Below, one piece after another: positions 1 through 64,000 of a DNA stretch of 64,000 bases. How positions within the stretch are numbered: position 1 is the first letter of the stretch; each line of letters begins with the position of its first letter. The DNA comes from Naegleria gruberi (taxonomy: Eukaryota), in NCBI GenBank assembly GCA_000004985.1, contig GG738921.1; one strand, 5' to 3'. Both the position numbers and the translations under genes were made by a program. The notes below the pieces were generated by a model. That model had not been told where the DNA came from and made no database searches. It saw nothing but the letters and a program-made list of their open reading frames with translations.

Positions 1-1654
1 AATTTTAGCCTCGTCGTATCTACCTTTTAATTCCTTAAAGGATGACTCTATTTTTGAGTAGTCTATCAGTAACTGGGTATATTGTACCTTGATACTCTCC
101 TTTTCCTTGTCATCTCCATTCTTTAAACTCAAATTTTTAAACTCCTTTTCATAATTTTGAACAAATGCTTCCAGCTCTCGTCTCTTTCTAACTTCAATGT
201 TTAACCTTTGTTCCATGTCATCGTACTCTGCTGTTAGAATAGCCATTTCCTTTAGTGTTTGTTCCACACTTTCTTGCTTAATTTTCTGCACTTGTTCTTC
301 TGTATATATCACTATTTCTGGTGGTGGTGAGGTAGACATATCCTTCCTCTCAACAATTGTGGTCTTCTCCTCAACCTTAAAGTCTGTCAAAAAATATGGA
401 TCCAAAGGAGAGAATTGAGGTGGTTGGTTACACTGTTTGTCTTTTGGTGTAGATTGCTCAATCTCCTCAAAGTTTCTGGTTTCAGTTTTTACAATTAACT
501 TTGGTGTTGCAGGTCTATCATGGAGCTCAATCTTTGGAAGATCGAAAGAGGTGTTGACTTCTGGTTCTTGAATTTTGATCATTTCGGATAAACTTGAAGG
601 TTGGTCAGAAATTGATGACGTAGAAGTAGTTGAGGAAATTGATGAATTTGATACATTTGTTTTAATATCCTCTCCTTTTTCCAATAGATATTCCAAATTT
701 GTTATTGCTGTTTTGATATCTTCATTTTCTTCTCTTTTCAGTTTCTTTAAACATTTGATGATGGTGTCTCGGTTGAAAATATCTGCCCTTTGTTTTTGAA
801 GATTGTAAACTGAAACTAAGGCTGAGCGTTTTGTTTCAATATTTCCTTGATAGGAAACGTCATCCAAATACTCCTCAAACAATCCATATGATACAATTCC
901 GATAGATCCGTTGACATTTTGAATTTCCTCAAGACAACCTCTGCAAGATGATGATATCGAGTCAATTATTGAGAAGGTTCCTTTCAATAGAGGTTTTAAC
1001 AATATAGCGTTCAATACCTCAAAATCCTCATCCAACAACCTAACAATCGATACAATTACATCACACGAAGCCTTGACGATTGAAGACCTTAAATCCGAAA
1101 GCTGCAAAACTCATTATACAACACAACATTATCCTATAACTTACCATAATCGATAATGGTTCTTGAATAGATATGGCAATTTCAAGTGCTTTTTTCTTTG
1201 ATATTGTTCCTGAAGTGAGTACATCATCCAACTCTTGCAGACAATCTAACTTTGTTGACCAATGTGTTTCCAGTGATTGGAGACTCGTTATGCAACCCCT
1301 CTCAGTCTCTGTTATATTTTCTGGTTCAATATCTATCACTCTGCTCGAATTTATATTTTGATGATTATCAAAGGCTCCGAAGCTAGCTCCCTCAATTAAA
1401 GGACTCTCCTAAAACAATTCCTTAAATACACCAAAAACATAACTTCAACTTACCGATGATTCATCCAGTGGAGAATGATCAAAAAACGACTGTGCAGTTG
1501 CACTCTGATTTCTACTTATTACAAGTAGTCTCGATTTCAATTCCTCTGATGATGAGGGCGTAGTCATGCTGACTGAGGAGGACGTTATTTTTTTGATTAA
1601 ATAATTTCGCGCCCAATTTATTGTATGTTGTTCATATTCCTGGCCGCTGTTCAT
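1..1654 (-). CDS. Partial multi-exon gene whose 3' end lies beyond the window. Hypothetical protein with a coiled-coil-rich C-terminal part and an ARM/HEAT-like middle part.
   Basis: ATG at 1652-1654 on the minus strand. Minus-strand introns with GTAAGT donors: one at about 1409-1453, and one from about 1099 to about 1143-1148 (GTAAGT = revcomp 1143-1148; exon 2 ends at about 1149 with ...TCGATTATG). The long open minus-strand frame below 1100 encodes heptad-like EEQVQKIKQESVEQTLKEMAILTAEYDDMEQRLNIEVRKRRELEAFVQNYEKEFKNL. Plus-strand ORFs at 197-418 and 575-799 are antisense to it. Confidence 0.5.
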
Positions 1655-2425
1655 TTACATCAATAAGATCCATCACACAACCTCAAAAGAAGAAGTGAGA
1701 AAGGACATTGGGTTGTGATGGAGTATATTGCTTAGTAAAAGGCTTGAATTTTGATTCAACTTTCAAAATAGTAAACCTTAATGAAAATATATTTTGTAAC
1801 AACAAACCACTTGCTCACAATGAGATTGATAATAAAATCATTTCCAATAAATTAGTATTATTGCAACAAATTGACCAATTAAAGCCCATAAAAAGAAAGG
1901 GCAACATTGATAGAGAAGAACTTGAAATGTTTATTTTAATCGACCATCTGCCTTCTTCAAGAAAGGTTTCCGATTACAGTGTGGTTGACCTCATTAAAAT
2001 TTTATAAACGAAACCTCTTTGGAATTTCCCTCTTCTTTTCCCGTATGTCAGTGCACACAGTTTGACCGTTTATCGTTCGTTGTATCTTTAAAATAAAAAT
2101 TGGCGAAAGCAATCATCACTTTATATTGACAAGGAACGAGTGATTCACTAGTTGACGACAATTTGGTCAGTTCATGAACAATACTCAACAACAAAATAGC
2201 ACAAACTTTTCATTTAGTTTTATAGTGAGAGCATATTGTCAATATATTCAATTCCTCCCTCTTCAACCTTCTCAATCATCATACGCTAAGCTATGAATCA
2301 CACTTTTTCAAATAATAATATTAATAATACAAGAAGAAAATTCATCAATCATCACAATAATAGTGTAGTATTACTTTAAATTAATACTAAGAGAAAAACA
2401 AAAAACAGACATACAGAGAGAGAGA

Positions 2426-2965
2426 ATGGGACAAAATCCTTCTTCACCCTCTCAGAATAATAGCAATCATCTCGTTGCTCATAATCATCATCATCATCAA
2501 CAGCAGCAACAACAACCCCATCATCATCACCATCATCAACATCAACAGTGTGATGTCTTACCGAATTCAACTCATCTAATAGCAGACATTTCAGAGGAAG
2601 AACTTACAACAGATTCAACCTCGGCAACAACACCAACATCATCAACCATGACAGCTTCTCTCTCATCAAATCTTATATCGAGGAGAAGATCCTCTCTCCC
2701 CCATAAATTGAATGACCATAGTACAATGAGTGGAGAACATGATGAAACGAAACGATCCCTTGGTAAAGTATTCAAAAGTGCCACACATTTAAACGCTCAT
2801 GAAGATATTGAGAATTATTCATTGGGAAAACAATTGTGGGAGGTTGAAAAAGCAAGTAATAGTTGTAGTAGTGATGAGAGTCAGCAGCAGCAGCAGCAAC
2901 AAGACTCCCATCACGAGAGTCCAGCAATGATAATATGCCAGACTCCAAGAAATACGAAAATTTAA
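2426..2965 (+). CDS. PolyQ/polyH-rich ORF. It may be the 5' part of the next gene, or a separate small gene.
   Basis: Starts MGQNPSSPSQ... (an N-myristoylation-like MGxxxS), followed by coding CAT/CAA runs. It is in the same frame as the 3284 ORF. The intervening frame-1 ORF (2935..3273) is also codon-like. No GT-AG intron links them. Confidence 0.4.
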   Translation: MGQNPSSPSQNNSNHLVAHNHHHHQQQQQQPHHHHHHQHQQCDVLPNSTHLIADISEEELTTDSTSATTPTSSTMTASLSSNLISRRRSSLPHKLNDHSTMSGEHDETKRSLGKVFKSATHLNAHEDIENYSLGKQLWEVEKASNSCSSDESQQQQQQQDSHHESPAMIICQTPRNTKI

Positions 2966-3283
2966 ATATCAAATCGAAACGAAACAATACTCTACCACTA
3001 ACAATAACTGCTAAGGAGAATGAATCACCAGTTCATCGCTCGAATACTCATCCTCATCTTTCCTCTCGCAATTTTCAAGATCACCAACAACAACCTGTAA
3101 CATATTCCAATAATCTCAATACTCCAAATTCTGCCACCTACAAAACTTCCCAGAAATTAATCAAACTAAAGCCATTTTCTACACCAGATTTGAAAAGGAG
3201 TGCACTTTTAAATAGTAGGAACAATCAAGAGGAAGTAAGTGTATTTAATTTGATTTCTAATAGTTTCGAATAATTTCGAATAG

Positions 3284-4612
3284 ATGAATGGAGTAGATAC
3301 AGATACTTTAACACCTACAGTGAGTGACGATATTTCATTTAATTCATCATCTGTCTATTCTCCACCACAACATGCCAATTCTTTCAGAAATAGTGTCCTC
3401 TCAACAACAAGTAGTGCCAGTGGAGGATCCAACAATAATCACAATAATAGTCTCATCAATTCTCTTTTCCCATCTCTTCCGGTTGACAGGACTAAAATGA
3501 CTGATGAGGAATTTACTGTCTACAAGGAGGTTGTCAGTAAACCAGTTTATGAAAAAATTCTGAAAAGTAAACCTCTGACAGCTAAATGTGGATTCAATGA
3601 AGAGTATATGAAAGAGTTTGCTTTTGAACTTTCTGATGAGGAAGAATTGAAAAATACCTATCTCACAACAGACTGGGTTGAAACAGCAAAACTCCTCCAA
3701 AGAACAAGAAGTATCGACGAGACCACTCTCAATCTTGACCCAAAAACTCTACTCGAACCAATAATTAATACAGTTTCTAAACGTGATTCTCTCTCCTCTA
3801 TTGAAGAGGAAGTGAAGAAAATTGTAATGGAAGAACAAGAGGTTCTCAAACAAGAAATCAAAATCAAGCTAATAATTACTGAAATTGCAAATGCACCTAC
3901 AAAAACTCTGAGACAATTTCTTTCTCCTGTTTTGCACAAGATGAATGTTCTACCAGAGATTGGTTGGTTTCACTCTGCTATTCTCGTAGGGAAGTGGAGA
4001 CTTGACTTTAATGATAGTAGTGTAGTAATACCGAGAAAGCTTGTTAGTCAGGCTGCTGTTATTACTACAGACATTGAAACAATTAGTACATTGGAGGATC
4101 TCAATAGAGTGATTGATGGCATGTCGAGATGCATTTGTAAATGGAATAGAAATATAACGTATAAACAAACTGGAGGAGATAGAATTAACACAGGGAACTG
4201 TCAGGATTTTGTGGAAGATTTGTTGGATAGTATTGGAGTTAAAATGAATCTTTCTGGAAGTATGAAGAAATTTGTAAAACGTTTGAGAAAGACAGGAAAG
4301 TGTTCCCTTGTCTTTGAAATGGATAAGAGATTCAGAGAATATTTTGGAATGGAATCTAAACGGGTGAAGTTCAAATCACACGAACAATTAGATTTGTTTG
4401 TGAGAAAATTACTTGACAAGTGTCCAAATTTTGCTCAAGAATTCAATGATGAATGGATACTCTTACAAAGTTTTGATAGAACCTACTGGTTGAAACACAT
4501 TACGTACACTCACATTGAAGAGTATAAACCATGCAAGGTCATTAGAGATAATAAGGGAGTTTCCGATTGTCCATTTCACGAACCCGAGTTCACTAACTTG
4601 CTTAAAGACTAG
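3284..4612 (+). CDS. Papain-like thiol-enzyme-fold protein of the PPPDE/DeSI or NC-domain (LRAT/HRASLS-like) type.
   Basis: A true ATG at 3284 preceded by an in-frame TAG. The C-terminal half contains WFHSAILVGKW (the His box) and, about 75 residues later, GNCQDFVEDLL (an NCxxF Cys box). This matches the His/Cys dyad spacing of PPPDE and NC-domain families. Confidence 0.55.
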   Translation: MNGVDTDTLTPTVSDDISFNSSSVYSPPQHANSFRNSVLSTTSSASGGSNNNHNNSLINSLFPSLPVDRTKMTDEEFTVYKEVVSKPVYEKILKSKPLTAKCGFNEEYMKEFAFELSDEEELKNTYLTTDWVETAKLLQRTRSIDETTLNLDPKTLLEPIINTVSKRDSLSSIEEEVKKIVMEEQEVLKQEIKIKLIITEIANAPTKTLRQFLSPVLHKMNVLPEIGWFHSAILVGKWRLDFNDSSVVIPRKLVSQAAVITTDIETISTLEDLNRVIDGMSRCICKWNRNITYKQTGGDRINTGNCQDFVEDLLDSIGVKMNLSGSMKKFVKRLRKTGKCSLVFEMDKRFREYFGMESKRVKFKSHEQLDLFVRKLLDKCPNFAQEFNDEWILLQSFDRTYWLKHITYTHIEEYKPCKVIRDNKGVSDCPFHEPEFTNLLKD

Positions 4613-4753
4613 GCTTTGATATTTGAATCAATTTTGTAAGAAAAATTGAACAAACTCTATTGTGTTTCTTTACATAAAGAATATTAATCACGAAATACTG
4701 TTAATTATTGATCAACATTGTTAATATTATATTATTAAATAGAGAAAGAAAAA

Positions 4754-4966
4754 ATGGAACAAGACAAAACAACCAAAGACACAACAATCAACAATAACAT
4801 TGCAGAGGATGATTTTGAAGACGAGGAGATTCCTTCCGATGAATACTACGACAGAATGTATCAACAAAATGTTCATAAATATTTGAAAGAAAAGGAAGAA
4901 TTTTACAAAAAGCAACAAGACAAGTTAGCTTGTTCCGAACCACAAGAAAAAAAGATTAAAAAGTAA
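4754..4966 (+). CDS. Small acidic protein (70 aa), hypothetical.
   Basis: ATG in A-rich context. K/E/D-rich with codon-like composition. No homolog recognised. Confidence 0.3.
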   Translation: MEQDKTTKDTTINNNIAEDDFEDEEIPSDEYYDRMYQQNVHKYLKEKEEFYKKQQDKLACSEPQEKKIKK

Positions 4967-5000
4967 AGCCTTCATAGCTGCATCTCTACTATTCATCATT

Positions 5001-5609
5001 ATGAAGAAGGCTAATTACGGACTTGCAAAATGTGATTATACACATTGGATAATTATTTGTACCATTGATTGTGATTGCAAATTAACAGATAATCAAATTA
5101 AAACAGGCTTGGAACAATTCGAGAAAATTTCGATTAGTAAATGTAAAGACATTCCAATGCAAAACGGAAGGAGAAGAATTTTGCTAGATCTTGCCACAGA
5201 ACAGAATTATTATTACTTTTTAAACTTATTTACAAGGAAAAGTAATTTTAGCATGCAAGGCCTAACAATTTATTTGAGTGGACAAGGAATTGCAGACGAT
5301 ACCAATCAAGTTAAAAACCTAGTTGCCTATCTCAAAGGTAAATTGGCAACACTAAAGAGATATCAAGATAATTTTGATTTAGTTGTTTCAGAGCAGAATG
5401 ATGATTGGCAAAATAAGAAGGAAGAAAACAACATTGACGAATTTACTGAACTCTATGAAACTTTGAAAAGCTCTAACTCAAACTATGAATCCAATCTCAA
5501 GAAGGAGGTAAATACACTTCTCCACTCAATGTATCCCTCTGCTTTCACTCCTAACTCAACCACAACTCAAATAACCTGTCTCAAAACTGGAATAACACGA
5601 AAATTCTAA
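5001..5609 (+). CDS. Hypothetical protein (202 aa).
   Basis: Uninterrupted ORF with typical codon usage. No recognisable domain. Confidence 0.35.
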   Translation: MKKANYGLAKCDYTHWIIICTIDCDCKLTDNQIKTGLEQFEKISISKCKDIPMQNGRRRILLDLATEQNYYYFLNLFTRKSNFSMQGLTIYLSGQGIADDTNQVKNLVAYLKGKLATLKRYQDNFDLVVSEQNDDWQNKKEENNIDEFTELYETLKSSNSNYESNLKKEVNTLLHSMYPSAFTPNSTTTQITCLKTGITRKF

Positions 5610-5915
5610 ATGCCTCAAACTCACTCCCATCCACCTTCCACCTCAATAAGTTAAATTATTCTCAACATTAAAGAGATAATTGTAGAATTATTGCTAATCA
5701 CGTTATCGGAAAAATCAACAATTAAAATTTTATTTTAAAAAAACGAAAAAATTGTTGTCCAATAATTTGATTGGTGCGTTGCAAAGACATAACATTACAC
5801 GTAATCACCACATCATCATCATTTGTTTTTCGTTCAAACCAACGAATCTATTTTAAATTGGATTGATTTGTGGACAATCAACAATTATCTTCATCATCAT
5901 TAATTTATTCGGAAA

Positions 5916-8636
5916 ATGTCGAAAAATCCTTCACAACAACAACAACAACCAGAACACACAATTCAACTCAGTGATAAAGTTGATCAGGTTCTTGAGGAGG
6001 TGCTTCCACAGAGAGATCCTTTCGATTCGAGTTTCTTTGATCCTGTTCATTATATAAATCTTCGTTTCCCTAACGAACAAGCCTTGAATGAAGGTCTTGA
6101 ATCATCCATCATAAAAGTCAAGAAGAAGATTCAACGTGTCGATGAAGATATCCTTGTTGCTGTTCGTAAACAAAGCTCTTCTGGTGTTCAGGCAAGGAGA
6201 GACTTGGAGGAAGCAAGAGAAACCATTCAAAGTTTGTTTAAAAAGATTAACGAAATTAAGTCTAAAGCTGAACAATCCGAACAAATGGTACAAAACATCA
6301 CAAAGGATATTAAATCACTTGACTATGGTAAGAGAAATCTTACTGTTACAATGACTACATTGAAGAGACTTCACATGTTGGTGTCGGCTGTGGATAAGTT
6401 AACACTCTACACACAAAAGAAACAATACAAACAAGTTGCGGAATTATTGGAAGCTGTCAATGAGTTGTTGGCTAATTTTGAAAAGTACAAATCTAGCATT
6501 CCTAAAGTTCAAAATTTATTTATGAGATTTGAAAGTGTTAAAAAGTCACTTCGTGATCAATTGTTCCAAGATTTTAAGAGTTTGGACGCTCACAAAAATT
6601 CAGGTAGAGAAAACGTACAACAACTGTTATCAGAGGCTTGTTTGGCTGTGGATGCTCTTGGAGATTCTATTAGAACTGAACTTATTTCTCAATTTGTTAA
6701 AAATAGAGCATTGCATGTCTATGATATGACATTCAGAGAAGGAAAAGAAGAAAGTAAATTGGAAAGAATTGCAGACAGATACAAATGGCTCATGAAAGTT
6801 TTGAAATCCTATCAAGAACAATTTGGAGATATCTTCCCTAGTTTTTGGTCAGTTCCACAAGAAATTACTGTTGAATTCAGTTTAATGACTAGACAAGCTA
6901 TTGTTCAAATGCTCCAAAGAGGAAACAATGTTTCTGGTAAAACTTTATATACAGTAATCTTGTCAACAATCAAGTTTGAACGTGACATGCAAGAGAGATT
7001 TTATGATCCAGACGAATCTGAAATTTTGGTAGATCTTCAACAACAAAAGAGACAACTTGATCAAGAAGAAAAGCTCTTAAAAGAGGCAGGTCAAAAATTA
7101 CAAGAGGGTAGTCCTGAAGCCAATGACAATCTGAAAAAACAATTCAAGATTATGATCAAACGTAGAGAACTTGAAAAGGTTGAAAATGATATTACTAAAA
7201 CATCAACTCTTGATTCCTTATTGAAAGAGGGTGATGGATCAGCTAGTGGCATTAAAGAAGTTGAAAAGGCAAAGAAGAAACCAAAGAATAAGTATAACTT
7301 TATTGGTTTTATTAGTAGTTGTTTCGAGGAACATATGAGTGTATATATTGAATATGAAGAAGAGTCAATGAGAGAAACTCTTTCAAATATTATCCAAAAA
7401 GAAACTTGGGACATGAACAGCGAATACAGCAGTAGTCAAGATTTGTTCATGTACATTGTGGAATCTATGAAGTCATGCAGTGCTTTATCTAAAAAGAAGA
7501 CCCTCTATGACTTGGTTGAGAAGGTATTCAAAAAGTATCTTGCTGAGTATGCTGGCATTCTTACTAACAAATTACCAAAAATTCAATCTATTGCTTCTTT
7601 AAATTCCAACGCTCCAAATAATGCTGCATCAGGAAATTCTAGTGTTTCGTCACCTGTTGCTGGTGGTTCTGGTGCCTCCTCATTCATTCGTAGTTTGGGT
7701 ATGTCAAATATTTTACCAACAGAAACCTTCTCCGATAAGAAGATTAAGCTTACTGATAGAGAAGAAATGGTTGTATTTTACATTATTAATAGTGCTGACT
7801 ACTGTCAACAAAACATTGAAATGGTACAAGATGAATTGAAAGAAACTCTTCAAGAACCATATTGTGACCAAGTTGACCTTTCTGAAGAACAAGGTCAATT
7901 CTACCATGTTTTGAAGAGTGGTATTGAGGTTCTTGTACATAACTTGATGAATGTCATGGAAAAACAATTTTCTGAAATGATTTCTGTTGCATGGGGTAGT
8001 ATGGATACTGTCGGAGATCAATCTCCTTTCATTTCTGTTATCATGCAAACTCTCAAAGATGCTATACCATTCTTGGCTAAGGCACTTCCTATTACTCACT
8101 TTAAATTCTTCTGTGACAATTTTGTATTGTCATTTATGGCAAACTATATCAACAATATTTACAAGTGTAAGAAGATTTCACTAATGGGAGCTCAACAATT
8201 GTTGGTCAACTCTAGGTCACTTGTAAAATATAGTATTAGAGAATTAATTAATTTGGGTGATAATACAAGATTTGATGAGGATGATTTGGCAAGTTTTGCA
8301 AGGAAAGTTGATGGAAAGGCCCAAAAAATTGAATGTATTTTACGTACCTTATCTGCTCCAAATGATTTGATTGCTGAGACTTATATTAGTCTTGCTCCAA
8401 ACGACCATTCTTTACCTGAACTCACAAAGATTTTGGAATTGAAAGAATTACAAAAGAATGAAAAACAACAAATTCTTGAAGGTTATCAAAAAGAATTAAG
8501 GAAGAGACAAGGTGGAGATGCCAAAGATGCACCTCAAGCTAGTGCTATTGGTACAGCAACAAAGAAAATGGAACAAGCAACAAGTGCTATCATGACTTCA
8601 AGTAAGAGCTTTATCAAAAAGTTTACTAAGGATTAA
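5916..8636 (+). CDS. vps53: VPS53, a GARP-complex subunit. Single exon, 906 aa.
   Basis: The N-terminal region matches the Vps53 N domain: DPVHYINLRFPNEQALNEGLE...VQARRDLEEARETIQSLFKKINEIKSKAEQSEQMVQNITKDIKSLDYGKRNLTVTMTTLKRLHMLV...KKQYKQVAELLEAVNELLANFEKYK. This aligns with human VPS53 DPVEHINAIFP...[39 protein letters not shown]. Confidence 0.9.
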   Translation: MSKNPSQQQQQPEHTIQLSDKVDQVLEEVLPQRDPFDSSFFDPVHYINLRFPNEQALNEGLESSIIKVKKKIQRVDEDILVAVRKQSSSGVQARRDLEEARETIQSLFKKINEIKSKAEQSEQMVQNITKDIKSLDYGKRNLTVTMTTLKRLHMLVSAVDKLTLYTQKKQYKQVAELLEAVNELLANFEKYKSSIPKVQNLFMRFESVKKSLRDQLFQDFKSLDAHKNSGRENVQQLLSEACLAVDALGDSIRTELISQFVKNRALHVYDMTFREGKEESKLERIADRYKWLMKVLKSYQEQFGDIFPSFWSVPQEITVEFSLMTRQAIVQMLQRGNNVSGKTLYTVILSTIKFERDMQERFYDPDESEILVDLQQQKRQLDQEEKLLKEAGQKLQEGSPEANDNLKKQFKIMIKRRELEKVENDITKTSTLDSLLKEGDGSASGIKEVEKAKKKPKNKYNFIGFISSCFEEHMSVYIEYEEESMRETLSNIIQKETWDMNSEYSSSQDLFMYIVESMKSCSALSKKKTLYDLVEKVFKKYLAEYAGILTNKLPKIQSIASLNSNAPNNAASGNSSVSSPVAGGSGASSFIRSLGMSNILPTETFSDKKIKLTDREEMVVFYIINSADYCQQNIEMVQDELKETLQEPYCDQVDLSEEQGQFYHVLKSGIEVLVHNLMNVMEKQFSEMISVAWGSMDTVGDQSPFISVIMQTLKDAIPFLAKALPITHFKFFCDNFVLSFMANYINNIYKCKKISLMGAQQLLVNSRSLVKYSIRELINLGDNTRFDEDDLASFARKVDGKAQKIECILRTLSAPNDLIAETYISLAPNDHSLPELTKILELKELQKNEKQQILEGYQKELRKRQGGDAKDAPQASAIGTATKKMEQATSAIMTSSKSFIKKFTKD

Positions 8637-8667
8637 ACGTTTCTGTTAATATTATATTACAATTTCT

Positions 8668-9761
8668 CTATTTGTTTAACCAAGCATGTGGAGGTATTTT
8701 TCCTGATTCACGAGCATTCACATAGAGTTCCCAAGCTTTTTCAGGATTATAGTTGGCCTCTGATAGACAAATAACAGTAAACTCTCTCGTGAGACCAGAT
8801 AAGGATGAAAACTTTTGTATCAGTTCCTCTTCTGGAGAAATGTTATGGTGTTGATGATTCTGGTGGTGAATCGATGGCTGTTGTTGTGGCTGTGGACTGG
8901 AATAATCTGAATCATGATAATTCTTAGATGAATAGATACTGTTAAGGCGTTCTTCTGCCTCTTTGGATGAAAAACTTAGGTTAGAATTGTTATACGAACT
9001 ATTATACGAAATATTCGAATTATAGTATTCCTCTTCTTCCTCTTGTTCCTCTTCATGATATTCAGGTGAAGAATGTGAAACATTTTTGGAACTGCTACTA
9101 CTAGAAGGTTTAGAAGACTTAGCATGTTTTTCCTCCTGCTTTTTCTTGGATTCTCTTTTCACTTCATTTGCAAGATATAGCAATACATAATTCCTCATCT
9201 TGTCAACTTCCTCCCATTCATGACTCTTCTCTGGAATTAATTCCAATAACCTCTGAATACTATCAATATATCGATACGTATCCCTCAAAGTAAAATGATT
9301 TTGATGAGCCCACTTATTTCTACAATTCCTAGCTTCAAATAATAAATTCCTATCCGTATTAGTCAACCATCTATTTCCCGCAGCAAACGCATCATTCCAA
9401 TGTCGTTGTATAACTCCAATAATATTCTGTGTATCCCAAGCACTTGATGCTGATAAATTAACATTAAATCTCGGAGCAGATGAAGATGATCCTCTTCCAA
9501 ATGTTGTAGCACTCATATAATCACCTCCCTGATCTTGATTACTTGCTGCTTTTTCTACAATTTCCTTCCAGCCTTCTCCATACTCTTCGGACAAGGCTGT
9601 TTTCACCAGAGGTTCATAAATTCTATTAAAATACTTTAAACACCTTCCGATAATATCGTGAATCTAAAATGTAACTTCCGTTTTGATCAAAAAGAGTCTT
9701 TAATATTACATCATACCTTTTGTTGATCGAGAGTTTCATCCTTCTTGTCGTGTTTTCCCAT
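8668..9761 (-). CDS. Protein with a HEPN-like Rx4-6H motif and a C-terminal TAP-C (NXF1 C-terminal, UBA-like) domain. Two exons: join(8668..9663, 9717..9761).
   Basis: Exon 1 encodes MGKHDKKDETLDQQK. The intron is 9664-9716 on the minus strand (GTATGA...TTTTAG). Exon 2 is in frame (996 nt). The motif LLFEARNCRNKWAHQNHF (encoded near 9305-9345) fits the HEPN Rx4-6H signature. The C-terminus ELIQKFSSLSGLTREFTVICLSEANYNPEKAWELYVNARESGKIPPHAW matches the TAP-C consensus (...TgMnlewskkCLeennWdlekAlqlF..lkakgkIPpeAF). Confidence 0.7.
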
Positions 9762-9834
9762 TTTTTTTAAAAATTTAAATTTAAAAATAGTATTTTAACT
9801 ATTTAATAATTATTGAAAAGATTACAATATTAAA

Positions 9835-12125
9835 TCAATAAAAAAAAAATTCTAATACTGTTTCACCATATTCGTTAAGCATTTCCAATTTAAAATCAGA
9901 ATCATTCTTTAACAAATCATCTGCAAAATATAATGCATACTCATCATATTGAGCTACCTCTTTCATGAATGACTTGTCTATTTTGAATGACACATCAATA
10001 TATTCCAATACTAAAACGTTTTGAATGACTGCTTCAATTACAATTTCCTTATCCATCTGTAATGATGAATCAAGAGAAAATAATACGAATCCATCATTTT
10101 GCAATGCAATCTTTACAATTTCTCTATCTTTTTGGAATTTTGGATCAACGTATTCCAATGCTGCTCCATCAATTTCAACCAATTGTAAAACAAAATCTCT
10201 ATCTTTCTTCCAAGATTCGTCTACATATGTCAATGCATGCACATTATTGCCTACTGCTGCTTTGATAATGTCTGGATCATTTTTGAAATCTTCACTCACA
10301 TATTCCAATGCTGTTCCCTTCTGTTTAACTGTTTCTAAAATGAATTTCTTATCATTCCTTATTAATTCATCGGCTTGTTGAATAGATGGTCGAAACTTCT
10401 TAATAACCTCTAATACAAGCTCCTTATCATTTTTATAATAATTTGGAGCTCTTGGTAAGATGGAAGCAGAATATAACTCCTCAATAAAATCATTCTGTGC
10501 AAACTCATTGATTGACTTCACTAGTGTATCTCTTGAAGTTTCGAATATTTCCTCAATGTTTTCAGTGAAATCGTTCTCACAGAAATCTAGATTGGATAGT
10601 GCTATTTGAAGAGCTTCCTCAACATGACTAAATTGTTTCATGATAAATTCTCTATTCCTTATTTTTTTCAATTCAATTCCTAGTTGTTCAATAACTTTTA
10701 AATTATTTTCAATATCATTCTTCAAAGATTCAACACAAGCCTGAAGCGATAATTTAAATCTTTCAACTGTCAATTGAATAATTTGTTCATCATGTTTAAG
10801 AGATGAATCTATTTCGAAATAGGCATTAGCATTCTGTTGAATAGCTGTTTCGATTATTTCTCTATCCTTCTTAAATGTAGCATTATTAACATAGGCAAGA
10901 GACGTTCCATCCTCTCTGACTGCTTCTAATACTATTTCTCTATCTATTTCATTAATATATTTCAATAAATATCCTTTCCTGTTAACAACTTGCATTATGA
11001 ATTGTCTATCCATTCTCAACAATTCATTATTTTCAAATGGATTGCATTTAAAATAAACATCACTAAATGAAAGGCATGCCAATATAATATCTCTATTATG
11101 AGTAAAATTATCATTAATACCTATTGGATATGATTTAAAAAAATCTGATGATAATCCATTTGTCTTGAATATTCTACTCAATATTTCACTTGCATTTGGC
11201 CTCATTTCATAATCGTCATTCAACATGGAAATTAGGATTTTGAAAAATTCAGTCCAACCTTCAATATCATCATCCAAATTAGCTTCCTTAATTATTTGTG
11301 AAATATTATTATTTTCCATGTGAATGATTAAATATTGATATATATCATCTAAATGATGTTGAATATCTAGGGATTCATTTTTTGGAAATATTACATTTAA
11401 TAATGATCTACCTAAACTCCAAATATCACTCCTGAAAGATATTAAACCTTGATTTAGGCATTCAGGTGCAATAAATCCAAAAGTCCCACATATGAAAGAA
11501 GAGGAAGAAGAACTCTCTGATAAATTTGATGGGTTTGAATCAACATCTTGAACTTTTGTAACAGTGACACCAATTCTATCAGAAGGTATTGGACATGCAT
11601 TCTCTCTAACACTTCCCAAATCTCCAATAATTGTCTCTATATGGAGAATATTATCCTCTTTTTTGGTAATTATTGTTTCTTGGAGGAATAAATTGTCTGG
11701 TTTGATATCACAATGAATTAAATTGTTATCATGAAGAGATTTTAGTCCATGACTGGTTTTAATTAGAATTTGAAGTAAATTTCCCAAATAGAGTTTAGGT
11801 TTCAAATTTCTATAATTAGACAAATTAATACCTCTATATTTGGAAATAATAATAGCTTCATTTCCATTCTTTTCAGTGATTTCATAAGTTAATATATTTG
11901 CATTGTGCATTTGTTTAGCTTTCATATTATGTTCAATTTCTCCATAATTATAAATTTAATTTTAACAACATAATGACCATTTAAATTTACATCGGTTCCA
12001 ATATATTTAGATTTGAATACAATAATACCGTCATTTCTTGCAAGTTTTAATGGTTCTTCAATTTGTAGTGCCAAGTGTTGGATGGTGATCTCCGATTTTG
12101 TGTGAATGGTTGAAATTAAACTCAT
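9835..12125 (-). CDS. Atypical protein kinase fused to a C-terminal array of DUF4116-like repeats. The frame is interrupted near 11922-11925.
   Basis: N-terminal ORF (12125..11922) with YVVKIK (beta3 Lys) but no classical Gly loop. Catalytic loop HCDIKPDN (HRD replaced by HCD), IGDLGS (DFG replaced by DLG), and APE (FIAPE). Then at least 8 repeats of the form DxEiVleAVkqnGxaLeYvsxefkkDkeiv, typical of DUF4116. There is a +1 frame change between ...MEKLNII* and MKAKQMHNAN. Confidence 0.65.
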
Positions 12126-12272
12126 TTCCTCCTCTTATTTTTTTTTAAAGTAATTTTAATTTTTGTAATTCCAAAACGTGATTTAGTTTACGACTATTCG
12201 AAAGATTACAAAATTTACTTCATGAGATTAAAAACAATATATAAATGAGAATTTGTGAAAATTAAGGTTATT

Positions 12273-13367
12273 TTAATTTAAGGTTGTGTATTGTTTCTTA
12301 CGATAAAACATGTAAAGTAATCCAATAATTGAGACAGAGAAACAAATAATCACGAAAAGACCACCTATGGTTGCTCCAACGATAATTCCAATATCTGAAC
12401 TGTCATCCTTTTTTGGATTAAATGGAGAAGGTGATTGACCATTGACAGTAAAATTTTGAGCATTTGAAACAGAGAATTCAGTACATGCAGAATTTCTGTT
12501 CAATTTTCCAAATAAGATATTCTTCAATTTTTGATCATTGCACAAATTGCACTTGTCATTAGAATTGACACATGACTTGACATTTGAATTAATAAGGGAA
12601 TAGTTTGAGAAAATTTCAAATTCACCAATAACTAGGGACTGAGAACCATTACACAAAGGTCCTTCAATAGTTTCAATCATCATTTCAAAATTTCCCAATT
12701 TAAATCTCGAAAGTGTTTTCGTCTCTGAAAATTTAACATAAAATTTGTGTTGCATGTCTTCAGTGACGAACCAATCCTTCTTTTCTACAAATTCATCACA
12801 GAAAGTAGTAGGATATCTTTCACTTTGTTCAAATTCTAATTCAATAAATGAATTCTTCAAGGTTAATTGAGTGCAATTGTTAGTCAATTGAGTTTGATAA
12901 GCATTTTGAGATGTTCCCGCTGTTCTGAAGAATTTTTGCCACTTTGAGCAAGCCATGGCTCTGTTGGACTCATCTGTGGAGGAAAACTTGCCAAAATATT
13001 CATAACATGGAGTAAGTGATGCACTGCCCAATCTAATACTTTCGTCGAAAATAGTATAGCTAACTGAGAACTCAATCACAAGATCTCTTGTATTTCCTTC
13101 ATAATTAAAATCAACAACTTGTACATGTGCATACTGTTCACTGAAAAACATGTGCATTTGATTGAAATTGCTAGGATTGGTCGAGTATTTAAAACCGTTC
13201 ATGGTTGTTGTGAAATTCTTTCCAATTAAAAAATCTCTTGTGATGCTGGTTGGACATTCATCACACAAGATGACATTCAATAGACAACAACAGGATATGA
13301 CCAATAGGATGGACAACAACAGGAAGTGGAGATTGACAGTTCGCATTATTGAATTATTTTTTAACAA
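12273..13367 (-). CDS. Type I transmembrane glycoprotein with an N-terminal signal peptide, a Cys-rich ectodomain, and a single C-terminal TM helix. Lineage-specific.
   Basis: 364 aa ORF. Hydrophobic leader LHFLLLSILLVISCCCLL, many N-x-S/T sites, and a C-terminal hydrophobic stretch IGIIVGATIGGLFVIICFSVSIIGLLYMFY followed by RKKQ. Confidence 0.55.
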   Translation of the reverse strand: MLKNNSIMRTVNLHFLLLSILLVISCCCLLNVILCDECPTSITRDFLIGKNFTTTMNGFKYSTNPSNFNQMHMFFSEQYAHVQVVDFNYEGNTRDLVIEFSVSYTIFDESIRLGSASLTPCYEYFGKFSSTDESNRAMACSKWQKFFRTAGTSQNAYQTQLTNNCTQLTLKNSFIELEFEQSERYPTTFCDEFVEKKDWFVTEDMQHKFYVKFSETKTLSRFKLGNFEMMIETIEGPLCNGSQSLVIGEFEIFSNYSLINSNVKSCVNSNDKCNLCNDQKLKNILFGKLNRNSACTEFSVSNAQNFTVNGQSPSPFNPKKDDSSDIGIIVGATIGGLFVIICFSVSIIGLLYMFYRKKQYTTLN

Positions 13368-13693
13368 TTTGAAATAATTTGAGATTCGATTAGAATTAAA
13401 CTATTTAAGATAATTATCTTGGTGGATGTTATATGGAGTTTTGCGCATGTGGAATTATATTGGAATCTATTTGGCATTCAAGAAAAGTGTGTAACGGAGT
13501 TAAATTACAGTGACCATACTTATTGAGTATGAGATACAATGTTCCCATAGCTGAGGATTCGTGTATTAATATATCCATTACTGTTCGTTCTTATTCTCTC
13601 ACTTCTTTTATTAATAAACTACTAGAAATGTACATTTCTATTATTGAACCGATGTGAATGAATAAACAAAGAAATATTTCATAGTGAATGTAT

Positions 13694-13765
13694 TCCCGTG
13701 TAGTCCAATGGCTAGGATACCTGGCTTTCACCCAGGAGGTCCGGGTTCAATTCCCGGCATGGGAG
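13694..13765 (+). tRNA. tRNA-Glu (anticodon UUC), 72 nt.
   Basis: Cloverleaf: acceptor TCCCGTG/CATGGGA (one G-U pair), D arm GTCC-AATGGCTA-GGAT, anticodon stem CCTGG/CCAGG with loop CTTTCAC, T arm CCGGG-TTCAATT-CCCGG, discriminator G. Confidence 0.9.
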
Positions 13766-13840
13766 GATAATTTTACATTTTCAAATGCGGAATAGTTTGG
13801 TTATCATCTCCGGATTTATTTCTGAAACACTGCAAAAAAA

Positions 13841-16716
13841 ATGGCAAACTCCTTTTCTTTCATCTTGTTTGCCATCTTGGTTTTGAATTGGGCCTTGTTA
13901 GCCAATTGTAATTTGACTTTTTCACAACAAACATTCAACACTCTCCTCAACTCAACCCAAACTTCAACTCTATCACTGACAATGTACATGGGAGGTGGAA
14001 CAACCATCAAAAACAGTAACAACAGCACATGTGGAATGTCTGTGGATAATCCATGTACAAACTTTAATCAATTATTATTAACTTTTAATTGGACACTCTT
14101 TAGTCAATTTGAGAATTTCACAAAAGCAACATCGGCAGGTGAAAGAAACGTTCACTTGAAGATACTGATACTTCCAGATGGCAGTATTTTCTGTCCTATC
14201 AATCCAGTTAATTTATCTCCTTCAATGAATTATCATTTAGAATTTACGAAACTAGTCGAATCATCAACAATAACACCCATCTTGACCTGCCTCAACACAC
14301 AAGATGGAAATGGCATTTCCATTCCTNNNNNNNNNNNNNNNNNNNNNNNNNNNNNNNNNNNNNNNNNNNNNNNNNNNNNNNNNNNNNNNNNNNNNNNNNN
14401 NNNNNNNNNNNNNNNNNNNNNNNNNNNNNNNNNNNNNNNNNNNNNNNNNNNNNNNNNNNNNNNNNNNNNNNNNNNNNNNNNNNNNNNNNNNNNNNNNNNN
14501 NNNNNNNNNNNNNNNNNNNNNNNNNNNNNNNNNNNNNNNNNNNNNNNNNNNNNNNNNNNNNNNNNNNNNNNNNNNNNNNNNNNNNNNNNNNNNNNNNNNN
14601 NNNNNNNNNNNNNNNNNNNNNNNNNNNNNNNNNNNNNNNNNNNNNNNNNNNNNNNNNNNNNNNNNNNNNNNNNNNNNNNNNNNNNNNNNNNNNNNNNNNN
14701 NNNNNNNNNNNNNNNNNNNNNNNNNNNNNNNNNNNNNNNNNNNNNNNNNNNNNNNNNNNNNNNNNNNNNNNNNNNNNNNNNNNNNNNNNNNNNNNNNNNN
14801 NNNNNNNNNNNNNNNNNNNNNNNNNNNNNNNNNNNNNNNNNNNNNNNNNNNNNNNNNNNNNNNNNNNNNNNNNNNNNNNNNNNNNNNNNNNNNNNNNNNN
14901 NNNNNNNNNNNNNNNNNNNNNNNNNNNNNNNNNNNNNNNNNNNNNNNNNNNNNNNNNNNNNNNNNNNNNNNNNNNNNNNNNNNNNNNNNNNNNNNNNNNN
15001 NNNNNNNNNNNNNNNNNNNNNNNNNNNNNNNNNNNNNNNNNNNNNNNNNNNNNNNNNNNNNNNNNNNNNNNNNNNNNNNNNNNNNNNNNNNNNNNNNNNN
15101 NNNNNNNNNNNNNNNNNNNNNNNNNNNNNNNNNNNNNNNNNNNNNNNNNNNNNNNNNNNNNNNNNNNNNNNNNNNNNNNNNNNNNNNNNNNNNNNNNNNN
15201 NNNNNNNNNNNNNNNNNNNNNNNNNNNNNNNNNNNNNNNNNNNNNNNNNNNNNNNNNNNNNNNNNNNNNNNNNNNNNNNNNNNNNNNNNNNNNNNNNNNN
15301 NNNNNNNNNNNNNNNNNNNNNNNNNNNNNNNNNNNNNNNNNNNNNNNNNNNNNNNNNNNNNNNNNNNNNNNNNNNNNNNNNNNNNNNNNNNNNNNNNNNN
15401 NNNNNNNNNNNNNNNNNNNNNNNNNNNNNNNNNNNNNNNNNNNNNNNNNNNNNNNNNNNNNNNNNNNNNNNNNNNNNNNNNNNNNNNNNNNNNNNNNNNN
15501 NNNNNNNNNNNNNNNNNNNNTTGGAATAGCATTAGGTTTTGGAATATTCTTTGTGTGGAAAATTGTAAAGAAATTGAGAAAACTGAAAAGTAAGGAGAAG
15601 GCAGAGAAACAAATTGAAGAAAAACTTTTAGACAAGCGACTTATTTTCAATATGAATGACGAGGAGGATGAATATTATGAGGGCTCCACACCAAATATTG
15701 AAAGAAGCAAATCATCTTATGGGAAAGTATCTGAAAAGGAGTTAGTTTCTTCATTGATTGACAGTGAAAAGAAGAAATCAAAACATTCTTTCAGTTTTTC
15801 ATCCTCTTACATTATTCCAATTGAAGACATATCAATTATTAAAAAGATTGGAGAAGGAGGCGCAGCTAATGTATATTATGGTACATGGACCAATATTAAA
15901 GTGGCTATCAAGTCACTCAAGATTGACAGTTTTGATGATGATTTTGAGAATGAAGCAGCCATCCTCAGTTTAATTAGACATCCAAACATTCTGACATTCT
16001 ATGGAGTATGTTTGACTGATAAGAGTCGATATATTGTGACTGAATATATGGAAAATGGCTCTCTAGACAGGTATATATTTTTGAATAAGAACAGAGCATT
16101 GAATATTGACCTATTCAAATCAAATATTGGAATTTTGTGTGGAATTGTGGATGGTATGCAATATTTACACTCTCTTAAACCTTCAATTATTCACAGAGAT
16201 TTGAAATCGAGTAATATATTGTTGGACGAAAGAAATACTCCAAAAGTTTCTGATTTTGGTCTTGTTAAAGTATTGGGAAACAATACAATCAGTCAAATTA
16301 CAAAAGGAATTGGTACAGTGTATTATTTAGCTCCAGAAACATTCATTGCTGAACATCAAATTGAAAATAAGGAAGAGGCAACCAAGTTGGACATTTACAG
16401 TTTTGCAATAATCATGTGGGAATTATTCTTTCGAATGAGTCCTTATCATCATGTGAAAAATCCATTCAAAGTGCCTCAAATGGTTGTCAATGGAGAAAGA
16501 CCTCAAATTCCCTTCAATATTGAAAATGATACGGAAATCAAAGAATGGCTTTCAATTCAAGCATTGGAAATTTCATCGTCTGACAATTCTTTCATTAATG
16601 GTATTAAGAAATACTTCTCACTCATTCTCCAATGTTGGAATCAAAATCCATTACAAAGACCTACATTCCTGACAATTAGAAGAGAATTGGATGAGATTTA
16701 CAATCTAATCGGTTGA
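13841..16716 (+). CDS. Receptor-like TKL-group protein kinase. The gene spans the assembly gap. Domain order: signal peptide, N-glycosylated ectodomain, [gap], TM helix, Ser/Thr/Tyr kinase.
   Basis: 5' ORF MANSFSFILFAILVLNWALLANC... with many NxS/T sites runs into the N run at 14327. Immediately after the gap, the same strand reads LGIALGFGIFFVWKIVKKLRKLK (a TM helix plus basic stop-transfer). Then a complete kinase follows: GEGGAANVYYG, VAIK, HRDLKSSNILL, DFG, APE. It ends at 16716. Confidence 0.65.
14327..15520. other. Assembly gap (1194 N).
   Basis: Run of N. ORFs 14264..15532, 14292..15650 and 14304..15593 in the track are artefacts of translating N. Confidence 1.
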
Positions 16717-16876
16717 ATGCAATCTATCCTCAATCCTTTTTTATTTCATAGATTGTCCGAGTTCAAATTACAAAACTTTACAAAATCAAATGAAGTGTCG
16801 ATATGATTCATGCACAGATGAACTTGGAATTTGGGTAATTTTCAAAATAGCACAAAAAAAAACAAAAATAAAAAAA

Positions 16877-18104
16877 ATGTTCTCACTTCTCAAGAAGATA
16901 ACTGGTTCTGGTCAACAGCAACAACCAATCATTTCTAGAAAGATCAATAGTGAAGCAAGACTTTCGGAGAATGATATGAAGGATTTGGAAAAGTTAACCA
17001 ATGAATTAAATTCTAAAATTTCATCACCCAATTTGAGAGCCTTGTTGGCTATTTATTCAAAGAATATTGATGAGATCAATGGCTCGGAAGTTGTGTTGGA
17101 TCAATCGATTGCGGATTTGGAAAATAGATTCTTATCGGTTCATAAAGAACAAAAGTCTTTGATTTTTGCTCATCCTGAATTGTCCAACTCGAATGAAGAT
17201 GAAGAAATGGTCGACGGAGAAGATATGTATGAATATATTAAAAAGAAGAGTATGATCAAGAATGAATTAAAGAAATTGAATAGTGAATTTTCCAAATCCA
17301 AGATAACCTATTGTCACTATTTCTGTAAAGAAGAAACTGATTTTATTCAAAAGAATGGAAACAAAAAGGATGAATGCAAATCTTATATTTTACGACCAAG
17401 TGTTGCTTTTGATCCGTTTATTGTAACCGGTGAAGATTTTCATTTCAGATTGGCATCTTCGTTTCTTAATCATGCAAATGCTGGATTTACTTTGAATGAA
17501 GTGACATACGTTTGTAATCCATACAACTTGAAGAAATTCAATGAAAAGAAGAGAGAATTGGCTAAACGTCACAATTTTATGCTCGATTCAATGAAGCCAC
17601 TCATTCTATTCCATGGTAACAGATTGGAATCAAACTATGATAGTATTATGAAAACTAATTTTTCAATTTCAAAGGTTGGTTCAAACACTGGTAATTTAGG
17701 ATATTACGGAAAGGTAAGTTTACAATATATTGACAATAATTTAACACTCTAAAGGGAGTTTATTTCAGTTCCATTCCTTCGTATAGTGCTGCATATGCAG
17801 GTACTAATATACTTCTTGTTTGTTTGGTGTTTACAGGAAAGGCATATCCCCTCCAGCAAATTACAATGGGTTGTCCAAGACAGGAAGGTGAGTTTTCAAA
17901 TAATTTGAACAATAATTATTTAACAATTCCTTATTTGAAATAGGTTACGATTCACACACATCCCCTGATGGCTATTCAGAAGTTGTGATTTTTGATGAAG
18001 ATCAAATATTACCAGTATGTTATTATTATTTAGAACTCTATCTATATCTAATCGTTTCAATTTCATTACTTTGATAGATTTACAAAATCAAATATTCTGT
18101 TTAA
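16877..18104 (+). CDS. PARP-family mono-ADP-ribosyltransferase (H-Y-L type). Four exons: join(16877..17713, 17755..17887, 17944..18014, 18078..18104).
   Basis: ATG at 16877 after an A-rich leader. Catalytic-domain motifs: LILFHGN (H-G), GYYGK|GVYFSS (YGKG-V-YF) split by a 41-nt intron (GTAAGT...AAAG), SYSAAY, and NILLVCLVFTGKAY. The NILLVCLVFTGKAY segment aligns Leu with PARP1 Glu988. The C-terminal ...EVVIFDEDQILPIYKIKYSV* is PARP-like. Introns are 41, 56 and 63 nt. Confidence 0.7.
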
Positions 18105-18293
18105 GTTGTAAAATATATAAGAAATGTAAATAAGAAGGAACAGAAAATAAACTAAACGCAACAAAGAAATTAATTTCGGAAGGAATAGGTTCAAATTATC
18201 ATGTTTCGCAAATTACATTGGAAGATTTGCCCCTTTATTAAACGATTGATTTTTTTAATACGTTTAGTTGTTGGATTCGTATTTGGTTGTAAA

Positions 18294-21200
18294 TCATTCC
18301 TCTTCTGCTTCTTCTCTATTGTATCCAAATGGATGACAAGTTTTTCTACTCATTAAGGCAAGACAACAATTTACAACATATTCAAAGTAAGGCTTTCCAT
18401 CTACATGGATTAGTTTGGGTTGATAGTAGGCTCTTTGTACTGCATTCCTTCCTGAACTTGCAAGTGAATGAAATGTATTTTTGAAAACAAAGAATGATTC
18501 TGTGTGGAAATCAGAATTTGCAAATATTGCTTTAACTTTGATTGATTCCAATTCGTTTTCTTTGTCATTGTAATCAAATGAACATAGATATAGGTATAAT
18601 GATGAGTTTTCTCTAAAATCCTTAACCTCTGTTAATTATCGCGTAGAGAAATACAGTGTTTGTAACTAATTTCATAAAACTACTTACTATTGGCAACACC
18701 CAAGTGATTGAAACAAGCTGAAAACTTGGCTCCAAATGCTGTGAACTTATCTGAATAACAACATCTATCAATATTATCAGGACTAACACGAAATGTCAAA
18801 GTATGGATGGATAATGGAAACTCTGTTGCCCATCTATGAACAATAGGAGGATAATTAGTTGAGGATGATTCCTTTCTTCCAACATGGAACATTTCAATAT
18901 TATTGAAAGGTTTGAATGGTTCTTCCTCAACTTTCTTCATCCCAACCACAAATTTAAACTTGAGAAAATCATCGTCATCTGTTGAGTAAGCGGCAATATG
19001 GGTCTTATCAAGAAATATTCCATAAGATGCTTTAGGCATAATGAATTTTCTACTGTGAACAAGATAGGATTGAGGTTCTAGATCAAAATTACAAATAAAA
19101 AAGTCGAGTCTTATTCTATCAAATACCTGTTGCTTATTCTCTACTGGAATTGTGGAATTTAGTGTTAAAAATACTGTAGAATTGCCCAAACATTCATCTT
19201 CATCATCTGTTTCCGATTAGACAATTAGAAAATTAATAAAACGTAACATACCTGGCAGAAGCTCCACAACCCACTCGTGTCCAAACTGTATGAAAGGTTC
19301 AGAATAATAGCTAGTATTAAAAGGGCCAGTTTTTGGTACCTTAACATCTGCAATATGAATGGTATAATCTTTTTTCTGTGGTGGAATATTTTCCTGCACA
19401 AATTGGAAAAGGTCTTCTCCTATAGGTTTCAATATTGGCTTAATTTTTGTTTCTGTGAACTCTGTATCTATTTTTGCTTTCTTTTCTGCAATAAGTTCTA
19501 AGGTTTTCTTAGAAGATTTGAAAAATTCATTGGACATAACTAGGTTGATAAAGTCCAAAATGCTATCATTTTGTGGGAAATGATCCACTACTGCAATAAC
19601 AGTATTAATAATAACATGTCCAGAAAAATTACAAATTTCTTGTTTCCCATCAATAAACTGATGTAAAACTCTACTGATCATCTTTTGTGTGCAATTTTGA
19701 ATATTATCATATATCAAACATTGTATGATACACTCAAAACAATTGAAAAAACTGGTGAACCTCCCTAAATCCATTAAAATATTAGCAACAACACAAAATT
19801 CAGTTTGAGATAATATTTTAGGTATTAACTTTTCCAGATCGTGAATATTATTTTCCTCAAATATAATTTTTCCTTCTTTCCATAGTACATCCAAAAGATC
19901 AAATATTCCATAAAAGTCCACACTAGTTTCATCTTGAAAAGCAGTCAGAAAAAGTTTACAAATTTCGGCTTTCGAAATGTCTAAAAAAACATAGCTGGAT
20001 AGTTGTTCAATAGCTAAACATGCATCTTTCATTTCTCTTAAATATATTCTTTCTCTTACATAGGAAAGACATTGATCAATATCATTATAATCAATTGTTG
20101 GGTAAATCCGTTTTGTGCTTAGTGGTTCTTCTTTCATTATAACGGTAACCCTGTTAACTTCTTGTTCAAAAAGAGAATAATCTGCGCTCAATACTCTAGA
20201 GTCAAAGCATTCCAACAGTAAAACTCTACAATTGGTGAATTGTCTGAAATATTGTGTCGATTCTTGTGTAAGGCCGTCATTGTACTCTATTTTTAGGATA
20301 TCCAACTCATCAGATAGGGGAATAATATCCTTAATAAATTCATCTTGAATCTTACACCTTGAAAACACTAATTCTTTTAAAATTTTTGTAGAGAGTAGCC
20401 AGTCTTTGAATCCAATTTCTGCTCCAGTAATCTCTCCGACAAAAGAAAGATTAGTAATGTTACTTGGAAAAGTGCACTCTTGTAAGTTAGTAACTTGCTC
20501 ACCAAAGCATACTTTCAATGTTGTCAAATTCTTGAATTCTCCAAGATATTTTAGATATTCAACATTCTCGTTGGTTACCCTTACATTAAGAACCTTTAGA
20601 GAACTCCTAGGTAAATGAGGAATAACTGAAGCTTCAATGGCCTCACCTAAAACTTCTTCCAGTTTGCAATTTACTATTGCTTGGATATTTTGATGAATAA
20701 TTTTATCTTCGAACTGTTCACCTTGCAGATCCAATATTTTTAAATCTTCACAGTCATGGAGAAATGAATGGTTCCTCCTCAATATCAATATAAGTATCAG
20801 TATGGTACAGCAGTTTTTCCAAATGTTGTCCTATTAAAGCCTTAACAACATTAAAACAAATTATTTCGTTAGTACCTCCATAAATTTTAAGAATTCTGAG
20901 TTGTAAACAACTTTTCAATTGTTCCAAAATATCTTCTTTTACAATTGTAAATTGAAAATTTCTAGGAAAGTCTAATGTTAATTTAGACAACTTAGAGAGA
21001 TTACAGAGACAACCTAGCAATGTATCTAACTCATATGAGGGATCATATTCATTAGTGAAAACAACATTCAATCTTTCTAATGTTCTTGAAAGGATGCTCA
21101 AATTCTTTTGGAGATTCAATATTGTTTCATCAGAAGTTGATTTCCATACCACCTTGAGCTTTTTCAAATGGGAGAATGAATTAGATGAAAATACTGAAAA

Positions 21201-22020
21201 GTATGAACCAGTTATATTTGATAGTGTGTCTCGAGCAAAGAGGGAAAATTTTTCAATCTTTTGTGAAACATTGGAAAGTACTAATGACATAATAGAATCA
21301 TCAAAATAACTAGGGTTGATAACCAAAACTGTTAAATTTGGACATTGTTGTGTGATATCCTCAATATTCTTGCGTGTTAGTGGATAGCTAGAACGAAACT
21401 CTGTCAAAGATTGAGGAAACCCAATCACGGTTTGATCCATTTCTTCTTCATGGAGGTTTAGTTCAGATAAAAGGCTTATCAACTCGAGAGTTTTTAAATT
21501 TTTAAACTCTTTCAACAAGTGAAAATATTCAGTTTTAAGATTAGTAAGTGTCAATACTGTCAAAGATTCCAACAATGGACTTGCATTCATTATCCACTCA
21601 ACAATGAAACTTCCAGAAATACAAGTTGCAGCTCTCAACCTCAACTCTTCCATTGACAATCGTCCAAGCTCACACAAACCCACATCTAAAAAAGCATATA
21701 TTAATCGACCATTCATAAATAATAATAATAAATTGATAACAATTACCTGTTAATGACGAGAACTCCAAAGAATTGAATGTAAACAAATCAATAACCTTCA
21801 ATCGTTTCATCTTGATCAGTAAATTATCCACAACTCCTCCGATCCTATGATTACTCAATCCGATGTGAATAAAGTATTGGGTCTTGTTATTCAGGAAATA
21901 ATACCAGATCCACTCGGCAAAAGTCTTTGAAATAAATCTCATCTGCAACAAGTGGTATTCATTGAAAAAACATAGCAAGTGTTCGGCACACAAATCACAA
22001 GGTAAATTCTGAATTTTCAT
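18294..22020 (-). CDS. F-box / leucine-rich-repeat / MATH-domain protein. Multi-exon, with at least 4 introns. Exact structure is uncertain near 20754-20788.
   Basis: N-terminal F-box LPCDLCAEHLLCFFNEYHLLQMRFISKTFAEWIW (from 22020). An intron near 21745. LRR block (NLKTLELISLLSELNL..., NLTVLVINPS...). A frame switch or tiny intron at 20754-20788. MATH domain YSEPFIQFGHEWVVELLP|DDEDECLGNSTVFLTLNS...HSRKFIMPKASYGIFLDKTHIAAYSTDDDDFLKFKFVV, split by a 45-nt intron (19207..19251, GTATGT...AAACAG). Another GTAAGT intron near 18560-18683. Confidence 0.5.
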
Positions 22021-22703
22021 TTTTTTTTGATTTGATAGGAAATCTTTGTTAAACTGGAATGAAATTGTAATATCTAAATAATTTAAATATTAAATTATTT
22101 AATATTTAAATATTCAATTTTACATGATACAATTGAGGGGTCCGATCTATTCTTAAATTCATCCTCACAATATTCCTCGCACGAGCATAGAGCTCTTATT
22201 ATCGGGTTTCCAATTTCCTCTCACAACCCTTTCAATTCACCTCTCCATGGAATTTCAATTATTCAACCTTGATCATCACATGGCAACAACCTCTTAATGC
22301 GACAACGAGAAAAAACACGAATAATTTTATTACTCCATCCTCTTCAAAGAAAGGGCGGGTTTTTTTCTTAACGTAAAAAAATACCTCGCAGCGTGCTAAG
22401 CGTTGGAATGTTTCGCACTAAGCAGAGTGCGCAAAGAGAGCACCATCAGCAGATTCCTTAGAGAAGAAGAAGGATGATACTGCTGATGGAAGGCTTTGCT
22501 CTCTATTCTTCTTCTAAAAGGTGGTGAAGGAGGACAATGTGTTGTGAGGATTATTTGTTTTTGAATGAATAGTTGAAATTGTACGTCGCTGATTCTCCAA
22601 AACACAATCAGAAAAAACAACAATACAAGAAACTATTAGGTTTCAATATATATTCCGAGTTTTATTGAATATTTGAATCATTAATTGATAATTACTTTGA
22701 AAA

Positions 22704-24776
22704 ATGTCAACAAATAATGAATTGGTTGTTGACGTCCAACAAATTAAGGATGATATGAAACAACAACAGCAACAACAGCCAGAGAGGAAATCAAGAAATC
22801 CCTTCAAGAAAAACAAGAAAAAGGCTGAAAACAAAGAAACAGAAGATATTGTCGATACAAGAGAACCAAATCTCAAATTTAAAGACAGTTTCACAATTTA
22901 CAAAATCATTGGATGGAATTGGATTTTGATATTCTTGGGAAGTATTGGTGCTATGGGAACAGGTGTTATTCCAATTAGGTAAGTTTCAGATATTTGAGTT
23001 TTTGTTACAAACACTTTCAAAGTTTCCAATTTGTTATGGGAGATTTAATCAATGTCTTTTCACCAACACGTGCCGATGGATCCACTGTTACTGCAGCTGA
23101 ACAGAAAGCTGAAATTGGAACATATGCTTCATACTTTGCAATTATTGCAGCTGCAGCTTGTATTGCCAATTTCATGTCTCAATTCTTTTTGAATTGGGCA
23201 AGTGAAAGAATTGGTGTTGCTATTAGAAGTGCTTATTTTGACTCATTGACAGTTCAAGAGATGGGTTTCTTTGATATTAAGAAGGTTGGTGCATTGACCA
23301 TTACTCTTTCTGAAGATATTACTCGTATTCAGGAAGTTTACTCTGTCAAGTTGGCTACCTTACTTCAAAACTTGGCTCAGTTCGTTGTCGGTGTCATTCT
23401 TGCCTTAACATCAGGATGGCAAATGGCCCTCGTCATGATGAGTACAACACCATTAATGATTTTGGGTGTAGTGTTGTTGGGTGGTGTTATCAGAAAGTTG
23501 ACCTTGTCAATTAATAAGGCCAACGATCATAGTGCCTCCATTGCTACTGAAGTGATGGGAGCTATGAGAACTGTAAGATCAATGGCCGGAGAGGAAAAGG
23601 AAAGAGTCAGATACAAGAAGGACTTGACCAAGATGTATTTGGCTGGTATTGGTAAGGCTGTTGCTCAAGGTTCTACTTTTGGTGTTTTGGTTGGTATCTT
23701 GTGGGGTACTACTGCTTTAGGTAAGTTTTTTTATTATTTCAAATTAGCTCAATAATGTTATTTTAGCTTTCTGGTATGGTGGTGGTCTAGTTGTTGATGG
23801 AACCATGAATATTGGATCTATGCTCAAGGTTTTCGGTTTGACATTGTTTGCTATTATTGGTATTTCTCAAGCTGGTTCATTCTTCCCTGATTATGGTAAG
23901 GCCATGGTTTCTCAAAAGACTGTTTTGAAATTATTGAAGAGACAACCAGCTATTATTTTCAAGGGAGGTAAAACTCTTGATACTATCATTGGTAATGTCA
24001 CATTTGAAAATGTTGATTTTGTCTATCCATCACGTCCAAATGCTACTGTCTTGAAGAATTTCAGTTTGGATATTAAGGCAGGTCAAGCTGTTGCTTTGGT
24101 TGGTCCATCTGGTTCAGGTAAATCAACAATTGTTGGTTTATTGGAAAGATTCTACGACCCAGCTCAGGGTAAGGTTTATCTTGATGGTGTTGATATCGCT
24201 GAAATCGATCCAATGTGGCTCCACAAGAATATTGGTATTGTCACTCAAGAACCTGTATTGTTTGCAACCAGCATTTACAAGAATATTGCTTATGCTATTG
24301 GTGAAGAAAATACTACAATGGAAAAGGTTATTGAAGCCGCTAAATCTGCCAACTGTCACAATTTCATTATGGACTTACCAGATGGATACAATACTTTATT
24401 GGGTGAACGTGGTGTCTCACTCTCAGGTGGTCAAAAGCAACGTGTCTGTATTGCTCGTGCCTTATTGCAAAATCCAAAACTTCTCTTATTGGATGAAGCT
24501 ACATCTGCCTTGGATACTGAATCTGAATCTCTCGTTCAAGCTGCTTTGGATTTATTGATGAAGGGTCGTACAACTATTTGTATTGCTCACAGATTGTCAA
24601 CTGTTAAGAACTCTGACAAGATTTGTGTATTGGCTAAGGGTATTTTGAAAGAAACTGGTACTCATGCCGAATTAATGGCCATTGAAAATGGTATCTATAA
24701 GAATTTGGCTGAAAGACAAATGTTGTTCTCTAATGAAAATGCTGATGTTGAAGCAACAATGGAAGTTTTGCAATAA
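22704..24776 (+). CDS. ABC transporter, B-family half-transporter (TMD-NBD). Three exons: join(22704..22978, 23023..23720, 23767..24776).
   Basis: Introns are 44 and 46 nt with GTAAGT donors. TMD with six helices. NBD motifs: Walker A GPSGSGKST, Q-loop, ABC signature LSGGQKQRVCIARAL, Walker B LLLLDEATSALD, H-loop IAHRLST. Confidence 0.85.
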
Positions 24777-24985
24777 TGTAAATATGTAATTTTGGAGAGT
24801 GTAAATAAATTCAATTTCAAAAATTCTTTAGTAATAACAGAGATGGGAAAGGAGAATCATTAATCAACCAATATTCCAGGATAGAGATGTGGCCTTATTC
24901 TACCCATTGAATTCTACAATGGGAAGTGAACAATTTGTAAAAGATTTGATTTAAAACAAGCTTTACAATTTTGATAAAAAACTCT

Positions 24986-27469
24986 TTAATTACTAGTTGA
25001 TCCTTCAGTTAATTCTTTGGCCACTGACTTGACAAGTTTGTAATAAATCAATAAGGCAATAAACAAGATGGCAACTGATACAATAATTACTGATGATGGC
25101 TTGTATCCTGTCAAATTTCTTCTTTGGAACCAATATTTGGTTATTTCCTTATATTGAACATTGGTTTTGATAGCTTCTCCTTCGTTCATTAGGAATCTCT
25201 TGAATGTAAACTTGATTTGACCCTTATTGACAGGGGTGGAATTATAGGTCTGATAATTATTAAAGGACGTATCACATTCGTCAATCCATTCATTTTGAAC
25301 ATCAATAATTTCTCTAACTTTGTGTTGTTGTGTGGCAGAATAGTTTGACTTTTTCTTGGCAAATCTTTTAAGTCCGACAATACTATCAGAGAGGGTATTC
25401 TTTAAAATTCCTGTTTTGCTTTCGTCGATATTTCCTTCAAATTCTGCATACTTGTAATCATCAGGCAAAAGTAAATCAAATTGAAGTTCAGTAATTGGTG
25501 CATCAATTTGAGCAAGTGATACTGAGAGTGTTCCTGAGGAGGCAAGTTTTGTGGATGGTACAGTAAAAGTGAGGTCAATATTCATTGGAGTGGAACCTTC
25601 CTTCTTGGAGAGTGGAATGAGGATGGTCTTTTCATTATCTTTAACTTCTTGACCTGGTTTAATGGTTGCTCCATCACACAAAGTAGACCATACTTCAGAG
25701 CCGTTCAATTCTTCTGGCAATTTGATTCTCAAATATTGTTTGAAAGTATTGTAGCAGTTAAGATTAATCTTGTGGAGGAGCTTATCTCCAGAATGAGTAA
25801 TGGTATAGGTACATTGAGAAATATTTGTGGATAAAACAGACACGTCAGCATGTCTGATGACATCTAATTGCAATTCGTGTTGACTTTCTAAAAATCTATA
25901 ACCCATCAAGATTGGGAATCCACTTTGCTTATGTACATGTGGTAATTCTCCAATGTCTATCTTTCTCAAGAATCTTCTTGACTTTTCTACAATTTCTACA
26001 ACTGTCTTGGCAATAATGGCCATAGTACCAGTTTCTCTTGAAACGTTATGAGTGGAAAGAGAAGGAACTCTTACTAATGCACTAGTACCTCCCATATCAG
26101 CTTCACTCACGACTTCCAAATGGTAGGATCTTTCAATTTCTCTTGTAAAGGTAACAACTAACTTCTTTTTACAGTTTGTAAGAGAGTTGGCTTCTTCTAA
26201 TTGGTCATCCTTGACTTCTTCACTAACCATGTTCCATTCCTTAATATAGCTACCAGAAACAGAGATAATTCTGAATGGCAAATTGTATGGATTGATAGAA
26301 ATTTCCAATGAGGTAATGATTCCATTAACAATAGAGTAATCGAATCTACTCTTTGTATTGATAACACCTTCACCAATCAAACAACTGGAGTCTTGGGTAG
26401 AACTGACAGAAACTGGAAGAACAACCTTTTGTTCCTTTTCTTTTTCTTCCTCTGGCTCCTTTTGGAAGATGAGATCAATGGCTTTTTGTTGAATTTCAGG
26501 AGTCCACAAAATACTGAGATATTGTGTGGATGGAAGTTGAGTGGCAACCTTGGTAACAACTCTATCTTCAATTGTTGTATTGGATTGGTCCAAATAGAGA
26601 GATGGAGTAACTTTCACTTGACACTTTTCATTTTCAATAATGAATTCCAATGTACTGGTGACAGCATTTGGAATAGAAAGTGTGACTTGTCTTGGGGAAG
26701 TTTCATTCTTCAAACATTCAAGGTTAGTATAATTAACATCAACTTTCAATCTAACTTCATAGAGACCAGATGAATCTGTCAACATTATAATTTTACCTTG
26801 ATCAATTGAAACATGGCAATTTACATAATCATTTTCTTCCTTTTCACCCATATACTTTACATTAACTGTCTTGATCACAATACGTTGTTCTACATTACTC
26901 AATAATACACATTGAGTCCATAACTTCTTTGCTAGTAAGAGATTATTTCTTTGAAGAATGGCTTTTTGCTTTTTTGATACATTTTCTAACATATCTACCA
27001 TATACACAATTTCAAATGCACAACTATTTACACGTTCTTCTTCCTTTCCAATAGATTCTGCCAAACTCAAATTTTCCTTCTTGACATAATTTTGCTTTCC
27101 CTTTATATCCATAGATCTGATAATGTATGGTTGATCAGCAGCACTAATCACAGAATCATCGAAATGTTCTTCCAAAAACTTTTGTTGTTGTTGGAATTGT
27201 TGTAAAATCTCCAAATACTTATCAAGTGGAAGGGAAACACTTGGTAAACTGGTAGAAACACCTGATGCTCCACCAACACCTCCAGCTGGAGAATTATTCC
27301 ATTGTTGTGGTTGTTGTGGTGGTGTTATTGATGATTGAGGTGTTGGTTTGCACTCTTTCTTTTGTACTGCCAAAAAGTCGTCACAACCATTTTGTTGATA
27401 GGCAGGTTGTGAGGAGTGAGACCAAACATTAGCCTTTCTATCCTTCATCATTTTAACTTTGTTGAACAT
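24986..27469 (-). CDS. Large (827 aa) hypothetical protein with a single C-terminal transmembrane anchor.
   Basis: Uninterrupted ORF. The N-terminus is hydrophilic and Q/P-rich. C-terminal SVIIVSVAILFIALLIYYKLV followed by a short tail. No catalytic motif recognised. Confidence 0.55.
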   Translation of the reverse strand: MFNKVKMMKDRKANVWSHSSQPAYQQNGCDDFLAVQKKECKPTPQSSITPPQQPQQWNNSPAGGVGGASGVSTSLPSVSLPLDKYLEILQQFQQQQKFLEEHFDDSVISAADQPYIIRSMDIKGKQNYVKKENLSLAESIGKEEERVNSCAFEIVYMVDMLENVSKKQKAILQRNNLLLAKKLWTQCVLLSNVEQRIVIKTVNVKYMGEKEENDYVNCHVSIDQGKIIMLTDSSGLYEVRLKVDVNYTNLECLKNETSPRQVTLSIPNAVTSTLEFIIENEKCQVKVTPSLYLDQSNTTIEDRVVTKVATQLPSTQYLSILWTPEIQQKAIDLIFQKEPEEEKEKEQKVVLPVSVSSTQDSSCLIGEGVINTKSRFDYSIVNGIITSLEISINPYNLPFRIISVSGSYIKEWNMVSEEVKDDQLEEANSLTNCKKKLVVTFTREIERSYHLEVVSEADMGGTSALVRVPSLSTHNVSRETGTMAIIAKTVVEIVEKSRRFLRKIDIGELPHVHKQSGFPILMGYRFLESQHELQLDVIRHADVSVLSTNISQCTYTITHSGDKLLHKINLNCYNTFKQYLRIKLPEELNGSEVWSTLCDGATIKPGQEVKDNEKTILIPLSKKEGSTPMNIDLTFTVPSTKLASSGTLSVSLAQIDAPITELQFDLLLPDDYKYAEFEGNIDESKTGILKNTLSDSIVGLKRFAKKKSNYSATQQHKVREIIDVQNEWIDECDTSFNNYQTYNSTPVNKGQIKFTFKRFLMNEGEAIKTNVQYKEITKYWFQRRNLTGYKPSSVIIVSVAILFIALLIYYKLVKSVAKELTEGSTSN

Positions 27470-27832
27470 TTTGATCAGGTTTTTATAATAATGTTATCTG
27501 TACAATTTTGTTGTTGTTTAGATCAGCAGCCTATCAAGAGAAACCTCCGAAAATATGTGTGTGGTAATAATTTGGAAGATGATCAAATGATATCTTTTTT
27601 TTTTAATTTTCTCTTTGGATGAACTCACCTGGTAAGAGTTCACTCTTCAAAATTGTGTTGACCCAAGGTTCACCACCTGTTAATAATTATTAAATACTTT
27701 ACAAAAAAAATAAAATATTTAATTTAATAATAATAACAATCAATATCAGAATGAATTTTTTTGCATATTATGATTTGACTTCATGCTGGGAATGTACATT
27801 AGATAATTGTGTTCATCTCCTTCAATTAAAAA

Positions 27833-30800
27833 ATGCTCAATGATGACGATGAGGGTAGCACAACCAACAACAGCCTGACCATTTCCTCCTCAGCAAATAA
27901 TAATAGTAACAACAACAACAATAGAAGGAGAGTAGTATTTGTTGTCGATGCAGAGCAACAAAAAGAACACCATACAAATGCTACTACTAATGTAAATAAT
28001 AGTGTGTTGGAAGAGGCTGAACAACAACATAACGATAGACATGTTCATTTTGGGGAATTAGTAACGAGTCATTATCATCATCATATGGACGAACAAACAC
28101 AACAGAAGCCTTCTTCAGAAATGATTGCCGAGGGAGTTAAAAGTTTATCGGTGAGGAAGATTGCAAAGGATAATCTTGTCAAATATAACAAGGTTTATGT
28201 ATCGGATAGGTTGTATTTAAAGTTGAGAAAACAAGCATATAATGAAAGATATTCAGTGGAATCAGTTCGTTTTCCTATTAGTGCTATTGAGGAGAATGTT
28301 ATTTATTTACTTTTGGGAAATGGTGATAATTTGGGAGTGTATCAGTGTTCATTGGAGAATTCCGAATCAAAACCAACAAATTTGAGTGGAAAGAAACAAA
28401 GCTTTTTGAAAAACAACACATCCACTATTGCTTTAAATTATTTTCAACGAGAATCTATGAGTGTACAGGAAAATAGTAATGTAAATATTGTATCATCCTA
28501 TTTGGAGTGTATAGTTGAAGAAAAGTTATTCTCTGACTTTTCTTCTTTCATATTTGGAAATGGTACTAAAGTTACAGTTTTGGAGAGAATATCATTTTCA
28601 ATAACCTCTAATACTTTGTCATCATTATTGCAACAGCGTAATAATGAAAAAGTCAAATTAACAGAAGAATCTTTGAAGGAACAATTTTCACAATTTGTAC
28701 AAAAGTATTTAATTGGCAATGTATTTAAAAAGGATCAACGAGTTGGTATGGAGTATTTGACAAAGAATGGAAATTCTAAAAAGAAGAAGGAAATGATTGA
28801 GTTTATTGTCTCAAATCTAACTTTTTCCAAAAATGATATTTCATTATTTGGGATTATTACTTCAAACACTTCGATAGATATAGAGTTACGACCAACTACC
28901 GTCTCTAAGAATTTTTTGAATAAGGAACGAATTTTTCAAACACAACCAATTATGCAACTATCATGCCAACCTTTACTTTTTACTAACTTGACTAAATATG
29001 ACTGTGTATTCTGCAGTTGTGAACTAATTGAATCTGATAAGATAATGACAAAAGATGGACCATTGCTTCTTTATGCTAGAATAATACCGAGTAACATAAT
29101 TTATAGAGTCATGTTAATGAAAGGAATGGAACCAGGTACTATTCTAATGGGTAAACACCAACGTCAGAACCTTGCCACTAATGTGAATGAGAGTTTGCAA
29201 GTGAAATTTTTCTTTATGGATCCTTCGAGATGTCTTGAGGTTTCAAATGATGAAATGACAAAGAGAGTCAAGGAAAGTAATCCATTCAATTCACTTCAAG
29301 AACCAACTTCATACAATGATAGGCATTTCAGATCTCTTCAGACAATAGTCTTCAAATTGGATGAAACAAATGGAAATAGTATTTCATTCAGTAGTTTGAT
29401 TTCGTATATTTATTACTTTTTCCAATATCACTACTTTGAAATTGGGCAAGAACTTGCCTTCTCGTTAGAATACTCTATCATTAGGATGAAAGTAATATCA
29501 ATCAATGGCGTTGGAGTGCTTAGTATGAACAAGCCAATAGGAGGTTTGCTGGGAAAGAATACTCTTTGTTATTTTGAAAAATCAAGAGCCTTTGAATACA
29601 AGGCAGTTCCATCGCTTGATTTACTAGAGTTGCAACAGAGTGTTCACATAATGAAAGGATCTCTAATATCAGAAAGTGATGGAAACAGTTATTTTGTAAA
29701 TACTCTATGCCCTGAAAAGAGACAACCTCAATGCTTTGAAATTGAAAGATACGAGAAGGCTCCTTCAACAATTAACATAATCCATCATGATCAATATCCT
29801 TCCAAGGATGTTTTTAAGAGAGTTTCCAAGTTTAACAAGTCCTTACAATTTACAAAAATAATTAGATGCACGAATCATAACTCTGATTCAGAAATTAGAC
29901 ATATTGTATTCAATTTGGATTTAAACTCTGTTGAACTATTTGATTCTTATGGAGATAAGGTTGAAACTGTAGAGGAAGCAACAATTAATGAATCAATCAA
30001 TTTCCAAACCTCGGAATTTGCTAAAATTCCAGAATGGCTAAAACTATTCAATACTGGAAGGTTGAAGGCTTGTAAATTTGAAGAGCTAGCAACTCATTCT
30101 GCCACTACTTTTTACATGGACGATTTTGTAATTTTACAGGGAGGATGTGATACACAAGTCAATGAAATACAGCCACAAACAACCTTACTCATCTACTCTA
30201 TCAAGGATAGAAAATTAATCAAGCTGGACGATTCTCAGAACAAAATGTCACTTCAGCATCCTCTTAGTATTTATCACCACTCTGCTAATATTTATGAGAA
30301 CGATAAGCTGCTTCTCTATGGAGGTTTGAATTATGACTCTCAACAGAAAAAGTTTTCATCCTTGAATAATTTGATTCAACTCAATCTGAAAACTTTCGAA
30401 TGGGAATATATTGAAACAAAGAATGAAGGGCCATCTCTCTATTATCATACCTCAACACAAGCTCATGATTCTCTATTTATTTGTGGTGGATGTCACAGTA
30501 GTACTAGAATTACAGAGTATCCTTATTTGTGGGAACTCAATTTATACACATTATTTTGGAGAAAAATCAAAACAGAAGAACCAAAAGAAGATGTCAATAT
30601 TGGATGTTACTGTCTTTCACTACTCAAATTTTGTCCAATATTCTCCCAAATCATCTTCCTCCAAATGCACAGAGAACCAAAGGATGAACACTATGATACC
30701 AACTATTACAAATTATCCAAGTTACAAAAAGGATCCAGACATTTAAAGGTCAGAAAGATTACATTAAGACTGGAAAAGTCACCCCTCAAAGCATATTCCA

Positions 30801-30883
30801 AATGGCTTGCCGTCTTTGAGAGTACTTTCATGCTACCATCAGAGAGATGCACCTATCAGGATGTTCTTTTCCTTCACGAATGA
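27833..30883 (+). CDS. 1016 aa protein with C-terminal Kelch-type beta-propeller repeats. N-terminal N/Q/H-rich low complexity.
   Basis: Single ORF. C-terminal repeats with the pattern ...LLIYSIKDRKLIKLDD..., ...LLLYGGLNYDSQQK..., ...LFICGGCHSS... W/GG-containing blades are characteristic of Kelch repeats. Confidence 0.55.
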   Translation: MLNDDDEGSTTNNSLTISSSANNNSNNNNNRRRVVFVVDAEQQKEHHTNATTNVNNSVLEEAEQQHNDRHVHFGELVTSHYHHHMDEQTQQKPSSEMIAEGVKSLSVRKIAKDNLVKYNKVYVSDRLYLKLRKQAYNERYSVESVRFPISAIEENVIYLLLGNGDNLGVYQCSLENSESKPTNLSGKKQSFLKNNTSTIALNYFQRESMSVQENSNVNIVSSYLECIVEEKLFSDFSSFIFGNGTKVTVLERISFSITSNTLSSLLQQRNNEKVKLTEESLKEQFSQFVQKYLIGNVFKKDQRVGMEYLTKNGNSKKKKEMIEFIVSNLTFSKNDISLFGIITSNTSIDIELRPTTVSKNFLNKERIFQTQPIMQLSCQPLLFTNLTKYDCVFCSCELIESDKIMTKDGPLLLYARIIPSNIIYRVMLMKGMEPGTILMGKHQRQNLATNVNESLQVKFFFMDPSRCLEVSNDEMTKRVKESNPFNSLQEPTSYNDRHFRSLQTIVFKLDETNGNSISFSSLISYIYYFFQYHYFEIGQELAFSLEYSIIRMKVISINGVGVLSMNKPIGGLLGKNTLCYFEKSRAFEYKAVPSLDLLELQQSVHIMKGSLISESDGNSYFVNTLCPEKRQPQCFEIERYEKAPSTINIIHHDQYPSKDVFKRVSKFNKSLQFTKIIRCTNHNSDSEIRHIVFNLDLNSVELFDSYGDKVETVEEATINESINFQTSEFAKIPEWLKLFNTGRLKACKFEELATHSATTFYMDDFVILQGGCDTQVNEIQPQTTLLIYSIKDRKLIKLDDSQNKMSLQHPLSIYHHSANIYENDKLLLYGGLNYDSQQKKFSSLNNLIQLNLKTFEWEYIETKNEGPSLYYHTSTQAHDSLFICGGCHSSTRITEYPYLWELNLYTLFWRKIKTEEPKEDVNIGCYCLSLLKFCPIFSQIIFLQMHREPKDEHYDTNYYKLSKLQKGSRHLKVRKITLRLEKSPLKAYSKWLAVFESTFMLPSERCTYQDVLFLHE

Positions 30884-30987
30884 ATGAAACAATTAAAAAG
30901 AAACTGAAAAGTAAATCTTCCTTCAACTCTCAATTCCTGAACGATTTTTCGGCCGTTATTTAAAAACATTTTAAAAATTTAAAAAAA

Positions 30988-32315
30988 ATGGAGCCACACA
31001 TCATTGAGGAGAGGGAAGTTCCTAAAGCCTATTTACTTAAATCAGCCTCGGTGCCGAAGCCTATGGGATTTCTGGATAGGTTTGAAGTGAGAAGTGTAGC
31101 TAGGGATTTTTCACTGTTGGAAAATTTACGAGATGAGGATAAAGTTTGTAGTGGTAGGTAATCTTGGATAATTATGTGATGGAAATAATATGTGGATGAA
31201 TAATAACAAAATAGATGATTCGGAAATGGTTGGAATAGAATGCCAGGATGACATGATGTTGTACTTTACAGGATTTCTAGTACTCCCATCAAATGCTAAT
31301 AAATTTCATGAGAATCCATCAAACACTAGTATATTGGATAGAGATGAAAATAGAATTTATTACTTGATGTGTTCACCGAGTAGAATGTGGTCGTTTGATT
31401 ATTCGGAAGATTTACGAGGAGTGTGGTTTGAAAATGATAATGGATGGTACAAGTTATTAAATCCAAGCAAAAAGTATGCTCCGATCTATGCCCCATTCAA
31501 AGCAGTAAGTGTTGTTCTGGTTAATACTTTATTAATTGTGATAATCTTTTGCTGAAATATATTGGAAATTTAATTATTAGAAATGTGATTTGTGGTTGTC
31601 ACTTCATGAAGTTTTACAGTCTAACTTTTCGTCCACAATCAGTCAAGTAGTAGGGATGTTAGATGAGGATAAATATACAGAAAAAAACATTCTAGATAAT
31701 GCTCAATTTATTCTCACCAATTGTTCAAATACTCAGGATGAATCAGGCAAGAAATTTTCTTCGTCTGTTTTTGCTGTGGAGCTGAGGAAAAAAATTGCTG
31801 AAATCGCATCAAATGAGAAGAAACATCCTAAAGTTAAATCTGAACCTATTAGTAGTACTACTGTAAAAAAGAGGGAACGTGTGGAAGTTGAAGTCCCAAC
31901 CAAAAAATCAAAAATCAAAAAAGCTTCAAAAAAAACCTCTCTCATCAATCCAATTTTAATAGACTCATTCAATACGGCAAAACAAAAATGGAAAAAAGAA
32001 GCTGAGGATGGAGAACTTTCAGATAGTGGAGATCGTAACATTATTATTTTTCCTACAACACTTTGTAATTATTGTAACAAACACAGACACAATTTCATTG
32101 CCTGCGCCAAATGTGAAGAATATCAATTGTGTTCTGTTTGTTTCATAAATCTCGAATTGGATCAGCAAGTGAAAAAGAAAAATCTAAAGAATGGAAAGAC
32201 AGCATTTGATTATTGTGGAGAAAACTCATTATTTACATGTAGACCTTGTTTTGAACGTGGAGATAGTGATTCATCTTCTGATTCTGGAAGCTTTAACCTA
32301 GATGATGAAAGTTAG
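30988..32315 (+). CDS. Protein with a DNMT1-RFD-like (replication-foci-domain-like) region and a C-terminal Cys-rich zinc-finger-like module. Three exons: join(30988..31153, 31215..31504, 31581..32315).
   Basis: Introns are 61 nt (GTAGGT...AATAG) and 76 nt (GTAAGT...TATTAG). Frames verified. The RFD-like segment MWSFDYSEDLRGVWFENDNGWYKLLNPSKKYAPIYAPF resembles the DNMT1 RFD core (...WYrL.kPsk.Yap.y). C-terminal CNYCNKHRHNFIACAKCEEYQLCSVCF...CGENSLFTCRPCF. Confidence 0.5.
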
Positions 32316-32494
32316 ATTTGATTATCAATCAAATAATCAATGAAAACTAACAATACGGAAGGAAATATTCAATTTTAACAAGATTAAGAAGATTGAATAG
32401 AGAAGTGACAATAGAAAAGAGTAAATAATTTTACCCTGCCATCAAACCAAACATTAACACGAAGCCAAAATTGATTGTTGTAAAACAAAAAAAA

Positions 32495-33694
32495 ATGTCA
32501 AAACGAGATCGGTCATCTCGCGAGCAAGAGGATGAACAAGAAGGAACTTTGTCTTCGGAAGAAGAAATTTTTGATGATACACCAACATTGATGAAAAATG
32601 ATTTTTCAATGGAAAGGAAGAAGAAAAAAGTAAAACAAGCACCACCCTTTAATCTTGTCAAAATTACGCAAGATTACGATCAATCACATTATAAATGTGT
32701 TCAACTAGGAAATGATTATGATTCATATATGTTATTTTCGGCCAACAAAACGCCAACCAAAGAGATTAAAGAAGTGATATTCATGATGGAAACATTTCTA
32801 CTTATTAGAACAGTTGAAAATAGAATATTTTACATGGATGAAATGATTGCACATGGAGAGGTGGATTGCAGCAAGATCATTGATAAGAGTTCAATTTTGA
32901 AACTTGTGGCAACCTCTTCATCTGCCTATTTACTAACAAAGAGCGGAATTTATGTGTATGCTCGTGGTACTCATTCATTTGAACCTTCCTTTTCAATTGA
33001 AAATCATGATGAGGAGTTTGTTGATATTTCAGCATCTTTTGTTGATAACTTACTGATTCTAACAAGTGAGAATAGAATTTTAACAACTGGTTGGAATAAG
33101 TTTGGAATGTTGGGAGATGGCACAACCAAAAGCAAATATCACTCATTAGTTAATCCTGAAACAAGTCATACTCATCGTGTAAAGATTATAGTGAGTGGAT
33201 CATGCTTTAGTCTTTACACAAGTGGCAGCTCTTTATTTGCATGTGGAGAATTGTATAATATTGGAAGTTCTGCATGTGTCTCCAAGTTTGAAAGACAATC
33301 TCATTTCAAATTCGAAGCGTCAGATGTGGAACAGATCATTGCCAAACCTTTATTTACCTGTTTTTGGACGAAACAACATGATTTACATATTTACGGAAGG
33401 GGATTTTATACCAAACTCAATCTTAATCAAAATATTTACTCAATAGCTGTGCTTTACACCAACATATTCTGCTCATATAAGAATGGAAATGAAATAACAC
33501 AAACAAGACATGAACATGTTTCAAATGGAGAGTTTACAACAGAGGTTGTGACTGGAAAGTATAATGTCAAGTGGTTCAATTCTGTTTGTGTTGGTTCCAA
33601 CTCAATGTTGCTGTTTTTCACAAAACCACAGGAGGAGTCAATATTTAAAAAAGTAATTACCAATTTTTTTGACATCATAGTCGATTCTTCATGA
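32495..33694 (+). CDS. RCC1-like repeat (beta-propeller) protein.
   Basis: ATG at 32495 (MSKRDRSSRE...). Repeats such as TGWNKFGMLGDGTTKSKY and LFACGELYNIGSS fit the RCC1 blade signature. The track ORF start at 32471 is a non-ATG start. Confidence 0.55.
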   Translation: MSKRDRSSREQEDEQEGTLSSEEEIFDDTPTLMKNDFSMERKKKKVKQAPPFNLVKITQDYDQSHYKCVQLGNDYDSYMLFSANKTPTKEIKEVIFMMETFLLIRTVENRIFYMDEMIAHGEVDCSKIIDKSSILKLVATSSSAYLLTKSGIYVYARGTHSFEPSFSIENHDEEFVDISASFVDNLLILTSENRILTTGWNKFGMLGDGTTKSKYHSLVNPETSHTHRVKIIVSGSCFSLYTSGSSLFACGELYNIGSSACVSKFERQSHFKFEASDVEQIIAKPLFTCFWTKQHDLHIYGRGFYTKLNLNQNIYSIAVLYTNIFCSYKNGNEITQTRHEHVSNGEFTTEVVTGKYNVKWFNSVCVGSNSMLLFFTKPQEESIFKKVITNFFDIIVDSS

Positions 33695-34279
33695 CCAGGT
33701 TTCAAATATTTTGCTTTGTCAAAGACGCCCTACTTGAAAATTCAAAATCAAAACGATGAGGCACTGACCATTCCATAATCAAAAGTGTAAAGCACTTGAG
33801 TTTTTAGATGTGTCCTCAATTTTAAATTTTAAGAAATATTCAAAGTTTAAGTAAAATGTACAGTAGTAAGAATGATATAAATTTCTATGCTTTTTTCATA
33901 AAACACATTAATACATGCGTTAAAGATGACATCTAGAGTTAGTCATTTACTAAGATCTGGATCGTAAATAGTTTGGAGATATATCTCCTCTGAGAAGAAA
34001 ATGAACCTCAAGCGTGCGTATTAAAAAACACGTATTGGTTGAAATGAATAACATTCATTCCTTCCTCACGAATGGAAACTTTCTAGAAAGCATAAAGATT
34101 GAAAAAGAGAAACTTCAAGGTTTAGGACTTACCGACAGCTCACTATTCAATGTTTCCATCGCAATAAGACCATTCTACAGTAAATACGCACGCTCCAACA
34201 AGCATCCATAACAATAATTTCCTATAAAAGGAACTTCCGTGTTGAAACAAACTTCCACAACAAAAAAACACAAAAAAAA

Positions 34280-35392
34280 ATGGTCATCCTCTCAAACAGA
34301 AGAATTTTACTTGTTGCTCGTCCGGAAAACACACCAAAATCTGCTCATTTCACACTGAGTGAACCAGTACAGGAAATCAATTCTGAAACTTGCCTAAACG
34401 AAGGTGAAATTCTTGTGAAAACCTTATTCCTCTCAGTGGATCCCTATTTACTCATGCCAATGGGAAGAAAGGGAGTGCATCCTGATGTGGTTCCTAATCA
34501 AACTCCATATCCATTGAAACAATTCAAGGATGCAGCAATTATTGCCAATGTTGGAGATGTGTTTGGAGGAAGAGGTGTTGGACACGTGGTTGCCACCAAA
34601 CATGATGATTACAAGGTTGGAGATTTGGTTGCTGCTGATTATAGATGGCAAGAATATGCAATTATTAGTGTAAAATCAGAGTTGACTTTTGAAAAATTGG
34701 AAAATGAAATATTTAGTCAAGTTTCTCCATCAACTGCTTTGGGTGTTTTGGGAGTGAGTGGTTCCCATGCATTGTGGGGTTTCAATTTCGTCCTTCCAAA
34801 AGATGAGAAACCAATCGAAGGAAAGACAATTGTTGTGAGTGCTGCAGCTGGTAGTATTGGACTAACTGTTGCTCAATTGGCCAAAAACAAGGGTTTCCGT
34901 GTGGTTGGTATTGCAGGAGGTGAAGAAAAGTGTGAGAAATTGATTTCTGAATTTAAATTGGATGCCGTAGTTGATTACAAAAAGGCAAATGGTGACTTGA
35001 CCTTACTTAGTCAATTATTGAAAGAAGCAGCTCCAAATGGAGTAGATGCATTCTTTGATAATGTAGGAGGATTGGTTGCTGATGCAGTTTATGAAAATCT
35101 CAATTTGAATGCAAGAGTTTATTTTTGTGGAGCTATTTCACAATATGGAGAAGGAAAATCAGTTTTAGCTCCAGAGAAATACACAAATAATCCAAATATT
35201 ACAAGTATTACATGTTTACAAGCTGATTATATTAATAATATTCCACAAGCAAGAAGAGAACTCTTTGAATTGATTCAAAAAGGTCAATTGAAACCAGTTG
35301 AGTGGATTACTAAGGGAATTGAACAAACTCCAAAAGTTTTTGAGGAGATGTATGCTGGAAGAAACTTTGGTAAAACACTTATTCAAATTTAA
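34280..35392 (+). CDS. NADP-dependent medium-chain oxidoreductase of the prostaglandin reductase 1 / leukotriene B4 12-hydroxydehydrogenase family.
   Basis: 370 aa. Rossmann segment VVSAAAGSIGLTVAQLAKNKGFRVVGIAGGEEK. The overall pattern matches PTGR1/ZADH-type MDR enzymes. Single exon. Confidence 0.85.
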   Translation: MVILSNRRILLVARPENTPKSAHFTLSEPVQEINSETCLNEGEILVKTLFLSVDPYLLMPMGRKGVHPDVVPNQTPYPLKQFKDAAIIANVGDVFGGRGVGHVVATKHDDYKVGDLVAADYRWQEYAIISVKSELTFEKLENEIFSQVSPSTALGVLGVSGSHALWGFNFVLPKDEKPIEGKTIVVSAAAGSIGLTVAQLAKNKGFRVVGIAGGEEKCEKLISEFKLDAVVDYKKANGDLTLLSQLLKEAAPNGVDAFFDNVGGLVADAVYENLNLNARVYFCGAISQYGEGKSVLAPEKYTNNPNITSITCLQADYINNIPQARRELFELIQKGQLKPVEWITKGIEQTPKVFEEMYAGRNFGKTLIQI

Positions 35393-35636
35393 ACTCTTAT
35401 TTTCTATTTCAATAAATTACAAAATTTGTTTCACATTAGAAATTGTAATAATTTTACATAAAAAATAAGGAAATACTTTTAAATAATAGTAATTTTAGTG
35501 ATCTATACAATATATTTCCTATTACTAAATCAAATCTATCCACAATACTACCTTTCGAACAAACTTTACAATAAAAAATAATTTTTGGAAGAATCTCTTT
35601 ATTAAAGCAGACTAAAAAATAACAAATCAATAAATC

Positions 35637-36026
35637 TTAATAAGCTTCATCTTCATTAATATCCTCATCATCCTCACCAATATCTTCCATATTATCTTCA
35701 TCAATATTTTCAAAATTAGAACTTTCATCAGTTGGTAAAGAATCAAGTGTATCCAAAACTTCTCCTTCATCACTCAAAGTTTCTGCTTCAAGATTTTGTT
35801 CAAGAGCAGCTTCTTCTTCTTCCTCACCTTCGGAATTTTCAGTATTTGATTCAGTTGATGCCTCGGCAGTGTCAAGACTGTCAAGTGTCATTTCTTCTTC
35901 AGTTCCATCGAGGAGAGCAACTGATTCAGCGGAAACAACATTTGATGTAGAAGTTGTGGAGAAGAAACCGCTGATTAAGAAGAGGGTTAATAATAACAAG
36001 GAAAAGACAAGAAAACGTTTGTTCAT
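35637..36026 (-). CDS. Small secreted acidic protein (129 aa).
   Basis: N-terminal signal peptide MNKRFLVFSLLLLTLFLISGFFS. The rest is E/D/S/T-rich. Confidence 0.45.
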   Translation of the reverse strand: MNKRFLVFSLLLLTLFLISGFFSTTSTSNVVSAESVALLDGTEEEMTLDSLDTAEASTESNTENSEGEEEEEAALEQNLEAETLSDEGEVLDTLDSLPTDESSNFENIDEDNMEDIGEDDEDINEDEAY

Positions 36027-36511
36027 TTTTTTTTGATAGTGAAATTTGATGTCTGACAGAAAATCGAGTCAACTTTCTGACCTAACAGAGCAGATTTATG
36101 TTTCATGATAATTATTAGAGAATGGACAAGGTGTTTTATTGGATTTTTAATTAAATTGTAAATTTTCTTTATTTAATAAAAAATCAAAAATTCAAAAATG
36201 GAAATTTTGAAATTGTAATTTTGATTTGGAATTGCTGATGACAAAGCAATGATGTAACAACATGATCAATCTCTTATCAATTACTACATCCAATTATTGA
36301 AAGTAAACTAATTTTATCTTTCGAATAATTTAGTTTACGTTTCGAATACATTTACCAGTTGAAACTTTATCTGTGAATTTTCCAACTGATGGCTTCCTTT
36401 TCCATACCAACCGTCTGTTCGAGTGTCAAATTGCACCTGTCATCAATTCAAAAAACATTAAAAAAAAATATTTCGTCGTCGTTCTTCTAACAAATAACAC
36501 AATCATCAAAA

Positions 36512-37492
36512 ATGGGTAATGTCATTCCTGTTAACACTCTCTTCTTGGGTATCGATGGAGCTGGTAAAGTAAGTAACATGAAATCTTTACATTTCGTCTA
36601 ATGTGTAAACTAATGTTTAAACTAATGTGTGTAAACTAAACTTTAGACCACCATCATCAACACTGGTATGAACAAATTCAAACAATTAAAACAAGAGCAA
36701 ATTGATGCTATACAACCAACTTTGGGACATGATTCAAAGAGATTTACAGTGGAAGGAGTTGAATTTATTTCATGGGATGTAAGTATTTGAAGAATTGAAC
36801 AAGTTTTCTAATAGTAGAAATTGTCATTGATTGAATGGTGTTGTTGTTTTGTTCATTGACTGCTCCAATAACAATAATAATAACAAATGTCATGTTGACG
36901 TGTAAAAAACTCGAAATCTTTGGATGATTTGAAAAAATATTAAAAAATTCGTGATGATATGAAAAATGGATTCGATTCTTGGCCATGACATGAATTTTTC
37001 TCACTATTTCTCACCACCATTGACAATACCACAACAACACATTGAACAATTCAATCACGACCACTTTGTTGCTTCCTATAGTTCCCTGGCAAGGAACAAC
37101 TTCGTTCCACATGGACTTCCTACTATAAACATGCTCAAGTCATTGTCTTTGTTGTTGACAGCTCTGATAGTGATGAACGTTTAGAAGAAGTTAAGGAAAT
37201 TCTCCACTCCATCATTCAAAATGTCCAATTACGTGAATGTTTGTTGTTGATTTTGGGTAACAAACAAGATTTGAATTCCACTAGAAATTTGGATAAATTG
37301 AAGGATACTCTCGGATTAGGAGGTAATTTAAGTGGATTACGTGATCGTACTTGGAAGATACTTACTTGTACTGCCAAAACTGGAGATGGTTTGGAAGATG
37401 CTTTCAAATGGTTGTCAACTGAAACAATGAAGGCCTATAAAAAGAGAGAAAGCAAGAAGAAGGAAGAAAAGAAGGAAGAAACTAAAAAATAA
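36512..37492 (+). CDS. ARF-like (ARL) small GTPase. Three exons: join(36512..36568, 36647..36778, 37082..37492).
   Basis: MGNVIP (a Gly2 myristoylation candidate). G1 GIDGAGKTT, G4 NKQD, G5 CTAKTG. The switch II motif reads WD|FPGKEQLR instead of WDvGGQ, so the catalytic Gln is absent. Intron 1 is 78 nt. Intron 2 is about 303 nt, which is unusually long for this window. Confidence 0.7.
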
Positions 37493-37880
37493 TTGAACTA
37501 AGATGTTGTATTTCAATAAATCTAATTGTTAAATATCAAGACAGAGATCAATCGGTTTTAATTGAATATTGGGAGAAATATCCTATTGTTTCAAAGAAAA
37601 ACATGTTTAGGATAAATATTGAACTGAACTAAAATGTGATATCATAACAAGATGACACTTTGTTGAAAAATTTTAGTGCCATCTCACAGATTTGATCTCT
37701 CTTTCAACAATGCACCAATTGGATAACATTCTTTACAATTCAAATTCATCCCAATTTTTTGGTGCATTTTCCAATTTGAAATCCAAGTTCCAAACGAAAT
37801 TTAAAAATTCATCAAAAATTCCAAAAAATTCATAAAAAAAAATTCAAAACTTGAAATTTTCATCATTTCACTAATATAAA

Positions 37881-38988
37881 ATGTCTGCTCAATCCATTAG
37901 CTTTTCCAAGTATACAAAATTCGACAATCACTACAGAAAACAATACGTCGAATCGATCAAGACCCAAAATGAAGAGATGAGCAAGAAATTAAATCATCCA
38001 ATGGAATGGTATTGCTCCGAGAAGGTTCATGGTTGTAATTTGAGCTTTATTGTTGATAGAGTAAGGCAATCAGAGTATAAAGTAGAGGTTGCTAATCGTT
38101 CATGTGTTCTTTCACAATCATCAATGAGCTTTTATCCAAAAACAATTGAACAGTTGGAGAAAAAGTTTGAGTGGTGAATTGAATGAACAATTGAAATTGA
38201 AGAGTGTTCAAATTTATGGTGAATTATTTGGTGGATTATTCCCAAATAAGAAACCTTCAGATGCTAAGGCAATTCAAAGTGGAATTCACTATTGTCCACA
38301 TCATGATTTTTATGCTTTTGATGTTCTTCTCGGATTTGAGAATGGAAAACAATCTTGGGCTGTTTTTAACAATGTTGATCCATTGTTGGATGAGTGTGGA
38401 TTCAAAGTGAGAGCTCAACCATTGTTTAAGGGAACTTTGGACGAATGTTTGGAGTTTGATGTTAAATTTAACACTAAATTACCAGAAACTTTCTATCCAG
38501 AAATTGTAAAGGAAAGAAATGCTTCCTGGAAGGATTTGGATAATATTTGTGAAGGTGTTGTCATCAAACCAACCAAGTACAATATCTTTGTGGAAACTGA
38601 AAGAGCTGTAATCAAGAAGAAGAATGAAAAATTCTTGGAAACTGAAGCTAGTGATAAACCACAACAACCAGTGAAAAAGGAAAAGGGTGACTCTGAAGAG
38701 CTAGTTCAGGTATGGAATGAACTCTCACGATACATTACCTCCAATCGTTTGGATAATGTTCTCTCAAAGATTGGAAACCTCACCAAGAGTAACATGTTCC
38801 CAGTTATGAAGGAATTCTCAAATGATGCCCTCGAAGAATTTAAATTAGATTTGGAACGTGGTGCTTTGGAAAATTGTAAACCAGTTTCTTCACTTTCAAG
38901 TGAAGATCAGAAAAAGCTCACTAAAAAGATCAATGATGCTTGTATGGTTTTAATTAAGGAACAATTAAACAAACCATCATCAGAATAA
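37881..38988 (+). CDS. T4 Rnl2-family (ATP-dependent) RNA ligase. The reading frame is interrupted once near 38150-38177.
   Basis: MSAQSISFSKYTKFDNHYRKQYVESI...MEWYCSEKVHGCNLSF aligns with T4 Rnl2 [20 protein letters not shown]...GEWVAREKIHGTNFSL. Motif I Lys is at 38022-38024. Downstream VQIYGELFGG...IHYCPHHDFYAFDV aligns with YQVFGEFAGPGIQK..DYCDKDFYVFDI. C-terminal NRLDNVLSKIGNLTKSNMFPVMKEF aligns with NRVNNVISKIGEIGPKDFGKVMGL. Frame 0 ends ...EKKFEW* at 38177. Frame 1 opens at 38128 and carries the rest. The shift lies at or near the run GGAGAAAAAG (38156-38165). Confidence 0.75.
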
Positions 38989-39098
38989 AGTGCAAGTTGA
39001 CTATTTCGAATAAAAGTGGTGTTACTGAAATAATTTACAATTTTTTGTTTTTTGAATACAAATTGCAATTTATTGATTATTTACCATACAATAACCAT

Positions 39099-39386
39099 TC
39101 AATAATTACGGTGTTTACCCTCATAGGTATGATAAACCTCTACTCTGTCTTGTTGTGGTACAGTATCGCTTCTTTTTTGATGGTCTGGAAAGTTTTGTAG
39201 GTGTTGTCTTAAATTGCCATGAATGTTACCAGTGGCAGCACACTTATGTCCTTGTGGGGTTTGACTACTAATGGGGTTATTTTGAGATTTAATTTGACTA
39301 CTTGTTTGGGAGTTATTTTGAGATTTAATTTGGCTACTTGTTTGGGAGTTATTTTGGCGACCAGTTTGGGATTTATGTTGAGTCAT
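39099..39386 (-). CDS. Small S/Q/N-rich protein with a 12-aa tandem repeat (NNSQTSSQIKSQ x about 3), hypothetical.
   Basis: The ORF overlaps a 36-nt DNA tandem repeat. Low complexity. Confidence 0.3.
   Translation of the reverse strand: MTQHKSQTGRQNNSQTSSQIKSQNNSQTSSQIKSQNNPISSQTPQGHKCAATGNIHGNLRQHLQNFPDHQKRSDTVPQQDRVEVYHTYEGKHRNY
39281..39376. repeat. Tandem repeat: a 36-nt unit (GGGAGTTATTTTGAGATTTAATTTGGCTACTTGTTT) in about 2.7 copies.
   Basis: Copies begin at 39281, 39317 and 39353 (the third is partial). Two substitutions between copies 1 and 2. Confidence 0.7.
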
Positions 39387-39624
39387 TTTGTTTCTGGCTT
39401 GTTTTATTTATTTTAACATACCACGTTTAACATCAAAACTTTTATTATAAAGAACTTTTGAGCCAAAAGGGAGACTTCATTTTTGGACAATTTCTTAATT
39501 TATGAAATTACTAGCTCAAGAGAAGCCCAAGACGAGTCAAGGATTTATTTGGTGTTGGTGAGCCTTTAAATTGAACCAATGACAATAAGGATATTGTTAA
39601 GAAATTTTAAAAAATCAGAAAAAA

Positions 39625-41562
39625 ATGCTCAACACTGAAACCAAGCTAACCTTCCATCATGCAATTTTCGAATTATCGGAAGGCTACTTTTTCATTGATC
39701 AAATTCTTCCATTCTTTTCTTTCAATGATTTGGAAAATTTATTTCTCACCTCCAAACATATTGCCGAGTTGGTGAGCAGACAACATCACATTGATTATTT
39801 AGCTGTTTTTAATGCTGGACTTGCACATTATTCATCATCGGGGAATCGGAATAGATGGATTGATTCAACTCCTCCGAATGAATTTCCATCACTGCTGCAA
39901 TTTGCAAATGGAATAAAAGTGATGATTGAAGCAGAGGGATCATGGCTGATTGAATATATTATTGGTTATTGTCGGAAGGTGAATAAGTTATTCAGTATTT
40001 CATATGATAAATATATTTATAATTGGTCACAAATGGATTTATCACTGATTAAGAATATTGAGGAGTTTGGACTTGTCAGGTTGGACATGTATAATTTTCC
40101 AAAATTTATGCCATTGTTTGAGGGAAAGAAAGTGAAACAGATTAAATTATCTATGGGATATATTTATCAAGATATCTTTGAACAGACTAGACCTGTTTTA
40201 GATAAGATCAATTTCAAGGAATTATATTATTCCATTTCATGGGTTTCTTCATTTAATATACTGAGTGAAGGTCTATCTAAGGAAGATTTAGATTTTAGAA
40301 ACAAGATAAAGATTTCAGTAGGTGATGTCGGGATAGATCAACACCATTATAGTTCGCTGAAAAACATTTCTAAATGTTTCGAGTTTAGTTCAATTACAAT
40401 TGAGAATGCTACAAAAAAAGAGGAGGATTATAGCGACCACAAATTTGACCTATTTTCAAAATCATACACCTTGAAAGCAGCTTTTTTAACCAAAGTACAG
40501 TCACTTGCATTGCCTAAATTCTCAAATACTGAGCCTTCAGCAATAGAAATGCATAATATTGAATTAGCTCTCAATAGTGCAAACATTGATACTTTTCATG
40601 TGCTACACACGACGAAATATTTAACAGAATTGAAATTGCAGGACTGTCACATTGATTTTTCAGATATTGATGCAATTGACTTGAAATTATTGAATAATAT
40701 GGTTTTGAATAGATGTAAATTTGTAAAGAATGGAAAACAATCAAATTTGGAATTTATTGAATGTATTAGTGCACCTAAACTCACAAATCTAACATGTGGT
40801 GACCTGTCGTTAAAATCAATTCCAATGATTTCAAAGAGTATCACCACTTTAAAATTAGGCAAGAATGAAATTGAAAATATCGAATTGGAAAGGTTAGATT
40901 CTATGAAAGGATTGACTAGTTTGGATTTATCAAATAACAAGTTAAATGATTTAAAAAACGTTCAGTCGATTATTGGAAAATTCAAGGACCTGAAATTGAA
41001 TGGAAATCCAATCTTTAAACGTATGATGATTAACAAAAACAAACTAGAATTTATTAACGATGACTGTAAACATGATGTTAAAAGATCGAGTAAGCTAAAC
41101 ACAAAACCAAAATTTTCTGGAACAGATGTGGAAATTATCAAACAATTCAGAATCATTATCTCTCAGAGAGATTATCCACACTGTGTTGAAAGGAAGGATT
41201 TTCTTAAACTAATTTCAAATCCAAAAAAACCAAACAGCTTGGACGAAACAAATGTGATTTTCTGGAACCATCACTACAGCAACAGTCAAACATCATTGTC
41301 AAAAGATGGAAATACCACATTTGTTGGAACTAATTTTACAAGCTTTTGTCAAGTTGCCATCTATCTAAACAATTATTTACAACACGAGTTTTGCTCTAAA
41401 TGGTATTTTTTCGGTATTAATGGAACAGATAATATTGAGCCACTGCATAATAGAGAATTGCTAAATGAGGTGTCCTATATTGTGCATGAATGGTCCTTTG
41501 TTTCCTCTCACATTGAATTTGTTAGAGAATTGAGAAGAAAATATCCTTCGAATTCTTTCTAA
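39625..41562 (+). CDS. Leucine-rich-repeat protein (645 aa) with a possible N-terminal F-box-like region.
   Basis: N-terminal ILPFFSFNDLENLFLTSKHIAELV (F-box-like). LRR consensus in LTSLDLSNNKLNDLKNVQSIIGKFKDLKLNGNPI. Single exon. Confidence 0.55.
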   Translation: MLNTETKLTFHHAIFELSEGYFFIDQILPFFSFNDLENLFLTSKHIAELVSRQHHIDYLAVFNAGLAHYSSSGNRNRWIDSTPPNEFPSLLQFANGIKVMIEAEGSWLIEYIIGYCRKVNKLFSISYDKYIYNWSQMDLSLIKNIEEFGLVRLDMYNFPKFMPLFEGKKVKQIKLSMGYIYQDIFEQTRPVLDKINFKELYYSISWVSSFNILSEGLSKEDLDFRNKIKISVGDVGIDQHHYSSLKNISKCFEFSSITIENATKKEEDYSDHKFDLFSKSYTLKAAFLTKVQSLALPKFSNTEPSAIEMHNIELALNSANIDTFHVLHTTKYLTELKLQDCHIDFSDIDAIDLKLLNNMVLNRCKFVKNGKQSNLEFIECISAPKLTNLTCGDLSLKSIPMISKSITTLKLGKNEIENIELERLDSMKGLTSLDLSNNKLNDLKNVQSIIGKFKDLKLNGNPIFKRMMINKNKLEFINDDCKHDVKRSSKLNTKPKFSGTDVEIIKQFRIIISQRDYPHCVERKDFLKLISNPKKPNSLDETNVIFWNHHYSNSQTSLSKDGNTTFVGTNFTSFCQVAIYLNNYLQHEFCSKWYFFGINGTDNIEPLHNRELLNEVSYIVHEWSFVSSHIEFVRELRRKYPSNSF

Positions 41563-41601
41563 TAAATTGGATTCTAATATTTTTCAGTTATTTCGAATAA
41601 A

Positions 41602-42484
41602 TTAAACTTTATTATCAGCTCCGTAAGGTTGATTTGGTTGGGCATAATAATTAGGTTGTGGATCCACAACTCCTGGTTGACCATATCCTTGATTAGCAGT
41701 AGGATATGGTTGACCATAACCACCTTGTGGTTGTCCATAGCTTTGATTAGGATTATAAGGTTGAGCTGTTTGATTTGGATTATACGGTTGACCATAACCT
41801 GGTTGACCATAAACCTCTGATGATGGATTGTAATAAGGTTGTTGTTGACCTACTACTGGTGGTTGTGTTTGATTTGAATAATAAGGAGTTGAAGTGTAAC
41901 CACCTGGTTGTTGAACTGCCAAATTTGGTTGCATTTGGCCAACTGTTGTCGTGGTTGATTGAACAGTTGTGGTTGCAACTGGGATTGGAGTGGTGACAGT
42001 TGTGGCAGCTGCCAAATCACTTCTTGACATACCATCTGCGATATTCTTCATGATAATGAACATTCGAATACCTGCAATGACGGACGAAATTCCAGCAATG
42101 ATCAATACAATGCCAATAACACCCAAAACAATTGGAGTGGTAATTCCAGAGCATGATGTGCTGGAATTGGTTGTCACAGCAAGACATGCTATAATGAATA
42201 CAAAGTTTAGTCAAGTTTCGAATAATTTCAAAAATTGATTATTAGAAACAAGATAATGAATTAGTTTTCAACAGATCAACAAGAAACCTACCTGCATACA
42301 ATGCACCAACGGCAATCGCAGCAATTCCTAGAGCAATACCAATCAAGATGGAAACAACTCCTGAGATAATTGTGGCAAGTGGTTTAGTTCTTCTGTTTCC
42401 AATAACTATTCCTCCTCCTACGTGATGATTTACATGATGATGGTGATGATGACCGTGTCGTCCATGGTGATGGTGGTGAGCCAT
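41602..42484 (-). CDS. Membrane protein with a polyHis N-terminus, two TM helices, and a C-terminal (GYGQP/YNPNQ)n Tyr/Gln/Pro-rich repeat tail. Two exons: join(41602..42188, 42292..42484).
   Basis: Exon 1 encodes MAHHHHHGRHGHHHHHHVNHH followed by the TM helix IISGVVSILIGIALGIAAIAVGALYA. The intron is 103 nt (GTAGGT...TATAG). Exon 2 encodes a second TM helix (IVLGVIGIVLIIAGISSVIAGI) and then QPGYGQPYNPNQ-type repeats. Confidence 0.5.
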
Positions 42485-42719
42485 GCGTTGTGTTTCGTTT
42501 CGTTTTTTTTGTTGGAATGTTTATTGGAAACTGGGTGATGTACTTGCCAGGTATGGGTTGAAAGGGAGTTCCAATGTTGTTTCTATTTGATGAGGATCTT
42601 ATTGTAATCATTGATTTGTAATTTCCTCATACTGATCCAGTGTGGATATTCGAAAGTTCAATACTAACTTGGAAAATTAACATAAATTTATAATTTTCTT
42701 AAATATTCCAATTTCATTT

Positions 42720-44267
42720 TCATCTAATGTTTTCCAATTTTAGTGTTTCTTCTTGTACATAAATGTCTTTCGTTTGCAATTTAGAAAAGGTAGGATTAGT
42801 TTTCAGTGCTTGTAAACATTCGCTTGTTACTTTCATTTTTCCTTTTCTGTTTCCTTCAAGTTTTGTTAAATTTATCAAATTGGTGCAATTTGATAAAATG
42901 GTTGCATCTATAGATGTTTCTTCAATATTTGTAAAACGTAATTCCTTTAAATTAGACAAGATTGGATTGGTGCAAATTATTTGCAATTCCTTGTTTCCAC
43001 CATCGATACTCAAATATTCCAAATTTGATAGACAAGTAGAATTCAAATAATTTGAAAGGACATTTTGTGATTCCTTGGTAGGTCTAAGACGTAGTTGTTT
43101 GAGCTCTGGACAATGATCAATAAGTGAGGGAAATGGTGCCAAGTTGGAGTCATCCAATTTTAGGTTGGTAATTGAACTTTGACTGTTGGGAGGAAATTTA
43201 GCAATTGTATTATCAAATACCATATTTCGATAAGATTGTACATTCGCATTTACCCATTTGACTGTTGTTAGATTTGGTAAGTTTGGAGAAATAAGCAAAT
43301 TTGCAAAATCCTGATTGTTAATGGAACATTCAGTAATCTTGAGATATGTAAGATTCTTACAATTTCCATTTGATAAAGAAATATCAGTAATTTGGTAGTT
43401 TCCAATGTCCAAATATTCCAAGTTGGGCTTATTTTTCAATACTTCATTCTGAAATTCGTTACCTCTGTAACCGTATGTATGAGATGTTAAATGAGTAATT
43501 TGTTTCAAATATTTGGTACCCAAGCATGACCCAATTCCATCAAAATTATATGATACATCTAACTTCTTAACGGTTGACATAAACGCACTTCCAAATAATG
43601 CATCTGCTTCCGTTTTTTTAAACTTTTGCAGTTGCCTTAAGCTCAGTTCAGTTAAGTTTGGCATTTGACATTTCGTTAAATGCTTTACGGATGATAGAAT
43701 CAAATTATTACCAGAAATATCTAATGTGTGCAATTTATCCCATCTGATACCTTTTCTTGAAAGTGATTGAAATGAGCTAACAAGAGCACCAGACAATTTC
43801 AAAGAAGTGACATTCTTAATTTGTGGACTTTTTACCAAAAACTCAACATTCTTGGAAGCATTCACTTGTATTTCAACCCTGTCCACAACATCTTTCCACA
43901 ATTTTGAAACATATCTACAATAAGCGAGATCATTAACATTCAAGAATTGGAAAATACTAAATAAATTGTCAGAATTCAAACGAGTGGACGAAACTTTTTT
44001 TCTATGAATATCCACTTGTTTTAAAAACTCGTAAATATTTCCAACAAATTCATCAATTATTTCGCTATTGTACACAAAATAACGACTATCAACAAGTTTC
44101 ACCTTATTTGCCAATGAAATTAATTGTGAATTAACAGTCGTCATTTCTTCAAATAACACCGATTCAATATTTTCATCATCAAACATTTTTCCATCATGAC
44201 CATCGTGATGATCAGCAGCCGAAGGCTGTGATGATTCGTGCTTTCTCTTCTTTGTGTTGTTGGTCAT
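42720..44267 (-). CDS. F-box / LRR protein (515 aa).
   Basis: F-box LFSIFQFLNVNDLAYCRYVSKLWKDVV. Multiple LRRs (NLTELSLRQL, NLEYLDIGNYQITDISL, NLTYLKITECSINN...). Confidence 0.65.
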   Translation of the reverse strand: MTNNTKKRKHESSQPSAADHHDGHDGKMFDDENIESVLFEEMTTVNSQLISLANKVKLVDSRYFVYNSEIIDEFVGNIYEFLKQVDIHRKKVSSTRLNSDNLFSIFQFLNVNDLAYCRYVSKLWKDVVDRVEIQVNASKNVEFLVKSPQIKNVTSLKLSGALVSSFQSLSRKGIRWDKLHTLDISGNNLILSSVKHLTKCQMPNLTELSLRQLQKFKKTEADALFGSAFMSTVKKLDVSYNFDGIGSCLGTKYLKQITHLTSHTYGYRGNEFQNEVLKNKPNLEYLDIGNYQITDISLSNGNCKNLTYLKITECSINNQDFANLLISPNLPNLTTVKWVNANVQSYRNMVFDNTIAKFPPNSQSSITNLKLDDSNLAPFPSLIDHCPELKQLRLRPTKESQNVLSNYLNSTCLSNLEYLSIDGGNKELQIICTNPILSNLKELRFTNIEETSIDATILSNCTNLINLTKLEGNRKGKMKVTSECLQALKTNPTFSKLQTKDIYVQEETLKLENIR

Positions 44268-44373
44268 TTTTTTTTTTAAGTTTTTAATTAATAAAATTTT
44301 AAATATATTGCTTAATATTATTTAAATTGTGTAAATTAGTGAAATATTGAATGTTCAGTTTAGTAATTTGTAT

Positions 44374-45513
44374 TTAGTTGTATTGATGTTTTGCAGGTGA
44401 TGCCATTCGAATAGGAGCATCTGGATTCAATTGATAATCTGTTTGTAAGAGTGGATACAGTGTAATTGTCTTTCTGGTACACATTGAAATAATTGGGAAA
44501 TACATGACAGATTGTGAGACTAAATCCTGAGTTCCAGTAATTGCTGATGCAATGTGAATTCCATTCTTGAAAAAGTTGACCTGTTTGGCATCGTAATCTA
44601 TAATGACAGCAAATCGATCACCAACAGAGATCTTTCCAACAAATTCAGAACCTACAGTTCCATCAATAAAGTCGCCAAACATTTTGAATGATTTGTTTTC
44701 GAGAATGTAACCAACTCCAGAGTTTCTTTCAACGAATTGAGCTATGGATTTGTCATTATTGAAATCTTCATAATCAGTTCCAATACCAAATGCTATTGTT
44801 AATTGATGGAGGTCAATGTGTCAATATTTCAAATATAGTAAATTTCCAATATACTTACCAACATTCCATGCATTGCCACACAAGAAATATTCTTCAATAA
44901 CCATCTCATATCCTTTAAATCCAAAGTAAAATTGAGGAGATAGTTCTGATAAATCCTTAATCATTGGATATTTGGATGCTTTAAATGCATACCAAGTTGT
45001 AACGTTAATATTTCCAACAGTTCTCTCTCTATTAATGACCTTTTGTTCCTCAACATCAGATGCCTTGTCAAAACACAACTTTTTCATTTGCATCAACACT
45101 GAACTATACTTGATTGCATTTCCCTCTCTCAAAAAGAGCATTTCCCTCAAATATCGATCCAATTCCTTCTCATTCATTGAATTGACCAACGAAACATCCA
45201 AACCACTACTAATAATCTTTGAATTCACTTCATCAATAAATCCATTCATCATACCCAACAATCTATGTTTCCAAATAGTATTTCTATACGCAGCAACATC
45301 ATCCTCTTCATCATCACGATAATTGGAAGAATTCAAACAACCTCCCAAAACCAAATGATAATAAAATCGATTCAAACAAGCAACATTCATCAATGTATTC
45401 TCACAACAATACCACAGAACATTTACTTGATTATCGAGTGGGAGTTCCTGGAATGGAATTTTGTATAACCATTCACCATCAGCAATTTCCAATGTTGTTG
45501 TTGTTGTTGACAT
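44374..45513 (-). CDS. F-box / SPRY (B30.2-like) domain protein. Two exons: join(44374..44792, 44859..45513).
   Basis: N-terminal F-box-like IPFQELPLDNQVNVLWYCCENTLMNVACLNRFYYHLV. A 66-nt minus-strand intron (GTAAGT...AATAG). SPRY core GVGYILENKSF...GDRFAVIIDYDAKQVNFFKNGIHI. Confidence 0.65.
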
Positions 45514-46366
45514 TTTTGTATTTACAATTATTAAATAGTATTATTATGAGTATTAAATATTAAATTATATATTAAATTATATTTAAATAAATTATAGGAT
45601 GATGATGATCGGAATTAATGTATTACAGTATTAACTATTATTATTAATATTCAATATAATATAATACAAAATATGTACAAGAGCCTTTTTTAGCTATATT
45701 GTTGTTGTTGTCTTTTTTCAATAATTATGATATGAAAAATTAAAGATCATGTGATGATGGATAATAAATTGTGTTTCGTTATCTCTTTCGGATGACGATG
45801 ATTCAAAGTCTTGAAATTAATGATGATGAATTAATGAAATTGTAAAGTTATTGAAAAAAACGTTTTTTTCAATTTTTTTTTTGATTTTGGGATAAAAATA
45901 GAATTTTTGAATCGTTTTTAAATTTGAAGTGAGTTTCAAATAGTTGAAGGTGAAGTTGAGAAGATAGGAATCGAATAGTGGAATTAGAGAATTGTTGTTG
46001 ATCATCAGCACAAATGGAAGAGATTAAATAGTATATATGGAAAATTGGATAATTAAGAAACATTGGATTACTGACAACCATTGAAAAGATGAGGAAACAT
46101 TAGTTTACAATGGATTTTTTATTCGAATCCAAAGCTCAATAATCGAGAAATGATTATCCAGTGACTTTTATGAAACTTGATGAAAAAGGACTTTCGTTCG
46201 CTCGAGTTTCAGTAATTTTTATACATTCCATTAAATATTCGCTAAATTACATTCATTTAATATTCAATTTATTGTAAAGTGTTTGTATAATTCAATGAAC
46301 CTTGAAATCAAGTCAAGGAACTTGGAACCTGCATGAAAGAATGAAAAAAAACAAACTTTAAAAAAA

Positions 46367-47677
46367 ATGCTTTCTTCCAATCATCAACAAGTTCTCTTCC
46401 TCTCCAACCAATCCTCCTCGATGGAAATTGACGGAGTTTTTGAAAAATGTAATCTTGTCTCTCTCCATCAATTAACAAATTTGGAAATTAAGAAAATTTG
46501 TCCCTCCTCGAGAAATTCATTTATTTGGACAAGTGAGGAAGATCGAATTTTCAAAGTGGGTCGCTCGAATGTTCCAATAGAATCTGAAATTCAATACTGG
46601 AAGAATCCACTCAATTGTTTCGAATGGAAATGGAAAGAAAGAGTGAATAGATATTTGAGAATGAATAAGGAAATGGCATCTATTGTGGATGGTAGAGTTT
46701 TAAATTTGAAGAATATTTATGCATCGTGGTATGCTGTCTTTTTAGAGTTGGATGATGGAGTTTTCTTTGCTGTCAATGATCAAGATGAAAGAATGTGGAA
46801 ATTGGAAAAGGAAATTAAAATGTTTGTAACCTCGCCATGTAGTAATCATGCTTTGGTGGTATTGGAAGATGATGAGCTCATTAATATTGACAGTTTATTC
46901 TTTCAGATGCCTTCTTCTGAAACAGATCAAATTGATGGAACAATTGTAAAGGCAGCAACATCTGCCAAGTCAGATATCATTTTCACAGATAAGAATAAGA
47001 TGTTTTGTAGAGGGGATAATCGATTCAATGTTCAAAATGGTACTAGATCTAATGGATTTTATTCCTATGTGAGAACTCCTTTCGAAAATGAAAGTCTAGT
47101 TCAACAAGTCAAATGTGGACTTTTTCACACAGCTGTCATGTTGGAAAATAAGAGTATTTATGTGTGTGGACAAAACAAATTCAATCAATGTGGAGTTTCC
47201 TCAAAGGAAGATCAATCCTTTACAAAAATTCAATTCTCTTCAGATATAATTCCAGAGAGTTTGTATTGTGGAAGTGATTCGACTGGTTTCACCACCAAAT
47301 TCTCAACCTCCCTGTATGTGTTTGGTGGCATGTTGAAGAATTTAGATTTGAATGCAGTGGAACATGTCCAACAGATGCAAATTACTCAAAAGAAGGGAAA
47401 TAATCAACAACAACCAACAGAATCAGTTTCGTTTGAACAAGTTTCAAGATTTGAACCTTTCGAATTGATTTCAGGAGTGAAGGGTATTAAACTATCACTC
47501 AAATCCATTCCAAATGCTGATTTCAATTCGGTAGTGTTTGGAGATTCGTACATGTTGGTCTTTAAGAGAAATGAGCTAATTGGAAAAACATTGAATTATA
47601 TTCATTTGAATATGAAACGTCTTGGCTTGCAAATTGATAAGCACTATTCAGATCTTGTCTTTCACACTGAATGTTAA
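46367..47677 (+). CDS. RCC1-like repeat protein (436 aa).
   Basis: Blades such as CGLFHTAVMLENKSIYVCGQNKFNQCGV, plus a further G/C-containing repeat. Confidence 0.55.
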   Translation: MLSSNHQQVLFLSNQSSSMEIDGVFEKCNLVSLHQLTNLEIKKICPSSRNSFIWTSEEDRIFKVGRSNVPIESEIQYWKNPLNCFEWKWKERVNRYLRMNKEMASIVDGRVLNLKNIYASWYAVFLELDDGVFFAVNDQDERMWKLEKEIKMFVTSPCSNHALVVLEDDELINIDSLFFQMPSSETDQIDGTIVKAATSAKSDIIFTDKNKMFCRGDNRFNVQNGTRSNGFYSYVRTPFENESLVQQVKCGLFHTAVMLENKSIYVCGQNKFNQCGVSSKEDQSFTKIQFSSDIIPESLYCGSDSTGFTTKFSTSLYVFGGMLKNLDLNAVEHVQQMQITQKKGNNQQQPTESVSFEQVSRFEPFELISGVKGIKLSLKSIPNADFNSVVFGDSYMLVFKRNELIGKTLNYIHLNMKRLGLQIDKHYSDLVFHTEC

Positions 47678-47788
47678 TATATACTGTACAAAATTTATAT
47701 ATTTTATGTAAATAATTGATCAAATATAAAATCTTCTATAAATGGAAGAAATAAATAATTATTGAAATATTGCAATTGTGTAGTGTCA

Positions 47789-48543
47789 TTAATACAATTT
47801 ACATTCTGATAGAGTGGCATTGTATGATCCACATCTTGGAATTAAATTTTCATCCCATCCCATGCAACTGTTTGGAATATACAAACAAGATTGTGCAGGA
47901 ATACATCTCTCTGGCGAAAGTGTGTACAAATTACTTGCCTTTCCAACAATTGTTCTTCCATTAACAACTGTAGTTCCATAAAAACATTGTTGTCCAGGAT
48001 AACCAGTTCCAAAAACATAAAACAAAGCAACAGCACAACCAAAAACAAAGAGAATTGGAGTTAAAATCATCAAAATACGTAATTTAGGTTCCAGATAGGA
48101 TGTTCTTTGCCAATAAATCAAAATTCCAAGAGGAACCAATTGAATTATCAAGTAAACCATCATGGCCAAATTACCCCATAATTTCAAATCCGATTCTCTG
48201 TATGTAAATACACCCAACAAGATGAATGTTACCAAACCAATTAATATAACAATTGCTGATGAAGTATATGTAGCTATTTTAATCTATCCATATATATATA
48301 CATATAATAATTATGATCACATCATCATTATCATCCACATATAATAATAACAATAATAACAATAATATCAAACAAATATATCAAACATTAATAGCAATCA
48401 TCCGATCAATATTTAAATTATCATCATCATCAATAATAATATTAATAATACAACAATAATAAATGTAAATATGATCCAATCTATATAACAAAATAATAAC
48501 ATACAGCCTTGCTATTCTCATCACCATAAAGTGGATTCTCCAT
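47789..48543 (-). CDS. Small four-helix membrane protein with a Cys-rich C-terminal domain. A short first exon (about 48508..48543), then an intron of about 280 nt containing an (ATA)n microsatellite.
   Basis: The 5' exon encodes MENPLYGDENSKA followed by a GTATGT donor. The main exon is 47789..48235. Intron boundaries are approximate. Confidence 0.4.
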
Positions 48544-48773
48544 TTTTTTATATTTGTTTTTGGTTTCTTCGAATCTTTACAACTCCTCTCGGAGTTTGCA
48601 AAAAAGGCACCGGGTCTTTGAATTGGAATTAATTTGGACTCTAGAATTGAGTGTTATTTGAATATAAAACAATGATTCATGTTCATTTGTGTTGTATTAG
48701 TTGAAGCTTGTATTAAAGATGGTTTAAGGTATTTAAAGTTTACAAAAATATTTTTTGAGTTTACAAAAAAAAA

Positions 48774-49817
48774 ATGTATCAAGATGCATGGGTGGAGGTG
48801 ATGCAATTTTTAGAGCCGATTGATGTGTTGGCGTCTCTACTCACTCTCAATAGAAATTTGTATGAATGGATTAGAAAATCTTCGTGTTTAACCTTTGATG
48901 ATATTTGTAATTATTGTGCTGGAGATGAAAATTCATCCCGAGGCTTGAAAATTTCATTTCATCATCAAATTGATGATCATGATAATTCAATGATTGATAA
49001 TGTAATTGATGATTATTATGTAAAATTGGTTGGAAATACTAAATATATTATTCGGTTGTACTTGGCAAAATTGGCCAAACGATTGGGAAATCAAAATCCT
49101 GTGGAGAGATCTGAGAAAGAAATTTCAAAAATTCTGAATTCATACGAATTGAAATTATTGAATTTTTATAGATCTGTGTTTTTTCCTCAATTTAAATATC
49201 AGGAGAGTGGAACGATTAATTATTTTGTTTTGGGAGATACAGGAATAGGAAAGACAACTTTCAGATATTTTATATGTTATGGAAAGAAAAAAGATAGTTA
49301 TTATGGAGCTACTGGAATTGATTTTCTTATCAAACGGTTTCAAATTGCTGATGAGATGAAATGTGAACATAAGATTTTTGACACTGCTGGTCAAGAAAGG
49401 TTCTTTGCTCCAAACATGATGGTGAAAAGACATGCAAGAAACGATAGGATGGGATTTCTTCTTTGTTTTTCAATGGTTCATCTAGTGTCGTTTGAGAAAT
49501 TGGATGAATGGTTTTCTGCTGTTAAGGAACATGCCCATCCAGAAATTTCAAATTATGGATTAATTGTTGGATTACATCCCCAGAATATTCGTTGGGTCGA
49601 AACTCCTAGCGAACCTCAGATCTGTGTTAAAGATACTGTAAAGAAATCGTATGCTCTTGGTAAATCAGTGTTTTTTGAAGCGAATTGCAATGAGTCCAAA
49701 CAAGTATTTGCTCCTTTTTGGTTTATTCAATTACAATGCACTTATTTCAATAATTGTAAAGAGAAAGACAAGGATCTAACACAAGTTAATAATTCTTGGA
49801 ACTGCTCAATATATTAA
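48774..49817 (+). CDS. F-box-like N-terminus fused to a divergent Rab/Ras-like small GTPase domain.
   Basis: N-terminal VMQFLEPIDVLASLLTLNRNLYEWI (F-box pattern). GTPase G1 FVLGDTGIGKTT and G3 DTAGQERF. The G4 NKxD motif is degenerate (GLHPQN). Confidence 0.6.
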   Translation: MYQDAWVEVMQFLEPIDVLASLLTLNRNLYEWIRKSSCLTFDDICNYCAGDENSSRGLKISFHHQIDDHDNSMIDNVIDDYYVKLVGNTKYIIRLYLAKLAKRLGNQNPVERSEKEISKILNSYELKLLNFYRSVFFPQFKYQESGTINYFVLGDTGIGKTTFRYFICYGKKKDSYYGATGIDFLIKRFQIADEMKCEHKIFDTAGQERFFAPNMMVKRHARNDRMGFLLCFSMVHLVSFEKLDEWFSAVKEHAHPEISNYGLIVGLHPQNIRWVETPSEPQICVKDTVKKSYALGKSVFFEANCNESKQVFAPFWFIQLQCTYFNNCKEKDKDLTQVNNSWNCSIY

Positions 49818-49888
49818 AATAACATGAAATTCGCAAAATTTACAATCCTCATGTAATGTACATTTGAAATAAATTAAGGTTTTAAGAT

Positions 49889-51670
49889 TTATTGGAATGG
49901 TTCCAATTCAATTTCGAAAACTGAAACTGGTGTCTTCAAACCAAAGTTAGAAGCAACTTCTGGATGAATAATACCGAAAATACCAATCTTCTTGCCCTTG
50001 TAGAAGATATCAGCTTGTCTACCTGGCAAGAAGCTAATATCGTTAGATGGGAAAATTGAGAAACAGTGCTTATCAACAGATTGGCTATGTTCAACTTCGA
50101 ATGGAACAGCTAAAACTTCCATAACTCTGTCAACCAAACCGTGAATCAGTTCCAAACCCGATGTAGCAGATGAGAAGAGAGCAGCAAGTCTTCTATTATT
50201 CTTAGCACCAACATCCTTAGAATCATCAACTAAAATAACATCACCACATTCGAACAATTTGATTGGCAATGGCAATGACTTGTTGCTTTGCAAGGTCTTT
50301 AACAAACCTGGAATCAAACTAATTCTAGCAGTCTTGAATTCGAATGGACATGGTTCAGCAACAGCAATAGCAGTCTTACCATCGTTGACTCTGTTCATGT
50401 ATTTAAAGTTTTCTTCATCGTTACAGAGAATCAAGGACAAAACTTCAGTATATCCTGACATGGCGAGTTCAAGACGCACCATTTCTGACAATTGGTTCAA
50501 TTCATTTTCCTTACCAACAGTTGAAGACTTTGGGAAAGTAATTGGGATATTGTTGTAACCATGAGCAATGGCAACATCTTCCATAATATCACAAGCATGT
50601 AAAACGTCTGAACGAGTTGGTGGAGCAAGAACTCTCAATTCATTATTTTGAGTGACAGTAGCATTCAATTGCATCTTTGTCAAAATTTCTGCAATTTGTT
50701 GAGCAGATAAATTCAAACCAATTCTACTATTAATATAGTCGCTATTTGTAGTGAATTCAACATTATCAAGAATTGGAGTAGGTTCATCCTTTGATTGAGT
50801 CTTATCTTCATATACAATTTCAACTTGTTCAACTGTGAATGGAACAGAGCAATGTTCAGAGAACATGGTAACAACAGTATTCAAGACAACCTTAGCCTTT
50901 GTCAAATCAGTTGCAGTACATTCAATGAAAACATTCTTTGTAGACATTTTGATCTTTGAGTGATCTCCGTTAATAATTGGTGGCAAAGACAAAACTCTTC
51001 TCTTAGCATCTAAAATAACTGGATAAACTGGACTATCCTTGATAATCTTAGTGTAAGGGGACAAGTGCTTCATTTCACTTCCCTTTTTTTCAATAAAAGC
51101 GAAAAGTTCGTCAGCATCCATTAATTCAGTTCTATCCAAAGGAATGAATTTGATTTCTTTTGGTGGAAGAGCTTCATATGTGAAAGGACCTTCAATAACA
51201 TCCAAATCGTGAGTACCAATAGCAACGAGGGTTCTCTTTCTACAAATATTTTGATGAAGCTTTTCTTGTAAATCAATGAAACTATTGTAGGCATCTTCGG
51301 TGAAGGTGATATTTCTCAAGACAGCACCAACAACAAATTTACGGATTGATCCAGTTTCCTTTTTCACGTTAATCTTTAACAATTGTTTGGTTTTGGAATT
51401 ATCAATTTTATAGGTTGGAGCATCTTGACGACCGAGGAAAATGTTCAAAGCTCTGCTCAAGCCTTCTTCACAGAGTAAATCGTATCTGTTGGCTGGGATT
51501 TCAATCTTGTAGATGACTTCATCGGAGAGTTTGCTTGTATCCTTTGCAGAACCCAATTCCTTTTCCTTCATCAATCTTTCAGAGGTAACATCATCCAATT
51601 CAATACCAAAATCAAAACAAAGTTGCTCAAAATCGGCATCGGCTATAGGAGATATTTTTTTAATTTTCAT
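49889..51670 (-). CDS. phesB: Phenylalanine--tRNA ligase beta subunit (cytosolic).
   Basis: Alignable over its whole length with human FARSB: EFDELCFEFGLELDE / DFEQLCFDFGIELDD; LYKIDVPANRYDLLC; AVLRNI.F..D.Y.SFIELQEKLHQNICRKR.LVAIGTHDLD; PPIINGDHS; ...RTTLLPGLLKT. A short additional 5' exon is possible. Confidence 0.9.
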   Translation of the reverse strand: MKIKKISPIADADFEQLCFDFGIELDDVTSERLMKEKELGSAKDTSKLSDEVIYKIEIPANRYDLLCEEGLSRALNIFLGRQDAPTYKIDNSKTKQLLKINVKKETGSIRKFVVGAVLRNITFTEDAYNSFIDLQEKLHQNICRKRTLVAIGTHDLDVIEGPFTYEALPPKEIKFIPLDRTELMDADELFAFIEKKGSEMKHLSPYTKIIKDSPVYPVILDAKRRVLSLPPIINGDHSKIKMSTKNVFIECTATDLTKAKVVLNTVVTMFSEHCSVPFTVEQVEIVYEDKTQSKDEPTPILDNVEFTTNSDYINSRIGLNLSAQQIAEILTKMQLNATVTQNNELRVLAPPTRSDVLHACDIMEDVAIAHGYNNIPITFPKSSTVGKENELNQLSEMVRLELAMSGYTEVLSLILCNDEENFKYMNRVNDGKTAIAVAEPCPFEFKTARISLIPGLLKTLQSNKSLPLPIKLFECGDVILVDDSKDVGAKNNRRLAALFSSATSGLELIHGLVDRVMEVLAVPFEVEHSQSVDKHCFSIFPSNDISFLPGRQADIFYKGKKIGIFGIIHPEVASNFGLKTPVSVFEIELEPFQ

Positions 51671-52342
51671 TTTAATAAAAAATTCATTTTTAAAAGGACA
51701 CTATCCTGTTGGCTTTAAGCAGGCTTGGTCATCAGAGAAGATAATAATAATTATGTATTATATTTCCAGCTAAATTGTTATCCAGCCAAGACTGTTTATC
51801 TTTGAACCTATCTATTTTCAAATGAATTCTCAATTTCAAAACACTGACTGCTCTTACGGAATTTACTTGTAAATATATTCATCATCAAACAACTACACCA
51901 AAACAACAACTCTCAAATGTTTTTAAATCATAAGGATAATTATCAAAATCCTCATCAAAACAACAGGCCTCAAGAATGATCATTCCGTTAAATGGTCTAC
52001 TCCACCTCCCGTACATCAGGAGTCGCTTAAATTTACCATGTTACCTCTCGCCAAATGATCCGAGCTTCTTCACAGGCTATCCAAAGAGCCAATAGTGGTG
52101 TTTGGATGGAACTTTTACTCTATTCATCACTCAGTGTCGAGTGACCTTCTTTCGCGATAATGTTTAATATCCAAACAAAAACAAAACCAACAACATTAAC
52201 AGCAACACTGCTTCTCTGTTCTCCTAATAATCGATACTGAACCTCGGAACAAGTTATTAGAAGTTTAACCTTAAGCCTCATTGGATCTCTTATTAGGGTT
52301 GACAATCTTTAACTGTCTGGATATTAACAAATTTAAAAAAAA

Positions 52343-53881
52343 ATGTTTAATCCATTCTTTACACAACCTTCTGGTGGCGCCAATGTCAATCCATCCAATG
52401 TGAATGGTTCAAATCAATTCAATAATAGTGTTGCTGGTACGTATAACAGTTGTAGTAATAGCAGTGGGAGTACAATGCCAAACTTATTTTCAGACATGAT
52501 TAATGTGAACAGAAGAATGATGATGGGAGGATTTAGCATGCCAAGTGTGAATTTTGGTATGACAGTGATGGGTCAATCGAGCACTACTAATATGACAAAT
52601 AGTGGGATGCTTGGTGGAGGAATGATTATGCCATCAAGTAAAACACATGAAATGTGTGACTTGTCTGGAAAGTGGCAAGACAAATCTGGTATGGTTTGGC
52701 ACATTACTCAAAATGGAAATACGTTCCAAATGATTGAGGAAAGGAGTAATTTCACAGGAAAGGGTTCAGTTATTTCGAGCAATATTAATGGAACCGAATG
52801 GGTAATTCATGTGTCATTAACTGCCAGAACATTACAAGTTAATAATCGTTTACAAGCATTCGACAATAACATGCTGGTTGGTCAAAGGGATTTTTTCAAA
52901 TTAATTGAGAAATTTAACACTAATGTGAAACCATCCCCAAACAACGTGATAGATCCAAATTTGAGTTTGAAATTGGTTGGATCATCTTTTAAATCAAAGA
53001 GTGGCGAATGGCAAGTGGTAATGAAACTAAATGAAGGATTATACGCAATTAAGAATGGAAGTGGAATTATGAAGCATTTGTGTATCACCCCAGACAATAA
53101 TGGTCAATTAATGGTTTTCATTTCACAAGAAAACAAATCAGGTAAGGGAGAAGAGGCCCTCTTCTGTTTAACAGCCGATATCTCACACTTGTCTCTTTCC
53201 AATGGAGAAGTTTGGACCTTAGAGGCTCCTCCAACTATCAATTCCCATGTCTACTCATCAATTTATCAACAACCTCAAACTTATAGTCAACCAGGCTATC
53301 CAATGTATCAACAACCACCAACTCAACCAAATTACTACCCTCCAAACAATTCATATCCACAACCTCCAAATCTTTACCAACAACAACCTTTTAATCCTTA
53401 CCCACCACAATACGGGCATCACCATCAACCACAACCAAATTATTATCCTCCAAATAATTCATATGTTCCACCTCCGCAAACTGTCTCACCTCCACCAAAA
53501 ACTATTGGTTGGGTGGAAAGCATTTTGGCTTGTAAAGACGAGAGTTCGAATAGAATTCTTGAAAAAATTGATCAATATTCAAAGAGCCAATATGAAAAAT
53601 GTGAATCTCATCATCTGAAACAAATTTTAAAACTTTTAACTCATGGACCACACCAACGTGATGCAATCTCCTTATTAAGCAAAAATTTAGCAATTGGATA
53701 TTTAACTTGTAGTTCAGTAGCTACAGATATTGTTCCTTGCTTTGACTTTTTCTCTCATACTTTTGAATCAATCACTACTTTAGCTCCACAAATAACAGAC
53801 AGACGTCAAAATGCAGAAGTAATTTGTAAATGTTTCAATGATATTGATGCCAAGAAAGTGAGAGAACTGTTAATGAAATAA
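52343..53881 (+). CDS. Hypothetical protein (512 aa) with a central P/Q/Y/N-rich low-complexity segment.
   Basis: Single ORF. (PQ/YPP/NNSY)n region near 53250-53480. No domain recognised. Confidence 0.5.
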   Translation: MFNPFFTQPSGGANVNPSNVNGSNQFNNSVAGTYNSCSNSSGSTMPNLFSDMINVNRRMMMGGFSMPSVNFGMTVMGQSSTTNMTNSGMLGGGMIMPSSKTHEMCDLSGKWQDKSGMVWHITQNGNTFQMIEERSNFTGKGSVISSNINGTEWVIHVSLTARTLQVNNRLQAFDNNMLVGQRDFFKLIEKFNTNVKPSPNNVIDPNLSLKLVGSSFKSKSGEWQVVMKLNEGLYAIKNGSGIMKHLCITPDNNGQLMVFISQENKSGKGEEALFCLTADISHLSLSNGEVWTLEAPPTINSHVYSSIYQQPQTYSQPGYPMYQQPPTQPNYYPPNNSYPQPPNLYQQQPFNPYPPQYGHHHQPQPNYYPPNNSYVPPPQTVSPPPKTIGWVESILACKDESSNRILEKIDQYSKSQYEKCESHHLKQILKLLTHGPHQRDAISLLSKNLAIGYLTCSSVATDIVPCFDFFSHTFESITTLAPQITDRRQNAEVICKCFNDIDAKKVRELLMK

Positions 53882-54055
53882 TACAACCACTTTCAAACTT
53901 TATCTCCTCATATATTATCTCACTATTATTTTGATTATTAATGATTCAAAAGAAGAAATGAATCAAATTGTTAAAGTTTGTTTATCTTGTGGATAAATAC
54001 TTTATTTATATACATCTCACTAATATTTGAATTCAAAATTGGAATCTCTTTGCAT

Positions 54056-54802
54056 TTATCTGAAGATGACACCACCACCGCCGCCACCACCGACAACAGC
54101 ACCACCAACTGGACCTGGACCACCAACTGGACCAACTGGACCACCTGGAATTGGACCTGGGCCACCAATTGGACCAATAGGACCACCAACTGGAGGAGGA
54201 ACACCACCAGCAAATCCAATGCCACCATCAATTCCACCAACACCCCAACCACCATAATAAGGAGCTCCATATCCAACACCAACACCATAACCACCGCCAT
54301 AACCACCTCCATAACCATAACCACCACCATAACCACCATAAATTGGAGGAGGAGGAGGAGGAGGAACACCATAACCATAACCACCGCCATATCCACCATA
54401 TCCACCATAAACTGGAGGAGCAACAACAACTGGAGGTGGAGGAGGAGGAAGATATTGTTGGAATGAGCTACCATAGTTTGAACCATAATTGCTTGGACCA
54501 GTGTAAGAGCTTCCATAAGAACTGTATGGATTTGAGTTGACACTATCTACTTGATTGAGATAGGATTGAGTATTTTGAGCATACTTGTTATAGTTGCCAC
54601 CTGAGGTTCCATAATTAGAACCAGCACCGCCATAAGAACCATAATTATTGGCATTGTTGAAGGAACCAGTAGATCCACCAAAACCACCATAGTATGGAGG
54701 AGGAACACCATAGGATTTTGTTTCAGTGTCTCCTCCTGCCAAGACAATCGCAAGGGAGCAGAGTGATAGCAATAAGCCAATAAGAATCTTTTCAGATATC
54801 AT
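54056..54802 (-). CDS. Secreted Gly/Tyr/Pro-rich structural protein with a short collagen-like G-P-x segment.
   Basis: Signal peptide MISEKILIGLLLSLCSLAIVLA. Then (GGYGYG)n, PPPPPPP, and GGPIGPIGGPGPIPGGPVGPVGGPGP. ORFs listed in other frames over the same DNA are low-complexity artefacts. Confidence 0.5.
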   Translation of the reverse strand: MISEKILIGLLLSLCSLAIVLAGGDTETKSYGVPPPYYGGFGGSTGSFNNANNYGSYGGAGSNYGTSGGNYNKYAQNTQSYLNQVDSVNSNPYSSYGSSYTGPSNYGSNYGSSFQQYLPPPPPPVVVAPPVYGGYGGYGGGYGYGVPPPPPPPIYGGYGGGYGYGGGYGGGYGVGVGYGAPYYGGWGVGGIDGGIGFAGGVPPPVGGPIGPIGGPGPIPGGPVGPVGGPGPVGGAVVGGGGGGGVIFR

Positions 54803-55077
54803 ATTTTGTTTTTTTGTTTTGATGAGTAATTAGGAAGGGAGAGAAGGGTGGAATTTATTGAATTTTTGGAGCTTGTCAACTTCATAACTAAATGTGCAAG
54901 TATCTAATAGAGGAAAATGAAATGATGGGAATGATGGACCTATAAAGTAAAATTGTGTATAAATGTTGAATTACTTAAATGGAAATGATCAGATTGTTTG
55001 GAAACAAAGTCTCATTTTGTAACAAAGCAGTTTTTAAATTCACTACAATTTAAGAAAATTTCATATCTGAATGTGAA

Positions 55078-55129
55078 GCGTCGATGGTTTAGTGGTAGAA
55101 TACGGCGGGTTCAATTCCCGGTCGACGCA
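55078..55129 (+). pseudogene. tRNA-Gly-like element lacking the entire anticodon arm (52 nt). A tRNA pseudogene or an armless tRNA-like RNA.
   Basis: GCGTCGA-TG-GTTTAGTGGTAGAAT-AC-GGCGGGTTCAATTCCCGG-TCGACGCA. Perfect 7-bp acceptor stem. D arm identical in pattern to tRNA-Gly(GCC) (GGTTcAGTGGTAGAAT). Canonical T arm. About 19 nt (the anticodon stem-loop) are replaced by ACG. Confidence 0.5.
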
Positions 55130-55331
55130 GCAGAAAGCAATAATTTTGTTCAATTAAAGCTTTTAATGTGAATTGTTTTTACACTACAATCTAGACATAC
55201 CATACTACACGAATCTCAAATACCACATTTTCATTCTTTATATTAGAAAAGATATTAATCAAAGTTAAGACCTCATTTTTTTATTGTGTTTTGTTTTTTA
55301 AAAAATGCAAGTAATGAAAATTTAACAAACT

Positions 55332-56586
55332 TTAATTTTCCTTGTCAATCAAGGCTTGATTCACAGCCATTACCACTCTGTAACGAGCTTGATTCTTGAG
55401 AACCTTTTCAACGGCTTGAGTTACATTATCAAGAGTAGTTAATTCAATTTGTGGCTTAATATTGTGATCAGCAGCAAATTGCAACATTTCCTTCATCAAA
55501 TCGGGAGTGGCACTTGCTGAACCAACAATTGCACGATCTTTGAGGATGAGAGGAAAAGCTGATGCTTTATATATGCCAGAATCAGCTATTTAAATTGTTA
55601 TTTAATTAATTTAAATTAATAATTAATAATTAATAATAATATTAGGAAATTAAAAGTAATTAAAAGTAATTGGAATGCAAAACAAGTTAAATTACTTACG
55701 AAGTCCTAACATGACCATCTTTCCGAATGGTTTCAACATTTGGATAAACTTATCATTATCAATATCAGTGCTAACAGTATTGAGAATCATGTCAAATTTG
55801 CATGAAAGAGATTTTGCATCATTTTCTTCTGTGTGGACAAAGAATTCATCAGCTCCAAAGGATCTGCATTCCTTCTCCTTATTTGCATTTGTGGAAAGGG
55901 CTACAACATGGAATCCCATCTTTTTAGCAAATTGGAGAGCTAAATGACCTAATCCTCCCAATCCCAATACTGCTACTACAAATTCATTTCGTTTCGAATA
56001 AGGACTTTCACGATAGTAGTATAATGGTGAGTAAACTGTGGCTCCAGCACACAACAATGGACTGGCATCGACAGATTTCAACTTGTCTGGAATTGGAAAA
56101 ACAAATCTAGCATCCCAAACAACACCTGTTTGAAAACCTCCTCCAATTGGTGCCTTATCGAAAGGTAAGGTCTTGTCACACAAATTTTCGAAATGATTCT
56201 TACAAGTTGGACATTCGAAACATGAAGTGTAGTGCCATCCCATTCCAACACGATCTGATACCTTAATCTTTGTTTCCTTCTCGACTTGCTCACCAACATG
56301 ACGAACAATTCCAACAATTTCATGACCAGGAATGCAACCAACATTATGCAATGAGTGAATATCTGATTATTTAATAATATTTGATTTGGATAACTACTAT
56401 TACTATTGAAAAATACTAACCTGTATAACAAATACTACTGGCAATTACTTCGACAAAAACCTCCAAAGGACCCAAACTTTTCACTTGTTGCTTGATTGGG
56501 CGAAAGGAGAATTCCTTTCCTTCTTCCTTTTCTGCTACTGCATAACCAGAAACTTGGATTGGTGGATTGATTTCCTTGATAGACAT
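55332..56586 (-). CDS. NADP-dependent Zn-containing alcohol dehydrogenase of the cinnamyl/mannitol dehydrogenase (CAD, yeast ADH6-like) family. Three exons: join(55332..55585, 55700..56362, 56421..56586).
   Basis: MSIKEINPP...SSICYT|DIHSLHNVGCIPGHEIVGIV (the GHE zinc motif). CFECPTCK structural-Zn Cys cluster. GLGGLGHLALQFAKKMG Rossmann segment. C-terminal ARYRVVMAVNQ. Introns are 58 and 114 nt with GTTAGT/GTAAGT donors. Frames verified. Confidence 0.8.
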
Positions 56587-57091
56587 GGCGATAGATACTT
56601 TTCTTGTGGATTTCTTTTTTTAATTGTTGGATTTAAACTAATGCAGAAGAATTCTTGCTTTTAAATGTTACAAATTTGGAGATTGTACATTCTTGCGACT
56701 TTATACGTGCATTCATACATTCGCACGAGGATGTTATTTATTTAATATCCACCGTTGAAACTTGTTAAATTTCCATACGAAAGAAACACATTATCTGACA
56801 TGTCTTTGTTAAGATTCATCTCATTTATGAAAGTTAGAATGACCTGTGAAAGGAAGACGAGGAGAATGGATATTTTGTGTTGTAATAACACATTTACAGT
56901 TACAATCCAGAATTTAAGGTCCGCATTCGATATCCTTTAGGAGTCGATTAGATCAGCAGCGGTTATTTATCTTTTCAAATTGACCACATCAACAATATCC
57001 TGATTTTATCATACTCTTTCCAGAGTGGATACAAGATTTCGTTATTCGATTCCCTTATGTTTTACCCAGTTTTTTCATTTTCTGCTTTTAC

Positions 57092-58089
57092 ATGGTTGCA
57101 TTCGTGTTGGGTTGTTTGAAATTAGAGGAGGCCAATAAGAATACCTGGTATTATAGAAGGTTTATTGCTAAAGAGACAGTTGATAATATTGATAAGGAAA
57201 CTTCCAAAACCAAATTAATATCACCAAATAATGAATTAGAAGAAGAGCAAGTTCAAGAGCCAATTATTGTTAAGGAATCCATGTTACAGAAATTCAAGAA
57301 TAAGTTTAACAATTTCAAAAGTCATGAAATGTTATCATCTCCAATTCCATTGCTGACATGTTTCCTCTACTTGATGTTGGGATCGAAACAAATCTTATTT
57401 GACGAATGTTTACCTCTCTTTTCAGTTACACCAAAAGAGTTGGGAGGATTAGGATTATCTTCATATCATCTTGGTTGTAAGTTTACAATTTTTGTAATTC
57501 TATAGAAATTAACTTTTACTTTCACATTTCAATAATTAACATGCAAATAGTAACTGGTGGATTTTTAGGATTTATCATATTTATGAATCAGGCATTCATC
57601 ACACCACGTGTTATTGCCAAATTCAGTCCATTGATTTGCTATAGGGTGAGTCTTGTTGTGGATATTGCATTCAATGTAATCTTTCCTGAAGTTATTTGGT
57701 TAATGGTTAGTGAACATGATCCAATTTGGAGACATGTATTGTTCTGGTTTGTTTTCGTATTCATTCTCCTATTAAGACAAGTTTCTAATGGGTACAGTTT
57801 CTTGGGAACTTTACTCATTACAAATAACAGTGTAACCCGAAAGAATTCTGGAAAATTGAATGGAACTTCTCAATCATTGGTTTCACTTTCGAGAATGATT
57901 AGTCCGATTGTTGGTGGGGCTATCTTTGCTAGCTCAACAGCTGTCTCTAAATTTCCAATTGACCATCGCACGGTGTTTTATGTTGTTGGTATAATAAGTG
58001 TAATTATGTTTTTCCTTTCATTGATTTTGAAAAAGTCAATCAATAAGCCAAAGGAAGAAGTTAAAGTGAATGAGGTAGCAAAAAAGTAA
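57092..58089 (+). CDS. MFS-transporter-like protein comprising only the C-terminal six-helix half. Two exons: join(57092..57476, 57551..58089). Partial or truncated gene.
   Basis: Exon 1 encodes a hydrophilic loop and then IPLLTCFLYLMLGSKQILFDECLPLF. A 74-nt GTAAGT intron. Exon 2 has 5 or more TM helices, including the MFS-like segment GKLNGTSQSLVSLSRMISPIVGGAIFA. There is no room or ORF for an N-terminal 6-TM half upstream: the divergent ADH gene starts at 56586. Confidence 0.45.
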
Positions 58090-58191
58090 AGTCTGTCAAT
58101 TTTGGAGAAACTCTTCTTTTAGCTAATTTCCAGAATGTTGTAATCGGTAGGGAATTTCGAATACATTATTCGAATTCCAACATTAAAAAAA

Positions 58192-59118
58192 ATGGTCAAT
58201 TCTCATTGTTATTCTTTTCGTTGCGAGAATGGAGAAGGTAAATTCATTGAATTGCAGTTATCATTCTCCGAACCTGAGCATCAAATCACTCTAGCTTGTA
58301 CCTACAATTATCATAAATATTTGTTTCGTGAAGAAACTTCATCCGTCATTCATTTCAAATATTACAAGACATGTTTGATGAATAATTCAATTAAATGCAA
58401 AGTTTCTGAGAATTGCATTACCCTGAATGTGAAGGAATGTTCTGATCTGGAAGAAACTGTAAAATTTATTCTTGAGAAACAAGAAAGAAACCCAGAAGAA
58501 AAATTGAATATCATGTTTGAAGTCATGATGCAAGATATTAGAGAATTGAAGGAAAAACTTTGGTTTACAGATAAGGATTTGAACAAATTCTCAGAAAAGT
58601 ATATTTCCAATTGGAATAGTTTAACAAATAACTATTCGAAAAACGTTGACAATCCTTCTATTAGAAAAAACCAAGATTCTAATTATGATGTAAAGAATTA
58701 TGCAGTTAATACTTCAGGTTTTAAGGCTAATGGATATACGAAAGGTTGTCGTGAAGAAAATTTGGAACCTATTGTCATTTACTTTAAACAAAAAGTGGAA
58801 TTCTCAAAGATTGAATTCATTGTGAATGCTCCAGGTAAGAAAGAAGACCCAATTGCAATTTATATCTATGGTGTGTTTAAACCTCAAGGATTTATTAGAA
58901 AAATGGAGGAATCAGGTTCAAGTTCTGGAACTTCTGAACCAAAAGAAGAATTCATCATCATGCCAAAATTGGAGCAACTTGTTAAGGAAGATTGTAAACA
59001 ATCAGATATTGTTTCGGTTAGTTTAAATCTCAGTAATTGCTACGATGGTATTGGAATTGCAGTTAGAAAGGATAAGACTGCCATCTCTTATAGCTTGACT
59101 GATGTCAGAATTTATTAA
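58192..59118 (+). CDS. Hypothetical protein (308 aa).
   Basis: Single ORF with typical composition. No domain recognised. Confidence 0.45.
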   Translation: MVNSHCYSFRCENGEGKFIELQLSFSEPEHQITLACTYNYHKYLFREETSSVIHFKYYKTCLMNNSIKCKVSENCITLNVKECSDLEETVKFILEKQERNPEEKLNIMFEVMMQDIRELKEKLWFTDKDLNKFSEKYISNWNSLTNNYSKNVDNPSIRKNQDSNYDVKNYAVNTSGFKANGYTKGCREENLEPIVIYFKQKVEFSKIEFIVNAPGKKEDPIAIYIYGVFKPQGFIRKMEESGSSSGTSEPKEEFIIMPKLEQLVKEDCKQSDIVSVSLNLSNCYDGIGIAVRKDKTAISYSLTDVRIY

Positions 59119-59157
59119 ATATCCTTTCGAATAGATTTTATTAGCACCAAACTATTC

Positions 59158-59982
59158 TTACTTTTGCAAATTAGTGAATGATTTTCTAAATATTCTAATA
59201 AATTCGTTATGAACTTGTGCATCTCCCATTTCCATAACATATAAAACTGCATTACTTCCAGAAATATCCAAATTATTCTTCTCGACATACTCATTTGAGA
59301 ATTCGTATAATTGTTTGAAAATCTCAAGATATTGCTCTTCCATAACCGATCTATTAGCAATCTGAACAGCAATCTCCAACTCTTCCCTATTCAAATCATT
59401 ACAATACATTGGACCACCCATTTGTTGTTTCCATGAATCAGCCAAAGAACCAATATCAACCGCATCGAATCCTAAATCTTCAATTATATTCGAAACCAAT
59501 TGCTTACTTTTCAAACTATCACCAGAAACTGGAATTGCAACTCTGTTTGGAGCATTTTGAATGCCTCCTTTTGATTTTAAGCTGAAATCTGTAATATTGT
59601 TAAAGGCCTTAATCATTGGACGATTAAAGTAGTGAGAAATCCATTCGGTGTGGTTTAGTTTCCCATTTTGAATTTCCTCAATGGGGCCATCTCTAGATGG
59701 GTTATAATTACACGTATCGACAATTACGACATTTTCCAATGCGCTTTCGAATAATTGTCTATCCAATTGAAAAACTCCTTTCGTTGGAATGGTCAGAATG
59801 ATTAGTTGTGCATTTTTCACAACTTCTGCAACTGGGAGAGCAGTGGCGCCAGTTTCACTTTCGACTTGTTTCAAAGTTTCTGGACCTCTTGAGTTTGAAA
59901 TTCTAACAGAATGACCGAGTTGGGTGAAAGATTTCGCCAAGAAAGCACCAATTCTGCCAGCACCAATAATACCAATTTGCAT
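59158..59982 (-). CDS. Bacterial-type NADP oxidoreductase, coenzyme F420-dependent-like / COG2085 predicted dinucleotide-binding enzyme. Intronless.
   Basis: MQIGIIGAGRIGAFLAKSFTQLGHSVRISNSRGPETL matches the N-terminus typical of bacterial COG2085 proteins (MKIGIIGAGNIG.ALA..L...GHeV.l.nSRgPe.l). 274 aa, no TM segment. Confidence 0.7.
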   Translation of the reverse strand: MQIGIIGAGRIGAFLAKSFTQLGHSVRISNSRGPETLKQVESETGATALPVAEVVKNAQLIILTIPTKGVFQLDRQLFESALENVVIVDTCNYNPSRDGPIEEIQNGKLNHTEWISHYFNRPMIKAFNNITDFSLKSKGGIQNAPNRVAIPVSGDSLKSKQLVSNIIEDLGFDAVDIGSLADSWKQQMGGPMYCNDLNREELEIAVQIANRSVMEEQYLEIFKQLYEFSNEYVEKNNLDISGSNAVLYVMEMGDAQVHNEFIRIFRKSFTNLQK

Positions 59983-60178
59983 TTTTTTTTTGACAGTTTA
60001 CTTGAGTGAATCTATTCGATCAGCATGAGATTTTTATTCGATTTAGAAGTAGATTATGGAGAGTAAAAGTGCTCACGCAATCAATTCGCAGTAGTAGCAG
60101 TAAGTAGTAAAAGTCAATAGAACGCACGCAATTACTTGCTTTAACAATAATAAAAACAAGTTGCTGAAATCAAAAGTA

Positions 60179-60265
60179 TCCGATGAGACGGAATCGAACC
60201 GCCGACCACAGGATGACAGTTTTTCTTGCTACAGTCCCATGCTCTACCAGCTGAGCTATCATCGG
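60179..60265 (-). tRNA. tRNA-Tyr (anticodon GUA) with a 14-nt intron 3' of position 37.
   Basis: Minus strand: CCGATGA-TA-GCTCAGCTGGTAGAGC-A-TGGGA-CTGTAG-[CAAGAAAAACTGTC]-A-TCCTG-TGGTC-GGCGG-TTCGATT-CCGTC-TCATCGG-A. Perfect acceptor stem. Close to canonical eukaryotic tRNA-Tyr. Confidence 0.8.
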
Positions 60266-60404
60266 TTGTATTTATTTATTAAAAATACCTTTTGTAAACT
60301 ATAAAAATATCTAAGGTATTAAGGTAGTTTGTTAAAGAGTGGCCGAGTTGTGTATTTGTGCAACCATGTATTGACGAACTTTATTAACGAACATTATAAA
60401 AAAA

Positions 60405-61380
60405 ATGCCACAACATGTCCATCATCACTCCCTCTCACCTTCAAGACCAGTCGTCGTTATTGATAATGGCTCGGGAATGATTAAGGTAGGATTTTCCTGT
60501 AGTGATTCTCCCAGAGCCATATTTCCAACAATAGTAGGGCATAAAAAAGAGTCATCAGATCAAAAGAAGGAAACAACCAACAATGATCTCAATAGTATCG
60601 GATCATCATTTGTTGGAGAGATGGCAATAGCTCATCGAGAATTATTGGACATAAAAAGTCCCATGGAAAATGGAATAATTTCAAATTTTGATGATATGGA
60701 AAAGATTTGTTATCATCTCTATCCGGAGTTCTTGTCACAGAACCAAGTTAGAATCCAAAGTTGGTGAGAGAAAAAACAACAGAAATATTTTTTGAAAAGT
60801 TTAAGGCCAATCAGTGATGGGACTTTGTTCGAGTGCCAGATCAGATGGTGTTGTTTTGGATGCTGGTTATACGAAATCATATGCTGTTCCAATTCTTGAA
60901 GGAATTGCATTGCCACATGCCATTCAGGTGATGNNNNNNNNNNNNNNNNNNNNNNNNNNNNNNNNNNNNNNNNNNNNNNNNNNTTCACAAAGAGGAGGTT
61001 TGAATTGTCAGATGGAAGCAAAGTGAATTTTGGAGAGGAATTAATGTCATGTCCAGAAGCTCTATTCAACCCACAGTTAATCAAAGAAGGAGAAGGAATT
61101 CACAAGATTCTCGTCAATTCCATTTTCAATTCAAATGCAGAAATCACAAGACAACTCTTTGCCAATATTGTCCTTGTCGGTGTCTCAACAATGTTTGAAG
61201 GTTTTCCCAATCATTGAATTGGCTCCTCTCTCTGTAAAAGTGAAAATCCTTTCATTCCCCGAAAGAAAACTCTTCCTGGTTTGGAGGTTCAATTACGAGC
61301 TCTCTTTCAGAATTCCACAATATGGCCATTCACAAAAAGGAATATGAAGAAGTTGGACCTAGAATTGTAATGTAGAAATG
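60405..61380 (+). pseudogene. Actin-family (actin/Arp-like) gene with multiple frame disruptions and a 50-N gap. A probable pseudogene or badly assembled locus.
   Basis: The N-terminus VVIDNGSGMIKVGFSCSDSPRAIFPTIVG...ENGIISNFDDMEKICYHLY resembles actin [28 protein letters not shown]...EHGIVTNWDDMEKIWHH. Downstream actin-homologous segments lie in successively different frames: REKTTEIFFEKFKA; then SSARSDGVVLDAGYTKSYAVPILEGIALPHAIQVM; then gap 60934..60983; then CPEALFNPQ...NIVLVGVSTMFEGFP; then [20 protein letters not shown]; then [34 protein letters not shown]. That is 4 or more frameshifts plus in-frame stops. Confidence 0.55.
60934..60983. other. Assembly gap (50 N).
   Basis: N run inside the actin-like locus. 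Confidence 1.
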
Positions 61381-61473
61381 TTTTTAATGCAAAATATGAG
61401 TGCAATGTATCAATATTTCCTGTTATCTATTTCAGACTTACCATTTTCGTTCAAGTTTTTACAAAATAAAAAA

Positions 61474-63277
61474 ATGGCGCAAGATAACACCACGGATGAA
61501 TTGAATGAATTTTTTAATGATTTATTGGAGAGCAATGTGGAAGGAGGAGATAATCCCCTCCTACAGCAACAAGAACAAGAACAACAAGATGATGAATTAT
61601 TGCATCCTATATCATGTTCCTATTGTCGGAAAAACCATCGGTACGTGTGTGGTTCTTTAGAATTATAATTAATAATATTAAATTAAATTAAATAGAAAGT
61701 GTGGTATGTAATTTATCAGCTGATGCCGATTGTGACCAGAATAATAATTACATCATAAATGATGAAATAGATAGAAAGAAGCCTTCATGTACTAATTGTG
61801 TGAGAAAGGGAGTTGTTTGTAACTATTCGGATCCATTAAAGAAGGGAAGAAAAAAGAAATCGGAAAAGGAAGTGGAGGAAATTCATGAAGAGAAGAAGAA
61901 AAATTCTTCAAAGAAAGCTGTTAGTAGTAGTAGTAGTGGAAGTAGTCATCATTCAACAACAACCTCTTCAGCAATTCCCTATAAAACAATTCATATCGAT
62001 TCCGATGATATTCTATTGAAAAGATCAACATTTGATTTATTTGGTCTATTGTACGTTGTTAGTAATTGTTTAAATAATTATTGACGATTGGAAATAGAGA
62101 TATACCAATTCAACAATCAGATTTTGAAAATTATTACAATATGGCTCAGAATGGAGTGTTAAAGGATGATGTTATTAATGCAATCTTATTTGGTTGTCAG
62201 GCTCTAATTGACCAAAGATTAGGAGATAAGGAAGCATCGAAATTATCATTTAATAAGGCAAGGAAACTCATACAACCATATTTTGATAATATTGATGATA
62301 TTAATGTAGGATGTGTCTACTTTTTATTTTGTTCGTTTGAAGCTTCAAATGCAAATTATAGAAAGGTAGCTCTATATTATAATATTTTGAAAACCTTTGT
62401 GGATGAAATTGTCAAAATGGAAAATTCCAACATCAAGTTGACAACACAAATGAAAAGGTTAAAAAGCAGGACTAGATTTATTGAAATGACTATGAGTACC
62501 TCTCAAGATATAGACTGTAATAATCCTCTAGCAATTGCCAAAATGTTTCCAAGACTGGTCTATGTTGCCACAGGAGTTGATGGATTTGCTGAACTATGTG
62601 CAAAATTAGAACATTTAGATAAGGACAGAATTGAAGAACATTTAGCTACTGTTGATTCTGTGTGCATATTCATGAACAATCATATGAGACAAATGGACGA
62701 AAGTGGTGATCGCAAAAATGTAATTGATTTAATGGGAAATATTGTTTCGAATGGAATGAAACTGGCTTCCTACCTCACAGTAGATAATGACAATTGGGAG
62801 AAGATAATGACTTACTCGACCAATATTACTACAGCAACAGAGAATCCACTCTTTGTATTTCTTCCAGCGGCTGTTGTGTCTCATGTTGCCATGGCAGCTA
62901 AACAACATTTGAGACTGTGGTCCTTAATCAGATTGGGAATGGTTTCAGATTTCTTCCAAGGAAAAAACACTCTCTCACAATTAATCTATCAAAGTTATAG
63001 AGCTCTCAGTATTCTCTCCACTCGATTCGATCGCGTCCAAAAATTCTACTCTGATCTCTATCAAGAATTGGAACACTTCATTAAGGAATACTTTACCCAA
63101 CAAAATCAACTTGATTCCACCCTTCTCAACAATACTACTATTGTTATTGATAACAACACTGCAACAACTACAAATGAACCTTTATTACCTGACCTACAAC
63201 CACCACCACCAGAAAGTTCATTCACAAGCATGCTTGATGATTCTTTCTTTTTCGATCCACCACAACATTTTGAATAA
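61474..63277 (+). CDS. Zn(II)2Cys6 (GAL4-type) binuclear-cluster-like transcription regulator with a long C-terminal regulatory region. At least 3 exons.
   Basis: ATG at 61474 (MAQDNTTDELNEFF...). The first Cys half ISCSYCRKNHRyvC is at 61621-61650. The second half KKPSCTNCVRKGVVCNY is at 61773-61820. It has GAL4-like KPxCxxCx6C spacing followed by a basic KKGRKKK. An intron must lie between them. Candidates: donor GTACGT at 61641, or GTTCTT at 61652, with an AG at 61769-61770. The second candidate yields a 6-Cys cluster Cx2Cx7Cx6Cx2Cx6C. A further intron at 62070-62107 (GTACGT...AAATAG; TT|A phase) joins ...FDLFGL to LDIPIQQSDFENYY... Confidence 0.5.
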
Positions 63278-63505
63278 CTTCAACTATCTCACATTCCGAA
63301 AACGATCTCATACGCTTTCTCCTATCTAATTCTGCTTTGGGAAACGAGACACAAATTTAAAAAATCAACCATCACAGAACTCAAGATTTGTTGCCAACAC
63401 AATCCTTTCAAACAACCAATTATCAAAAACAAAAGCTTCCTCTTCCTGCCACAGGTTTTTTAATTTTCTCCAATCTAACTTTGTTGTTTTGAGTTTGGGA
63501 AGATC

Positions 63506-64000
63506 ATGGAAAGTTATTGTTCATTGGATGAAGACAAGATGATGATGTATTCAAAGAAGCCGGATAATAGTAATGATAACGATAATAGTACTGGAACACA
63601 AACATCATCAAATTGTGGATGTATTGAAAATAATAACAATGATGAAGAAGTAGAACAACAACATGCTGACCAGCAACAACAACAACAGAAAATAGATAAT
63701 GATGAATTGTTAATGGAAATGATTCTAAATAACATACTGCCTATTAATGATAGCAGTGATGATAGTATTACAGCAATATCATCATCCTCAGCAAAATTAT
63801 TATCTAATAATTATTATAATACAGAAAGTAACAATAATTTATCTACCGAAGAAGAACCATCATCATCAACAATGGAAGAAGAGCAAGCTACACTATTGGC
63901 TGATGAAGAATCTGCCAATTATAACATTATCTCTGATTCTTGCTCTACTACATCATCTAACAACTCTAATAACACAACATGCTCAACAAGCACTAATTAT
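63506..64000 (+). CDS. 5' part of a gene running off the window. N/S/D/Q-rich low-complexity N-terminus.
   Basis: ATG at 63506 (MESYCSLDEDKMMMYSKKPDNSND...). Open to the window edge. Not in the ORF track because it has no in-window stop. The minus-strand ORF 63514..63735 is antisense to it. Confidence 0.35.
   Translation, partial: MESYCSLDEDKMMMYSKKPDNSNDNDNSTGTQTSSNCGCIENNNNDEEVEQQHADQQQQQQKIDNDELLMEMILNNILPINDSSDDSITAISSSSAKLLSNNYYNTESNNNLSTEEEPSSSTMEEEQATLLADEESANYNIISDSCSTTSSNNSNNTTCSTSTNY

What the first reader, a model, noticed from the sequence alone, without database searches (positions are those of the whole stretch)
8668..9761. HEPN-like Rx4-6H RNase motif combined with an NXF1-type TAP-C (FG-nucleoporin-binding) domain
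A two-exon minus-strand gene encodes ...LLFEARNCRNKWAHQNHF..., a textbook HEPN Rx4-6H signature. Its C-terminus matches the TAP-C/UBA-like domain of the mRNA export receptor NXF1 almost residue for residue (LSGLTREFTVICLSEANYNPEKAWELYVNARESGKIPPHAW). In NXF1, TAP-C docks onto FG nucleoporins. The only well-known HEPN nuclease at the nuclear pore is yeast Swt1, which is PIN+HEPN and has no TAP-C. The combination seen here suggests a nuclear-pore-tethered HEPN endoribonuclease acting in mRNA surveillance. This architecture is not a standard described one.
Basis: partly seen in the sequence, partly recalled or inferred. Interest (0 to 1): 0.65.

Follow-up and report, generated by a model that had tools for sequence, protein, structure and literature searches.

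The report
Naegleria HEPN RNase fused to TAP-C
A real but mis-annotated Naegleria gruberi gene joins a bacterial-type HEPN ribonuclease domain with an intact active site to the small C-terminal domain that the mRNA export receptor NXF1 uses to bind nuclear pores; the combination is found only in Naegleria and Willaertia, and pore tethering is plausible but unproven.

Summary

- The organism is Naegleria gruberi (Heterolobosea), not an amoebozoan.
- The intron is 53 nt (9716..9664), giving 346 aa.
- TAP-C is 25-29% identical to human NXF1, not 'residue for residue'.
- The public model (XP_002669924.1, 248 aa) has a spurious frame-shifting intron that deletes TAP-C. This probably explains why a 2013 survey called the Naegleria HEPN a 'solo'.

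The fusion occurs only in N. gruberi, N. fowleri, N. lovaniensis and Willaertia magna. Acrasis and Balamuthia have HEPN-only versions. The closest bacterial relatives are N-termini of the HmaC defence ATPase.

Pore tethering is unproven. All four fusions carry Leu where FG-binding domains have Ala, Gly or Ser, as does fly Nxf2, which lost FG binding. Verdict: a new variant of a known kind, of moderate interest.

The parts
9717..9761 (-). Exon 1 (ATG at 9761-9759; codons 1-15, MGKHDKKDETLDQQK)
   Evidence: The ETLDQQK end is conserved in N. lovaniensis and N. fowleri.
9664..9716 (-). Intron, 53 nt, phase 0, GTATGA...TTTTAG
   Evidence: One search shows it is one of two in-frame options. It is chosen because IHDIIGRCLK is conserved coding sequence in all homologs, because the HEPN profile then covers positions 1-114 of 115, and because the N. 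lovaniensis intron sits at the identical site with the same GTATGA donor. No cDNA evidence was available.
8668..9663 (-). Exon 2 (codons 16-346 plus stop TAG at 8670-8668)
   Evidence: Uninterrupted ORF.
9235..9645 (-). Swt1-family HEPN domain (Pfam match aa 22-158; the helical core in the model spans aa 13-198, i.e. about 9115-9725 across the intron)
9304..9321 (-). Catalytic Rx4H motif R130-N131-K-W133-A134-H135
   Evidence: Invariant in 92 of 92 aligned homologs. It lies at the end of helix 3 (117-134) and the start of the loop to helix 4 (141-156), which is the canonical HEPN placement described in PMC3710099.
8857..9114 (-). Disordered low-complexity linker (aa 199-284), Ser/Glu/Asn/Gln-rich
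   Evidence: pLDDT is mostly below 50. Identity between Naegleria species is 22-30%.
8908..8937 (-). Short conserved motif in the linker, (I/V)YS..N(F/Y)H.S (aa 258-267)
   Evidence: Y259, S260, N263, H265 and S267 are invariant among the three Naegleria sequences, inside an otherwise unalignable linker. Function unknown.
8680..8826 (-). TAP-C / UBA-like domain (aa 295-343)
8725..8751 (-). FG-pocket-equivalent segment: Y320-N321 (human W594-D595) to L328 (human A602)
   Evidence: Ungapped alignment to 1oai. Leu is present at this position in all four fusion orthologs. The significance of A602/G583 versus L825 comes from 10.1101/608273.
8907..8995 (-). Spurious 89-nt 'intron 2' of the public model XP_002669924.1; in reality it is coding linker sequence
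   Evidence: Exact reconstruction of the 248-aa public product. 89 nt is not a multiple of 3, so the frame shifts, a stop follows after 20 codons, and TAP-C is lost.

Best explanation
**What it is.** This is a genuine, conserved Naegleria gruberi gene, truncated in the public annotation as NAEGRDRAFT_75118. It encodes a 346-aa protein with two domains. The N-terminal domain is a Swt1-family HEPN domain with every family-invariant active-site residue intact. It descends by horizontal transfer from the N-terminal HEPN module of bacterial HmaC/Ava_2192 defence ATPases. A disordered tether of about 100 residues connects it to an NXF1-type TAP-C (UBA-like) domain.

**Most likely mechanism.**
1. The single HEPN domain homodimerises and builds a composite Rx4H site. 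That site cuts single-stranded RNA without metal ions. This step is inferred from established HEPN enzymology.
2. The TAP-C domain does not touch RNA. It acts as a localisation or partner-docking module on a flexible leash. This step is inferred from the anatomy.
3. The leading candidate partner is FG-repeat nucleoporins. A dimer would present two TAP-C domains, matching the two FG-binding sites that NXF1 needs. This would place the RNase at the nuclear pore, where it could destroy foreign or aberrant RNA in transit. This step is inferred by analogy and is the weakest link.

**Shown versus not shown.** Shown here: gene structure, both domain identities and folds, active-site conservation, bacterial ancestry, and lineage restriction of the fusion. 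Not shown: RNase activity, dimerisation, FG binding, localisation, and the substrate.
For: - **Domains.** Both pass curated thresholds in all four fusion proteins.
- **Fold.** The AF2 model is confident for both domains. The HEPN fold matches Swt1-C and AbiF, and the TAP-C fold matches NXF1, Mex67 and Nxf2 UBA.
- **Active site.** The Rx4H motif is at the canonical structural position. R130, N131, W133, A134, H135 and Q136 are invariant in 92 of 92 sequences; E125 in 91 and D92 in 88.
- **Ancestry.** Bacterial relatives at 30-34% identity are N-termini of HmaC AAA+ ATPases of the Hma candidate defence system. This agrees with PMC3710099 Table 1, which also predicts that the eukaryotic copies are active RNases.
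- **Conservation of the fusion.** It is retained across Naegleria and Willaertia although TAP-C has diverged to 33-45% identity, so the domain is under selection.
- **Rarity.** An exhaustive profile search of 1.84 billion representative proteins listed no other protein that pairs the two domains among its 150 best hits, where a two-domain match should rank.
- **FG-binding precedent.** The TAP-C fold, the conserved Cys-Leu, the aromatic residue at the W594 position and the C-terminal IPxxAF are retained. The pocket-closing salt-bridge pair of Nxf2 (E814-K829) is not reproduced, because Ala occupies the K829-equivalent position (my mapping, which assumes the fly Nxf2/human alignment is ungapped). 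From my own knowledge, Bachi et al. 2000 showed that the C-terminal part of TAP suffices for nuclear-rim association.
Against: - **FG pocket.** All four orthologs have Leu at the position of human A602, yeast G583 and Chaetomium Ser. Drosophila Nxf2 also has Leu (L825) there and does not bind FG repeats (10.1101/608273 and 10.1101/609693).
- **NWD loop.** The Asp is N, A, V or D in the four orthologs, and N. gruberi has Tyr in place of Trp.
- **Rate of change.** TAP-C evolves about twice as fast as the HEPN domain.
- **Other contexts.** TAP_C also occurs outside NXF proteins, in proteins with 2-4 tandem copies and unknown partners. The Nxf2-Panoramix and Mex67-Hpr1 precedents show this fold can bind partner helices or ubiquitin-related ligands instead.
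- **Missing evidence.** No transcript, localisation, enzymatic or interaction data exist.
Confidence: 0.4

Rival explanations
1. The enzyme is the same, but the TAP-C domain has been repurposed. The HEPN RNase is active, and its UBA-like domain binds a partner protein's amphipathic helix or a ubiquitin-like ligand, as Drosophila Nxf2 UBA binds Panoramix and yeast Mex67 UBA binds Hpr1. It does not bind FG repeats. TAP-C would then couple the RNase to an adaptor, sensor or inhibitor, for example in antiviral, anti-transposon or stress-induced RNA decay, and the protein need not sit at the pore.
For: - Leu at the A602-equivalent position in all four orthologs, as in non-FG-binding Nxf2.
- The NWD Asp is not conserved.
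- Position 600, which is L823 on the Panoramix-binding face of Nxf2, is hydrophobic in all four (W, L, L, M), where human NXF1 has Ala (this mapping assumes the fly Nxf2/human alignment is ungapped).
- The fast evolution of TAP-C (33% identity against 57-62% for HEPN) suits co-evolution with a lineage-specific partner.
- The ancestry lies in a defence system.
Against: - The Nxf2 pocket-closing salt bridge is not reproduced.
- Chaetomium Mex67 also has Leu at position 600, so that position does not discriminate.
- The effect of L825 on FG binding is described only as 'may hinder'.
- No candidate partner has been identified.
- FG binding remains the only function generally attributed to the family.
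Confidence: 0.3
2. The HEPN domain is a non-catalytic RNA-binding or sensing module, as proposed for the HEPN domains of yeast Swt1. The protein would then be an RNA adaptor, for instance an export or retention factor that links RNA to whatever TAP-C binds, and not a nuclease.
For: - The domain belongs to the same Pfam family as Swt1's HEPN, and its best structural match is Swt1-C.
- PMC3710099 regards Swt1's HEPN as probably inactive.
- TAP-C is otherwise known from export receptors.
Against: - Unlike Swt1, this protein keeps the whole Rx4H constellation that is invariant in the active bacterial clade.
- PMC3710099 explicitly classes the Naegleria, dictyostelid and Daphnia versions as catalytically active.
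- There is no sequence-level similarity to Swt1-C in the PDB.
- There is no PIN domain that could supply catalysis instead.
Confidence: 0.1
3. The fusion is an artefact. The HEPN and TAP-C parts would belong to separate genes or transcripts, as the public N. gruberi model implies by ending before TAP-C, or the open frame through the linker would be accidental.
For: - The public RefSeq model XP_002669924.1 splices out 8995..8907 and terminates before TAP-C.
- No transcript evidence could be obtained.
Against: - A single uninterrupted ORF runs from the HEPN domain through the linker to a TAP_C domain that scores above threshold.
- The same collinear architecture is annotated independently in N. 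fowleri, N. lovaniensis and W. magna.
- The N. lovaniensis gene has only the one 5' intron.
- A conserved linker motif lies inside the supposed intron.
- A second N. gruberi-like genome from a metagenome keeps the frame open with only 2-4 amino-acid changes.
Confidence: 0.03

Closest known systems
Bacterial HmaC / Ava_2192-type HEPN-AAA+ (DUF499) ATPases of the Hma candidate anti-phage system
   Same: This is the closest sequence relative of the HEPN domain: 30-34% identity over the whole domain, with the same WDTQ...W.....ELR..RNKWAHQ..F...D.YR..D framework. The active-site residues are identical.
   Different: The bacterial proteins continue into a roughly 950-aa AAA+ ATPase (PADLOC HmaC) and sit in restriction-modification-like operons (PMC3710099). 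The Naegleria protein has no ATPase; it has a eukaryotic disordered linker and TAP-C instead.
'Solo' eukaryotic Swt1-family HEPN proteins (Naegleria, dictyostelids, Daphnia; Anantharaman et al. 2013) and the Acrasis kona and Balamuthia homologs found here
   Same: The same HEPN clade, predicted to be catalytically active and acquired from bacteria. They share the N-terminal helix (FN.VYEPF) and the C-terminal KMR.Y.L..AN.VK helix.
   Different: They lack TAP-C. The Naegleria entry in the 2013 survey was listed as a solo, most probably because the N. gruberi gene model is truncated (that link is my inference).
Yeast Swt1 (PIN + HEPN endoribonuclease associated with nuclear pore complexes)
   Different: Swt1 cleaves with its PIN domain, and its HEPN dyad is thought to be inactive. 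It has no TAP-C. The Naegleria protein has no PIN domain, has one HEPN domain with an intact motif, and shows no detectable sequence similarity to Swt1-C. It is not an ortholog.
NXF1/TAP and Mex67 C-terminal UBA-like (TAP-C) domain
   Same: Pfam TAP_C match above threshold. The fold is the same three-helix bundle plus short C-terminal helix, superposing at 1.4-1.9 A. The conserved Cys-Leu, an aromatic residue in the NWD-like loop, and the C-terminal IP..AF are retained.
   Different: The RRM, LRR and NTF2-like domains are absent. Identity is 24-29%. Leu replaces the small pocket residue (A602, G583 or Ser), and the NWD Asp is not conserved. FG binding is untested.
Drosophila Nxf2 UBA domain (SFiNX/Pandas complex)
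   Different: Nxf2 keeps the full NXF architecture. Its pocket is closed by the E814-K829 salt bridge, which the Naegleria domain cannot form because Ala sits at the K829-equivalent position (my ungapped mapping).

Membership tests
HEPN superfamily, Swt1-like family (Pfam PF18731) | Profile match above the curated gathering score | tested here: met
   65.9 bits against a cut-off of 27.5, covering profile positions 1-114 of 115.
HEPN superfamily, Swt1-like family (Pfam PF18731) | Four-helix up-and-down core made of two alpha-hairpins | tested here: met
HEPN superfamily, Swt1-like family (Pfam PF18731) | [quoted passage not shown] | tested here: met
   R130-x4-H135 lies at the end of helix 117-134. 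The placement criterion is from PMC3710099. The motif is invariant in 92 of 92 sequences, and D92, just before helix 2, is present in 88 of 92.
HEPN superfamily, Swt1-like family (Pfam PF18731) | Metal-independent endoRNase activity from a dimeric composite site | not testable with these tools
   This needs biochemistry or a multimer prediction. Only monomer prediction was available.
Swt1 orthologs (PIN + HEPN dyad) | N-terminal PIN endonuclease domain and a dyad of HEPN domains | tested here: not met
   Pfam finds only one HEPN_Swt1 domain and TAP_C, with no PIN domain. There is no sequence similarity to Swt1-C in the PDB.
HmaC / Ava_2192 HEPN-AAA+ defence ATPases | HEPN fused to a DUF499-type AAA+ ATPase within a restriction-modification-like operon | tested here: not met
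   The HEPN domain alone gives no PADLOC hit, whereas the bacterial relatives P0018 and P0110 match HmaC. This is a eukaryotic gene flanked by Vps53 and a kinase. It is related by descent of the HEPN module only.
TAP_C / NXF-type UBA-like domain (Pfam PF03943) | Profile match above the gathering score and a three-helix UBA-like fold with a short C-terminal helix | tested here: met
FG-nucleoporin-binding TAP-C (functional subclass: NXF1, Mex67) | Small residue at the pocket position (human A602, yeast G583, Chaetomium Ser) that leaves room for the FxFG phenylalanine | tested here: not met
   L328 in N. gruberi, and Leu in N. lovaniensis, N. fowleri and W. magna. The criterion is from 10.1101/608273, where the effect of Leu is described as 'may hinder'.
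FG-nucleoporin-binding TAP-C (functional subclass: NXF1, Mex67) | Conserved NWD loop (human N593-W594-D595; from my own knowledge, W594A and D595R impair nucleoporin binding) | tested here: inconclusive
   The loop reads NYN in N. gruberi, QWA and QWV in N. lovaniensis and N. fowleri, and KWD in Willaertia. The aromatic residue is kept and the Asp is not.
FG-nucleoporin-binding TAP-C (functional subclass: NXF1, Mex67) | Open hydrophobic pocket (no occluding salt bridge) and measurable FG-repeat binding | not testable with these tools
By sequence, and assuming an ungapped fly Nxf2/human alignment, the Nxf2 E814-K829 pair is not reproduced because Ala sits at the K829-equivalent position. Binding needs a pull-down, ITC or NMR experiment.
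NXF/Mex67 mRNA export receptors | RRM + LRR + NTF2-like + TAP-C architecture, heterodimerising with p15/Mtr2 | tested here: not met
   Only the TAP_C domain is present; there are no LRR or NTF2-like hits.

The most novel reading that the evidence does not exclude
Naegleria and Willaertia have converted a bacterial anti-phage HEPN RNase into a resident nuclease of the nuclear pore by fusing it to an FG-binding TAP-C domain. The homodimer, carrying two TAP-C domains, would partition into the FG meshwork like a transport receptor and cleave foreign RNAs (for example from giant viruses or transposons) or unlicensed RNAs in transit. That would be a pore-embedded innate-immune or quality-control RNase, built independently of the Swt1 solution used by fungi and animals. 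If Naegleria also truly lacks a canonical Mex67, as Kramer et al. 2010 could not find one, this could be one of the few TAP-C proteins in the cell, which would raise the question of how its mRNA export and surveillance are organised.
Probability: 0.2. Interest if true: 0.75.

Novelty: new variant of a known kind. Interest (0 to 1): 0.45.

Why it matters
If the TAP-C domain really docks on FG nucleoporins, this would be the first case of a catalytically competent HEPN RNase targeted to the nuclear pore by a transport-receptor module. It would also be a clear example of a prokaryotic defence nuclease domesticated by domain fusion in a eukaryote, convergent with yeast Swt1.

The hypothesis is directly testable with two small recombinant domains.

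There are practical consequences as well:
- The reference N. gruberi annotation (XP_002669924.1 / D2W176) is wrong at both ends and hides the fusion. That probably misled the 2013 HEPN survey into listing it as a solo domain.
- The family is restricted to the Naegleria/Willaertia lineage, which includes the pathogen N. fowleri, and no animal homolog of the fusion was found.

If TAP-C instead binds a private partner, the protein adds a second case, after fly Nxf2, of this domain being exapted away from nuclear export.

Tried and rejected
1. **First gene model (83-nt intron, 336 aa).** This is the intron the public model uses and the one I tried first. I rejected it in favour of the 53-nt intron after aligning homologs.
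2. **Split TAP-C exon downstream of the HEPN-only metagenomic homolog P0005.** None was found; the gene ends in an acidic tail.
3. **Transcript evidence from the short Logan and ENA contigs.** They are genomic, start inside the intron, and say nothing about splicing.
4. **Third word-indexed homology search with a TAP-C profile.** The aim was to find Naegleria NXF1/Mex67 and survey the pocket residue across NXF proteins. It returned only fragments of 105 aa or less, so neither question was answered.
5. **PDB search with the TAP-C profile.** It was swamped by spurious repeated partial matches to designer PPR proteins, so no residue-level alignment to yeast Mex67 or fly Nxf2 was obtained. The mapping of Nxf2 residues therefore assumes an ungapped alignment.
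6. **PDB sequence search with the HEPN profile.** No relatives were found.
8. **Structure libraries.** The viral library gave nothing. The AFDB library was unavailable.
10. **Primary papers on the NWD loop and on the two-site rule** (Suyama 2000, Braun 2002). Neither is held. Those points rest on my own knowledge and on citations.
11. **PADLOC on the isolated HEPN domain.** No hit.
12. **Paralogs in the window.** None found.
13. **Gene-neighbourhood logic.** The flanking genes (Vps53 and a kinase) are unrelated, as expected for a eukaryote.
Full report
**1. The observation**

The minus strand between 8668 and 9761 carries a two-exon gene.

Two in-frame GT..AG introns are possible after the 45-nt first exon, of 53 nt and 83 nt. 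The 53-nt intron (9716..9664) is correct, for three reasons:
- The ten codons it keeps (IHDIIGRCLK) align to IHDLLGRCLK in N. lovaniensis and N. fowleri and to related sequence in every other homolog.
- With them, the Pfam HEPN_Swt1 match extends to profile positions 1-114 of 115 and the score rises to 65.9 bits.
- The independently annotated N. lovaniensis gene has a single phase-0 intron at exactly this site, with the same GTATGA donor.

The product is 346 aa. No transcript evidence was available. The two short public contigs that carry the gene are genomic and start inside the intron.

**2. Organism and annotation**

The neighbouring ORF is an exact match to Naegleria gruberi XP_002669878.1. 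The window is therefore from N. gruberi (Heterolobosea, Discoba), not from an amoebozoan.

The public model of this gene (NAEGRDRAFT_75118, XP_002669924.1, D2W176) is only 248 aa. I reconstructed it exactly. It uses the 83-nt first intron and adds a second intron, 8995..8907. That intron is 89 nt, so it shifts the frame, and a stop follows 20 codons later. The whole TAP-C domain is lost, along with a conserved linker motif.

The 2013 HEPN survey lists an active Swt1-family HEPN transferred from bacteria to 'Naegleria, Dictyosteliida, Daphnia' and states that 'all eukaryotes are solos' (PMC3710099). The truncated N. gruberi model probably explains why the fusion was missed; that link is my inference.

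**3. Domain identities**

- **Sequence.** Pfam gives HEPN_Swt1 (aa 22-158, E=4.9e-18) and TAP_C (aa 295-343, E=2.5e-11), both above their gathering scores. Direct phmmer against the PDB finds human NXF1 TAP-C (1oai, E=3e-5 with the isolated domain).
- **Model.** An AlphaFold2 model built on a 92-sequence alignment is confident for both globular parts. pLDDT is above 90 for about aa 11-55 and for most of aa 90-200, and about 95 for aa 290-340. The linker and an internal insert (aa 61-88) are disordered.

**4. Catalytic competence**

The motif is R130-N-K-W-A-H135. In the model it occupies the last turn of helix 117-134, and His135 opens the loop to helix 141-156. [quoted passage not shown]

Across 92 homologs, R130, N131, W133, A134, H135 and Q136 are invariant. 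E125 is present in 91, W104 and D143 in 90, and D92 in 88.

**5. Ancestry and distribution**

- **Bacterial relatives.** With an HEPN-only profile, the nearest non-eukaryotic relatives (30-34% identity over the whole domain) are bacterial proteins that continue into a DUF499-type AAA+ ATPase. PADLOC identifies these as HmaC of the Hma candidate anti-phage system. This is the Ava_2192 family of the 2013 survey.
- **Exhaustive search.** A search with the full-length profile against 1.84 billion representative proteins gave 696 hits. Among the 150 best, where a two-domain match should rank, only the Naegleria cluster and Willaertia magna match across both domains.
- **The fusion.** It is present in N. 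gruberi, N. fowleri (XP_044563058.1), N. lovaniensis and W. magna.
- **HEPN-only relatives.** These occur in Acrasis kona (also a heterolobosean), in Balamuthia mandrillaris (Amoebozoa) and in an unidentified eukaryote from a metagenome, which I checked for a missed downstream exon.
- **Inference.** TAP-C was most likely added in the Naegleria/Willaertia lineage after the HEPN gene was acquired. Loss in Acrasis is not excluded.
- **Rates of change.** Between N. gruberi and N. lovaniensis the HEPN domain is 57-62% identical, TAP-C 33% and the linker 22-30%.

**6. Does the TAP-C domain bind FG nucleoporins?**

In favour of FG binding:
- The family assignment and the fold both hold.
- The conserved Cys-Leu, an aromatic residue at the W594 position and the C-terminal IP..AF are retained.

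Against FG binding:
- The two Nxf2 papers state that human A602 and yeast G583 are small so as to leave room for the FxFG phenylalanine. Drosophila Nxf2 has L825 there, plus a pocket-closing E814-K829 salt bridge. It does not bind FG repeats and uses its UBA domain to hold a Panoramix helix.
- In the ungapped alignment to 1oai, the N. gruberi residue at the A602 position is L328. The other three fusion proteins also have Leu, and Chaetomium Mex67 has Ser.
- The Asp of the NWD loop is N, A, V or D in the four orthologs.
- The salt-bridge pair is not reproduced, since Ala occupies the K829-equivalent position. This mapping is mine and assumes the fly Nxf2/human alignment is ungapped.
- TAP_C also occurs in non-NXF contexts with 2-4 tandem copies, where position 602 is A, T, L, M or R.

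I therefore rate FG binding as plausible but not established.

**7. Mechanism**

- **Best-supported reading.** This is an active HEPN endoRNase that, like other single-HEPN enzymes, must dimerise to form its site (established HEPN enzymology, not tested here). It carries TAP-C on a flexible leash of about 100 residues as a targeting module.
- **Link to the two-site rule.** A dimer would display two TAP-C domains. NXF1 function requires two FG-binding sites (Braun et al. 2002, as cited). This connection is my inference.
- **Likely role.** The leading hypothesis is docking at FG nucleoporins, which would place the RNase at the pore. Given the domain's defence-system ancestry and the 2013 prediction that such eukaryotic copies are antiviral RNases, a defence role is at least as likely as mRNA quality control.
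- **Main rival.** TAP-C may have been repurposed, as in Nxf2, to bind a lineage-specific partner.
- **Weaker rivals.** A non-catalytic HEPN domain, or a gene-model artefact. Both are poorly supported.

**8. Comparison with known systems, and novelty**

- **Not Swt1.** There is no PIN domain, there is one HEPN domain with an intact motif, and there is no sequence similarity to Swt1-C.
- **Not an NXF protein.** There are no LRR or NTF2-like domains.
- **Not an HmaC.** There is no ATPase.
- **What it is.** A member of the known eukaryotic 'solo' Swt1-family HEPN clade that has gained a known targeting domain.
- **Record in the literature.** Automated databases already record the domain pair for the N. 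fowleri, N. lovaniensis and W. magna proteins (UniRef names two of them 'TAP-C domain-containing protein'). I found no paper that describes or interprets it.
- **Rating.** A new variant of a known kind. It is moderately interesting, lineage-restricted, easy to test, and its most exciting reading remains unproven.

**9. Not resolved**

- Whether Naegleria has a canonical NXF1/Mex67. Kramer et al. 2010 could not recognise one, Serpeloni et al. 2011 is uninformative on this point, and my last homology search failed to address it.
- The donor of the TAP-C domain.
- The function of the conserved linker motif.
- All biochemical properties.

Noticed in passing
window 8907-8995 and 9634-9663 (minus strand): The RefSeq/UniProt N. 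gruberi model XP_002669924.1 / D2W176 (248 aa) is wrong at both ends. Its over-long first intron drops 10 conserved HEPN residues, and a spurious 89-nt frame-shifting second intron deletes the TAP-C domain.
   Followed up: yes
window 8908-8937 (aa 258-267): A short motif, (I/V)YS..N(F/Y)H.S, is conserved among the three Naegleria species inside an otherwise unalignable, disordered linker. It could be a docking or modification site, or a cis-ligand for TAP-C. Its function is unknown.
   Followed up: partly
window 8636-8668: The Vps53 gene (5916-8636, plus strand; Vps53_N E=2.4e-93) and the HEPN-TAP-C gene converge, with only 31 nt between their stop codons. Their 3' UTRs must be extremely short or overlap.
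   Followed up: no
window 9835-11925 (minus strand): The upstream neighbour is a protein kinase fused to nine DUF4116 repeats. The kinase match starts at profile position 54, so the N-terminal part of the kinase domain probably lies in an unlisted upstream exon.
   Followed up: no
window 8680-8826 compared with 9235-9645: Among orthologs, the TAP-C domain evolves about twice as fast as the HEPN domain (33% against 57-62% identity between N. gruberi and N. lovaniensis). N. gruberi alone has Tyr in place of the otherwise conserved Trp of the NWD-like loop.
   Followed up: partly
proteins P0108, P0109, P0112, P0114: Some proteins consist largely of 2-4 tandem TAP_C domains without an NXF architecture, for example a 603-aa protein of the fungus Meristemomyces frigidus with four copies. 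TAP_C is therefore not confined to export receptors, and the A602-equivalent position varies in these copies (A, T, L, M, R).
   Followed up: partly
protein P0105 (Acrasis kona KAL0486050.1) and locus L002 6001-6744: Other HEPN-only eukaryotic homologs carry different C-terminal tails. In Acrasis it is a roughly 80-aa region with no Pfam hit; in the metagenomic homolog it is an acidic DSDAMDFDEY end. This suggests repeated, lineage-specific decoration of the same acquired RNase.
   Followed up: no
alignment A5 against the PDB: A technical caution. A TAP-C profile gives very low whole-sequence E-values against designer pentatricopeptide-repeat proteins, through many repeated 19-residue partial matches (LEEALELFEEMKEKGIVP). 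These are spurious and should not be read as homology.
   Followed up: yes

What the first reader, a model, noticed from the sequence alone, without database searches (positions are those of the whole stretch)
9835..12125. Atypical kinase (HCD / DLG) fused to DUF4116-like repeat array, with a local frame break
The kinase domain keeps the catalytic Asp and the Mg-binding Asp. It replaces HRD with HCD and DFG with DLG, and it lacks a canonical Gly-rich loop. This suggests a divergent or regulatory kinase. The C-terminal 350 aa are 8 or more tandem repeats of the DUF4116 type (DxE/DxVLeAVkqnGxaLeYv...). That repeat family is otherwise mostly known from kinetoplastids and some other protists. The combination kinase + DUF4116 is uncommon. 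Between 11922 and 11925 the frame shifts by +1 (MEKLNII* / MKAKQMH). So the N-lobe and the rest sit in different frames, which is either a pseudogenising lesion or a sequencing error. The gene sits directly downstream of the HEPN/TAP-C gene on the same strand.
Basis: partly seen in the sequence, partly recalled or inferred. Interest (0 to 1): 0.5.

Follow-up and report, generated by a model that had tools for sequence, protein, structure and literature searches.

The report
Naegleria kinase–DUF4116 gene, broken allele
This is an already-annotated but unstudied Naegleria gruberi gene for a divergent protein kinase with a helical-repeat tail, and its "frame break" is a 91-base deletion in this copy that a second, near-identical copy in the same assembly lacks, so it is an ordinary gene with a probable defective allele.

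Summary
ORF 9835-11925(-) has a Pkinase domain (64 bits) and a strong DUF4116 array (301 bits, 10 Pfam stretches, 13 units of 25 aa). HCD, DLG and the missing Gly-rich loop are all there. The window is Naegleria gruberi. The gene is NAEGRDRAFT_75119 (XP_002669925.1), and its public model starts after the break, so it lacks the N-lobe.

The break is not a 1-nt slip at 11922-11925. A second N. gruberi model (XP_002668265.1, on a 4.9-kb contig) is near-identical. It reads straight through: VVKI, then a 31-aa acidic insert, then IYNYGEIEH. The window has 2 nt (11957-11956) where that contig has 93, a net 91-nt deletion. Three paralogs carry an insert at the same site, so the window copy is the derived one. 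It is probably a defective allele, less probably an assembly fault.

The 67-aa ORF is the kinase N-lobe. The kinase subfamily has four members, all in N. gruberi, all kinase + DUF4116, all without GxGxxG but with the catalytic Lys, Asp, Asn and Asp. DUF4116 also occurs in a bacterial-looking genome and is fused to kinases elsewhere. The kinase lies upstream of the HEPN/TAP-C gene, not downstream, and the adjacency is absent in N. lovaniensis. Low interest.

The parts
11958..12125 (-). Kinase N-lobe segment in frame A, from Met (ATG 12125) to ...HYVVKI. It holds the degenerate nucleotide-binding loop (LARNDGIIVFK, no GxGxxG) and the beta3 Lys (AAA, 11961-11963).
   Evidence: It is 100% identical to residues 303-357 of the second N. 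gruberi model P0002, where it runs on in frame into the rest of the kinase. It is collinear with the N-lobes of paralogs P0003, P0027 and P0044, and YVVK is invariant. It adds 9 bits to the family HMM, and 0 of 500 shuffles reach that score. Pfam Pkinase covers the equivalent part of P0003 and P0027.
11955..11958 (-). Deletion breakpoint and frame break. Two orphan bases (11957-11956) stand where the other contig encodes 31 aa (INNGDYDHDYHDSNNVGGDDDGGEENANDLS). TAA at 11958-11956 closes frame B upstream.
   Evidence: In tblastn, P0002 residues 1-357 end at 11958 in frame -3, and residues 389-522 start at 11955 in frame -2 (133 of 134 identical). Residues 358-388 have no counterpart anywhere in the window. 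93 - 2 = 91 nt = 3x30+1, which gives exactly the -1 shift seen.
11922..11957 (-). Out-of-frame tail of the 67-aa ORF (KFIIMEKLNII plus TGA). It is the alphaC region read in the wrong frame. The same bases in frame B give IYNYGEIEHNM, with the candidate alphaC Glu at 11938-11940.
   Evidence: The family HMM matches frame B from 11955 onwards.
11164..11955 (-). Rest of the kinase catalytic domain in frame B, from alphaC to subdomain XI. It contains HCD (11707-11715), KPDN (11692-11703), GDLG (11614-11625), a Ser-rich activation-segment insert (SESSSSSS, 11497-11520), APE (11461-11469) and EMRP (11197-11208).
   Evidence: Pfam Pkinase aa 5-251, E 1.6e-17. Family HMM E 5e-56. HCDIKPDN and GTFGFIAPE align with HRDVKSIN and GTLGYIDPE of tomato Pto, chain 2qkw_B.
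10717..11097 (-). DUF4116 block 1: five 25-aa units (aa 277-403). The first and last are degenerate.
   Evidence: Pfam DUF4116. Unit boundaries come from an iterated repeat HMM. The AF2 model has pLDDT 81-93 over aa 311-390.
10429..10716 (-). 96-aa non-repeat helical linker between the two repeat blocks (aa 404-499).
   Evidence: The repeat HMM gives only fragmentary, weak matches here. The AF2 model shows long helices at low confidence, block-mean pLDDT about 42-67.
9838..10428 (-). DUF4116 block 2: eight regular 25-aa units (aa 500-696; consensus D[RK]E[IF]VL.AV.. .G.AL.Y[VA]...[FL]K.). The stop codon is at 9835-9837.
   Evidence: The best Pfam stretch is aa 575-623 against profile 1-49 of 49. 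In the AF2 model the 10-residue block means are mostly 92-98 between about aa 520 and 680, lower at both ends. Each unit has three short helices. Foldseek against PDB gives nothing at E <= 1e-3, only generic HEAT/ARM solenoids.

Best explanation
The locus is one Naegleria gruberi protein-coding gene, NAEGRDRAFT_75119. It has an N-terminal, highly divergent Ser/Thr-type eukaryotic protein kinase domain and a C-terminal alpha-solenoid of 13 DUF4116 units of 25 aa each.

**Family.** It is one of four N. gruberi paralogs with this architecture. All four lack the GxGxxG loop. All four keep the beta3 Lys, the catalytic Asp and Asn (HxDIKPxN), the metal-binding Asp (D[LF]G) and (A/P)PE.

**Proposed mechanism (inferred).** The catalytic domain is a non-RD kinase, meaning the Arg of the HRD motif is replaced. 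It would be active, or weakly active, with an unusual nucleotide-binding loop and a long Ser-rich activation segment. The solenoid would be the protein-binding module that recruits substrates or localises the enzyme. This fits DUF4116 arrays being fused to other enzymes elsewhere (other kinases, a subtilase).

**The frame break (shown).** In the copy in this window, 91 nt of the acidic beta3-alphaC loop are missing compared with a near-identical second contig of the same assembly. The missing bases put the N-lobe (12125-11958) and the rest of the gene (11955-9838) in different frames.

**Consequence (inferred).** This copy can only yield a 67-aa peptide or an N-lobe-less protein without the ATP-binding Lys, as in the RefSeq model. 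It is most likely a recent heterozygous loss-of-function allele, with the other haplotype intact. The neighbouring HEPN/TAP-C gene is unrelated to it.
For: - **Identity.** The ORF is 100% identical to XP_002669925.1 / D2W177 of N. gruberi.
- **Domains.** Pkinase scores 64 bits and DUF4116 301 bits.
- **Deletion.** P0002 (XP_002668265.1, 4902-bp contig) matches the window at 13346-11958 and at 11955-11554. The second stretch is 133 of 134 identical. The match covers the upstream gene too. P0002 carries 31 extra in-frame residues exactly at the break.
- **Direction of change.** Paralogs P0003, P0027 and P0044 all have an insert at the same beta3-alphaC site, acidic in P0003 and P0027. The shorter window form is therefore the derived one.
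- **Recency.** The remaining 696 codons have no further stop.
- **Family size.** An exhaustive HMMER scan of 1.84 billion representatives finds only the N. gruberi paralogs at E <= 1e-29. The next hit is at 2e-20.
- **Catalytic residues.** They are conserved across the four paralogs. Pfam Pkinase spans the paralog N-lobes, at profile positions 14-260 and 9-261.
- **Solenoid.** The AF2 block means are mostly above 90 in block 2, with three helices per unit. A published trRosetta model of DUF4116 is also an alpha-solenoid (PMC8078820).
- **DUF4116 fused to other enzymes.**
- **Heterozygosity.** Naegleria is described as mainly a heterozygous diploid (PMC9928731).
Against: - The DNA of the 4.9-kb contig could not be fetched. 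The 91-nt figure therefore rests on a protein model, and the exact breakpoint and any flanking microhomology are unknown.
- No reads or independent assembly could be checked. A mis-assembly or cloning deletion in the main scaffold is not excluded. It is also not excluded that the small contig is a recent duplicate rather than an allele.
- Taken alone, the 67-aa ORF is only weakly similar to the paralog N-lobes (E 1.4-1.5).
- Kinase activity is not shown. Total loss of the Gly-rich loop is common in pseudokinases.
- The kinase part of the AF2 model is low-confidence.
- The binding role of the solenoid is inferred from its fold class and domain combinations only.
Confidence: 0.78

Rival explanations
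1. Assembly or cloning artefact. Both haplotypes of NEG-M carry the intact gene, and the main scaffold lost 91 nt of a low-complexity, GAT/GGT/AAT-rich stretch during cloning or assembly.
For: The missing stretch encodes a low-complexity acidic peptide. The scaffold has gaps nearby, with N runs at 14327-15520 and 60934-60983. No independent read support could be obtained.
Against: A loss of 91 nt is not a base-calling or homopolymer error. The assembler kept a separate 4.9-kb contig that also differs by two substitutions (V->A, P->T), which is what is expected when two real haplotypes fail to merge. Naegleria is described as a heterozygous diploid.
Confidence: 0.18
2. The whole four-member family are pseudokinases. 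Without a Gly-rich loop they do not turn over ATP, and they act only as scaffolds together with the DUF4116 solenoid. The frame break would then matter little for catalysis.
For: None of the four paralogs has a glycine at the canonical GxGxxG positions. Pfam Pkinase alignments of the paralogs start after or within that loop, at profile positions 14 and 9. The domain is very divergent: the best solved relative has E 1e-8.
Against: The residues usually lost in pseudokinases are all conserved in the four paralogs: beta3 Lys, catalytic Asp and Asn, D(L/F)G Asp, and APE. Such conservation across 33-40% identical paralogs argues for selection on catalysis.
Confidence: 0.25
3. The frame is restored in the mRNA or on the ribosome, by a short intron or a programmed -1 frameshift, so this copy still makes a full kinase.
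For: Short introns exist in this window. There is a 53-nt GTATGA...TTTTAG intron in the neighbouring gene. Sixteen GT..AG pairs restore an open frame.
Against: Every frame-restoring GT..AG removes the beta3 strand with its Lys, alone or together with alphaC. The near-identical contig encodes this region as continuous exon. By my reading of the sequence, the region after the frame-B TAA has no X XXY YYZ slippery heptamer (the codons are AAA TTT ATA).
Confidence: 0.02
4. The 67-aa ORF is a separate, unrelated small gene or a chance ORF, and the real gene starts at Met 11925 or 11910, as in the RefSeq model.
For: RefSeq models the gene from MHNANIL. Alone, the ORF has no significant Pfam or paralog match.
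Against: That start gives a kinase domain lacking Pfam positions 1-53, the ATP-binding half. The ORF is collinear with the paralog N-lobes, including invariant YVVK. It is fused in frame in P0002. The shuffle control gives 0 of 500.
Confidence: 0.03
5. The kinase-DUF4116 gene and the HEPN_Swt1/TAP-C gene form a functional or co-transcribed pair.
For: They are on the same strand, with only 73 nt between the kinase stop (9835) and the neighbour's ATG (9761).
Against: Within +-10 kb of the HEPN/TAP-C ortholog in N. lovaniensis, and on an 11-kb contig of another relative, no kinase/DUF4116 homolog is detectable. The kinase subfamily has no detectable ortholog outside N. gruberi. As far as I know, short intergenic spacers are usual in this compact genome.
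Confidence: 0.03

Closest known systems
N. gruberi paralogs NAEGRDRAFT_53795 (XP_002670086.1), NAEGRDRAFT_68631 (XP_002676313.1) and NAEGRDRAFT_62160 (XP_002682207.1)
   Same: They share the architecture: an N-terminal kinase followed by a DUF4116 array. The kinase domains are 33-40% identical. All have invariant YVVK, an insert between beta3 and alphaC, HxDIKPxN, D(L/F)G and no GxGxxG.
   Different: The HxD residue varies (HHD, HRD, HSD against HCD here). Two have DFG rather than DLG. The number of repeats differs (13 Pfam stretches in 53795). The copy in this window has lost the insert and its reading frame.
Canonical eukaryotic protein kinases (Pfam PF00069). The nearest solved relative by sequence is tomato Pto (2qkw_B), followed by PLK1, ULK2, PKR, DAPK3 and CDPKs.
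   Same: The catalytic loop, the P+1/APE region and subdomain XI align. D-x-K-x-x-N and GT..APE are the Ser/Thr-type signatures (textbook Hanks-Hunter motifs, from my own knowledge).
   Different: The best E-value is only 1e-8, and the top hits span several kinase groups, so no group assignment is possible. There is no Gly-rich loop. It is non-RD (HCD). It has DLG, plus long inserts in beta3-alphaC, beta7-beta8 and the activation segment. From memory, HCD occurs in DYRKs and DLG in WNKs. Neither comparison was tested here.
DUF4116 (PF13475) repeat proteins
   Same: The profile match is strong (301 bits). The predicted alpha-solenoid agrees with the published contact-based model (PMC8078820).
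   Different: Here the array is split in two blocks by a 96-aa linker and attached to a kinase. Other members carry a subtilase (P0004), are repeats only (P0006), sit in a bacterial-looking genome (P0009), or have the kinase C-terminal to the repeats (P0013, P0005).
Kinases fused to helical-repeat domains (e.g. LRRK2 ARM/ANK/LRR, ILK ankyrin, HEAT repeats of PIKKs) - a functional analogy only, from my own knowledge
   Same: A catalytic or pseudo-catalytic kinase domain is joined to a solenoid that mediates partner binding. Foldseek gives only weak, generic HEAT/ARM similarities (importin-beta, PR65).
   Different: There is no sequence or specific fold relationship: no PDB match at E <= 1e-3. 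The repeat unit is 25 aa with three short helices, unlike HEAT, ARM or ANK units.

Membership tests
Eukaryotic protein kinase superfamily (Pfam PF00069 Pkinase) | Profile match above the curated gathering score | tested here: met
   64.2 bits against a cut-off of 31.7, E 1.6e-17, profile positions 54-260 of 263. Joining the upstream ORF raises the score slightly, to 67 bits.
Eukaryotic protein kinase superfamily (Pfam PF00069 Pkinase) | Catalytic loop Asp and Asn (HRD...N) and metal-binding Asp (DFG) | tested here: met
   HCDIKPDN is at 11692-11715 and GDLG at 11614-11625. Both are conserved in all four paralogs. HCDIKPDN aligns with HRDVKSIN of Pto.
Eukaryotic protein kinase superfamily (Pfam PF00069 Pkinase) | ATP-anchoring beta3 Lys and alphaC Glu in the same polypeptide as the catalytic loop | tested here: not met
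   The Lys (VVKI, 11961-11963) is in frame A. The Glu candidate (GEIE, 11938-11940) and the catalytic loop are in frame B, and TAA/TGA stops lie between them. The feature is met in the second contig's model P0002 and in the paralogs.
Eukaryotic protein kinase superfamily (Pfam PF00069 Pkinase) | Gly-rich loop GxGxxG | tested here: not met
   The loop reads LARNDGIIVFK here. The paralogs have LKASYHCRVFK, FKKGNNVVVCK and NPKSDTLVCK. Pfam alignments of the paralogs begin at profile positions 14 and 9.
Eukaryotic protein kinase superfamily (Pfam PF00069 Pkinase) | Phosphotransferase activity | not testable with these tools
   This needs a biochemical assay.
DUF4116 repeat family (Pfam PF13475) | Profile match above the gathering score, in tandem copies | tested here: met
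   301.2 bits against a cut-off of 24.9, in 10 stretches. My own repeat HMM resolves 13 units of 25 aa.
DUF4116 repeat family (Pfam PF13475) | All-helical solenoid fold | tested here: met
   In the AF2 model built from a 25-sequence alignment, the block means are mostly above 90 in block 2, with three helices per unit. This agrees with the trRosetta alpha-solenoid. It is a prediction only; no solved homolog exists.
Pseudokinase (operational definition, from my own knowledge: loss of beta3 Lys, catalytic Asp or DFG Asp) | At least one of the three residues is substituted | tested here: not met
   All three are present in the gene family. The window copy is disabled by a frameshift, not by substitution.
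Programmed -1 ribosomal frameshift site | X XXY YYZ slippery heptamer at the frame junction | tested here: not met
   The codons after the frame-B TAA are AAA TTT ATA ATT, with no canonical heptamer (sequence, read by eye). An intact ORF exists in the other contig.
Spliceosomal intron across the break | A GT..AG interval whose removal joins the two frames and keeps the conserved kinase elements | tested here: not met
   Sixteen frame-restoring GT..AG pairs were found. Every one deletes the beta3 strand with its Lys, alone or together with alphaC.
Conserved gene pair with HEPN_Swt1/TAP_C | Adjacency retained in related genomes | tested here: not met
   No kinase/DUF4116 homolog was found within +-10 kb of the ortholog in N. 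lovaniensis (L001) or on contig L002.

The most novel reading that the evidence does not exclude
The four N. gruberi kinase-DUF4116 proteins could be a lineage-restricted kinase family. They would bind nucleotide without any Gly-rich loop, perhaps using the acidic beta3-alphaC insert or the solenoid in cis. NEG-M would be naturally heterozygous for a null allele of one member, which would give a ready-made genetic handle on the function of the still uncharacterised DUF4116 solenoid.
Probability: 0.15. Interest if true: 0.4.

Novelty: new member of a known kind. Interest (0 to 1): 0.2.

Why it matters
The practical value is modest.

1. The RefSeq and UniProt model of NAEGRDRAFT_75119 (691 aa) lacks the kinase N-lobe. 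It should be flagged as a frameshifted allele. The intact form can be reconstructed from XP_002668265.1, which is itself a chimeric model fused to the upstream membrane-protein gene.
2. The gene belongs to a four-member kinase subfamily found only in N. gruberi, all fused to DUF4116. This is one of the few enzyme contexts available for guessing what this widespread but uncharacterised solenoid repeat does.
3. It is an example of a heterozygous disabling indel in the reference strain.

None of this changes current views of kinases or of Naegleria biology.

Tried and rejected
- **DNA of the second contig and the paralog loci.** Exact-product look-ups for P0002, P0001 and P0003, and for both window ORFs, found nothing on record. 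Neither the breakpoint at DNA level nor the paralogs' neighbours could be examined.
- **Simple 1-nt repair.** I first suspected a homopolymer miscall (TTT to TTTT) and built a 763-aa joined protein. The joined forms did not extend the Pfam Pkinase match into the N-lobe. The P0002 sequence then showed that the real difference is a 31-aa segment.
- **Intron and programmed-frameshift explanations.** Both were rejected.
- **Significance of the 67-aa ORF alone.** It is not significant against P0003 (E 1.5) or the family HMM (E 1.4). It only becomes convincing in context.
- **Single-sequence AF2 model.** It was uninformative, with pLDDT 43.6. The alignment-based model resolves only the repeats.
- **Foldseek against PDB.** No significant analog was found.
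- **Viral-contig scan with repeat block 2.** It found no relative. This was single-protein mode, so only close relatives would have been detected.
- **Literature.** No paper mentions the locus tags. DUF4116 occurs in 4 papers, none of them functional. The 2010 genome paper is not held in the library.
- **Profile search with the kinase domain.** It returned only P0002 plus distant generic kinases.
Full report
**Source and context.** The window is AT-rich (about 33% GC) and contains assembly gaps. The 696-aa ORF at 9835-11925(-) is 100% identical to "predicted protein [Naegleria gruberi]" XP_002669925.1 / EFC37181.1 / UniProt D2W177, locus NAEGRDRAFT_75119. The source database already tags that protein with Pkinase and DUF4116. 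The neighbours are:
- Vps53 at 5916-8636(+);
- a HEPN_Swt1 + TAP_C gene at 8668-9761(-);
- a signal-peptide/TM protein at 12273-13367(-).

**Checking the observation.** Pfam gives Pkinase at E 1.6e-17 (64 bits, cut-off 31.7), but only for profile positions 54-260. It gives DUF4116 at E 7e-92 (301 bits) in 10 stretches. The 67-aa ORF at 11922-12125(-) overlaps the long ORF by ATGA. The description is therefore accurate.

An iterated repeat HMM shows that the structural unit is 25 aa, so Pfam's 49-aa model covers two units. There are 13 units in two blocks, aa 277-403 and aa 500-696, separated by a 96-aa non-repeat helical linker.

**What the frame break is.** I first tried a one-base repair. 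It did not extend the Pkinase match into the N-lobe. The database search then returned P0002 (XP_002668265.1, "partial"), which lies on a 4902-bp N. gruberi contig.

P0002 is a chimeric gene model. It runs from the upstream membrane protein into the kinase and reads ...HYVVKI-INNGDYDHDYHDSNNVGGDDDGGEENANDLS-IYNYGEIEHNMKAKQMH... without interruption. tblastn against the window gives three results:
- P0002 residues 1-357 map to 13346-11958 in frame -3. The match is identical apart from one V->A change and segments that the model spliced out.
- Residues 389-522 map to 11955-11554 in frame -2, with 133 of 134 identical.
- Residues 358-388 map nowhere in the window.

The window has 2 nt (11957-11956) where the other contig has 93. 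That is a net loss of 91 nt (3x30+1), which produces exactly the -1 frame displacement observed.

The paralogs carry an insert at the same place, between beta3 (YVVK) and alphaC (GE/GD), and it is acidic in P0003 and P0027. The long form is therefore ancestral, and the window carries a deletion. No other stop interrupts the remaining 696 codons, so the lesion is recent.

Sixteen GT..AG intervals could restore the frame, but each removes the beta3 strand with its Lys, alone or together with alphaC. There is no canonical slippery heptamer. Splicing and programmed frameshifting are therefore rejected.

The small contig is near-identical over two adjacent genes, with a few substitutions. That is what an unmerged second haplotype looks like, and Naegleria is described as mainly a heterozygous diploid (PMC9928731). 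I could not obtain the contig's DNA or any reads. An artefactual deletion in the main scaffold therefore remains possible, at roughly one chance in five.

**Is the 67-aa ORF part of the gene?** Alone it is not significantly similar to anything. Four lines of evidence show that it is the N-lobe:
- It is contiguous with the kinase in P0002.
- It aligns collinearly with the N-lobes of the three paralogs, and YVVK is invariant.
- It adds about 9 bits to an HMM built only from the paralogs, and 0 of 500 shuffles of these 58 residues reach the real score.
- Pfam Pkinase covers the equivalent region in P0003 (profile 14-260) and P0027 (profile 9-261).

**The kinase.** An exhaustive HMMER search of 1.84 billion cluster representatives found only N. 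gruberi proteins at E <= 1e-29: the gene itself, NAEGRDRAFT_68631 and NAEGRDRAFT_53795. NAEGRDRAFT_62160 follows at 4e-13, and the next unrelated kinases start at 2e-20. All four are kinase + DUF4116.

Across the four proteins:
- The HxD residue varies (HCD, HHD, HRD, HSD).
- DFG alternates with DLG.
- The Lys, Asp, Asn and Asp, and (A/P)PE, are invariant.
- No member has glycines at the GxGxxG positions.

The closest solved kinases are only at E 1e-8 to 1e-5 (Pto, PLK1, ULK2, PKR, DAPK3, CDPKs), so the domain cannot be placed in a standard group. D-x-K-x-x-N and GT..APE are Ser/Thr-type signatures (textbook knowledge).

I infer an active or weakly active non-RD kinase with an unusual nucleotide-binding loop. 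The pseudokinase alternative gets about 25%.

**The repeat array.** An AlphaFold2 model built with a 25-sequence alignment is confident for the repeats. The 10-residue block means are 81-93 over aa 311-390 in block 1 and mostly 92-98 between about aa 520 and 680 in block 2. The model is poor for the truncated kinase. Each 25-aa unit is helix(10)-helix(6)-helix(4), stacked into a solenoid. This agrees with the only published statement on the fold, a trRosetta alpha-solenoid (PMC8078820). Foldseek against PDB gives nothing at E <= 1e-3, only generic HEAT/ARM solenoids.

DUF4116 is not protist-specific. P0009 lies among PTS, ROK and ABC-transporter genes on a 3.1-Mb contig, and the Pfam representative used in PMC8078820 is UniProt R7MCC4. 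DUF4116 is fused to several other enzymes:
- a subtilase, P0004;
- a different type of kinase in N. lovaniensis, with the repeats N-terminal (P0013);
- two tandem kinase genes on a metagenome contig.

The combination is thus recurrent. The array behaves like a portable interaction or targeting module, which is the basis for the proposed mechanism. That mechanism is inferred, not shown.

**The neighbour.** On the coding strand the kinase is 5' of the HEPN/TAP-C gene, with a 73-nt spacer. That gene has a 45-nt first exon and a 53-nt intron, read and consistent with the N. lovaniensis model. Its orthologs in N. lovaniensis (39% identity) and on another Naegleria-like contig have no kinase/DUF4116, Vps53 or TM-protein homolog within the fetched flanks. 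A Logan contig from run ERR1078381 confirms the HEPN-Vps53 arrangement in N. gruberi but stops 103 nt short of the kinase side. The adjacency is therefore incidental.

**Verdict.** This is a real gene, correctly read by the first stage in its main features. It is already present in public annotation, though with a truncated model and no literature. The "frame break" is explained as a 91-nt deletion specific to this copy. The family is small, lineage-restricted and uncharacterised. It is mildly interesting for the G-loop-less kinase and as an enzyme context for DUF4116, but otherwise ordinary.

Noticed in passing
window 8668-9761 (-): The HEPN_Swt1 + TAP_C gene appears to have a 45-nt first exon (9761-9717, MGKHDKKDETLDQQK), a 53-nt intron (9716-9664, GTATGA...TTTTAG) and a second exon at 9663-8668. 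Orthologs at 39% identity exist in N. lovaniensis (P0178) and on an ENA contig (P0179). This pairs an RNA-surveillance-type HEPN domain with the TAP_C domain, which I recall binds nucleoporins. It may deserve its own look.
   Followed up: partly
window 5916-8636 (+) and 8668 (-): Vps53 (Pfam Vps53_N, E 2e-93) converges on the HEPN/TAP-C gene with only 31 nt between the two stop codons. The same arrangement is seen on an independent Logan contig (L004, run ERR1078381), whose HEPN/TAP-C product is 99% identical to the window's.
   Followed up: partly
window 12273-13367 (-) and protein P0002: The RefSeq model XP_002668265.1 on the small contig is chimeric. It splices the upstream signal-peptide/Cys-rich/TM protein gene onto the kinase N-terminus. 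It also skips 50 aa that are a continuous ORF in the window (about 12986-12837). This is probably a gene-prediction artefact on a short contig.
   Followed up: partly
window 14327-15520 and 60934-60983: There are runs of N (1194 and 50 bases), which are scaffold gaps. The first interrupts an ORF that starts at 13841(+).
   Followed up: no
L006 6081-11078 (also L007): A JGI metagenome contig has two tandem genes (628 and 1025 aa), each with DUF4116 repeats followed by a C-terminal kinase. They lie next to a 1762-aa RRM/DEAD-helicase/IBR protein. This is an independent kinase-DUF4116 fusion with the opposite domain order. The source organism is unknown.
   Followed up: no
L005 4001-5275: A 424-aa DUF4116 protein (P0009) sits on a 3.1-Mb contig among PTS-HPr, ROK, HAD, ABC-transporter and peroxiredoxin genes, so the context looks bacterial. 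DUF4116 repeats also give weak matches to the Pfam SpoVR_C model (PF24755).
   Followed up: no
window 9838-11097 (-): Pfam's 49-residue DUF4116 model corresponds to two structural units of 25 aa. In the AF2 model each unit is three short helices (about 10, 6 and 4 residues).
   Followed up: partly

Follow-up and report, generated by a model that had tools for sequence, protein, structure and literature searches.

Closest described RNA ligases

The closest described system to the gene reported here is T4 RNA ligase 2 (Rnl2, gp24.1; PDB 2HVQ, 2HVR and 1S68), which shares with it a two-domain layout of an adenylyltransferase domain with motifs I, Ia, III, IIIa, IV and V and a T4_Rnl2_C domain. 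The biochemistry of T4 Rnl2 comprises lysyl-AMP, AppRNA and nick sealing in duplex RNA (cited in PMC4408790); of its residues, Arg55 makes contact with the 5'-phosphate, and the 3'-OH strand requires Phe65 (PMC4797309). The kinetoplastid editing ligases REL1 and REL2 (PDB 1XDN) have the Rnl2-type adenylyltransferase fold in common with the Naegleria protein. NgrRnl, the characterised Rnl5 of Naegleria gruberi (PDB 5COT), belongs to another family and has an N-terminal domain in place of the C-terminal one (PMC4408790). According to Unciuleac and Shuman (RNA 2015, PMC4408790) N. gruberi has five Rnl2-family members, seven Rnl1-type ligases, one Rnl5 (NgrRnl) and two RtcB proteins, and the physiological substrates of the Naegleria Rnl2 and Rnl5 enzymes are not known.

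Identity of the locus

The window analysed here is the whole stretch of 64,000 nt from N. gruberi contig GG738921.1 (assembly GCA_000004985.1), with a GC content of 32.5%. When positions 37881-38074 are spliced to 38154-38988 the translation (P0001) shows zero differences from XP_002669886.1 (EFC37142.1, UniProt D2W189), a protein of 342 aa deposited as 'RNA ligase [Naegleria gruberi]'. It was the top match in a search of 5.8 billion proteins, followed by Naegleria-like metagenome proteins and then by N. lovaniensis, Willaertia magna and Acrasis kona; phage and bacterial entries for 'Rnl2 family RNA ligase' came last, with about 33% identity. The host is thus N. gruberi (Discoba, Heterolobosea) and not an amoebozoan or dictyostelid as the first-pass annotation had supposed. 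That annotation had also considered a cellular Rnl2 unusual. However, XP_002669886.1 is among the five Rnl2 members listed in PMC4408790, so a cellular Rnl2 at this locus is established knowledge and the gene is an ordinary, already catalogued one. Two points are usefully corrected: what breaks the reading frame is a deletion of 68 bp, and the protein model on deposit, which conceals the break behind a 79-nt intron, is wrong around it.

The features of the gene are as follows.

37881-38177, + strand: ORF1, ATG-started, frame 0, 98 codons plus TGA; 5' part of the Rnl2 gene
within 37881-38177, + strand: N-terminal FSKYTKFDNHY block
38022-38024, + strand: AAG codon of Lys48 in motif I, EKVHGCN
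38075-38153, + strand: 79-nt GT..AG 'intron' of the public model
38097-38099 and 38130-38132, + strand: Arg73 and Phe84 of motif Ia, in the 5' part
38128-38988, + strand: ORF2, frame +1, open from 38128 to the TAA at 38986-38988
38160-38164, + strand: A5 run, encoding E-K-K of the (E/Q)(K/N)KFG block
38166-38169, + strand: TTTG deletion junction, the one surviving microhomology copy
end of ORF1, + strand: last two codons and stop, GAG TGG TGA, out-of-frame readthrough past the deletion junction
38170-38988, + strand: 3' part of the ligase gene, frame +1
38215-38235, + strand: motif III, YGELFGG
38305-38325, + strand: motif IIIa, DFYAFDV
38551-38571, + strand: motif IV, EGVVIKP
38608-38625, + strand: motif V, VIKKKN
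about 38686-38946, + strand: T4_Rnl2_C domain, including NRLDNV at 38743-38760

The change of frame noted in the first-pass annotation was confirmed. The two ORFs overlap, and the frame switches from 0 to +1 within 50 nt (38128-38177). The sequence that encodes the two-domain protein is therefore not a single uninterrupted one, due to the frame break and the 68-nt gap. The conceptual protein that joins the two frames has 368 aa.

Membership of the Rnl2 family

The assignment to the T4 Rnl2 family made at first pass holds up well. The Pfam profile RNA_ligase (PF09414) matches the conceptual protein with an E-value of 5.7e-20, far over the curated cutoff, and T4_Rnl2_C (PF18043) matches with 2.6e-27 (95.4 bits compared to a cutoff of 27), covering 80 of its 82 positions. 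In a phmmer search the best PDB sequence match was T4 Rnl2 (2HVQ; E-value 1.3e-17), with residues 8-321 aligned, including the previously quoted blocks KYTKFDNHY, EKVHGCN, YGELFGG, DFYAFDV and NRLDNVLSKIG. The next match of the repaired protein was the T. brucei editing ligase REL1 with 1.3e-7, ten orders of magnitude behind T4 Rnl2. The REL1 match is confined to the N-terminal domain, whereas the T4-type C-domain of the Naegleria protein lies outside it. REL-type ligases have no T4 C-domain; the window gene carries T4_Rnl2_C and its closest similarity is to T4 Rnl2, so it is no nearer relative of the kinetoplastid editing ligases.

The NCBIfam model RNA_lig_RNL2 (TIGR02307) yielded an E-value of 1e-45 and 156.8 bits, below its equivalog cutoff of 197.15, and the protein of an intact relative (L002, see below) likewise stayed under the cutoff with 140 bits. 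These scores indicate a divergent eukaryotic Rnl2 branch, not one equivalent to the enzymes of phages and bacteria at equivalog level. For TIGR02306, which bears on the comparison to NgrRnl, the score was 31.6 bits compared to a cutoff of 151.

Judged by an alignment of 65 sequences, the two ORFs retain every residue that is invariant in the family. The motif I lysine is Lys48, as proposed earlier, and is invariant in this alignment; K48, G51 and N53 are invariant or near-invariant. Also present are R73, F84, the G and E of YGELFGG, the D of DFYAFDV, the E and G of EGVVIKP, the K-K-N of VIKKKN and the invariant Arg of NRLDNV. The sequence evidence supports Lys48 as the predicted adenylylation site, and it supports membership of the Rnl2 family with the signature C-terminal domain included.

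The structural comparison used the AlphaFold model (pLDDT 91.9) of P0002, a close, strain-level orthologue. Its best Foldseek matches in the PDB were 2hvr (1.8e-18), 1s68 and 2hvq, with E-values ranging from 1.8e-18 to 1e-16, so that T4 Rnl2 is the top structural match of the modelled orthologue as well as the top sequence match of the window gene. The Foldseek identity between T4 Rnl2 and P0002 is about 23%. REL1 reached 4.7e-16 with TM-scores of 0.62/0.76, and NgrRnl was a far weaker match with about 1e-5. The window gene differs from T4 Rnl2 in being eukaryotic, chromosomal and frame-broken, and the helix between motifs Ia and III is longer in the intact Naegleria versions than in T4 Rnl2.

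By homology with T4 Rnl2, the intact enzyme would react with ATP to form Lys48-AMP. The AMP would then be moved to the 5'-phosphate at a nick in duplex RNA (AppRNA), and attack by the 3'-OH would seal the 3'-OH/5'-PO4 nick, with the C-domain presumably aiding nick recognition.

Related copies of the gene

We compared the window to three related contigs. L001, from an ENA metagenome, encodes P0002 and is a strain-level relative of the window (dS 0.039). L002 encodes P0003, is about 87% identical at the DNA level and has an intact ORF of 400 codons. The third copy, L003, encodes P0004 and shares its metagenome of origin with L002. With tblastx we found no synteny between L002 or L003 and the window, and the flanks of L003 are unrelated to those of L002 and the window. 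Strict orthology of L002 and L003 is therefore unproven, and their orthology is taken from sequence similarity alone. The intact relatives have 391-400 aa, in contrast to the window locus, which lacks 68 nt of coding sequence.

Two of these copies carry lesions of their own, which could also be assembly errors as L001 and L003 are metagenome contigs. In L001 codon 333 (corresponding to window positions 38809-38811) is changed from AAG to TAG, which truncates T4_Rnl2_C and is independent of what happened in the window; either a genuine null allele or an error of the metagenome assembly could account for it. L003 (positions 648-1879) has lost its start codon and shows a 10-nt deletion in motif V and a 1-nt deletion near the 3' end. 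The ratio of lineage-specific nonsynonymous to synonymous changes is 34:29 in L003 compared to 4:7 in L002. L003 is a decayed copy.

On L004 (N. lovaniensis PYSW02000017.1, 6001-8731) the homologue, with 44% identity, and a gene for an Rnl1-type ligase (PF09511) are arranged head-to-tail, and about 1.5 kb upstream there is a transposase-like gene of the DDE_Tnp_1_7 type. An Rnl1 neighbour of this kind is missing from the window. The pathogen N. fowleri was missing among the 123 homologues from the protein search, though N. gruberi, N. lovaniensis, Willaertia and Acrasis were present; the ligase paralogue may be absent from N. fowleri or may have been missed by the word filter.

The 68-nt deletion

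The three-way DNA alignment displays a clean gap of 68 columns that occurs in the window only and is flanked by TTTG. The window equals L001 base for base through GGAGAAAAAG-TTTG and then resumes at AGTGGTGAATTG, so that 68 nt are missing between G38165 and A38170, with TTTG at 38166-38169 common to both sides of the gap. In L001 the 68 nt are flanked by a GTTTG…ATTTG pair, one copy of which survives in the window, where the sequence across the junction reads AAAAAGTTTGAGTGG. L001 has the identical A5 run and keeps frame 0 beyond it (…EKKFGPMS…), reading …EQLEKKFGPMSIQLFESIERVLPKWAELDLSGELNEQ…, and L002 and L003 read …NKFG(A/S)GS(I/V)QLF… in the same frame. As 68 equals 2 modulo 3, the downstream part of the gene stands in frame +1.

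The missing 68 nt encode GPMSIQLFESIERVLPKWAELD, which corresponds to residues 97-118 of the orthologue P0002. In the AlphaFold model of P0002 this segment forms the C-terminal two-thirds of a predicted helix (residues 86-117) between motifs Ia and III. It is coding in L001, L002 and L003, with a dN/dS of 0.13 between L001 and L002, and it is also present in the homologues of N. lovaniensis, Willaertia and Acrasis. We considered whether the 68 nt of the orthologues might be an intron lost from the window and rejected this, because the segment is conserved as protein across genera. Furthermore, no GT..AG placement gives the window junction, as the window keeps G38165.

We estimate that a microhomology of at least 4 nt would occur by chance at about 2% of random junctions. 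The TTTG microhomology fits slippage or microhomology-mediated joining.

Alternative explanations of the frame break

The first-pass annotation had attributed the break to a single frame shift at the A5 run and offered three readings, namely a pseudogene, a sequencing error in GGAGAAAAAG or recoding. Deleting one A does restore an open frame. However, L001 has the identical A5 and runs on in frame 0 as EKKFGPMSIQLF…, L002 and L003 read (E/Q)(K/N)KFG in the same frame, and the window matches its relatives up to AAG TTTG and resumes 68 nt later; to regard the 68 nt as a lineage-specific insertion is contradicted by their presence across Naegleria, Willaertia and Acrasis. As the run has the same length in L001 and the relatives read this block in frame 0, it is correct and the lesion is the 68-nt deletion, so a one-base insertion or length error in the A5 run is refuted. 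Recoding or a cryptic rescue yielding a full-length ligase is highly improbable as well. It could proceed through a +1 ribosomal shift at UGG-UGA-A (38172-38178) or through a short splice such as 38165-38204. A +1 shift at the TGA would yield …EKKFEW-ELNEQLKLKSVQIYGELFGG, the rescued product would resemble T4 Rnl2 in the length of the linker from motif Ia to motif III, the repaired protein aligns end to end with T4 Rnl2 without the lost helix segment, and some short GT..AG pairs restore the frame while leaving motif Ia untouched. However, the candidate introns are only 31-52 nt long and cut conserved codons, and the orthologues L001, L002 and L003 are in one continuous frame, so that neither the shift site nor a two-frame layout is conserved among orthologues as it is in recoding of the RF2 or antizyme type. 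We know of no programmed +1 frameshifting reported in Heterolobosea. Recoding is thus unneeded and has no comparative support. It is also very unlikely that the public model is correct, i.e. that the intron 38075-38153 is spliced and a 342-aa protein made. The GT and AG boundaries exist, no stop interrupts the spliced product ahead of the normal one, and it has been deposited as XP_002669886.1. The claim of the first-pass annotation that no GT-AG intron is possible was formally incorrect, as 67 GT..AG pairs of at least 30 nt restore an open frame and the public model uses one of them. Such fits are therefore cheap, and since the other 66 pairs restore the frame equally well the fit is no evidence for the model. 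Excision of 38075-38153 costs the protein residues 65-91, a loss of 26 complete conserved codons and a fraction of the 27th, among them strand 65-71 and the motif Ia loop with the near-invariant Arg73 and Phe84, whose counterparts in T4 Rnl2 are the substrate-contacting Arg55 and Phe65. The segment is in-frame and stop-free in all relatives; between the window and L002 its dN/dS is 0.12 and 9 of 15 substitutions fall at third positions. Together with the 68-nt loss, the product would be without about 49 residues of the adenylyltransferase core. The coding-type evolution and the motif Ia content of this segment indicate that the intron is an annotation patch. No frame-restoring GT..AG combination is biologically credible, and to this extent the earlier claim stands: no genuine intron explains the break.

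The pseudogene is the best supported of the three earlier readings, and it has to be weighed mainly against an artefact of assembly, cloning or consensus building, in which case the true gene of strain NEG-M would be intact, with about 391 codons like L001 minus its stop, and the 68-nt gap would stem from a clone or from building the consensus of a draft scaffold. The deletion rests on one draft consensus, and the window is gapped (1194 N at 14327-15520 and 50 N at 60934-60983). The catalytic residues are all intact and the comparison of window and L001 is still selectively constrained. Deletions at short microhomologies also arise in E. coli clones. On the other hand, a clean loss of 68 nt at a 4-nt microhomology is atypical of base-calling or assembly errors and would need to dominate a consensus of multiple reads, the chance expectation of about 2% for such a microhomology would favour real recombination or slippage, and the related copies L001 and L003 also carry disabling lesions. 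We consider the artefact unlikely, though a good deal less so than the explanations above. We searched for an independent N. gruberi contig with either allele and found none in exact-product look-ups and metagenome scans. The look-ups returned no record for ORF1 (98 aa), ORF2 (280 aa), the neighbouring 645-aa ORF or P0001, a scan of JGI metagenomes with the 21-nt invariant motif I string gave 0 matches, and a protein-guided metagenome scan yielded only bacterial or phage-like loci with 26-31% identity.

A probable recent null allele

The window gene is probably a redundant paralogue that has recently become a null allele or a pseudogene. It is most likely that the deletion exists in the organism, beyond the assembly, and that the allele is non-functional. 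The deletion would have arisen at the 4-nt TTTG microhomology, in the way usual for replication slippage or microhomology-mediated end joining, removing about 22 codons of the conserved helix and putting what follows into frame +1. A ribosome starting at the ATG would then meet the TGA at 38175-38177 once 98 residues had been made and would not reach motifs III-V or the C-domain. With four further Rnl2-type ligases in N. gruberi, besides its Rnl1-type, Rnl5 and RtcB enzymes, the loss would be tolerable, and the independent nonsense codon of L001 and the decay of L003 also speak for dispensability. The copy may have become fixed as a pseudogene, or it may represent one of the two haplotypes in a heterozygous diploid. 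Naegleria has been described as a heterozygous diploid (PMC9928731), and the assembly could thus represent the null haplotype.

How recent the loss would be can be judged from the comparison to L001. Between the two sequences we counted 8 synonymous changes, 3 missense changes and 1 nonsense change, which departs from a neutral nonsynonymous to synonymous ratio of 4:1 (binomial P = 4e-4). The gene has therefore been under purifying selection until very recently, which leaves either a very young deletion or one that is not real; the signal is equally expected if the gene is intact and the gap artefactual. The survival of every invariant family residue in the window likewise fits a recent loss.

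A broader version of the null allele, in which this Rnl2 paralogue undergoes repeated, independent loss across the N. gruberi species complex, is a tentative possibility. Three of the four sampled copies (window, L001 and L003) are disabled by different lesions while the long-term dN/dS is about 0.13. Such a pattern would be in keeping with an RNA-repair ligase that is useful under certain conditions but can be done without in culture or in particular habitats, and null alleles would then segregate in heterozygous diploids. In a further, more exotic variant the deletion allele may still be expressed through the +1 shift at UGG-UGA-A or a cryptic mini-intron.

If the window gene is a null allele, the count of functional Rnl2 enzymes in strain NEG-M, within an RNA-repair repertoire that is unusually large in N. 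gruberi, may be four instead of five. XP_002669886.1 (D2W189) as deposited lacks motif Ia and part of the conserved helix and is unfit for expression or modelling; for biochemistry the sequence to use is that of the intact relative L002 with 400 aa. The finding has no bearing on RNA editing and leaves the range of hosts known for Rnl2 enzymes unchanged. Its main value lies in annotation and for anyone cloning the gene.

Genomic neighbourhood

A tblastn search of the window revealed no other ligase gene of Rnl1 or Rnl2 type. Its surroundings consist of genes of an ordinary kind, which encode an Arf GTPase, an ADH-type oxidoreductase and LRR/F-box proteins, so there is no RNA-repair cluster, and nothing links the gene to an editosome or to U-insertion/deletion editing.

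Between the ligase stop and the next ATG lies a segment of about 590 bp (39008-39598), compared to only about 56 intergenic nt in L001. It contains a minus-strand ORF of 95 aa (39099-39386) with a 36-nt tandem repeat (39272-39356). It has no Pfam match and no second copy in the window, and a search for repeats and mobile-element signatures around the gene and in this strain-specific segment gave nothing convincing.

The ligase gene is immediately preceded by that of the Arf-family small GTPase (36668-37492, + strand), which is broken up into a number of short ORFs that are presumably exons; the last of them matches PF00025. The Ns produce two artefacts, namely an apparent GC content of 13.5% at 14-16 kb and 'ORFs' that overlap one another on the two strands of that region. 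A tRNA-Glu gene with anticodon TTC (13693-13766, + strand) closely precedes an ORF that extends into this N gap.

Follow-up and report, generated by a model that had tools for sequence, protein, structure and literature searches.

The analysis of Naegleria by Herman et al. (2021, BMC Biol 19:142; PMC8296547, Additional file 4) described Naegleria-specific, divergent Rab-like subgroups with a conserved N-terminal extension, reported to be "in at least some ... identifiable as the F-box", and with a conserved CaaX in one of three such Rab-like subgroups. The authors also noted disrupting mutations in certain members of the clades and took them as a sign of birth-and-death evolution; they guessed at a role at the "organism-environment interface" and had already proposed "GTPase-dependent ubiquitination" (PMC8296547). 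According to their Additional file 4, no other extra domain is as frequent as the F-box on the Ras-superfamily GTPases of Naegleria, so in this organism the pairing of an F-box with a GTPase is not the unusual arrangement that the initial annotation of the locus studied here had taken it for.

Comparable proteins are known elsewhere. The euglenozoan FRP (FYVE-F-box-GTPase), including TbFRP, resembles the family studied here in having an F-box N-terminal to a Rab6/Ypt6/Rab18-like G domain in which G4 has been replaced, and in a suggested link to ubiquitin; its G domain is nearest to Rab18/Ypt6, and VCGLIPP or VCGIVPP stands in place of NKxD in the supplement alignment (PMC3593210). FRP differs in its N-terminal, PI3P-binding FYVE domain and in having no CaaX, the protein ending in VLLD. 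Rab40 likewise joins a Rab GTPase to a cullin-RING adaptor motif and is a prenylated, membrane-bound E3 receptor, and Rab40b/Cul5 ubiquitinates Rap2 (PMC13236570). In Rab40, however, the adaptor is a SOCS box on the C-terminal side, and the cullin is Cul5 rather than Cul1. The G domain of Rab40 is canonical, and the protein is not known outside animals.

RhoBTB combines an atypical, partly nucleotide-independent small-GTPase domain with a cullin adaptor domain (PMC13236570), and in the analysis of Herman et al. (PMC8296547) it is listed with other widespread Ras-superfamily proteins of multi-domain type, but it uses BTB and Cul3 instead of F-box and Cul1, belongs to Rho and not Rab, and is much larger. 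Effectors of Legionella carry Rab-like domains together with F-box or U-box domains (Gomez-Valero et al., bioRxiv 10.1101/350777), so that a Rab domain and an F-box can occur in one polypeptide there as well, and these bacteria infect Naegleria and other amoebae. Unlike the proteins considered here they are bacterial secreted effectors; no bacterial protein matched the N-terminal profile of the family at E <= 0.001 among 1.84 billion representatives, and none was found when bacterial genomes were scanned with patterns from close paralogues.

The present study concerns one Rab-like protein, XP_002669889.1, encoded in a 64,000-nucleotide stretch of Naegleria gruberi contig GG738921.1 (assembly GCA_000004985.1), here called the window. 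N. gruberi is a heterolobosean (Discoba), so the amoebozoan setting implied at first was wrong. The family of this protein is the CaaX subgroup of Herman et al. 2021, and nothing essential differs between the two. In their Table S8 (PMC8296547, Additional files 4 and 10), XP_002669889.1 is entered as "Rab", as are XP_002672868.1, XP_002672932.1, XP_002670133.1, XP_002673455.1 and XP_002670760.1, which are the same paralogues as were found independently in the present analysis, and corrected further models begin MNQD.W...LEPID and end CLLQ or CGLM. The domain column of that table is empty for the CaaX subgroup, with no F-box flagged, and those parts of the supplementary files (PMC8296547) that were available to us do not use the term "NKxD". 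The family, XP_002669889.1 included, its F-box-like extension, its CaaX and the ubiquitination idea are already published (PMC8296547) and are not new. What is added here is modest: quantitative support for an F-box in the CaaX subgroup, and a motif-by-motif account of the erosion of its G domain.

The Gene and its Surroundings

The gene is one intact, single-exon open reading frame of 347 codons plus stop, with a product of 347 aa that matches XP_002669889.1 / EFC37145.1 of N. gruberi, annotated as "rab family small GTPase", from end to end at 100% identity (Table 1). The ATG is preceded, five codons upstream, by an in-frame stop. The window is AT-rich, with a GC content of ~32-35%.

Table 1. 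Coordinates of the gene for XP_002669889.1, of the segments and motifs of its product, and of the two adjoining genes, as positions in the window.
Feature	Position	Strand	Basis or remark
RCC1-repeat protein	46367..47677	+	adjoins XP_002669889.1 gene
Complete gene XP_002669889.1 / EFC37145.1	48774..49817	+	ORF list; 100% identity
Divergent F-box-like segment, residues 1-40	48774..48893	+	Pfam (sub-threshold), hhalign, conservation
Spacer, residues 41-85, poorly conserved, acidic/His-rich	48894..49028	+	paralogue identity; low pLDDT
Family-specific helical linker, residues 86-137	49029..49184	+	paralogue identity; AF2 helices
Rab-like small-GTPase fold, residues 147-325	49212..49748	+	Pfam, PDB sequence match, Foldseek
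G1 / P-loop GDTGIGKT, residues 154-161, intact	49233..49256	+	Ypt6 alignment, family table
Switch I / RabF1-like ATGIDF, residues 179-184, Thr kept	49308..49325	+	aligned to Ypt6 ATIGIDF
G3 DTAGQE, residues 203-208, intact including catalytic Gln	49380..49397	+	Ypt6 alignment, family table
G4 remnant GLHPQN, residues 266-271 (GNKxD in Rabs)	49569..49586	+	Ypt6 alignment, family table
G5 remnant EANCN, residues 302-306 (ETSAK in Rabs)	49677..49691	+	Ypt6 alignment, family table
C-terminal CaaX-like box CSIY	49803..49814	+	paralogue comparison
Phenylalanyl-tRNA synthetase beta subunit	49889..51670	-	adjoins XP_002669889.1 gene

The gene had been assigned to a cluster of five F-box genes lying between 18.3 and 49.8 kb. 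This cluster received no support: among 20 large ORFs of the window scanned with Pfam, an F-box was found only in 42720..44264 on the minus strand (5.5e-07), accompanied by LRRs, and the N-termini of 39625..41562 (+) and 44821..45513 (-), which look F-box-like by eye, had no Pfam match when scanned alone. Neither of the immediate neighbours, one specifying an RCC1-repeat protein and the other a phenylalanyl-tRNA synthetase beta subunit, suggests a functional link with XP_002669889.1.

The Rab-like G Domain

Residues 151-259 of XP_002669889.1 matched the Pfam families Ras and Roc (2.7e-11), with Ras (PF00071), the profile that had been proposed as a check, scoring 60.9 bits (E 1.4e-16) over a cut-off of 21.6. 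The best PDB sequence match was Ypt6 (3.7e-14), followed by Rab27, Rab33, Sec4, Rab8 and Rab7. An AF2 model made from a nine-sequence family alignment reached a pLDDT of 68 and a pTM of 0.76, and was good for the G domain and the linker, but not for residues 1-23 (a three-sequence alignment alone gave a pLDDT of 34). When this model was compared by Foldseek with Sec4, Rab1 and Rab7, it aligned over ~175 columns with a TM of about 0.8 (target-normalised), and therefore the whole small-GTPase fold is present, not just its first two thirds. Structure prediction, which had also been proposed, thus bore out the G-domain fold but was of less help with the start of the protein, where pLDDT for residues 1-23 is below 50.

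An intact P-loop about 150 aa beyond the N-terminal motif, an intact DTAGQE and the loss of NKxD had all been claimed for this protein in the initial annotation, and all are correct. In the alignment with Ypt6, the G1 motif GxxxxGK[ST], the switch-I Thr of G2 and the G3 motif DxxGQ are all kept, GLHP replaces GNK.D, and EANCN replaces ETS.K (ETSTK in Ypt6). Since these replacements stand at the G4 and G5 positions, both of the latter motifs are lost, and G1, the switch-I Thr and G3 are kept. To call the protein nucleotide-binding-impaired is an overstatement with G1, G2 and G3 intact. As far as the motifs allow a judgement, the demonstrable loss in XP_002669889.1 is that of the guanine-specific contacts (G4/G5) only, and nucleotide-dependent switching may still be possible via the surviving G1-G3.

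Family Members and Motif Erosion

Three N. gruberi paralogues supplied a profile of their first 146 residues, and an exhaustive HMMER search of 1.84 billion representatives with it yielded only 11 proteins at E <= 0.001; two were spurious repeat proteins and the other nine have the architecture of XP_002669889.1. The members traced comprise six N. gruberi paralogues (P0001, which is XP_002669889.1 itself, and P0002, P0003, P0009, P0010 and P0013), one protein of N. lovaniensis (P0011), for which UniRef gives the name "F-box domain-containing protein", and three metagenomic proteins in two clusters (P0014/P0017 and P0016) from short contigs of about 40% GC, an extra member of the P0014 cluster having been brought in by look-up beyond the nine HMMER matches. 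These few metagenomic relatives were the only ones that our searches found outside Naegleria. A profile of the full family reached, beyond the family, Rab6-like GTPases only, a profile search with the N-terminal 50 aa returned no proteins, and no relatives were found among metagenome and prokaryote genome contigs scanned with patterns from close paralogues. By the family alignment and by its entry in Table S8 (PMC8296547), XP_002669889.1 belongs to the divergent Rab-like CaaX subgroup of Naegleria. On this sequence evidence it is one paralogue in a Naegleria-specific, fast-evolving family derived from Rabs.

Nucleotide-binding motifs are eroded throughout. NKxD is absent in all eight members that cover the G4 region (P0011 ends before it), the P-loop Lys is missing in P0002, P0014 and P0016, and DxxG is missing in most members, the full DTAGQE being kept in P0001 only. 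Because G1 and/or G3 are gone in most paralogues, the family as a whole appears to behave as pseudo-GTPase scaffolds, and XP_002669889.1, judged by its motifs, is the least eroded member of a family that is drifting towards pseudo-GTPases. Erosion on this scale, and the disrupting mutations reported for some members of the clade (PMC8296547), raise the question of whether the gene is simply a decaying copy in a birth-and-death family, with no maintained function. This is very improbable for XP_002669889.1: its reading frame of 347 codons is intact, its G1-G3 motifs are the best preserved of all members, and LKLLNFYRSVF, PFWFIQLQ.TYF and the CaaX Cys are fully conserved in it.

In each of the six N. 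gruberi paralogues the Cys just mentioned stands three or four residues from the end of the chain (CSIY, CSLM, CSLL, CIIQ, CSLQ and CFI), and this ending is a predicted prenylation signal of the CaaX type. The X residue of CSIY is unusual for a CaaX box. This box had no place in the initial annotation.

The N-terminal Extension

The segment that was first described as an F-box-type helix pattern, VMQFLEPIDVLASLLTLNRNLYEWI, occupies residues 9-33 of XP_002669889.1. A full-length Pfam scan of the protein did not find an F-box. When the first 50 residues were scanned in isolation, residues 4-38 matched positions 7-40 of the 43 in PF00646 with 16.6 bits (E 0.0078), below the cut-off of 20.5, and no other Pfam family matched this segment. 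The family as a whole is more informative. The N. lovaniensis member, P0011, scored 23.0 bits with PF00646, above the cut-off, and 21.6 bits with F-box-like (PF12937), just under the 24.3-bit cut-off of that profile; it is an unambiguous family member, with a match of 2.8e-09 to the N-terminal profile of the family (positions 3-129). Sub-threshold PF00646 matches of 15.3-16.0 bits, in the same register as in P0001, were given by P0003, P0009, P0010 and P0014, and PF00646 was the only Pfam family that isolated N-termini of the family matched.

Profile-profile comparison points the same way. With hhalign, the first 50 columns of the family alignment matched a set of ten F-boxes (nine known sequences, each Pfam-verified at 1e-6 to 1e-22, plus the F-box of window gene 42720..44264) at E 3-7e-05, with a score of 24.1-24.3 and a probability of 64-73%, M1-R34 being placed opposite "LPdEll..Ifs.L...dl.....VcK.W..l". 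In 400 column shuffles the mean score was 8.2-8.7, with a standard deviation of about 2 and a maximum of 15.7, and the reversed alignment scored 7.9, so the F-box score stands about 8 standard deviations over the shuffles. The F-box of euglenozoan FRP, run as a positive control, scored 33.1 (91%), and without P0011 the probability for the family fell to 19%. Seven N-terminal residues are invariant in the family (D4, W6, F12, L13, P15, D17 and S21), and the best-conserved ones, F-L-x-P-x-D-V/L-L, fall on the core of the F-box consensus. The Leu-Pro at the start of helix 1 was not found in XP_002669889.1, which has M-Y-Q-D at the aligned positions; its absence is explained by the start of the protein, which lies just there, as it does in all paralogues.

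Other comparisons were less favorable, and they leave room for a different explanation, in which the extension is not a working F-box but a helical module peculiar to this family. Such a module might pack against the Rab-like domain, regulate it or engage some other partner, and its F-box likeness would be due either to remote ancestry without Skp1 binding or to helix-loop-helix convergence. A home-made HMM of ten F-box sequences gave 21.5 bits for P0011 and 2.2 bits, which is noise level, for P0001. The family N-terminal HMM did not detect the window's own F-box-LRR protein, and no F-box protein turned up when the PDB was searched with sequence profiles of the first 50 aa or of the N-terminal 146 aa, the weak matches to IL-10 and gp27 being noise. 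AF2 placed helices at residues 13-22, 27-36 and 41-49, the first of them within the stretch where pLDDT is below 50. The pTM of 0.76 suggests that the helical N-terminal half (residues 30-140) forms a compact unit together with the G domain. This compactness, the noise-level HMM score and the negative PDB searches, with the sub-threshold Pfam score and the missing LP, would suit such a module. Against it stand the matches to the F-box family made independently by six members, one of them over the cut-off, the hhalign score far above its shuffles, and the coincidence of the conserved F-L-x-P-x-D-V/L-L with the F-box core, and we regard it as unlikely.

Sequence conservation is distributed unevenly along these proteins. 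For the six N. gruberi paralogues, pairwise identity averages 54.6% over residues 1-40, the best-conserved stretch of the family, 48.1% over the linker, 29.4% over the G domain and 26.7% over the spacer. In expanded F-box families it is usually the adaptor end that is conserved and the recognition end that diversifies, and the conserved residues 1-40 and diversifying G domain of the present family fit that pattern. The linker, which in XP_002669889.1 carries KYIIRLYLAKLAKRL ... LKLLNFYRSVF, is predicted by AF2 to be helical at 89-104, 114-120 and 123-136 (pLDDT about 75-83), and it had no significant match in the PDB sequence search with the N-terminal 146 aa; the pLDDT of spacer residues 53-78 is mostly low.

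Taken over the whole family, the resemblance goes beyond chance and the N-terminus is quite probably homologous to F-boxes, so that the initial assignment holds in that sense, but not as a Pfam-level identification in XP_002669889.1 itself, where PF00646 stays under its cut-off. That Skp1 binding has been retained is predicted with less assurance, and we consider it slightly favored.

Relationship to FRP

The parallels with FRP suggest that the family could be its heterolobosean orthologue, with a CaaX anchor in place of FYVE. Both lineages belong to Discoba, both proteins have an F-box followed by a Rab6/Ypt6-like G domain, and in both G-L/I-x-P stands for GNKxD (VCGLIPP in FRP and VGLHPQ here). 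A profile of FRP was prepared from eleven sequences, from the F-box onwards, and since these were transcribed from the OCR'd supplement of PMC3593210, the scores that follow depend on the OCR text: the family matched FRP with 64.5, through the G domain only, as against 146.7 between the family and ordinary Rab6-like proteins and 139.9 between FRP and Rabs, and the N-terminal halves (F-box plus linker) scored 13, with a probability of 0.3%. The Pfam scan of XP_002669889.1 found no FYVE, the protein starting with the F-box-like motif, and the authors of the FRP paper found no N. gruberi orthologue (PMC3593210). A specific link was rejected on the two hhalign results, the G-domain score lying far under both Rab scores and the N-terminal halves scoring as low as they do, and orthology is extremely improbable. 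Most simply, the family and FRP would be independent F-box-Rab fusions with independent loss of G4.

Discussion

Taken together, the observations may be accommodated by a model in which XP_002669889.1 is a prenyl-anchored SCF substrate receptor, and we give this model as a whole a probability of roughly 0.5. The lipidated C-terminus would anchor the protein on a membrane, the F-box would recruit Skp1-Cul1-Rbx1, and the helical linker would keep the Rab-like domain rigidly in place, which is consistent with the pTM of the AF2 model. Recognition of substrates by this membrane-bound SCF ubiquitin ligase would then fall to the Rab-like domain, and their selection would perhaps be modulated by nucleotide in XP_002669889.1 and be nucleotide-independent in most paralogues. 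The proposal parallels Rab40 (SOCS box, Cul5) and RhoBTB (BTB, Cul3). Skp1 binding, prenylation and the substrate-receptor role are its predicted steps.

A functional F-box could also act in cis, with the SCF ubiquitinating the Rab-like protein itself and making it short-lived. The sequence evidence for the F-box serves this possibility as well as it serves a receptor; the authors of the TbFRP study proposed a link between its F-box and rapid turnover and proteolysis of the GTPase (PMC3593210), and RhoBTB2 is itself a Cul3 substrate, according to a reference cited in PMC13236570. However, an F-box protein is as a rule a receptor and a target of auto-ubiquitination at once, so neither role excludes the other, and a G domain that diversifies much faster than the F-box is better explained as a recognition surface than as passive cargo. 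As the sole role of the F-box, self-directed turnover appears doubtful, and the substrate receptor is the model that we prefer.

What such a receptor would recognize can only be guessed at. A speculative idea, to which we attach very little weight, is that the F-box-pseudoRab proteins are "Rab decoys", membrane-anchored SCF receptors that capture proteins binding to host Rabs and deliver them for ubiquitination. Conceivable targets are effectors from Legionella, from chlamydiae or from giant viruses for which Naegleria is prey. The idea fits because a conserved F-box is coupled to a fast-evolving G domain, the family shows birth-and-death dynamics, and a role at the "organism-environment interface" has been guessed at (PMC8296547). 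If true, the family would be an innate-immunity-like system built on the GTPase fold.

If the F-box is functional, there would be large-scale coupling of Ras-superfamily folds and Cul1 ligases in Naegleria, which would be a third independent route to such a coupling beside Rab40/Cul5 and RhoBTB/Cul3, and the family would provide a natural series leading from switch-competent to pseudo-GTPase receptors. This idea is already in the literature (PMC8296547), and therefore what the locus offers is a well-preserved representative to experiment on, one in which G1-G3 are intact, G4 and G5 are lost and the CaaX box is present.

Genes neighbouring the F-box-like/Rab-like gene

The initial annotation placed the studied gene in a cluster of five F-box genes between 18.3 and 49.8 kb, but this cluster was not borne out, as the only F-box in the window with Pfam support is that of the FBXL-type gene listed in the table below. 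Two further genes look F-box-like by eye at their N-termini, 39625..41562 on the plus strand (…IDQILPFFSFNDLENLFLTSKHIAELV…) and 44821..45513 on the minus strand (…LPLDNQVNVLWYCCENTLMNVACLNRFYYHLV…), and were probably among those taken for F-box genes; a Pfam scan of these two N-termini in isolation gave no match.

The two ABC transporter ORFs are probably parts of one gene for a half-transporter, with either a short intron or a change of frame separating them. The RCC1-repeat genes lie 13 kb apart. At 13841..15650, both strands carry long 'ORFs', four in all, that overlap one another; these were rejected as artefacts of an assembly gap, a run of N that extends from 14328 to about 15500 (the end position was estimated from ORF ends and GC content). 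The same gap accounts for the apparent GC content of 0.135 between 14 and 16 kb.

Annotated features of the window and of the metagenome contigs
Sequence	Coordinates	Strand	Feature	Remarks
Window	22994..23752	+	ABC transporter transmembrane region	separate ORF
Window	23805..24773	+	ABC ATPase domain	adjoins preceding ORF, about 50 bp between
Window	32471..33691	+	RCC1-repeat protein	
Window	38146..38985	+	RNA ligase of the Rnl2 type, here encoded by a eukaryote	RNA ligase domain PF09414 1.1e-12; T4 Rnl2 C-terminal PF18043 7.2e-28
Window	42720..44264	-	F-box gene, conventional FBXL-type	PF00646 5.5e-07 at residues 95-132, then leucine-rich repeats
Window	46367..47674	+	RCC1-repeat protein	directly upstream of studied gene
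L001	118..1128		family member	same architecture
L002	2534..3529		family member	same architecture
L003	1522..2559		family member	same architecture

Relatives in metagenomes and in Euglenozoa

Three relatives of the studied gene are carried by short metagenome contigs of about 40% GC (L001–L003, from JGI 3300002220 and ENA ERZ27315067) that derive from uncultured organisms, so the family is not strictly limited to the sequenced Naegleria species. All three lack the CaaX box. On L003, the family member is followed by a gene (2681..3850) whose product carries a sub-threshold F-box (residues 42-79).

The NKxD motif has also been lost from FRP, the euglenozoan FYVE-F-box-GTPase, where the supplementary alignment has VCGLIPP, VCGIVPP or ICGLKGD in its place (PMC3593210), replacements similar to the GLHPQN of the studied gene (49569..49586). 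Comparison of sequence profiles indicates that FRP and the Naegleria family originated independently, so that F-box and Rab domains appear to have been fused on two separate occasions in Discoba, with guanine specificity lost in a similar way.

What the first reader, a model, noticed from the sequence alone, without database searches (positions are those of the whole stretch)
59158..59982. Intronless bacterial-type COG2085 / F420-dependent NADP oxidoreductase-like gene, a candidate horizontal acquisition
The N-terminus (M.IGIIGAGRIGAFLAKSFTQLGHSVRISNSRGPETL) closely matches the signature start of bacterial predicted dinucleotide-binding enzymes of the NADP_oxidored_coenzyme_F420-dep family, including the conserved SRGPE motif. 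The gene is a soluble 274-aa protein. Eukaryotic relatives of this fold are usually the membrane-bound STEAP family. The gene has no introns in a genome where most neighbours do. Codon usage is already AT-adapted, so any transfer would be old.
Basis: partly seen in the sequence, partly recalled or inferred. Interest (0 to 1): 0.55.

Follow-up and report, generated by a model that had tools for sequence, protein, structure and literature searches.

The report
Bacterial-type NADPH oxidoreductase gene in Naegleria
This is a real, intact nuclear gene of the amoeboflagellate Naegleria gruberi (not a slime mould) that encodes a soluble NADPH-binding enzyme of a mostly bacterial family; it was most likely picked up from soil bacteria long ago, which is a fairly ordinary event for a bacteria-eating amoeba.

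Summary
The 274-aa ORF at 59158..59982 (-) is real. It lies between eukaryotic genes on a 207-kb scaffold, 196 bp from an intron-containing tRNA, and its codon usage matches its neighbours. It is not contamination.

An exhaustive search found what the word-indexed search missed. N. gruberi has two further copies (66125 and 66113, 44% identical to this one), and a fungus (Exobasidium) has one. In NJ trees 75146 nests among bacterial sequences (193/200). The three Naegleria copies form an exclusive clade in only 14/200, and no donor is resolved. No N. fowleri or Willaertia orthologue appeared, although a control gene recovered both.

Being intronless is normal in this genome (1.7 exons per gene).

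Verdict: an old bacterial-to-eukaryote transfer is well supported. It is of modest interest and adds a new member to a known kind.

The parts
59158..59982 (-). Complete single-exon CDS of NAEGRDRAFT_75146 (274 codons plus TAA stop at 59158..59160)
   Evidence: ORF listing. 100% identity to XP_002669937.1. In-frame stop 5 codons upstream.
59704..59979 (-). Rossmann-type NADP-binding domain (residues 2-93)
   Evidence: PF03807 match to residues 2-93, E = 1.9e-16. AF2 model pLDDT 95-98 in this region.
59947..59964 (-). Dinucleotide-binding glycine motif G7-A-G9-R-I-G12
   Evidence: G7, G9 and G12 are invariant in the family alignment and align with the GxGxxG/A of 4huj and STEAP3.
59878..59895 (-). 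N30-S31-R32-G33-P34-E35, the clade signature. S-R aligns with the S-R pair of STEAP3 and 4huj (inferred 2'-phosphate site giving NADP(H) preference).
   Evidence: N30, S31, R32, G33 and P34 are invariant in A1. Alignment to STEAP3 'GSRNPK' and 4huj 'NSRGPA'. The role in 2'-phosphate binding is inferred from published STEAP/FNO structures and was not tested here.
59596..59610 (-). K125-A-F127-N128-N motif, shared with 4huj and STEAP3 (inferred nicotinamide/acceptor site)
   Evidence: K125, F127 and N128 are invariant. 'KAFN' is identical in 4huj and STEAP3 in the HMMER alignments. K125 and N128 are conserved in both outgroups.
59161..59388 (-). C-terminal all-helical extension (residues 199-274). 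Only its first helix is conserved in the family.
59119..59157 (.). 39-bp spacer between the stop codons of this gene and the convergent 308-aa ORF 58192..59118 (+)
   Evidence: It shows tight integration into a compact eukaryotic gene array.
59983..60178 (.). 196-bp 5' intergenic region (GC 0.32, A-run immediately before the ATG) between the gene and a tRNA gene

Best explanation
NAEGRDRAFT_75146 is a genuine, selectively maintained nuclear gene of Naegleria gruberi. Its ancestor was acquired by lateral transfer from a soil or freshwater bacterium, long enough ago for codon usage to be fully ameliorated. It encodes a cytosolic, soluble NADP(H)-dependent oxidoreductase of the FNO/STEAP-N-domain fold. 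NADPH is bound by the N-terminal Rossmann domain (GAGRIG plus the N-S-R 2'-phosphate site). Hydride is passed from the nicotinamide to a still unidentified small acceptor bound near the conserved KAFN, W114, R147, D155, SW and Y193 positions. That acceptor is probably planar and redox-active, like a flavin or quinone, and probably not F420. The gene belongs to a small N. gruberi family of at least three copies. Whether these derive from one transfer or two is unresolved. Shown here: gene integrity, host context, fold, clade membership, conservation, and a bacterial-dominated phylogenetic neighbourhood. Inferred: the direction and timing of transfer, NADPH specificity, and the class of acceptor.
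For: Host integration: the gene sits on a 207-kb N. gruberi scaffold between an actin-family gene, PheRS-beta, an MFS gene and others. It is 39 bp from a convergent gene and 196 bp from an intron-containing tRNA. GC3 and codon index fall within the neighbours' range.

Bacterial affinity: the 119 best non-self hits are bacterial or metagenomic at 41-51% identity. A GTDB scan found 389 relatives across Gemmatimonadota, Myxococcota, Acidobacteriota, Bacteroidota, Actinomycetota, Proteobacteria, Verrucomicrobiota and others. An exhaustive phmmer search gave 3634 representatives at E<=1e-3 and 113 at <=1e-30. The gene is nested among bacterial sequences in 193/200 NJ bootstraps. The contigs of close relatives that I inspected are bacterial, with TetR, PadR, HxlR and MacB neighbours.

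Patchy eukaryotic distribution: a control gene (PheRS-beta) recovers N. fowleri (72%) and Willaertia (67%) from the same database. The target recovers neither.

Constraint: 29/29 invariant positions and 33/35 positions conserved at >=90% are retained, against 23 for 4huj and 17 for STEAP3.

Not F420-specific: TIGR01915 scores 17.1 against a 149.8-bit cut-off. Most lineages holding the closest relatives (Bacteroidota, Myxococcota, Gemmatimonadota) are not known F420 producers (background knowledge).
Against: The trees are neighbour-joining on 197 columns with very weak internal support (<=25% for any specific sister), so no donor is identified and long-branch effects are possible. Eukaryote sampling is indirect. 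Only 20 of the top 150 representatives could be named, so other eukaryotic members may be hidden among unnamed sequences. Absence from N. fowleri and Willaertia rests on predicted proteomes, not on genome tblastn. The syntenic-site test was uninformative. Expression was not tested. No substrate evidence exists: bacterial gene neighbourhoods are not conserved and no family member close to it has been characterised.
Confidence: 0.75

Rival explanations
1. One ancient transfer into the Naegleria lineage, followed by duplication. 75146 then evolved faster than 66125/66113, so all three copies are co-descendants.
For: All three copies are ~270 aa with a long helical tail, whereas most bacterial members are 215-250 aa. 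The best representative hit of 75146 in the exhaustive search is 66125, aligned over residues 2-266. The tail-to-tail alignment spans the full tail with z = 3.0. In about a quarter of bootstraps the smallest clade containing both has <=6 members.
Against: Core identity between 75146 and 66125 is 49.5%. That is lower than 75146 to its best bacterial sequence (52%) and much lower than 66125 to bacterial sequences (~60%). The three form an exclusive clade in only 14/200 bootstraps. Tail similarity is no better than to several bacterial tails.
Confidence: 0.4
2. Two or more independent transfers: 75146 and the 66125/66113 pair were acquired separately from different bacteria.
For: In the NJ tree the two groups sit in different parts of the bacterial radiation. 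66125 is ~60% identical to Xenophilus, Corallococcus, Polaromonas and Hymenobacter proteins but only 49.5% identical to 75146. Repeated transfer of this family into eukaryotes is shown independently by Exobasidium, which groups with bacterial long forms in 187/200 bootstraps.
Against: Deep nodes have almost no support. Rate acceleration in 75146 alone would produce the same pattern.
Confidence: 0.4
3. Vertical inheritance: an ancestral eukaryotic gene retained in Naegleria and a few other lineages and lost almost everywhere else.
For: At least two distant eukaryotes, Naegleria and a basidiomycete, carry soluble members. Many unnamed metagenomic sequences could not be assigned.
Against: The fungal copy groups with a specific bacterial long-form subclade, not with Naegleria (187/200). 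No orthologue appears in N. fowleri or Willaertia although the control gene finds them. The eukaryotic copies are embedded in a radiation of thousands of bacterial sequences.
Confidence: 0.07
4. It is a true F420H2:NADP+ oxidoreductase (FNO/NpdG) and works with a deazaflavin cofactor, as the family name suggests.
Against: The NCBIfam npdG equivalog scores 17.1 bits against a 149.8-bit cut-off. phmmer to FNO 1jax gives E = 0.017, against 1.4e-13 to the uncharacterised 4huj. No literature links Naegleria to deazaflavins. The database labels are automatic name transfers.
Confidence: 0.04
5. Bacterial contamination or an assembly artefact in the N. gruberi genome.
For: The protein has high similarity to bacterial proteins and the gene has no introns.
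Against: The gene is embedded in a 207-kb scaffold between eukaryotic genes, 39 bp from a convergent neighbour and 196 bp from an intron-containing tRNA. GC (0.356) and codon usage match the neighbours. Maximum identity to any bacterial protein is only 51%.
Confidence: 0.01
6. Acquisition through a mitochondrial endosymbiont (EGT) or a giant-virus vector rather than directly from free-living bacteria.
For: Naegleria hosts giant viruses and carries viral insertions (PMC12344493, listed). One viral-contig relative exists.
Against: There is no presequence, because an in-frame stop lies 5 codons upstream. There is no special affinity to Alphaproteobacteria. The only hit in 2.9 million viral contigs is 37% identical, no closer than bacteria. 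The flanking genes are cellular.
Confidence: 0.03

Closest known systems
Bacterial 'ANSRGPE' clade of COG2085/PF03807 proteins ('predicted dinucleotide-binding enzyme'; e.g. Gemmatimonadaceae, Cystobacter, Hymenobacter and Sphingobacterium proteins)
   Same: 41-51% identity over the ~200-residue core. All 29 invariant and 33/35 near-invariant positions are shared. Same stand-alone soluble architecture, with a variable helical tail.
   Different: It is encoded in a eukaryotic nucleus with native codon usage. Its tail (~75 residues) is longer than in most bacterial members (215-250 aa in total). It sits on a long branch with no specific sister. No member of the clade has a known substrate.
SMa0349 of Sinorhizobium meliloti (PDB 4HUJ), an uncharacterised structural-genomics protein
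   Different: Only 28-29% identity. 4huj shares 23 of the 35 clade-conserved positions and lacks the long tail. Its function is also unknown.
F420H2:NADP+ oxidoreductase (FNO/NpdG; PDB 1JAX/1JAY, 5N2I)
   Different: It fails the equivalog model (17.1 vs 149.8 bits). It is 19-21% identical. The host is not known to make F420.
N-terminal oxidoreductase domain of metazoan STEAP2-4 metalloreductases (PDB 2VNS, 6HCY, 9PGW)
   Different: There is no six-helix haem-binding transmembrane domain. The protein is 274 aa with no TM segment. It shares only 17 of 35 clade-conserved positions.
Other eukaryotic members: N. gruberi NAEGRDRAFT_66125/66113 and Exobasidium rhododendri UZJ55582.1
   Same: Same clade, similar length (266-268 aa), soluble, and retaining 34-35 of 35 conserved positions.
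   Different: Only 43-44% identical to 75146 overall (49.5% in the core for 66125). Exobasidium clusters with Acidobacteria-like long forms, and 66125 with other bacteria.

Membership tests
[quoted passage not shown] | Score above the Pfam gathering threshold over the N-terminal Rossmann domain | tested here: met
   60.9 bits against a 21.6-bit cut-off, residues 2-93 covering profile positions 1-94 of 94.
FNO/STEAP-type dinucleotide-binding fold | 3-D fold matching FNO, STEAP N-domain and 4huj better than generic Rossmann reductases | tested here: met
FNO/STEAP-type dinucleotide-binding fold | NADP(H)-binding motifs: GxGxxG/A and a downstream S-R pair for the 2'-phosphate | tested here: met
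   G7, G9, G12, S31 and R32 are present and align with those of STEAP3 and 4huj. Actual cofactor binding cannot be tested with these tools.
Bacterial 'ANSRGPE' COG2085-like clade | Retention of clade-specific conserved positions (N30, S31, R32, G33, P34, N92, Y93, P95, R97, W114, K125, N128, R147, D155, GFD, S183, W184, Y193) | tested here: met
   29/29 invariant columns in A1. 33/35 columns conserved at >=90% in 219 bacterial sequences, with the two exceptions being S112T and L166I.
COG2085 (predicted dinucleotide-binding enzyme) | Assignment by the COG profile itself | not testable with these tools
   No COG library is available. It is indirectly supported because JGI names many close homologues 'predicted dinucleotide-binding enzyme', which is the COG2085 name.
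NADPH-dependent F420 reductase (NpdG/FNO; NCBIfam TIGR01915) | Score above the equivalog cut-off | tested here: not met
   17.1 bits against a 149.8-bit cut-off. phmmer to FNO 1jax gives E = 0.017.
NADPH-dependent F420 reductase (NpdG/FNO) | Host makes or acquires F420/FO | not testable with these tools
   The whole genome was not available. No paper links Naegleria with deazaflavin.
STEAP metalloreductases | C-terminal six-helix haem-binding ferric-reductase transmembrane domain | tested here: not met
   The protein is 274 aa with maximum KD(19) of 1.34 and no TM segment. The tail is predicted as soluble helices. There is no FRD Pfam hit.
Pyrroline-5-carboxylate reductase (also carries PF03807) | C-terminal P5CR dimerisation domain | tested here: not met
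Interdomain lateral gene transfer (bacteria to eukaryote) | Physically integrated in the eukaryotic genome (not contamination) | tested here: met
Interdomain lateral gene transfer (bacteria to eukaryote) | Phylogenetically nested within bacterial sequences with support | tested here: met
   193/200 NJ bootstraps place it in a clade with some bacterial sequences that excludes other ingroup bacteria and the outgroups. Caveat: the method is NJ only, and the specific sister is unsupported.
Interdomain lateral gene transfer (bacteria to eukaryote) | Absent from close relatives of the recipient | tested here: inconclusive
   No N. fowleri or Willaertia protein appears in the top hits although the PheRS-beta control finds both. 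Genomes could not be searched by tblastn, and the syntenic region is rearranged.

The most novel reading that the evidence does not exclude
The 'ANSRGPE' clade may be a distinct, uncharacterised family of NADPH-dependent reductases, mislabelled as F420 reductases. It may have been captured repeatedly by soil eukaryotes: perhaps twice by Naegleria and once by the plant-pathogenic fungus Exobasidium. The reason would be that a single stand-alone gene gives a selectable benefit, for example reductive detoxification of redox-active bacterial or plant metabolites such as quinones, phenazines or flavin analogues met during bacterivory or infection.
Probability: 0.15. Interest if true: 0.5.

Novelty: new member of a known kind. 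Interest (0 to 1): 0.25.

Why it matters
The finding adds one well-documented case, and probably a small gene family, to the list of bacterial genes living in a free-living heterolobosean. It also shows the same bacterial family entering a fungus independently. Both are useful data for the debate on how often phagotrophic and soil eukaryotes fix bacterial genes. It flags that thousands of database entries called 'F420 reductase' in organisms not known to make F420 belong to a clade with no known substrate. It does not open a new mechanism or resolve an open question. Such transfers are expected in amoebae, and the gene was already annotated as a 'predicted protein'.

Tried and rejected
1. Dictyostelid origin: rejected. 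The ORF is 100% identical to an N. gruberi protein and the window's GC is 33%.

2. Intronlessness as an HGT signal: rejected.

3. Control search with the first exon of the adjacent actin-family gene: uninformative. It gave 21 candidates and did not recover even the N. gruberi protein.

4. Syntenic presence/absence test through the PheRS-beta orthologue loci of N. fowleri, Willaertia and an environmental Naegleria-like contig. Only two genes are shared with N. fowleri and the 52-64 kb block is not there, so the test says nothing.

5. Reading 'no other eukaryote in the top 120' from the word-indexed search as exhaustive: wrong. It missed the N. gruberi paralogues and the fungal copy that the exhaustive search later found.

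6. Suspicion that the metagenomic long forms were fungal, because Exobasidium shares their tail: rejected. Their contigs are bacterial.

7. Function from conserved bacterial gene neighbourhood: no conserved partner. SDR appears in 8/80 loci by clustering. The Pfam census of 97 flanking ORFs gave at most 4 for any family. TetR or HxlR regulators are divergent in some loci only.

8. Tail homology as a shared derived character of the Naegleria copies: inconclusive.

9. Viral vector: one weak hit only.

10. Literature searches for the locus tag, COG2085, SMa0349, Naegleria + F420 or deazaflavin, and the supplements of the Katz-2015 reassessment found nothing relevant. The N. gruberi genome paper (PubMed 20211133) is not held, so I could not check whether this gene is in its list of prokaryote-derived candidates.

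11. The AFDB50 fold search for organism-labelled hits was unavailable.

Full report
**1. Observation**

The minus strand of the window carries an uninterrupted ORF at 59158..59982 of 274 codons. It matches Pfam PF03807 (F420_oxidored) at 60.9 bits against a 21.6-bit cut-off. An in-frame stop lies five codons upstream of the ATG, and no window reaches transmembrane hydrophobicity. The product is therefore a short soluble protein without a presequence.

**2. Whose genome**

The protein is 100% identical to 'predicted protein [Naegleria gruberi]', on a 207,235-bp scaffold. Its identifiers are EFC37193.1, XP_002669937.1, NAEGRDRAFT_75146 and UniProt D2W1A3. The window's GC of about 0.33 equals the published N. 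gruberi value (PMC8296547).

**3. Is it really part of that genome?**

Yes.
- The flanking genes are eukaryotic: an intron-split actin-family gene at 60405 onward, PheRS-beta at 49889..51670, an MFS fragment, a zinc-ADH and a DUF4476 protein.
- The gene's stop codon is 39 bp from the stop of a convergent 308-aa ORF.
- Its ATG is 196 bp from a tRNA gene whose anticodon loop carries an insertion (Rfam RF00005, 54.8 bits, 60179..60265 minus). By eye this reads as tRNA-Tyr(GUA) with a 14-nt intron.
- GC3 is 0.29 and a CAI-like index trained on 21 neighbouring ORFs is 0.704. Both lie inside the neighbours' ranges of 0.21-0.31 and 0.659-0.785.

Contamination is excluded, and any transfer is old.

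**4. Introns**

The argument that this gene is intronless while its neighbours are not does not hold. The window has 23 uninterrupted ORFs of >=300 aa outside the assembly gap. N. gruberi averages 1.7 exons per gene.

**5. What the protein is**

The sequence evidence is as follows.
- No NCBIfam equivalog reaches its cut-off. The NADPH-dependent F420 reductase model TIGR01915 gives 17.1 bits against 149.8.
- Among solved structures the best sequence match is the uncharacterised SMa0349 (4huj, E = 1.4e-13).
- It is followed by the STEAP3 and STEAP4 oxidoreductase domains (E = 1.9e-8 and 1.6e-7).
- True FNO (1jax) is marginal at E = 0.017.

The structural evidence comes from an AlphaFold2 model built on a 56-sequence alignment, which is confident (pLDDT 92, pTM 0.89).
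- Residues 199-274 form four predicted helices that match nothing in these structures.

The shared motifs point to NADP(H) binding and hydride transfer at the Rossmann/C-subdomain interface, as in STEAP and FNO. These motifs are GxGxxG, an S-R pair aligned with the S-R of STEAP3 and 4huj, and KAFN, which is identical in 4huj and STEAP3. That mechanistic step is inferred, not shown.

**6. The family**

The closest relatives form a very large, overwhelmingly bacterial clade marked by ANSRGPE[TS]L.
- The word-indexed search gave 2384 hits. The best 119 non-self hits are bacterial or metagenomic at 41-51% identity.
- A scan of one genome per GTDB species gave 389 relatives. The best 80 are spread over Gemmatimonadota, Myxococcota, Acidobacteriota, Bacteroidota, Actinomycetota, Proteobacteria, Verrucomicrobiota, Planctomycetota and one Nitrososphaerota MAG, all at 38-49% identity.
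- The exhaustive phmmer search of 1.84 billion representatives gave 3634 hits at E<=1e-3 and 113 at <=1e-30.

The Naegleria protein keeps all 29 invariant columns of the 56-sequence alignment. It also keeps 33 of 35 columns that are >=90% conserved in 219 bacterial sequences, and the two exceptions are S112T and L166I. For comparison, 4huj keeps 23 and STEAP3 keeps 17. It is therefore a constrained, bona fide member of this clade and presumably does what the bacterial enzymes do.

**7. What that function is remains unknown**

Bacterial neighbourhoods are not conserved.
- Clustering the three ORFs on each side in 80 loci gave an SDR in 8 loci and an HxlR-like regulator in 4.
- A Pfam census of 97 immediately flanking ORFs gave no family in more than 4.

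Individual loci do show a redox or xenobiotic flavour.
- A divergent TetR regulator lies upstream in two long-form contigs, together with PadR, MacB/FtsX and FAD monooxygenases.
- HxlR plus SDRs, or HxlR alone, occur in two others.
- The fungal copy lies next to an Old Yellow Enzyme.

No paper was found on COG2085 function or on SMa0349. My best guess is NADPH-dependent reduction of a planar redox-active small molecule (flavin or quinone type) in a stress or detoxification role. I hold that guess with low confidence. F420 is unlikely, for three reasons: the failed HMM test, the taxonomy of the relatives, and the absence of any link between Naegleria and deazaflavins.

**8. Other eukaryotes and a methodological warning**

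The word-indexed search listed no other eukaryote. The exhaustive search showed this was partly an artefact.
- Its best non-self representative, P0262 (268 aa, 44% identity, aligned over residues 2-266), is N. gruberi NAEGRDRAFT_66125.
- That protein's 90% cluster also holds NAEGRDRAFT_66113, which is 98% identical in the core. Both lie on one 507-kb scaffold.
- P0266 (266 aa, 43% identity) is from the basidiomycete Exobasidium rhododendri, on a 5.45-Mb chromosome.

Only 20 of the top 150 representatives could be named, so more eukaryotic members may exist.

As a positive control, the neighbouring PheRS-beta retrieved N. fowleri (72%) and Willaertia magna (67%) from the same database. The target gene retrieved neither at any level above the bacterial hits. 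No clear orthologue is annotated in those genomes. The attempt to look at the syntenic site failed because the region is rearranged.

**9. Phylogeny**

All trees are neighbour-joining on 197 core columns with Kimura distances and 200 bootstraps.
- With 4huj and STEAP3 as outgroups, 75146 falls in a clade with some bacterial sequences that excludes other ingroup bacteria in 193/200 replicates. No specific sister exceeds 25%.
- 75146 is a long branch, at most 52% identical to anything in the core. Core identity to 66125 is 49.5%.
- 66125 reaches about 60% identity to Xenophilus, Corallococcus, Polaromonas and Hymenobacter proteins.
- The three Naegleria copies form an exclusive clade in only 14/200 replicates.
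- Exobasidium groups with Acidobacteria-like long forms in 187/200 replicates, which indicates a separate, fungal acquisition.
- Tail comparisons do not discriminate between the hypotheses.

The data therefore support bacterial ancestry. They leave open whether Naegleria acquired the family once, with acceleration in 75146, or twice. Viral contigs gave a single 37%-identical relative, so a viral route has no support.

**10. Comparison with what is known, and verdict**

This is the same kind of thing as many reported prokaryote-to-protist transfers. The protein is a new eukaryotic member of a known fold and Pfam family.
- It is not a member of the FNO/NpdG equivalog, because the defining score was tested and not met.
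- It is not a member of the STEAP family, because it has no membrane domain.

Interest is modest at 0.25. The most interesting residue is the hint that this stand-alone bacterial reductase family has been captured repeatedly by soil eukaryotes, together with the fact that its substrate is entirely unknown.

Noticed in passing
window 60179..60265 (-): A tRNA gene (Rfam RF00005, 54.8 bits) with a 17-nt insertion in the anticodon loop relative to the model. By eye it is tRNA-Tyr (anticodon GUA) with a ~14-nt canonical-position intron. ARAGORN in default mode missed it.
   Followed up: partly
window 14327..15520 and 60934..60983: Runs of N (assembly gaps). The first produces the apparent GC dip to 0.11-0.16 at 14-16 kb and four spurious overlapping 'ORFs' of 422-562 aa. 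The second interrupts the actin-family gene.
   Followed up: yes
not in window; proteins P0262 and P0411 (NAEGRDRAFT_66125 and 66113, one 507-kb N. gruberi scaffold): Two further N. gruberi members of the same family, 98% identical to each other in the core but only 44% identical to the window's gene and closer (~60%) to bacterial proteins. The word-indexed homology search missed them; only the exhaustive search found them.
   Followed up: partly
L086:6001-6801 (Exobasidium rhododendri CP110631.1): A basidiomycete fungus carries an intronless long-form member (UZJ55582.1). It clusters with Acidobacteria-like bacterial long forms in 187/200 bootstraps. It lies next to an Old Yellow Enzyme, a Pyr_redox_2 gene and a retrotransposon. 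This looks like an independent bacterial-to-fungus transfer.
   Followed up: partly
L089:411-1209 and L090:263-1061 (Logan SRA contigs, GC 0.425): A relative of the Exobasidium/long-form group (P0292) whose C-terminal tail continues in another reading frame about 25 nt downstream. This could be a frameshift, a pseudogene or an assembly error. The organism is unknown and gene density is low.
   Followed up: partly
window 38146..38988 (+) and 41602..42177 (-) vs L001 (N. fowleri VFQX01000030.1): Partial microsynteny. An RNA-ligase gene and a small ORF from the window lie next to the N. fowleri PheRS-beta orthologue, but on the opposite side relative to PheRS-beta, and the 52-64 kb block is absent. 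This indicates local rearrangement between the two Naegleria species.
   Followed up: partly
L003 (ENA ERZ27315067 k141_827819, 6838 bp): An environmental metagenome contig encodes a PheRS-beta 76% identical to N. gruberi's, closer than N. fowleri's 72%. It is probably an unsequenced Naegleria species.
   Followed up: no
proteins P0016 (423 aa), P0289 (557 aa), P0295 cluster (441-470 aa, 70 members): Bacterial members of the clade fused to extra C-terminal domains. P0016 carries PF06041/DUF924. The P0295 cluster includes a Trebonia (Actinomycetota) protein. These fusions might hint at function but were not analysed.
   Followed up: no
L087:827-2268: A bacterial contig with two family members in tandem, followed by an HxlR regulator and two SDR genes. 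Tandem or nearby paralogues also occur in 3 of the 80 GTDB loci.
   Followed up: no
window 58192..59118 (+): The convergent neighbour is a 308-aa ORF with no Pfam match. Its stop is only 39 bp from the target's stop, so the 3' UTRs must be very short or overlap.
   Followed up: no
window 13693..13766 (+): A tRNA-Glu (UUC) gene found by ARAGORN.
   Followed up: no
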